A DNA stretch of 62,894 bases, filler included, from Octopus bimaculoides (taxonomy: Eukaryota): the NCBI RefSeq assembly GCF_001194135.2. It is 7 parts of 6 records of this genome, joined end to end, with 100 filler letters (N's around TTAATTAATTAA, not from the genome) between each part and the next. Parts side by side here need not be neighbours in the genome. Positions count along the whole stretch, not along the records: positions 32,665 to 56,491 come from NC_068993.1; 6 more parts are not named here. The stretch is one strand, 5' to 3'. The notes under the pieces are model-generated. The model was not told the DNA's origin and searched no databases. It saw nothing but the letters and a program-made list of their open reading frames with translations. Shown here piece after piece: positions 1-62,894 of this stretch. Each line of letters starts with the position of its first letter. The first letter of the stretch is position 1. A program made the position numbers and the translations under genes.

Positions 1-35832: not shown

Positions 35833-36990
35833 TTAAATATTCTTTGAATAGCTTTTGTTGTAATTGTCGTTAATATTGAATTCTTTGCCAGTAGAATGAC
35901 GAACGAAATCATTAGAGATAGTTTCCAAATGATTTTCGCATTTCAAATGATTGGTAGCATTAGCAGCACTTGCTAAAACTACATTACATGCATCACATTT
36001 ATGTTGATTTTTTGAAGATATATCTGTTGGAGTGAAAACACCAGAAGTTTCAAGTGTAGCTTTTGAATTGACTGATTCATTTAAAACTTTTTTCTTGTGT
36101 TTCTTACCTTCAAAATGTTGCTTAGCAATAATTCTACTAGTAAACACTACATCACATATCTCGCACTTATCTCCAACTTGGTGATTTTCAGCTGCAACAG
36201 AGGGAAGTTTCTGAGGAGAAGCTAACTCAGCAATTAATCTCGGTAAGATAGTTCTGTTTTCAGTAGCTCTTAGATGTTTCCGACCAGTAAAGTGTGCATC
36301 AGCATCAACTATTCCAGCAAATACAACACCACATATATCACACTCTAATTTAATATTCTTTCTAAGAGCAGACACTGTATTAAAATTTTTCATGTGAATT
36401 TTACCTTTCAAATGATCGGCAGTTTGAGTGGCACTTGTAAATTTGACATCACACAACTCGCATTTGTCTTGATTTATTACAGGCATATTTTCCTGGGTGT
36501 GAAAACCTTGGGAATAATTATCAGGTAGACTGTTTGAAACGACTGCTATAGGTTGGCTTTTAACATTTTTCTGATGTCTCTTACCTTCAAAATGTTGCTT
36601 AGCAATAACATGGCTAGTAAATGCCACGTTACATACATCACATTTATATTCGTTATTTACAGGTAAGTTTACCGGTGTTTGACAGTCAGCGAAAGGATTT
36701 TCAGGTGTCCTGTTTGGAAAGATTGCTTCAGATTGACTTTCAACTTTTTTCTTGTGTTTCTTACCTTCAAAATGTTGCTTAGCATTAACTGGACTCGTAA
36801 ATACCACAACACACACATCACATTTATCTGAGACTGAGACATTTTCATCTTCAGAAGAGGAAATCTTCAAATTGAACATGTCAGAGCAAATACTCAAAAC
36901 ATTTTCTTCATATTTAGTGTTTTCTTGGTGATTATTACCTTCACACAAGGTTTTTAAACATGTAGAATCCGTTTCGAATCTGTTCGGCAT
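35833..36990 (-). CDS. Multi-finger matrin/U1-type (JAZ/ZNF346/ZNF385-like) C2H2 zinc-finger protein, 385 aa, coding region in one exon
   Basis: Uninterrupted ORF. The track start at 37044 is a TTG; the first ATG is at 36990 with A at -3. Six C-X2-C-X12-H-X5-H motifs (e.g. CDVCVVVFTSPVNAKQHFEGKKH, CELCDVKFTSATQTADHLKGKIH) are separated by long linkers. A pyrimidine-rich acceptor (ttttcgtttccAG) lies 6 nt upstream of the ATG. There is an AATAAA on the minus strand at 35220-35225. Orthology cannot be assigned without a search. Confidence 0.88.
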   Translation of the reverse strand: MPNRFETDSTCLKTLCEGNNHQENTKYEENVLSICSDMFNLKISSSEDENVSVSDKCDVCVVVFTSPVNAKQHFEGKKHKKKVESQSEAIFPNRTPENPFADCQTPVNLPVNNEYKCDVCNVAFTSHVIAKQHFEGKRHQKNVKSQPIAVVSNSLPDNYSQGFHTQENMPVINQDKCELCDVKFTSATQTADHLKGKIHMKNFNTVSALRKNIKLECDICGVVFAGIVDADAHFTGRKHLRATENRTILPRLIAELASPQKLPSVAAENHQVGDKCEICDVVFTSRIIAKQHFEGKKHKKKVLNESVNSKATLETSGVFTPTDISSKNQHKCDACNVVLASAANATNHLKCENHLETISNDFVRHSTGKEFNINDNYNKSYSKNI

Positions 36991-37744
36991 TTTCCCCTGG
37001 AAACGAAAATGCGCTGTTTTTATTTCAATCACTTTGAAATACAAGTCGATACTGAGATTAACTCTAATAATGCACTAATTCTTAGATAGAATGACGAATA
37101 GGAAACGAATTTACACTATTTACCTTACAATATAACGTCTGGTCTGTAGAGGTGAGTGGAAAACTTCTTAGTCACCAACAACTGTGCGATCAAACTGAAA
37201 GTAATTTCCGTACGGAAGGAAGTAAAATTTTAAGATCTCGTCCACACCTCTCAACACGTCATTATATACTTCGCATTATATACTTCGCAACTTTTCAACT
37301 TATTTTATTTCCCAAACTTGCAAAAGTTAATTTACTTCAAGTGAAAAAGAAAAAATTAATTTATCGTGTTTTCAGTCCTATCAAAAAAAAAAAAGAAATG
37401 GGGAAGATGGTAATAACATACATACATACATTTTGGGGTCGTGCTGATCTCAATAGTAATTAAATTAAAAAGAAAAGCATTCTCAATACTAGGTGTAGTG
37501 GAATACTATCTTTATATAAAATTTAGTCCGTGCGAGTCGTTAATCAGAAGTTCCCGTTTGTAAAACATTTTTAAAATTTTATTTTTCACTTTGAAATAAT
37601 GTCAAAAAGTTAATTTATGTCTAAGTAATCGCCTCGTTTTGACTACTTCGCTTTGTTCATTTATTCAGTATTGTGTGCTTCTGTTACATGAGACGAATAA
37701 AGATAATTGCCACAGTTAAATGTTCTCTACTACTATTACATATT

Positions 37745-37820
37745 TGTTTTACGTCACAGCATTACTAAACTAGCGAAGTGATACTATTCGCCCCCGCCCA
37801 CTTATGTCACAGGAAGATAA
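37745..37820. promoter_or_regulatory. Candidate TATA-less promoter upstream of the zinc-finger gene
   Basis: TTACGTCA (CRE-like) 37749-37756, GC box CCCCGCCC 37792-37799 and CAGGAAG (ETS-like) near 37810, all in repeat-free sequence ~0.8 kb 5' of the ATG. Confidence 0.4.
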
Positions 37821-38657
37821 TTAACAGAAAATAAAAAGGTTAAGGGGAAACAACTGTGATCGCCTTACAGGAATTTCTATGTCCCGTCTATTTCTTTTAT
37901 CAGCTACTTTTTGTTTCAGTTATCAGACTTGGGCAACACCAGGAAAATTTTAGTCTAACGAAAATGACAGTATTAATGATAGGTTTAGTGAAAGCGGCAT
38001 GAAACAGTAAGAAACGTACCAAAGTAAATTGATGAAGGAAAAATGAATGATCACAAATTTCATTCAGCCTTAACAATTTCTCACAACTACATTCAGTTGG
38101 GAGTATAATGCACAGAAGCTTGTAGCAATCAACTGTTTTCATATGGAACGATGATGATGTTAATAATGGTAAGATTTACAAGCACAAGAAAAGTGTGTGC
38201 TCGAATACAGAAGGACACTGTCTAAGAGTGAAGAAGGAACTATCTGTTAAACTCCAAGAGAATTTGAATTTATACCTGCTCTAAAGTTAAAACTCAGTCA
38301 ATAAAATAATGGAAATGAATAGGTTTATCTGAATTGAGCAGAGTTTCCCCTTAGATATTGAGGAAGTTGATAGATAACTCTCATAAATTTCCAAGTGCAA
38401 ATCCTCACAACAATAGGAAAAAATGCTGGCAGAAACATTCAGGCTGAGGTTTCAATTTCTGGTTGAGAATCCAGGATCTAATCACTTCACAGTTCTCTTT
38501 TTTTTTTTTTCTTTATAATAATATTCAAATAAATAAAAGTGCCAGAAAAATTATATCTAAACAACACATGAACAATAATGCAAACATAACTAACACATCT
38601 AATAATTATTTAAATGATTTCTGTGATTCGAGAGTTAAAAGAAAATGTAAACTTAAT

Positions 38658-38775
38658 AGGCGCAGGAGTGGCTGTGTGGTAAGTAGCTTGCTTACCAACC
38701 ACATGGTTCCGGGTTCAGTCCCACTGTGTAGCAACTTGGGCAAGTGTCTTCTACTTGAGCCTCGGGCCGACCAAA
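38658..38775 (+). mobile_element. SINE family B head (3'-truncated)
   Basis: ggcgcaggagtggctgtgtggtaagtagcttgcttaccaacc. Confidence 0.75.
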
Positions 38776-39488
38776 GGACAAGAAGTGTACTTGAATCACA
38801 GATAGACTGATAGTGAATAAAGACTTTGCTTGTGATAAATATACAGCTGTAGTAAGCAACCAGAATTCCATCTCACCTTTGTTGCATTTCTCCGTATATA
38901 TTTTGTATTATCTATTAATATGTTTTCATATTCATGTATATACATGAAAAAGATATGAAAACTTAGCTCAAGATGACTCAAACTAATATGTATGTATTCT
39001 GAGAACTCAAATAAGTGTACCACCAAAATTCCAGTTAGTACAGCAGTTTGAGTTGTGGTTGTGTGATTGCCATGTTCAAAAAGCGGCTAATGGTGGCTTC
39101 CCTTTGAGTCAGAAGGTATAGGCAAAAATAGTGAGGAAAGATGAACAATTAGTCGAGGTGAGACAAGGACATTTAATTTCATTTGATTCAATCTAAAAAT
39201 TTAGCTACATAACAAATGGTAAAAATAGTACAAACTGGTAAAGATAGTCTTCTGCTAGCATTCACTCTCCCTCTGGAGTGAATACCTTTCAATATACTGA
39301 ACAATATATATCCAATGCATACCTCTTAGCTTTTTATCTTTGCCCTCACCAGAATGTATCTTTATTATATGCACAACACTGGATCTGCTAGCATTCAATT
39401 TCACTTACCTTCAATATAGAGTTCTGCATAACAATTCTTTCCTTCCTCTTACCTTAATGTAATATTTTACCATTCTTTCTGATCACAG

Positions 39489-39575
39489 ATTTACCTAAAG
39501 AAGGCACAATCCAACTGGATTTAATTGGACTCTCCTACCCACCTGGACATAATGAACCACAACAAATAACAACAG
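39489..39575 (+). CDS. Candidate internal coding exon (87 nt, phase 1-1): (D)LPKEGTIQLDLIGLSYPPGHNEPQQITT; protein not recognised
   Basis: Acceptor ccattctttctgatcacAG, donor CAG|GTACAT, length divisible by 3, open frame, non-repetitive. Confidence 0.35.
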
Positions 39576-40781
39576 GTACATAGAGATAAGATGGACAGGG
39601 AACAATGCGTTGATCCCTTGTGATACTATCAAGAGAAATCCAATGAAATAGTAACAAAGAAGAAAGGATGAAATATTAGGAAGAACTTTGAGAAAGGAAT
39701 CAAGAGCAATAATAAAATATGGTTGCAGATTTTCTTTAGAATTGACCCTCTGGCATTTCTCTCTATATGAGGTCTTGCTTTTAGTCAATATTATCATATA
39801 TGGTACTATAACAACCGCACGTACTAAAGTACATATAAGTAAATACACCTTTTGACATTTATTTCAATCAATTAAAGTGTGTATTTGGTTTTGTTTTTTG
39901 TCTTGCAAGTTACCTGGCAACTTCACAAGTCCCAGTGCCATGAGAAGAAAAAAAACACCCAGTACACACTATAATATGGTTTGTGTTAGCAGACAGTGGC
40001 GCTTAGTGTAACCTTGTGGCTTGCAGGATTCTGTGAAGCCATCATGGAAAACAGGTGTTAAGTAGAAGTGACAGCGAGAATGCCAACTTGAAAGACATGG
40101 TTATTTCCTTGCCAAAATGCTGATTCTGACAGAACTTTCTGGAACATTGCAACATTCTTTTATGTTTTTAGTTTTTTTTTTTTTATAAACAAGCTTCCCT
40201 TCAAAATTCTCACCAGAGTTTGCTTTAATACAACTGAAGGCTATGTCATTTTATCCTGGCTATTAAAGTACAAATCACTAACAATTCATATTCTATTTCC
40301 ATTGCATATCTTCTACAGGAGATAATATATGTATATTTTTCAAACATGCAATCCTCATATATCTGTTTCTCTCTTTCGTGTATATAAACACACAAAAGTA
40401 GATAAGAGAGATAATGCTTAAATATATCTCTGATATGTTTATATTGAAGTTATCTAGACTCTGTTCATTTCAATGATTCCTGTTAAACAAGCAGTGAAAA
40501 TAAATATGTTAATTTTAGAATAATCTTCCTGATTCAGCTTTCAATAACTACATACAGGATATTCTCTCTATATAGCCTTTGTTGATTCTTATGAAATCAT
40601 GTGGCATAGTGGTTAAGAGTGTTGCAATCACGTTCACAATAATGTGATTGTCCAATAAAAAAATTAGAAAAAATAGAAAGCATGCTATTATTATAAGCTA
40701 CAAGTTGTTGACTCACTTGAGGCTAAACATAATAATAACTACAGACAGGACTTATTTCAGACAGTTAGGAACCTTCTGTAT

Positions 40782-41391
40782 CAGAGTTTCTCAACCATTT
40801 TTAATCTATGGACCCCTTTCATTCCAACTTTACTTGGATGGAACCTTCTAGCCATTCAATGGTTAAAAAATCCTATTGTAGTTTCATATTAGGAATTGTA
40901 TAAAAAAAAGATTGTTTTGTATAAAAAAAAAAGATTATTTTGTGTATTGTAGAAATATAATCAATTTATTGCACTGAAATTTTAACAGGCACAGGAGTGG
41001 CTGTGTGGTAAGTAGCTTGCTTACCAACCACATGGTTCCGGGTTCATTCCCACTGCATGGCACCTTGGGCAACTGTCTTCTACTATAGCCTCAGGCTGAC
41101 CAAAGCCTTGTGAGTGGATTTGGTAGACGGAAACTGAAAGAAGCCCGTCGTATATATGTATATATATATATGTATGTATGTGTATATGTTTGTATGTCCA
41201 TATTCGTCCCCCCAACATCGCTTGACAACCGATGCTGGTGTGTTTATGTCCCCATAACTTACAAAGAATAAGTCCTGGGGTCAACTTGCTCGACTGAAGG
41301 CGGTGCTCCAGCATGGCCGCAGTCAAATGACTGAAACAAGTAAAAGAGTAGAGTAAGTAAATCTTATATGGACCCCATTTGAGAACCATTG
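40782..41391. mobile_element. hAT-like MITE split by a SINE
   Basis: Short TIR-like ends CAGAGTTTCTCAA / TTGAGAACCATTG, with tatggacccc in both subterminal regions; no clean TSD. Confidence 0.5.
40988..41355 (+). mobile_element. SINE family B nested in a hAT-like MITE
   Basis: Head, internal (TA/TG)n tract and tail all present. Confidence 0.85.
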
Positions 41392-41519
41392 CTCTACAGG
41401 GTCTCCCAATCTGCTAAAAATAGAGATAACACTTCCATTTTGAGACTTATCTTTAGTACAGATGGACCCCCCTGCACACACACACATACAATAACTGGCG
41501 CTCAGATGGCTAGGACAAT

Positions 41520-41700
41520 GAAGGTTCCAACTGACCTGACCAACAGAAGAGCTTGCTCATGAAATTAAATGTGCAAGTGGCCGAGCACTCCACAGACACA
41601 CGTACTCTTAATATAGTTCGCAGCGGGATTCAGCATGACACAGAGTGTGATAAGGCTGGCAGAAACACAAACTGGAGAACACAAGTATGAATAAAGTAAA
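41520..41700 (-). mobile_element. SINE family A, 3' part
   Basis: gaaattaaatgtgcaagtggccgagcactccacagacac is the reverse complement of the family A body. Confidence 0.7.
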
Positions 41701-42050
41701 CAACTGATATAATTTTAGGTCATAGCATTTATATGTTTAAACATAATTGCTAGGTTGTTAGCGGGAGTGTGAGTGCATGTGTGCATGTGTATGTAAAGAA
41801 GTGCTGCCAAACAGAAAAGATCCATAAAATCTATAAATACAGACTGTAAAATTCATTTCAGTTCACACATAAACTCGCCACACGCAGCTTTCTCTATTTC
41901 AATAATATCTGCTTGTCACATAATTGTTCGATATATCCCGCCAACTGCCAGCTGTTGCTATTTAAATCTTATCCGTTCGATAGAGATATGGTAGGATCAA
42001 TTGCATAGAAGAGCCTGCTATATGTGTACATGTCAAACTTATAGCTACAT

Positions 42051-42680
42051 GTGATCTGTGTCAGCAGACCTCTAACTGATAATGATGAACTCTACATCTC
42101 CATCGCACTCAGAGTGGGAGCTGATGTCTGTAGGGAACTGAGACGTTGCTGCAGTAGGCCCCTTGACCCCATAGGTCTGTCTTGCTGCCTAAATGTTGGT
42201 CACTTTTCTTATCACACAGAGCTAAACCTAATCATTAAGCAGGCTCTGGCTCAAATTAATATCCCCTCATTTCTGGAGCCATTGGGATTATCCAGAAGTG
42301 ATGGAAAGAGACCAGATGGTCTTACCCTCTGTCTCTGGGTTAAAGGTAGGTGCCTTATTTGGGATGCCACAGTCTGCAACTCTTTTGCTCCCACTCACAT
42401 CCTGGATGCTACAGTTAATGGAAGGATCACTGCTTCTGTAGCCAAACAGAAGAAAACCCTGAAGTATTGGGACTTGACAGTAAACTGTCTCTTCCAAACC
42501 GTGGTGTTTGAGATAACCGGAGGGACTGGGCTACTAACCACAAAGCTCTTGTCAACGTCGGCAGCTCACTTTACCAAGGTGTCGGGTGCTACCCGTGAAG
42601 GCGCTTGGCTTTCCTAATACCTTTCGCCCATGGTAATACTGCGAGTGTTCTGGCTTGCTTCAGTAGGTTCTATTAAACCT
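42051..42680 (+). mobile_element. CRE-like LINE 3' fragment (restriction-like endonuclease)
   Basis: HTELNLIIKQALAQINIPSFLEPLGLSRSDGKRPDGLTLCLWVKGRCLIWDATVCNSFAPTH. Confidence 0.75.
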
Positions 42681-42894
42681 TGTGGCATGCGACCAGTTGC
42701 TGTATTAAAAAAAAAGTCTCCACAATGATTTCGCTAGTTTTAACTGAAGGATTGGAAGAATTAGATGAAAGTTCTCTGGTAATTTCATTTCATGTAAATA
42801 AATGTTTGCTAATTTTAAAATCTTATAAAATGACTGTTCTAAAATATGTACATGTTTATATGTTATAAATGAAAATCAAATGGAAATTGTAGAT

Positions 42895-43220
42895 GCGATA
42901 CCCATGCCGGTGGCATGTAAAAGCACCATCTGAACGTGGCCTATGCCAGCGCCACTTTGACTGGTTTCCGTGCTGGTGGTAGATAAAAAGCACCAACCGA
43001 TCATGGCTGTTGCCAGCCTCCTCTGGCCCCTGTGCAGGTGGCACATAAAAAGTACCCACTACACTCATGGAGTGGTTGGCATTAGGAAGGGCACCCAGCT
43101 GTAGAAACACTGCCAGATCAGACTGTAGCCTGGTGCAGCCTCCTGGCTTCCCAGACCCCGGTCGAACCGCCCAACCCATGCTAGCATGGGAAACGGACGT
43201 TAAACGATGATGATGATGAT
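42895..43220 (+). mobile_element. RTE-type 3'UTR fragment
   Basis: ggttggcattaggaagggcacccagctgtagaaac...aaacggacgttaaacgatgatgat. Confidence 0.75.
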
Positions 43221-44688
43221 GAAAATAAAAATCTTTACTTAAGACAAAGGTCAGCACAAACCAATCAATCTACACAAAGAAATTAAATTTATTTAAATAT
43301 ACACCCTCTGTATAACTGAGGAAACAAGCGTTTGCNNNNNNNNNNNNNNNNNNNNNNNNNNNNNNNNNNNNNNNNNNNNNNNNNNNNNNNNNNNNNNNNN
43401 NNNNNNNNNNNNNNNNNNNNNNNNNNNNNNNNNNNNNNNNNNNNNNNNNNNNNNNNNNNNNNNNNNNNNNNNNNNNNNNNNNNNNNNNNNNNNNNNNNNN
43501 NNNNNNNNNNNNNNNNNNNNNNNNNNNNNNNNNNNNNNNNNNNNNNNNNNNNNNNNNNNNNNNNNNNNNNNNNNNNNNNNNNNNNNNNNNNNNNNNNNNN
43601 NNNNNNNNNNNNNNNNNNNNNNNNNNNNNNNNNNNNNNNNNNNNNNNNNNNNNNNNNNNNNNNNNNNNNNNNNNNNNNNNNNNNNNNNNNNNNNNNNNNN
43701 NNNNNNNNNNNNNNNNNNNNNNNNNNNNNNNNNNNNNNNNNNNNNNNNNNNNNNNNNNNNNNNNNNNNNNNNNNNNNNNNNNNNNNNNNNNNNNNNNNNN
43801 NNNNNNNNNNNNNNNNNNNNNNNNNNNNNNNNNNNNNNNNNNNNNNNNNNNNNNNNNNNNNNNNNNNNNNNNNNNNNNNNNNNNNNNNNNNNNNNNNNNN
43901 NNNNNNNNNNNNNNNNNNNNNNNNNNNNNNNNNNNNNNNNNNNNNNNNNNNNNNNNNNNNNNNNNNNNNNNNNNNNNNNNNNNNNNNNNNNNNNNNNNNN
44001 NNNNNNNNNNNNNNNNNNNNNNNNNNNNNNNNNNNNNNNNNNNNNNNNNNNNNNNNNNNNNNNNNNNNNNNNNNNNNNNNNNNNNNNNNNNNNNNNNNNN
44101 NNNNNNNNNNNNNNNNNAAATCTACATTCTTGTTATTTTTGTTTTCGTTATTGTTTAAATCGAAGCAGGGTTATCATTTTCTGTTTCCAAAATGAAAATT
44201 GCCATTGTTTAACTTTAGTGTTGCAGAATAAAAAAATTAAAATAAAATTTTTTTTTTTTTTTTAATTTCATTTGAAGTAACTTTCTGTCTAAGACACTTG
44301 GCTGTTATAGCACTTTAGCAGTTGCATGCAATAATGCTTTTTTTTTTTTCGAGAGGAATAATTAGCATCCCCTGGTGTGGTGGATAATTAAGGGAACGTG
44401 CATGCATTCCTTTTATATTATTTCATCGATTTCTTAAAACTCATTTTTGTTACTGCCGTCCAACACAAATCTGTTATTGAGGAATCTCAGATGTCCTGTT
44501 TTGTTTCTGCTTTTCAGTTATAAAACAATATATAACTTAGTATAAACAAGAAGTTTATGCGAATATATCTATTTCCTGTTATTTTTAGCCATAAAGACAT
44601 TAATTTATATAAATTCAAATTACGATGAAAGTAAACAAAGTTTGTTTTAGAAGCGTTGAGATGTATTGAAAGTTAAGGAAATGATTTT

Positions 44689-44750
44689 TCTCCAGAATAG
44701 ATCCCTATTTTCCTCCAGAATAGATCCCTATTTGTCTCCAGAATAAAATT
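44689..44750. repeat. 24-bp tandem duplication (~2.5 copies)
   Basis: ctccagaatagatccctatt repeated. Confidence 0.85.
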
Positions 44751-45074
44751 ATTTCTTATTTTCTTCAAGAAGATCGAATTGCCATACGTCATCATCACGG
44801 TAGTTCATTGGTGGGTTTTTGAACTGAAAGTAAACGAAGTTGTTTATCAACTGTTATTCATATAAACGTCCTTGATGTATATACATGATCTTTCTCGCCA
44901 ACAAAATGGTAAATATATATATATATATTTTTTATAATATTTGTTCTATGTTGTTAAGTCCTGAGCAACACCTCCCCTATCCTGTACTTTTTTGTTTATG
45001 TTCTAGGTGCTGACTACGTTATATAGCTTTTGTTGTTATTTTTTTAAAATGTGTTTGTTTTGTAAACGTAGATT

Positions 45075-45475
45075 TGATGGTTGGGGACAGATATCGCTGT
45101 GGTAGGCCCCTCAAGCCCACAGCCCTTCATTGTTTGTTTTGCCGTCTTAATGCTAGTCGTTTCGCTCATCACCTTAACCCCACAGGTCTTCACGGTCTGC
45201 CTTGCTGCCTAAATGCTGGTCGCTTCGCTCGTCACACTGAGCTAAACATAATCATTAAGCGGACCCTGGCTTGGGTTAATACCCCCTCAGTTCTGGAGCC
45301 GGTGGAATTCCCCAGAAGTGAAGGGAAGAGACCAGATGCTTTCATCCTTTGTCCCCCGGGTAAGAGGTAGATGTCTCACCTGGGACGTCACTGTCTGTGA
45401 CTCCCTTGCTCCCTCTCACATCTTGCGGTAAATGGGGGTGGGGTGGAGGCGCAGCTTCCGTAGCTGAATGGAACA
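45075..45475 (+). mobile_element. Second CRE-like fragment with a 63-bp in-frame internal duplication
   Basis: HTELNIIIKRTLAWVNTPSVLEPVEFPRSEGKRPDA; cccacag at 45116 and 45179. Confidence 0.75.
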
Positions 45476-45644
45476 AAAGTCATAGATCGCCCAGATTTTT
45501 TTTATAGAAGTTAAAGCTAGCACTTGTCGTATGTCATATTTCGAAAGATTTGGCTCCTTCATCAGCACCCATTTAACCCCTTAACTATCCACGAACTCAT
45601 TGTTTAAATAGCCACTACATATAGTGGTGTAACATTATTGGGTA

Positions 45645-45892
45645 TGTAGTAACGCCTGCGCATGCATAGAATTAATAAAGCAAGCGTTTCCCGCTCAATT
45701 CATTCTCTTTCTCGCCTTATACTCGACAGCTTGTTATTCTCACCTCTAAAGATGTATAACTAAAGATATGTATGTTTTATCACATAAATAAATGTTGTTT
45801 AGTTTGGAGTTCAGCGTTCCGTCTATTTCTTTAATTTTATAGTAGAAAGTCAGGTATACAATCTAAAGATGTATAACCCACTTTCTACTAAA
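45645..45892 (+). mobile_element. Solo LTR-like copy
   Basis: Starts TGTAGTAACGCC; homologous to the reverse complement of 47575-47928. Confidence 0.65.
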
Positions 45893-46299
45893 GGTACATC
45901 AATTTACATATCAAACATATTCCTAGAAGCTGGTATGTAAATATTTATAACTTGTAGGGACACGGTATTTCTTTATACGGCTGGCTGCCGACAAATTTTT
46001 CTGCTTTTAAAAAGAAAAATGGATTTTATCCTTTATATCTATACTGTTCAGTATCTATGCGTTGAATAAGATTTATCTTTCTACTTGTTCCACCATACAT
46101 TTCAGCGCTTCGAAAACTAACTTGTTTGTTTACATACGGCGTATACTACAAAATATATTAAACGATTTTATAAGTCAATACCGTGTGCTACTGTCTTAGT
46201 AGCGCTCTTAAATTGTGTGTTAAGGTCATCTCTACAGACTTTCTATAGAAATTATAACCCGCACTGGTTTTGTTACAACCTTTTATATCCGAGACATCA

Positions 46300-47928
46300 G
46301 AGGTAAAGAAACAATGAGATTGATTACGGAAAAAATGGGTAATGGGCATATATGCCATATTTCAGGAGGTTTTGCTCTTCCATCAGCACACATCTTGAGA
46401 TGTGCAACCAATTGAAACACTTGGTGTTGAAGTTGTTGTTCTAAGACACAAATAAAGGCTGCTCTTAGCTCGAGATGCAGTCAGGGACAATTCCTCCAAG
46501 CGTCAGATCACTCCCAGCATATGTCCATTCCTTGCAACTGACTTGTAAGAAAGAGGCTGATTTGAACCCACCACTTCTTGACATGATATCATTTCGTCTT
46601 CCTTCTAGTCACTCATCCTTCCTGTACACACTCGGCTGACCTAAAAATCACTGTTCCCTTTGAAATCTCTCCAGGTTCACAACGAGCTAATCACCCTGTC
46701 CCAAATGTGATGCAGCATTCCATCCACCAATACATTATTTAGAGTAATGATTGAGGTTACCCTTTCTCCCACTGCGTCGTGCAACAAAGCTTTCAGGGGA
46801 TTCAACCACATTTCATCTCTGACCTGCACAGATATGACCCCTTTCACATCTGGCTGCTGCGGCATTACATTTGGGTGTCTCCATTTGTACTGGAATATAA
46901 CTCTTTGTGAGACCAATTCTTTAGTTTGCCTCACTTGGGTGATATGTTGTACCAGAAGGCTGCCTCCAAAGGAGAGAGTTGTCCCCTTTCAGCCATAGTT
47001 TTCATTGTACGATGGTGCCGCTTCACAATCTTGATTCCACTGGGTCTGTATGCAGCCCTGAAGAAGCATCTTATCTCTCACCTTTCAAGCATCTCCTCCA
47101 GCTGCTATGAGTGAAATCTGTACTATTGTCCATCAATAGCTTCTGTATAGCACCCACTTTCCAAGAACACCGTATATTCAGCATTTCTGTGATTTCGGCT
47201 GCAGTCTCTGCCCTGATCTTTTCCCATATAGCCACCCACCCTGGCCCACAGTCGACCATTGAAAAGTATACCTTTCCTCGATAGTGCTTCACATCAGTTG
47301 TTAGCCTCTTTCTAGTCTTCCTCCACCCGAATTTTCCTGTTTTGTGTGCACTTGGTGCAGGGTTGGACTGACACCTGTTGCAGTTCGCTACTACCTTCCA
47401 AACACTCTGTGGTGATATTGGGGTTAACAATCCTGACTAAAAACAACGTCCTGTCACCTCACCCCTATGTGGTGTATGTTGTGCTGCCTCCCCAGTTTTG
47501 GGCTCTCCAGATGACAAGCTACAGCTACTCCACTTGGAACATCCTCTATCGTTTCCAACCAATTTAAATGGCTCTATAGGTAAGTGGTTATACACCATTA
47601 GGTGTATACCTGCTTTCCTATATTAAATTCTGAATAAACGGAACGCAGAACTCCGAACTATCAACACAACAATATTTATTTATGTAGGAAAATAGGCATC
47701 CTTAATCTTGGTTGTTGAGACGCCTTCTGTGAGAGAGCATGGTTGCTGAGATGTTGGAATGTTGATGTGAGCTGTCCCCAGAGTTCGAAAAGATGGAGAG
47801 ACAGCTCGACACGTCCTTGCTCATAGCCAGCCGGCCGAGAAAGAGAATGAAAAAAGCGGGAACGTTTAGATGTCGAACTCCACGCATGCGTGGGACTACG
47901 CATGAGCACGAGACACGGCGTTACTACA
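46300..47928 (-). mobile_element. Deleted Gypsy-like LTR retrotransposon: LTR (~47575-47928) followed almost directly by a decayed integrase
   Basis: HNIHHIGV...VVANCNRCQS (HHCC), RLTTDVKHY...SMVDCGP and LLMDNST (DDE core), VLVDGMLHH. The LTR begins TGTAGTAACGCC and contains AATAAA. Confidence 0.75.
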
Positions 47929-48234
47929 GCTGTTTTGAGGGCTCTCCACCATTTGTTTTTAATAATGGTGCCTGTCAGATCCCTCTTTACTAACTCACTA
48001 ATTCGGTTCCTGTATTCCTCACAGGTCAAAAAGACCTGTTGAGTTTCCAGTAATAGGGGTCTTGTCTACATATCTTATCTAAGACAAGCGGACAGGACAC
48101 AAGTTTGTGATCGCTGTAGCTGACATAGTGGAACTGTGGACAACTAGCTATGTTCTTATCCTTACGTCTAACAAGCTTTGACAGGAGACAGACAAAAATG
48201 CGTGCTATCCCTTGGACCCAGAAAGTTAACCTCC

Positions 48235-48515
48235 CAAGCACAAGTCCGGGCAAGGTTGCTTTATGGGAGACCAGCAGTCACCCATGCATACCGGCCTCCC
48301 CTCTCCAAGCCACCAGTGTTATCCAAGGGAAAGGCAAAGGCCAATACAGCTTGGCACCAGTGACATCACAACTCATTTCTACAGATGAGTGAACTGGAGC
48401 AACGTGAAATAAAGTGTCTTGCTCAAGAACACAACACGCAGCCCGGTCCGGGATTCGAACTCACAACCTCACGGTCGTAAGCTCGATGCTCTAACCACTG
48501 AGCCATGCACCTTCA
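48235..48515 (-). mobile_element. SINE family C
   Basis: gaactggagcaacgtgaaataaagtgtcttgctcaagaacac...ggattcgaactc...ctctaaccactgagcc. Confidence 0.8.
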
Positions 48516-48681
48516 CACACACACACACACACACTGAGGACACTGGCATTTTCTTTTTAGGGTAATGTTCACATTGCTTAATTAAACGGAGTCGCATGAA
48601 ACAATCATACTGCATTAACTTTGGATATCCTTGTTGCTTATTTTGACTTATATATATATATATATAGCATCGAAATGTATT

Positions 48682-48722
48682 GTAGAAAGATAAATTTTAT
48701 TCAATGCCTAAATACTGAACAG

Positions 48723-48754
<32 letters not shown>

Positions 48755-48864
48755 GGATAAAATCCTTTTTAAAAGCAGAAAATGGCTGGCTGCCTGCAAA
48801 AAGTATTTTATTCTTTATATATACTGTTCAGTATTTAGGTGTTGAATAAAATTTATCTTTCTAC
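48682..48864. mobile_element. Hairpin MITE-like element with ~45-bp arms; a one-armed relative lies at ~45975-46085
   Basis: gtagaaagataaattttattcaatgcctaaatactgaacagtata versus tatactgttcagtatttaggtgttgaataaaatttatctttctac. Confidence 0.7.
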
Positions 48865-49221
48865 TTGTTCTATATATATATAACCATGGTAAAATCAGTA
48901 GTAGTGTTTTCACTCCCTATAATTTGGTCACAAATACTCAGTCATTTTAGACTGATTCATGGATGAATAACTTTTGCACCTTCTCTAGTGAATAACACGC
49001 AGTGGGTTTTCAGGATTTCTTAATATCCAAGCATGAAACCAGTTTTACAAATATAGAAAGTGAGAGAGGTTACCATGACTTTTCACAATATTTTACAGCA
49101 AACAATAAAAAATCGTTACTATTCACAGTTTAACTCAATGAACTGTATATATCTCTTTAAAGTGACATGTATTCATTTCTTTTATAATGTTTCTCAGAAA
49201 AACTATCAGCTTACAATCTCC

Positions 49222-50095
49222 AATCATCATCATCGTTTAACGTCCGCTTTCCATGCTAGCATGGGTTGGACGATTTGACTGAGGACTGGTGAAACCGGAT
49301 GGCAACACCAGGCTCCAGTCTGATTTGGCAGAGTTTCTACAGCTGGATGCCCTTCCTAACGCCAACCACTCAGAGAGTGTAGTGGGTGCTTTTACGTGTC
49401 ACCCGCACGAAAACGGCCACGCTCGAAATGGTGTCTTTTATGTGCCACCCGCACAAGCCAGTCCAGGGGCACTGGCAACGATCTCGCTCGAAAATCCTAC
49501 AGGAGCCAGTCAGGCGGTACTGGCAACGGCCACNNNNNNNNNNNNNNNNNNNNNNNNNNNNNNNNNNNNNNNNNNNNNNNNNNNNNNNNNNNNNNNNNNN
49601 NNNNNNNNNNNNNNNNNNNNNNNNNNNNNNNNNNNNNNNNNNNNNNNNNNNNNNNNNNNNNNNNNNNNNNNNNNNNNNNNNNNNNNNNNNNNNNNNNNNN
49701 NNNNNNNNNNNNNNNNNNNNNNNNNNNNNNNNNNNNNNNNNNNNNNNNNNNNNNNNNNNNNNNNNNNNNNNNNNNNNNNNNNNNNNNNNNNNNNNNNNNN
49801 NNNNNNNNNNNNNNNNNNNNNNNNNNNNNNNNNNNNNNNNNNGCCTCACCACCTCAGCCCAGGTCTTCCTGGGCCTACCTCTTCCACGGGTTCCCTCAAC
49901 TGTTAGGGTGTGGCACTTTTTCACGCAGCTATCCTCCTCCATTCTCACCACATGTCCATACCAGCGCAATCGTCTCTCTTGCACGCCACAACTGATGCTT
50001 CTAATGTTCAGCTTTTCTCTCAAGATACTTACACTCTGACGGGTATTCACATTGACATTACACATCCAACGGAGCATACTGGCTTCCAATGTTTT
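49222..50095 (-). mobile_element. 5'-truncated RTE LINE (gap inside)
   Basis: MLRWMCNV...RRLRWYGHVVRMEEDSCVKKC...RGRGRPRKTW, then UTR and (GAT)n tail. Confidence 0.9.
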
Positions 50096-50381
50096 ATCTA
50101 TTTTCGTGTTACTTAATCTACTAGATATTTGAGTTAGTTCTCAAATTTTCCACGAAAGGAATGTCCTAATTAAAACAGGATTGAAAATGTAATTCTTGGA
50201 AAAACCAGATTAGTTATTTATGAGTGACTACATTATATATTATTGTAAAGTTTTTAGTTTTTTTTTGTTATTGTTACTAACTTTATTTTTAGCTATATAT
50301 CACATGAAACATTTTAACAAGGTCATAATGTGCTGTGGGGTGAAAAGGCAAGTCGAATGTTAAAAACCTTTAAATAAATAC

Positions 50382-50727
50382 TGGATCTTCTGAATTGACG
50401 GGTACCACTTGTTTTCTAAACGAAACACTTTCAAACTTGGGATACTGGTAGAATGTGTCATATAAAACATCTTTTTCTCTTAGCCTTCTTAACAAAAATT
50501 TCTACATTGCAAGTTATTTCTTGTTTTCACCGCAATAGACGTCAGTGATTGGTTGAAATTAACTGAAATACGACAATTTTTCACATGAAATAACTTCGAA
50601 AACAAAAATTTTTATCTGTTCTATAACACAAAATATACAAGTATACGAAGTTTGAAAGTGTTTCGGTGCCAAAAACACTACATAAAACATTAATGAAAAG
50701 TGGTGCCCGTCAATTCAGAAAGATCCA
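50382..50727. mobile_element. ~345-bp MITE
   Basis: TIRs TGGATCTTCTGAATTGACGGGTACCACTT / AAGTGGTGCCCGTCAATTCAGAAAGATCCA; inner inverted repeat gaaacactttcaaactt / aagtttgaaagtgtttc. Confidence 0.8.
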
Positions 50728-51097
50728 TATATAAAACTGCGTGTTAAAACAAGTTGTAACATGTAATAATATATCTTTGGAGGAATCAATCTGCCAATGA
50801 ATCGAACAATTTATAATTTATTGTATTAATTAACTGGCAGTTGTAGCTACCTTATATATACAAGTTGTACATATACATATGCTCCAAATAATAAGACAAA
50901 GAAATCCTTGAACATGTTTTTGTTTCTGTAGCAACTCTGCTTTCAGCACCTGTTTACACAAAAGTTCAAAGTGAAAATTTATGAAATATTTGCTATTTTA
51001 GACATTAGAGTGGAAGCATTTCATCAGACTTGCATCAGAGGCGTGTTCTTACATTGTGCGTCTTCCAGACTTTTTTTTTAATATATATATCAAGAGG

Positions 51098-51480
51098 GTG
51101 GAGGCGCAATGGCCCAGTGGTTAGGGCAGCGGACTCGCGGTCATAGGATCGCGGTTTCGATTCCCAGACCAGGCGTTGTGAGTGTTTATTGAGCGAAAAC
51201 ACCTAACGCGTCACGAGGCTGCAGCAGGGGATGGTGGCGAACCCTGCTGTACTCTTTCACCACAACTTACTCTTATTTCCTGTTTCTGTTGTGCATGTAA
51301 TTCAAAGGGTCAGCCTTGTCACACTATGTCACGCTGAATATCTCCTAGAACTACGTTAAGGGTACACGTATCTGTGGAGTGCTCAGCCACTTGCACGTTA
51401 ATTTCACGAGCAGGCTGTTCTGTTGATCGGATCAACTGGAAACCCTCGACGTTGTAAGCGACGGAGTACCAACAACAACA
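51098..51480 (+). mobile_element. SINE family A with 11-bp TSD
   Basis: ATATCAAGAGG at 51087-51097 and 51481-51491; (AAC)n tail. Confidence 0.9.
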
Positions 51481-51954
51481 ATATCAAGAGGAGACAAAAA
51501 GTATGGTAAGGGGATGAATGATTTACATAAAGAACATGTGAGAAGAAATGGATGAAGGGGAAGAAGAGGAGAAAAAGGAAAAGGTGGACAAAAACACGAA
51601 GACAAAGATGATGAGGAGGATAGAAAGAAGGAGGAAAAAGAAAAAAAGTAATTGGGTATTTGGATGACATGTAGTAACATAGCCACCAGTATGAAATTTT
51701 AATTAATGGGTGAAAAATGAAAAAAAAATTAATTCAATTTATCACTCATGACAAAATTAAACAGACAAAAGGAAAAGATGGGTGAAAATGAAAACAATAC
51801 AAATGGTGTGAAGAAAATAAAAATAATGATACTACCATTATTATTATTAATGATAATAAAGACAATAATAATAGTGTCATAAATGATAGTAACAATAACA
51901 ATAGCACAATTGATGATGGGAGACAGTCAGGACAAGAACACCAAAGAGTAGAAG

Positions 51955-52035
51955 TTAGTGACGTGGTTGGTGGGAAATGCGCAATATATCACATGACCTG
52001 GTGACTCAGAATTTCACGTGCCCTGGTATAAAAGC
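51955..52035 (+). promoter_or_regulatory. TATA-box promoter with a dense bZIP/bHLH site cluster
   Basis: TGACGTGG 51959-51966, ATGCGCAAT 51977-51985, TCACATGAC 51989-51997, TGACTCA 52002-52008, CACGTG 52015-52020, TATAAAAG 52027-52034. Confidence 0.55.
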
Positions 52036-52251
52036 AACAATGAAAGAGGAAGGAGAAAACTAATGGGTTTGGTCAAGAAATTTATATATCCTGAGTAAAT
52101 ATATCACTGATAATGGTATCAGGTGAATTAAAGAATCATTAAATAAGGAAATGAAATGCAGGGGGGGTGAAACATTAATCCTTGGTTGGTCATATAGGTA
52201 TAACAACTGTATAAAGGGGACTACAGGAAACAACATTGAAGTAAAATATAT

Positions 52252-52590
52252 CATCATCATCATTGTTTAACGTCCGCTTTCCATGCTAGCATGGGTTGGA
52301 TGATTTGACTGAGGACTGGTGAAACCATATGGCTACACCAGGCTCCAATCTGATTTGGCAGAGTTTCTACAGCTGGATGCCCTTCCTAACGCCAACCACT
52401 CCGAGAGTGTAGTGGGTGCTACCGGCATGAAGGCCTGTCAGGCGGTACTGGCAACGGCCACGCTCAAAATGGTGTATTTTACGTGCCACCTGCACAGGAG
52501 CCAGTCCATCGGCTCTGGCAACGATCTCGCTGGAATGTCTTTACACGTGCCACTGGTACAAGTGCCAGGAAGGTGACGCTGGGCACAGGT
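52252..52590 (-). mobile_element. RTE-type 3'UTR fragment
   Basis: Near-identical to 49222-49390 over its first ~140 bp. Confidence 0.85.
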
Positions 52591-52737
52591 GCCAAAAATG
52601 TACTATTTAAAATGAGAAATAAAAATGTAGGGAAGCAATAAAAAGTTTCAAAAGTTAAAAAAAATGATAATGGTTTAGAATTATCAGAAATTAAAATAAT
52701 ATATTTGTAATGCAATAAAATGCTAAATCATTATTAG

Positions 52738-52935
52738 GTGCAGGAGTGGCTGTGTGGTAAGTAGCTTGCTTACCAACCACATGGTTCCGGGTTCAGTCCC
52801 ACTGCGTGGCACCTTAGGCAAGTGTCTTCTACTATAGCCTCAGGCCAACCAAAGTCTTGTTATTGGATTTGGTAGATGGAAATTGAAAGAAGCCTGTCAT
52901 ATATGTGTCTGTTTGTCCCCCCACCATTGCTTGAC
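52738..52935 (+). mobile_element. SINE family B (truncated)
   Basis: Head near-identical to 38658 and 40988. Confidence 0.8.
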
Positions 52936-52939
52936 CAGA

Positions 52940-53877
52940 CAGGTGTGAAGCACAGAGAGGGAGTTCGATGCTTGCCAACCTCCACCACTAATGTGAAGAT
53001 TCAGTCAGCTTGAGCGGTAGTTCTAGTGAACTGACAAGTGACCGTCAATGAAGTGGCATGTATTCTGCAAATTAGTCACAGTTCCATATATGAAATCATC
53101 CACAACAAACTTTGCATCTATAAAGTCTGTGTGAGATGGATGCCAAGAGAGCTTGGCATAAGGACAGCTGAGCGGAGATCTGTCAATGCTTAATTAACCG
53201 CTATTACAATGAAGGTGAAGCATTTTTTGGAAAGAATGGTCACAAGAAATGAAACCTGAACCTATCACTTTGAACCAATATCTAAAAGGTAGAGTATGGA
53301 ATGGAAACACCTGGAATCGCCAGCAAAAAGAAAATTCAAATCTCAAACTTCCACATGAAAAATTGATGTTAACCATTTTTGGGGGATGCAAAAGACCTTA
53401 TATTAGACGCATTACCTGGAAAAAAGGTCTACAGTAACCTATGTAGGCTACAGTGAGATGCTAGCCAACAAACTGAAACCAGCAATTTGCATGAAAGACT
53501 CAGGTCTGTTGTCAAAACAAGTGTTATTGTTGCGTGAAGATGCATGCCCACATATAACAATCTCCACATTTGAAACTATTGAAATATTGAATTTTAAGTT
53601 GCTGGAACACAATCTTCCTATTATCACCTCTTTGAATCACTCAAGCATCCTTTATGAAGCTGTTGGTTTGCAATTGATGAAGAAGCACAGGAAATAATGC
53701 ATATATGGCCGCACGATAAGCCAGAAATCTTCTCTGATTGAAGAAGGAAACTTGTGGATTGCTGGCAGTGCATCAAAAAGCAAGGAGACTATTGGAAGAT
53801 GATGCTATGCTTCAACTCCTGCTTTTGTTTTAATAAACTACAGAAACGAGTGTATATAATTTTTAACTTACCCTTGT
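52940..53877 (+). mobile_element. Decayed mariner transposase remnant
   Basis: KVCVRWMPREL (WVPREL motif), an RMVT..ET...HFEP-like segment, an LREDACPH-like (HDNARPH) segment, and right TIR ttttaacttacccttgTA. Confidence 0.8.
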
Positions 53878-54280
53878 ACATGCATATACATACATACAAA
53901 CACATATGTATGTGGATATACAATTACATATATGTAATTGTATATGTAATTGTATATGTAATTGTATATGTAATTGTATGCACCAGTTTCTGGACACAAT
54001 AAAAGATTTATGTGTATGGAGATTAATATGGGTGTAACAATTTCTTTCTTCAGAATTTGTAAAGGTATACTCAATGTGCGACTCATTTTACAGTTTTCTG
54101 CAACCTGGAGAAATTTAATTGAATCAAATGTATCATATTGAAAATCAAACTCCGTCAGATAAATGAATATGAGGACACACNNNNNNNNNNNNNNNNNNNN
54201 NNNNNNNNNNNNNNNNNNNNNNNNNNNNNNNNNNNNNNNNNNNNNNNNNNNNNNNNNNNNNNNNNNNNNNNNNNNNNNNN

Positions 54281-54316
<36 letters not shown>

Positions 54317-54670
54317 GAAATTGGTAATGAGGGCCACAAGAGTGAGAATTAAGGGGAAGATTTCTGTTTCACAACAGATAATTGCTAATCAAAGAGACAA
54401 AGAGAAATTCTCTGAAAGAGCTGATTGTCACAAGAAATCAAGACTCAGGGTAAACAGAATAACTAAAAGATGATGAAACGAAACAAAAAATGAAAATGGA
54501 GCTTGATTTGAAGTGGGAAAATAGAAATATTTCTGAAAAAGGCAGAAATGAACCTCATCATTTTTTTTACAGGCTCTACATTAGTTATAATGTAATTTGA
54601 TAATTTGATATTTATTGTTCTAAATCATGATTATTTTTATCTAATACTCTTATATTTGTTACTTTCACAG

Positions 54671-54738
54671 GAACTATATTCAACCCTTATCTTATCAATT
54701 TTCCTTGTTCCTACTAACTGCTTGCTGTTATCACGATG
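54671..54738 (+). other. Candidate exon; probably 5'UTR ending in the start codon (ATG|GT)
   Basis: Strong acceptor (ttatatttgttactttcacAG) and consensus donor GTAAGT. The last three exon bases are ATG, with A at -3 (acgATG). Confidence 0.55.
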
Positions 54739-55714
54739 GTAAGTAACTTTTCATCTCCTCTTTCTCCTCTGTTGTGACATTTAGTTTATTGTTTCTGATG
54801 ATATCTTAGTGTTTTGTCTACTGTGTAGAAGTAAATGCCTTGTTAGTTGGGTTATTTTGTAAGGTGAGGATTATGCTTCATATAAGCCTTAAGTAAGCTA
54901 TTCTATGATTTATGGTGTTTATAGATAGCGGCAGTTTTTTCAGAACACATCTTTCAAGAGCTCTAACTTTTTTTACCCTACTTCTCTGATAGATAATGTC
55001 AGACACCAGATTGAGTCTTGATTCAACCAATGAAAAGCCACGCTGTAATCATTGCCTTAAATAATACTAGTTTTTATCTTCTATCCAAAATAATAAAGCT
55101 TTTTCTATTGTTTCCATAATGTTACTTTGTATGAATGAAAGGTTTTAAAATTATAGGTCTAGTGATTTTCAAGCTATCTTTTTTTTTTTTCATGTTTCCT
55201 ATTTTTTTAAAATTTGTTTTAACATTTGCTTGGTTTGTATTAAACTGTCTCACAGTTTTTGTCAAATGCTTTCTTTTCTAAAGTTGATTTAACATTTTCA
55301 TTTTCATTTCCATAGGAACTAACATTTCTGAAATTTGAGGCTCTATGATTCAATCTTGAAATTATTTACGTATAAAGAATAATTCTAACTTGAGTGTTAG
55401 TTGAGAGTGTGGTCTACCTTACTGTTGAAGTGAAATGAAAGCAAAATATAATGAAAATGGAAAACCAAAACAGAAATAATGTTTTGTTTCTATAAATGAA
55501 AAACTAAATATAAAAAAAGGGAAGAAAGAAATGACTGAAATCACAACTGCACTAAGATAAATTGGTGCCTGCTGGATGCTGTCTAAATGAAGGAAAATGG
55601 CAGAGGCAAGGCTGTTGCATTCTATCATTTCACATGCAAGTAACCAGCATGCACCTGAAAGCTTTATAGGCCAGTTTAATTAAATTTGGCCAATTTATAC
55701 TGCCACTACTATAT

Positions 55715-55912
55715 GCACAAGGCCTGAAATCTTTGGGGAGAGGGCCAGTCAATTAGATCGACCCCTGTATGCAACTGGTACTTAATTTATCAACCTTGAA
55801 AGCATGAAAGACAAAGTCAACCTCGGCGGAATTTGAACTCAGAACATGGCGACAGGCAAAATACTGCTAAGCATTTCCTCCTGCATGCTAATGGTTCTGC
55901 CAGCTCACAACC
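55715..55912 (-). mobile_element. SINE family D
   Basis: Reverse-complement match (ggcggaatttgaactcagaac...ttctgccagctcac). Confidence 0.75.
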
Positions 55913-56109
55913 TTATTTTACCAATTCATACTGCCATTGCTATACTAATGTAGATTGAGCATTTCAATGCTGGTGTGTTTATGTATTTGTGTTTGTTTGC
56001 CATTGTCACCTCGTCAGTATTCTTCAGCCAGAATCAAATGAAAGAACAGAATAAGGAAATACACAACATATATATGTATATATATATATATAAATATATA
56101 TATATAATG

Positions 56110-56261
56110 TATGCCTGTTATGTCTGAGAGTAAGACATGTTAGAGAGCTCCGCTGTTGGACGTCTGTCCTCTTCGCCGGCCAGTGAGAAAAGAGGATGAA
56201 TATCGGCGCCAAACTTGGATATTGATGACTACGCATGCGCACGAGACAAGGCGTTACTACA
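56110..56261 (-). mobile_element. Partial LTR of the same family
   Basis: actacgcatgcgcacgagacaaggcgttactaca matches 47895-47928. Confidence 0.65.
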
Positions 56262-56691
56262 GGGCTCCCCTGCTAGTGCGGAACGCACGAAAATAGAAAA
56301 TTGGAGGAACGTCTGAGGCAGGATGGCCACTGAAACCACCCACAAGATGTGGCACAAACACACACAAAGAAAAATCAAAGAAATGAATGTACACTTGTGA
56401 GATACATGCATGCAATGTTTCTGAAAGGAAAGAAAATATATGAGTGCACAAGTGTGTGTGTGAGAAAAACACAGAACATATTAAAAGTGTCNNNNNNNNN
56501 NNNNNNNNNNNNNNNNNNNNNNNNNNNNNNNNNNNTTAATTAATTAANNNNNNNNNNNNNNNNNNNNNNNNNNNNNNNNNNNNNNNNNNNNTGTAGAACT
56601 AAAGAAAAATTTATGGGACCCAAGTGGCAGCATGTTGAAAGACGAGAGTGGAATTCGGTACTATGAGAACATTTGATGAGAGCAAAATGAT

Positions 56692-56766
56692 GTAGAAGAA
56701 GAAGAAGAAGAAGAAGAAGAAGAAGAAGAAGAAGAAGAAGAAGAAGAAGAAGAAGAAGAAGAGGGC

Positions 56767-56798
<32 letters not shown>

Positions 56799-56838
56799 CG
56801 ACGACGAGGAGGAGGAGGAGGAGGAGGAGGAGGAGGAG
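56692..56838. repeat. (GAA)n(GAC)n(GAG)n compound trinucleotide repeat
   Basis: Direct reading. Confidence 0.95.
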
Positions 56839-56967
56839 GTTGTAGAAGCAAATCAAGGAATATTGTGTAGACTGAAATCACAAACGATAGCAAGAAGATA
56901 AAAAAGAAACGGTATTTTGAAAATGTTTTGGTGCCTGAAAGAAATATTTAGGTTAGTTTTCGTCTAG

Positions 56968-57237
56968 CTTGAAGAAAGCCATGATGAGAATAACATGCAT
57001 CTTTGGTGGTCAAAATCCATACAAAAGAACGTATGCAAAACTATCAGTAACGAGAAACAGATAGATGACGACTATGAACAACAAAGTCAAACCTTCTCAA
57101 GAATAGAAATACTGATAGATATGTATGAAGAGATATTCCCGCCCTTACTTATAACAATGTTCATTTGTTGCAATAATAAAACGGCGTTCCGTCAATATTA
57201 TATGAGCGTGTGTTGTTTAACTCTCTCCTCTCTTTGA
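56968..57237 (+). CDS. Candidate phase-0 coding exon (LEESHDENNMHLWWSK...LTLSSL*); product unknown
   Basis: 89 open codons start immediately after ttagttttcgtctAG in non-repetitive sequence. The phase is compatible with the upstream ATG|GT exon. No recognisable domain. Confidence 0.25.
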   Translation, partial: LEESHDENNMHLWWSKSIQKNVCKTISNEKQIDDDYEQQSQTFSRIEILIDMYEEIFPPLLITMFICCNNKTAFRQYYMSVCCLTLSSL

Positions 57238-57827
57238 TAACTCAGCCACTAAGAAAAAAAAACAAAAAGGAAGCAACTATTACCTTATGACCGCCTATGT
57301 GTAGGGTCAAAGCTGAAGATTTTCAGTTGCACCCTCTCACCTATCCCCGTTCTCTTTCCCTACCGCAAATGAACTTATGAAGGAAACTTGATGAGATTGG
57401 AGCTGGTGTCTTGGCTTGCTGATCAACTTGTACGATGGTATGGCTAGATTCAGCAAAACATGTGAGGCGGGGTGATCTATCTATTGAGATATCTGCAAAG
57501 ACGAAAACGATATCGATTGTGTTAATATGAGGAAGATGAATAATGTACGACCTTCTTAATAAGACCCGTAAAAGCATAATAGTTAAGATGTATACATTAT
57601 TCCCAGGTGAAGTGAGACGTCTTATGAAAACACTTTTGGGTTTAAACATGAAAGGTGTTCAGCATAGTGATTAGATACAGAATTGAAACCGACATTTCTT
57701 CAATGTGCGTTTTATAGACGTGCGTGAAGGAAAAGGCATTTAGCAAAGCGGTAATTATTCTGAGGTATCAGCAAGGAAGAATGGGTTTGAGTTACACAGT
57801 GTGCTCATATGTATGCACATACACACA

Positions 57828-58667
57828 CAGAGGGTATTCGGGACAAATTTGACGATTTTCTCACATGCCTCCTGTTTTCTGGAACAGCTTGATGTTTTGA
57901 TGTTGGAGAGCATAAAAACTAAAATTGTAATTGAGAAAAAGCCGATATGGCGGAAAGTCATCTGAATATTGGAAAAGGGTTATCTGTATCATCCTGGTTG
58001 CTACTCAATGCTCTATGAATACTGTAAAGGCTGTAAGACATGGGCAGCTAAAATGAGGATTACGAAGCCAATTTCCCCCAATCTCTGATGGTCGTTAGGT
58101 GTGTCTCAATTGAGGGAGACGTCATATCGCCTCACATCTTTGAACAGGGCCTTAGGCTCAATTCAGGTGGCTATATGAAGCTGCTAGAGACTGGTCATAT
58201 CCTGGCTGGAAACGGTTGCTGCTGGAAGGCCATGTGTGTAGCAGCAGAATTCGGCTCCTTACCACACCTCCGGAAAGAGTCAGAAGCGGTAGTCGGAGAA
58301 TTTATACAACTTCATCAGCAGCAATATGTGGCCTCCTAATTCCCTGAATGTAATCCTATGTATTACTATGTGTGTGACGCAGTTAAGAAAGACACTGACA
58401 GCTCTGCCTGCAACACCAGGGCCCATCTGGTGGTCCGAATCAAGATGTTCGAAGATCTTCCCAGGATCACGTTAGGAACGCATACACCAGTTTCTGGAGC
58501 CGCCTTGTAGCAAAGATGGATTCTGAGGGCATCTACTTTGAGTGATCTGTTATCTTCCAACCATAATCTAATTATTATTTTTTTTATTTTTTTAAATACT
58601 TCTATTTTCGGATGGGATATTGCTTTCACTTACTTTCTTGCAGGGTGTCAAATTTAGCCCGAACCTG
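57828..58667 (+). mobile_element. Internally deleted DD37D (maT-type) element, copy 2
   Basis: Related TIRs; PHIFEQGLRLNS. The positions corresponding to the second and third catalytic D (here mutated to N and Y) are separated by 37 residues. Confidence 0.8.
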
Positions 58668-58861
58668 TATATACATAAATACATATATTGGAAGGTTTGG
58701 AGGTGATGTACAGAAATTATATAGAAAAAAATTAAGGTACTCAGAAATCTGGATGTTTGTACTTTTACAGATTTTTATTAATGTCACATGTTTTATAAAT
58801 TAAATAAAGCGCTTTTCACCTAATCGTGTAGGATTATGTGTATGTGTGCTTGTACGAGCAT

Positions 58862-58911
<50 letters not shown>

Positions 58912-59367
58912 GGGGGAGAGAGAAATATGTATGAATATGTGTATGTGTGCATCTGTGTATATGTAAAAATGTGTGTGTGTGTGTAAGTATACAGACATAC
59001 ATGTATAACAATAGTTATACTTCTGATTTAGTCCACATGAATTTTACAATTAAATTTAAAGTTTATTTAGGCACATCACAATTAATCATGATTTAATATT
59101 CCATATTTTCGATTAAAAAAAAAACAGATTCAGTAAGTATAAAAATCAAGCGTTACGTTTCAAAATGATTGTTTTATTCCTTCGCCGACCTACTCATTTA
59201 AATATTTTTATATCAGCCACCTTGAAATCAGAATTTCACTGTATCTGAAGAGGGCCCAGAAAGACCAGAAACAAATGACTCGACGGCAGAGCCAATATGT
59301 GTTCAGCACATTTCTGAATATTTGCTGTCCTAGTCGGTCATATTATTGAGATCCTCATATCTGTATA

Positions 59368-59585
59368 CAAGGGGACGTCGAAAATTTCCTGGCTTTGGAT
59401 AAAAGAGAATACAGAAGGATCGGTTAATTATGATTTTATGCAACATATTCTCCTCTCAGATTCACACACTCATTGCAGGGTACTTCAGTTTTTCTAAGCC
59501 CTGTAAAAGAACATGGAGGATTGTGCCACTAATCAGGCCTTTTGCAATACCATTAAAGCCAAGAACTTTTCACCCACACCTCCAA
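59368..59585 (-). mobile_element. Mariner-derived miniature element, copy 2 (opposite orientation)
   Basis: Collinear with the reverse complement of 10434-10652; TA at the left junction. Confidence 0.75.
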
Positions 59586-59634
59586 CATATACATATGTAT
59601 ATACATCTGTATTTATATGTCTAGGTGTGCGTGC

Positions 59635-59670
<36 letters not shown>

Positions 59671-59800
59671 CGTTCTGTGTCCTTAGGTTTTCAAACAGGG
59701 NNNNNNNNNNNNNNNNNNNNNNNNNNNNNNNNNNNNNNNNNNNNTTAATTAATTAANNNNNNNNNNNNNNNNNNNNNNNNNNNNNNNNNNNNNNNNNNNN

Positions 59801-59832
<32 letters not shown>

Positions 59833-61111
59833 TATATATATATATATAATCAAAATAAGTAACAGGGTCTCAAGTTTTAGTGTAATACGAACGTTCTAAG
59901 CGGCTCCATTCAACTGAGCAATGCAAGCATTACATCAATTTAAATATAATGCTATCTCCATTTGCAATAAACATGAATTTTCAACACACAAGATATATTA
60001 CTATATTTTTTCCAAAATAGTTTATCAGTGCTACAATATAAAAGAATTTATGTTTTGATCCAATTATTGATCCATATATATATATATATANNNNNNNNNN
60101 NNNNNNNNNNNNNNNNNNNNNNNNNNNNNNNNNNNNNNNNNNNNNNNNNNNNNNNNNNNNNNNNNNNNNNNNNNNNNNNNNNNNNNNNNNNNNNNNNNNN
60201 NNNNNNNNNNNNNNNNNNNNNNNNNNNNNNNNNNNNNNNNNNNNNNNNNNNNNNNNNNNNNNNNNNNNNNNNNNNNNNNNNNNNNNNNNNNNNNNNNNNN
60301 NNNNNNNNNNNNNNNNNNNNNNNNNNNNNNNNNNNNNNNNNNNNNNNNNNNNNNNNNNNNNNNNNNNNNNNNNNNNNNNNNNNNNNNNNNNNNNNNNNNN
60401 NNNNNNNNNNNNNNNNNNNNNNNNNNNNNNNNNNNNNNNNNNNNNNNNNNNNNNNNNNNNNNNNNNNNNNNNNNNNNNNNNNNNNNNNNNNNNNNNNNNN
60501 NNNNNNNNNNNNNNNNNNNNNNNNNNNNNNNNNNNNNNNNNNNNNNNNNNNNNNNNNNNNNNNNNNNNNNNNNNNNNNNNNNNNNNNNNNNNNNNNNNNN
60601 NNNNNNNNNNNNNNNNNNNNNNNNNNNNNNNNNNNNNNNNNNNNNNNNNNNNNNNNNNNNNNNNNNNNNNNNNNNNNNNNNNNNNNNNNNNNNNNNNNNN
60701 NNNNNNNNNNNNNNNNNNNNNNNNNNNNNNNNNNNNNNNNNNNNNNNNNNNNNNNNNNNNNNNNNNNNNNNNNNNNNNNNNNNNNNNNNNNNNNNNNNNN
60801 NNNNNNNNNNNNNNNNNNNNNNNNNNNNNNNNNNNNNNNNNNNNNNNNNNNNNNNNNNNNNNNNNNNNNNNNNNNNNNNNNNNNNNNACGCACTCACACA
60901 CATATAAACAATTGCTATATGAAGGATACTAAACTAAGCTAATCTTCCAGAATATTTACAAGAACAATTTCTGCAAACTGAGCATCGAAGCCATTCTAAC
61001 CAACACCATAACCGCCCAGCCACACACATATCACCCATCCATCCATCCATCCATACCACCACCATCTAAGACTAACCAATCAAAGTACGAGATCTGTATT
61101 TAAAAAAAAAA

Positions 61112-61146
<35 letters not shown>

Positions 61147-61959
61147 AACCGACATGCCATCGTATAACTAAAAGCTGTCTAAATAAATAGATGAGGAAAG
61201 AATAACAGCCACATCTTAAACGAAGTTGGACGATGTAAAAGACATCAACTTAATGTAGGGAAAGAAAAGGGTCTCCTTTAAAACGAGAATCTGGAGCAAT
61301 CGGAATTTCTCTCTCTCAGTTGTTTATAATGTAACTTACTATCTGGCAATGTTGAATTGTAATTCCTATGTAGCAGGGCGTGGGGGGCGAGGCACTATAG
61401 ATGTTACTTGAAGACATGCCAGTTTGGCTGACATTTGGCCAGCGTTTATTTTCATACACATTTATATATGTACATTGATATTTACGTATACGTATAAAGG
61501 GTACAAACACATAAAATCATAAGTGAAGGTGCATGTGTGTATTTGTATCTGTTTGTGTTTATATGTGTCTACGCTTCTGTGTGTGCGTGTGTGTGTGTGT
61601 GAGNNNNNNNNNNNNNNNNNNNNNNNNNNNNNNNNNNNNNNNNNNNNTTAATTAATTAANNNNNNNNNNNNNNNNNNNNNNNNNNNNNNNNNNNNNNNNN
61701 NNNGTTGGAGTGGTAGATATGGATAGTTTCGTACACCAATTTATTTGTATATAAACATGTGTAATCTGGGAATGTAAGAAAGTTATATATAAAGAAGTAT
61801 ATTGGAGAGAATGCCTTTAAGTATAACAGAATAGAAGTACTTCTGTACATACATTCATGTACGTATACAGTTATACGCACAAACGCAGAAAGTCATGTGT
61901 AATTTTGTATACCTGATTGTTCGTTGATGTCTGCAATTCCTGATTCGGAGTGTGCGTGT

Positions 61960-62365
<406 letters not shown>

Positions 62366-62894
62366 CACAACTGTAAAAGACAACTGCAAATCCTGTAATG
62401 AATTACTGCTTCCATTTCAAGTTTCCCATTTGTGATATATATTTTATATCTATTTTTTCTGTTTCTTTTGCCTAATTTTCCAATATATTTCTGAAATATA
62501 TATAGTCATCCAAAATCTAATAATACATTATAATTTCTACACGTAAATACATCATATGTACGTCCAAATTTATATCTACATCTACATATGGATAATCGTC
62601 TGTCTGTATGTATGAGTATATATATATATATATACATAAAATATAATATAACATATACATACATGCTTGTATATATATATATGTATATATGTGTACAAAT
62701 ATATATATACATATTAATATATAATTATATACTTATAATTACATGCATAAATTTAGATACACACATACCACATATAAAAATAAAAATATAATTACGTGTT
62801 TATATTTAAATACATGAATATATATAATATACATATACATATACACACACACACTCATATATATATATATATGCACACACACACACACACACAC

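What the first reader, a model, noticed from the sequence alone, without database searches (positions are those of the whole stretch)
35833..36990. Intron-less gene with six JAZ/ZNF385-type zinc fingers: a candidate lineage-specific dsRNA reader
Seen: an intact 385-aa ORF in otherwise decayed DNA, with six C-X2-C-X12-H-X5-H fingers, mostly ending HxxGKxH, separated by long linkers. Established: this spacing defines the matrin/U1-like fingers of ZNF346/JAZ, ZMAT3/Wig-1 and ZNF385, which bind RNA including dsRNA rather than DNA; coleoid cephalopods have very extensive ADAR A-to-I editing of dsRNA. Inference: the single-exon CDS and expanded finger number suggest a retroposed or internally amplified paralogue that could bind dsRNA or editing substrates.
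Basis: partly seen in the sequence, partly recalled or inferred. Interest (0 to 1): 0.75.

Follow-up and report, generated by a model that had tools for sequence, protein, structure and literature searches.

The report
Fast-evolving octopus ZNF346-like zinc-finger gene

Summary
Window 35833-36990 (- strand) is an intact 385-aa ORF with six C-X2-C-X12-H-X5-H fingers (Pfam zf-met E=1e-39). The closest solved relatives are Xenopus dsRBP-ZFa and human ZNF346/JAZ. The piece is Octopus bimaculoides chromosome CM046613.1.

The gene is not intron-less. RNA-seq shows a 127-nt GT..AG intron in the 5'UTR, 6 nt upstream of the ATG. It also shows a 631-nt 3'UTR, an AATAAA signal and a poly(A) tail, giving an mRNA of about 2 kb.

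Syntenic one-to-one orthologues with the same six fingers and linker lengths exist in O. vulgaris (annotated 'finger 346', 74% identity) and in a third octopod (68%). Outside octopods only generic zf-met proteins match.

dN/dS is 0.7-1.0 and the CDS diverges at least as fast as its flanks. Even so there are no stops, only in-frame indels, and all 24 zinc ligands are kept (P about 1e-3 to 1e-5 under neutrality). So it is a functional, rapidly evolving gene, not a pseudogene.

Fingers 1, 2 and 5 are internal duplicates. Retroposition is unsupported, and the ADAR link is untested. The most likely function is sequence-independent binding of dsRNA or structured RNA.

The parts
35833..36990 (-). CDS, 385 aa plus stop codon (35833-35835), contained in one exon
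   Evidence: ORF list. The same protein is called on O. bimaculoides CM046613.1. In-frame upstream stop in the spliced mRNA.
37124..37311 (-). Exon 1, the 5'UTR. The transcription start is approximate, at about 37308-37311. The exon is highly conserved among three octopods.
   Evidence: RNA contigs end at 37308/37311 in X1 and X3. Alignment A2.
36997..37123 (-). 127-nt 5'UTR intron, GT..AG on the - strand, partly retained
   Evidence: Spliced joints in raw RNA-seq reads X20-X22 and in contigs of X1, X2 and X10. Donor and acceptor are conserved in O. vulgaris and the third octopod.
35202..36996 (-). Exon 2: 6 nt of 5'UTR, the CDS and a 631-nt 3'UTR
   Evidence: Continuous RNA coverage. A run of T (on the + strand) is attached at 35202 in X8, which is the poly(A) tail.
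35220..35225 (-). AATAAA polyadenylation signal, starting 24 nt from the end of the 3'UTR at 35202
36754..36822 (-). Finger 1 (aa 57-79), CDVCVVVFTSPVNAKQHFEGKKH
36574..36642 (-). Finger 2 (aa 117-139). It is a tandem 180-nt duplicate of the finger 1 unit.
36394..36462 (-). Finger 3 (aa 177-199)
36274..36342 (-). Finger 4 (aa 217-239), ends HFTGRKH, preceded by the short 17-aa linker
36097..36165 (-). Finger 5 (aa 276-298), a paralogue of fingers 1 and 2 (83% and 75% DNA identity)
35929..35997 (-). Finger 6 (aa 332-354). The zinc ligands are intact, but GK has become CE and 15 nt are deleted just after it in O. bimaculoides only.
37251..37262 (-). Upstream ORF ATG ACG TGT TGA in the 5'UTR, invariant in the three octopods

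Best explanation
This is a single-copy, syntenically conserved, polyadenylated and spliced Octopus gene for a 43-kDa protein. The protein is made of six ZFa/JAZ-type (zf-met) zinc fingers strung on linkers that are conserved in length but free in sequence.

By homology with Xenopus dsRBP-ZFa and vertebrate ZNF346/JAZ, each finger most likely docks on an A-form double helix (dsRNA or structured RNA) without reading the sequence. The array of six would then give avidity for long duplexes. This step is inferred.

The gene evolves at or above the local neutral rate. Selection visibly preserves only the reading frame, the zinc ligands and finger scaffold, the linker lengths and a short N-terminal motif (aa 27-49). 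That pattern fits a protein whose RNA- or partner-facing surfaces are under relaxed or diversifying selection. Such selection could come, for example, from engagement with viral or transposon-derived dsRNA; this last point is speculative.
For: Shown here:
- Finger type: six zf-met fingers.
- Sequence homology: ZFa 1zu1 at E=6e-9 (single sequence) and 3e-11 (profile); ZNF346 2mkd at about 1e-3.
- Collinear four-finger alignment with Polypterus ZNF346, with similar spacing. Other collinear matches are named ZNF346, in spiders.
- Expression: RNA coverage in runs from at least five studies (P1-P5 and P8), a spliced 5'UTR intron and a poly(A) tail.
- Orthologues: found in O. vulgaris in synteny (L001; flanks align at 85-93%) and in a third octopod, with identical finger number and linker lengths.
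- Rate: dN/dS is 0.995, 0.685 and 0.722 for the three species pairs.
- Neutral simulation: P(no stop)=0.008 and 0.003; P(all 24 ligands kept)=4e-4 and 5e-5.
- Indels: only 3- and 15-nt indels in 1158 nt of CDS, against 9 indels in the 435 nt upstream.
- Divergence: CDS 0.124 against flanks 0.085-0.093 (Fisher P=3e-5 and 2e-3).
- Start of the finger helix (positions +10 to +13): dN=0.29-0.48 against 0.09-0.10 for the rest of the finger.
Against: - No binding data exist. zf-met fingers in other proteins (ZNF622, ZMAT2, TUT7, U1C, CIZ1) do other jobs, such as contacting the ribosome, the spliceosome, proteins or DNA (and own knowledge).
- The AlphaFold model was unusable (pLDDT 35), so the fold is not confirmed independently.
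- dN/dS near 1 could mean mostly relaxed constraint rather than an arms race.
- The helix-start signal was picked after seeing the data and rests on 24 codons and three species. It is significant in only two of three pairs (P=0.013, 0.36, 0.031).
- Flank divergence may be underestimated, because local alignment keeps only alignable blocks.
- The tissue of expression is unknown, because run metadata are coded.
Confidence: 0.6

Rival explanations
1. It is a young processed pseudogene or retrocopy that is transcribed but non-functional, and the open frame is chance.
For: The CDS is single-exon. dN/dS is about 1 between O. bimaculoides and O. vulgaris, and substitutions are spread almost evenly over codon positions (63/45/37). 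Finger 6 is eroding in O. bimaculoides.
Against: The frame is open in three species, with P(no stop) of 0.008 and 0.003. All 24 zinc ligands are kept (P<=4e-4). All indels are multiples of 3, whereas the flanks have many indels of all lengths. The promoter, 5'UTR exon and splice sites are conserved. The mRNA is spliced and polyadenylated in many runs. There is no A-tract after the 3' end. The locus is syntenic across species.
Confidence: 0.05
2. It is a functional zf-met protein whose main ligand is not dsRNA. It could be a single-stranded or sequence-specific mRNA binder (like ZMAT3/ZNF385), a ribosome or spliceosome cofactor (like ZNF622/ZMAT2), or a protein or DNA binder. The hypervariable helix-start residues would then set specificity.
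For: The profile also hits ZNF622 (E=1e-3), ZMAT2 (0.03) and TUT7 (0.065). The fastest-changing positions, +10 to +12, lie at the start of the helix; in classical C2H2 fingers that is where base-reading residues sit (plus own knowledge). A conserved N-terminal Ser/acidic motif (aa 27-49) suggests a protein partner.
Against: By a margin of several orders of magnitude in E-value, the best solved match is dsRBP-ZFa. The named collinear matches are ZNF346. Multi-finger arrays with linkers of about 35 aa are the hallmark of the ZFa/JAZ group (own knowledge).
Confidence: 0.25
3. It is a dsRNA reader tied specifically to coleoid A-to-I editing, acting as an ADAR cofactor or competitor.
For: There is only the general fact that coleoids edit heavily and that ZFa/JAZ-type fingers bind dsRNA (own knowledge). 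The protein is detectable only in octopods.
Against: No evidence of any kind was obtainable here. No orthologue is detectable in squid or cuttlefish, which also edit heavily (own knowledge). The fast, near-neutral evolution is unlike a core cofactor of a conserved pathway.
Confidence: 0.07

Closest known systems
Xenopus laevis dsRBP-ZFa (PDB 1zu1)
   Same: Multiple C-X2-C-X12-H-X5-H fingers separated by long linkers. It is the best solved-structure match (E=6e-9 for the single sequence, 3e-11 for the profile), covering two fingers and the linker between them.
   Different: ZFa has seven fingers and about 524 aa (own knowledge). The octopus protein has six fingers plus a possible decayed relic of a seventh at the N-terminus. 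Identity is only about 25-30% and lies in the finger scaffold. Orthology is not shown.
Vertebrate ZNF346 / JAZ (PDB 2mkd, 2mkn)
   Same: Same finger family. Fingers 1-4 align collinearly with Polypterus ZNF346 with similar spacing. O. vulgaris annotators named the orthologue 'finger 346'. JAZ binds dsRNA through its four fingers, shuttles with exportin-5 and is reported to activate PKR (bioRxiv 10.64898/2026.06.03.729416, read).
   Different: JAZ has four fingers rather than six. The vertebrate gene has at least six coding exons spread over about 49 kb (caecilian), against one coding exon here. Vertebrate ZNF346 is conserved, whereas the octopus gene evolves at dN/dS of 0.7-1.0.
ZMAT3 (Wig-1) and ZNF385
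   Same: Same Pfam finger class with wide spacing; they are RNA binders (own knowledge).
   Different: Neither appeared among the named or solved best matches. Only ZMAT2 appeared, at E=0.03. Nothing ties the octopus gene to these rather than to ZFa/ZNF346.
Molluscan zf-met array proteins (Mercenaria 'ZNF346-like'; Haliotis and Mercenaria zf-met + SF2 helicase fusions)
   Same: These are the next-best database relatives, at 103-138 bits. The Mercenaria gene also has its finger array in one large exon.
   Different: They differ in length and finger number. Some carry extra helicase or CARD domains. There is no similarity outside the fingers.

Membership tests
zf-met (matrin/U1-like C2H2) finger, Pfam PF12874 | C-X2-C-X12-H-X5-H ligand spacing | tested here: met
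   Six exact matches, kept in all three octopods.
zf-met (matrin/U1-like C2H2) finger, Pfam PF12874 | Score above the Pfam gathering cut-off | tested here: met
   134.1 bits against a cut-off of 21.2, six stretches. zf-C2H2_jaz scores 73.4 against 22.6.
dsRBP-ZFa / ZNF346 (JAZ) group | Several such fingers separated by long linkers (about 30-45 aa) | tested here: met
   Linkers of 37, 37, 17, 36 and 33 aa. F1-F2-F3 have an exact 60-aa period.
dsRBP-ZFa / ZNF346 (JAZ) group | Significant sequence similarity to ZFa/ZNF346 across fingers and spacing | tested here: met
   1zu1 at E=6e-9 and 3e-11; 2mkd at about 1e-3; collinear BLASTP to Polypterus ZNF346 at E=5e-18 pairwise.
dsRBP-ZFa / ZNF346 (JAZ) group | One-to-one orthology with vertebrate ZNF346 (reciprocal best hit, synteny) | tested here: inconclusive
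   All non-octopod hits score 138 bits or less and are repeat-driven. No other octopus paralogue could be surveyed, because no octopus genome search was available.
dsRBP-ZFa / ZNF346 (JAZ) group | Binds dsRNA / A-form helices independently of sequence | not testable with these tools
   Needs gel shift or CLIP.
dsRBP-ZFa / ZNF346 (JAZ) group | beta-beta-alpha finger followed by a helix-kink-helix | tested here: inconclusive
   The AlphaFold2 model gives strand-strand-helix at each finger, but pLDDT is 35, so it is not trustworthy.
Processed retrogene | No introns at all | tested here: not met
   A 127-nt 5'UTR intron is spliced. The CDS itself is uninterrupted.
Processed retrogene | Genomic poly(A) remnant or target-site duplications at the 3' end | tested here: not met
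   No A-run follows the poly(A) site at 35202. Target-site duplications were not searched for systematically.
Processed retrogene | An intron-bearing parent gene in the same genome | not testable with these tools
   No searchable octopus genome was available. No other octopus protein was returned.
Pseudogene | Stops, frameshifts or loss of essential residues | tested here: not met
   None in three species, which is improbable under neutrality.
ZNF385 / ZMAT3 | Closest named relatives belong to these families | tested here: not met
   The named collinear matches are ZNF346. The PDB profile finds ZMAT2 only at E=0.03.

The most novel reading that the evidence does not exclude
An octopod-restricted array of dsRNA-binding zinc fingers is under diversifying selection at the start of each finger helix. 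Its nonsynonymous rate exceeds that of the flanking non-coding DNA. It would be an arms-race component of nucleic-acid sensing or silencing, aimed at viral or transposon dsRNA. This would parallel the zf-met arrays fused to helicase or CARD domains seen in other molluscs, and it could influence which duplexes are available to ADAR.
Probability: 0.12. Interest if true: 0.6.

Novelty: new member of a known kind. Interest (0 to 1): 0.3.

Why it matters
As a gene type it is ordinary: a ZNF346/ZFa-like zinc-finger protein that automated pipelines already annotate. Its worth lies in two points. First, it is a clean example of a gene with dN/dS near 1 that is nevertheless clearly maintained, which warns against calling pseudogenes from dN/dS alone. 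Second, if the elevated change at the finger helix start is real, it offers a small, tractable candidate for rapidly evolving RNA recognition in cephalopods, an animal group with unusual dsRNA biology and no interferon system (both from own knowledge).

Tried and rejected
- **AlphaFold2 model.** The prediction from the 3-sequence alignment gave pLDDT 35 and pTM 0.17. It is unusable, so no fold search was run.
- **First read-laying run.** Shorter stretches worked.
- **Canonical octopus ZNF346 or parent gene.** A search with the Mercenaria ZNF346-like protein returned only clam paralogues and anonymous contigs.
- **Identity of the third octopod.** The runs are SRR11869390 and SRR11869391.
- **Literature.** A search for 'octopus' plus 'zf-met' found nothing.
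- **Transposon-borne gene.** Considered and rejected, because the locus is single-copy and syntenic between species and RNA reads match at 99% or more.
- **Editing of the mRNA.** Checked and not seen; no T>C on the + strand at 10% or more.
- **Tissue of expression.** Could not be read, because sample names are coded.

Full report
**1. What is there**

The - strand of window 35833-36990 carries an intact ORF of 385 aa from its ATG. A regular-expression scan finds exactly six C-X2-C-X12-H-X5-H units, at aa 57-79, 117-139, 177-199, 217-239, 276-298 and 332-354. They are separated by linkers of 37, 37, 17, 36 and 33 aa. Fingers 1, 2, 3 and 5 end HxxGKxH; finger 4 has GR and finger 6 has CE.

Pfam gives zf-met at E=1.1e-39 (six stretches; 134 bits against a cut-off of 21) and zf-C2H2_jaz at E=1.4e-20.

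The rest of the piece is transposon debris and assembly gaps. There is a reverse-transcriptase fragment at the left edge and a weak integrase fragment at 47071-47430.

**2. Source and gene model**

The identical protein is called on Octopus bimaculoides GCA_001194135.2, chromosome CM046613.1.

Raw RNA-seq reads from three runs, and transcriptome contigs from several independent studies, cover the locus. Reads and contigs join 36996 to 37124 and so skip 127 nt. On the - strand the skipped piece begins GT and ends AG. This intron sits in the 5'UTR, and its acceptor lies 6 nt before the ATG. It is spliced in X1, X2, X10 and X20-X22, and it is partly retained. Contig depths for spliced against unspliced forms are 47 vs 28, 31 vs 48 and 7.5 vs 14.

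Transcript contigs end at about 37308-37311, which is the approximate start. At the other end, AATAAA lies at 35225-35220, and one contig carries a T-run (+ strand) abutting 35202. That run is the poly(A) tail.

The mRNA is thus about 1.98 kb: a 188-nt exon 1 and a 1795-nt exon 2, with a 631-nt 3'UTR. In the spliced mRNA an in-frame stop precedes the ATG, so 385 aa is the product.

The gene is therefore not intron-less; only its CDS is uninterrupted. Read counts are 133-218 reads per roughly 12 million sampled, which indicates expression of a few FPKM in those samples (my estimate).

**3. Relatives**

A word-indexed search of 5.8 billion proteins found two close relatives:
- O. vulgaris 'finger 346' (391 aa, 74% identity).
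- A protein from Logan contigs of SRR11869390/91 (391 aa, 68% identity), from an unidentified third octopod.

Both have the same six fingers in the same order and the same linker lengths (37, 37, 17, 36, 34). The O. vulgaris CDS is also a single exon. Its flanks align with the O. bimaculoides flanks in colinear blocks at 85-93% identity, so this is a syntenic one-to-one orthologue. The donor site, the acceptor site and the 5'UTR exon are conserved in all three species.

An exhaustive HMMER scan of 1.84 billion cluster representatives shows a cliff. The octopus cluster scores 608 bits, and the next hit scores 138 bits. The next hits are generic zf-met array proteins:
- A 1841-aa Haliotis protein and a 1669-aa Mercenaria protein, in which many such fingers precede an SF2 helicase core.
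- A Mercenaria 'ZNF346-like' protein.
- Plant and plankton proteins.
- Further down, bona fide ZNF346 of Polypterus and of spiders.

The alignment to Polypterus ZNF346 is collinear over fingers 1-4 with similar spacing, at 25% identity. Among solved structures the best match is Xenopus dsRBP-ZFa (1zu1; E=6e-9, or 3e-11 with a profile). ZNF346 (2mkd) and ZNF622 follow at about 1e-3, then ZMAT2 at 0.03.

The protein therefore belongs to the ZFa/JAZ kind of multi-finger protein. Strict orthology to vertebrate ZNF346 could not be established.

**4. How it evolves**

Nei-Gojobori dN/dS is 0.995 for O. bimaculoides against O. vulgaris (dS 0.138), and 0.69-0.72 against the third species (dS about 0.25). 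Fingers give 0.49-0.78 and linkers give 0.84-1.21. Substitutions are spread almost evenly over the three codon positions.

Between O. bimaculoides and O. vulgaris the CDS differs at 12.4% of sites. Syntenic non-coding flanks differ at 8.5-9.3% (Fisher P=3e-5, or 2e-3 using distal blocks only). One caveat applies: local alignment may understate flank divergence.

Three features show the gene is nevertheless maintained:
- **No stops.** Random substitution of the observed number of sites leaves the frame open in only 0.8% and 0.3% of trials.
- **Ligands kept.** The same simulation keeps all 24 Cys/His ligands in only 0.04% and 0.005% of trials.
- **In-frame indels only.** The CDS has just two indels, of 3 and 15 nt. 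The 435 nt upstream have nine, of all lengths.

Linker lengths are fixed although linker sequences drift. A short N-terminal stretch (aa 27-49, YEENVLSICSDM.NLKISSSEDE) is almost invariant.

Within the fingers, positions +10 to +13, at the start of the helix, have dN of 0.29-0.48. The rest of the finger has 0.09-0.10. The helix-start value exceeds the gene-wide synonymous rate in two of three pairs (P=0.013 and 0.031). I chose these positions after seeing the variability, so this result is suggestive only.

The conclusion is that this is a functional gene evolving very fast. Selection is visible on the frame, the zinc scaffold and the spacing. Selection on most side chains is relaxed or diversifying.

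**5. Origin**

Fingers 1, 2 and 5 are 75-83% identical to each other in DNA. That is barely below the 83-88% seen between orthologous fingers. Other finger pairs are 41-70% identical.

F1+linker and F2+linker form a 180-nt tandem repeat, and the first Cys residues of F1, F2 and F3 are exactly 60 aa apart. Internal amplification is thus supported, and it predates the three species. A weak fourth copy of the '...EGKKHKKKV' segment lies 174 nt upstream of F1's, inside the N-terminal region (36907-36943). It may be the relic of a seventh finger.

Retroposition is not supported:
- There is a 5'UTR intron.
- There is no A-tract after the 3' end.
- No parent gene was found.
- The clam ZNF346-like gene also has residues 15-456 of 482 in one exon, although the caecilian ZNF346 has at least six coding exons over 49 kb.

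**6. Mechanism**

The following is shown: the gene is expressed, spliced and polyadenylated, and it encodes six intact ZFa/JAZ-type fingers.

The following is inferred from the family. dsRBP-ZFa and JAZ bind dsRNA and A-form helices through these fingers independently of sequence. JAZ needs the fingers for nucleolar localisation, shuttles with exportin-5 and has recently been reported to activate PKR (bioRxiv 10.64898/2026.06.03.729416; the rest is own knowledge). On that basis the octopus protein most likely binds dsRNA or structured RNA multivalently.

The fast evolution and the hypervariable helix starts could reflect conflict with viral or transposon dsRNA. The presence of zf-met arrays fused to helicase or CARD domains in other molluscs would fit that reading. 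This remains speculative. The proposed link to ADAR editing has no evidence either way, and the mRNA itself shows no editing-type changes at 10% or more.

**7. Verdict**

It is partly wrong or unsupported on the gene being intron-less, on retroposition, on the finger number being expanded, and on the editing link.

This is a new, fast-evolving member of a known kind, already auto-annotated in O. vulgaris as 'finger 346'. Interest is modest.

Noticed in passing
window 32665-33010 (- strand), also 33235-33450 and 34840-35053: A LINE-type reverse-transcriptase fragment (Pfam RVT_1, E=3.5e-12) and other repeat copies draw very high RNA depth (up to about 680x). The reads are only 95-99% alike and show many fixed differences. 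They come from expressed copies elsewhere in the genome, not from a unique exon here.
   Followed up: partly
window 37251-37262 and 37124-37270 (- strand): The 5'UTR exon is better conserved among the three octopods than the CDS. It holds an invariant 3-codon upstream ORF (ATG ACG TGT TGA). A second upstream ORF (MRSI*, ATG at 37276) is specific to O. bimaculoides.
   Followed up: partly
window 36841-36900 (codons 31-50): The N-terminal motif VLSICSDM.NLKISSSEDE shows no synonymous change in any species pair (pS=0, pN=0.04), in a gene with dN/dS near 1. It may be a nucleotide-level element or a key protein motif (Ser/acidic, resembling a phospho-SIM or CK2 site). The small sample means this is not significant.
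   Followed up: no
window 36907-36943 (- strand): A weak fourth copy (70%) of the 37-nt segment encoding '...EGKKHKKKV'. It lies 174 nt upstream of the finger 1 copy, inside the N-terminal region (CEGNNHQENTKY). It may be the relic of a seventh finger and is not conserved in the other species.
   Followed up: partly
window 35914-35997 (finger 6 and after): In O. bimaculoides only, finger 6 has changed GK to CE and lost 15 nt (5 codons) just after the last His. Its DNA identity to the orthologous fingers is 71-77%, whereas the other two species share 84%. This finger may be decaying or changing in this lineage.
   Followed up: partly
P0022, P0025, P0028 (Haliotis asinina XP_067654681.1, Mercenaria mercenaria XP_053384999.1 and an unidentified third sequence): Large proteins (about 1700 aa; the two with names are molluscan) combine many zf-met/JAZ-type fingers with a C-terminal ResIII/DEAD + Helicase_C core. 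This fuses dsRNA-type fingers to an SF2 helicase.
   Followed up: no
P0188, P0079 (Mercenaria mercenaria 'ZNF346-like' paralogues): Precomputed Pfam lists a CARD domain (PF00619) together with zf-met fingers. This looks like a possible innate-immune sensor architecture.
   Followed up: no
window 35521: C/T polymorphism in the 3'UTR. T appears in part of the reads of X20 and in all of the X8 contig. On the transcript strand this is G>A, so it is not an editing-type change.
   Followed up: no
window 43332-44100, 49630-49900, 54180-54280 (approximate): Runs of N (assembly gaps) lie inside the piece. The ORFs listed across them are artefacts.
   Followed up: no
window 47071-47430 (- strand): An ORF with a weak integrase-core (rve) match (E=4e-4, below the Pfam cut-off), probably a decayed LTR-element or DNA-transposon fragment.
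   Followed up: no
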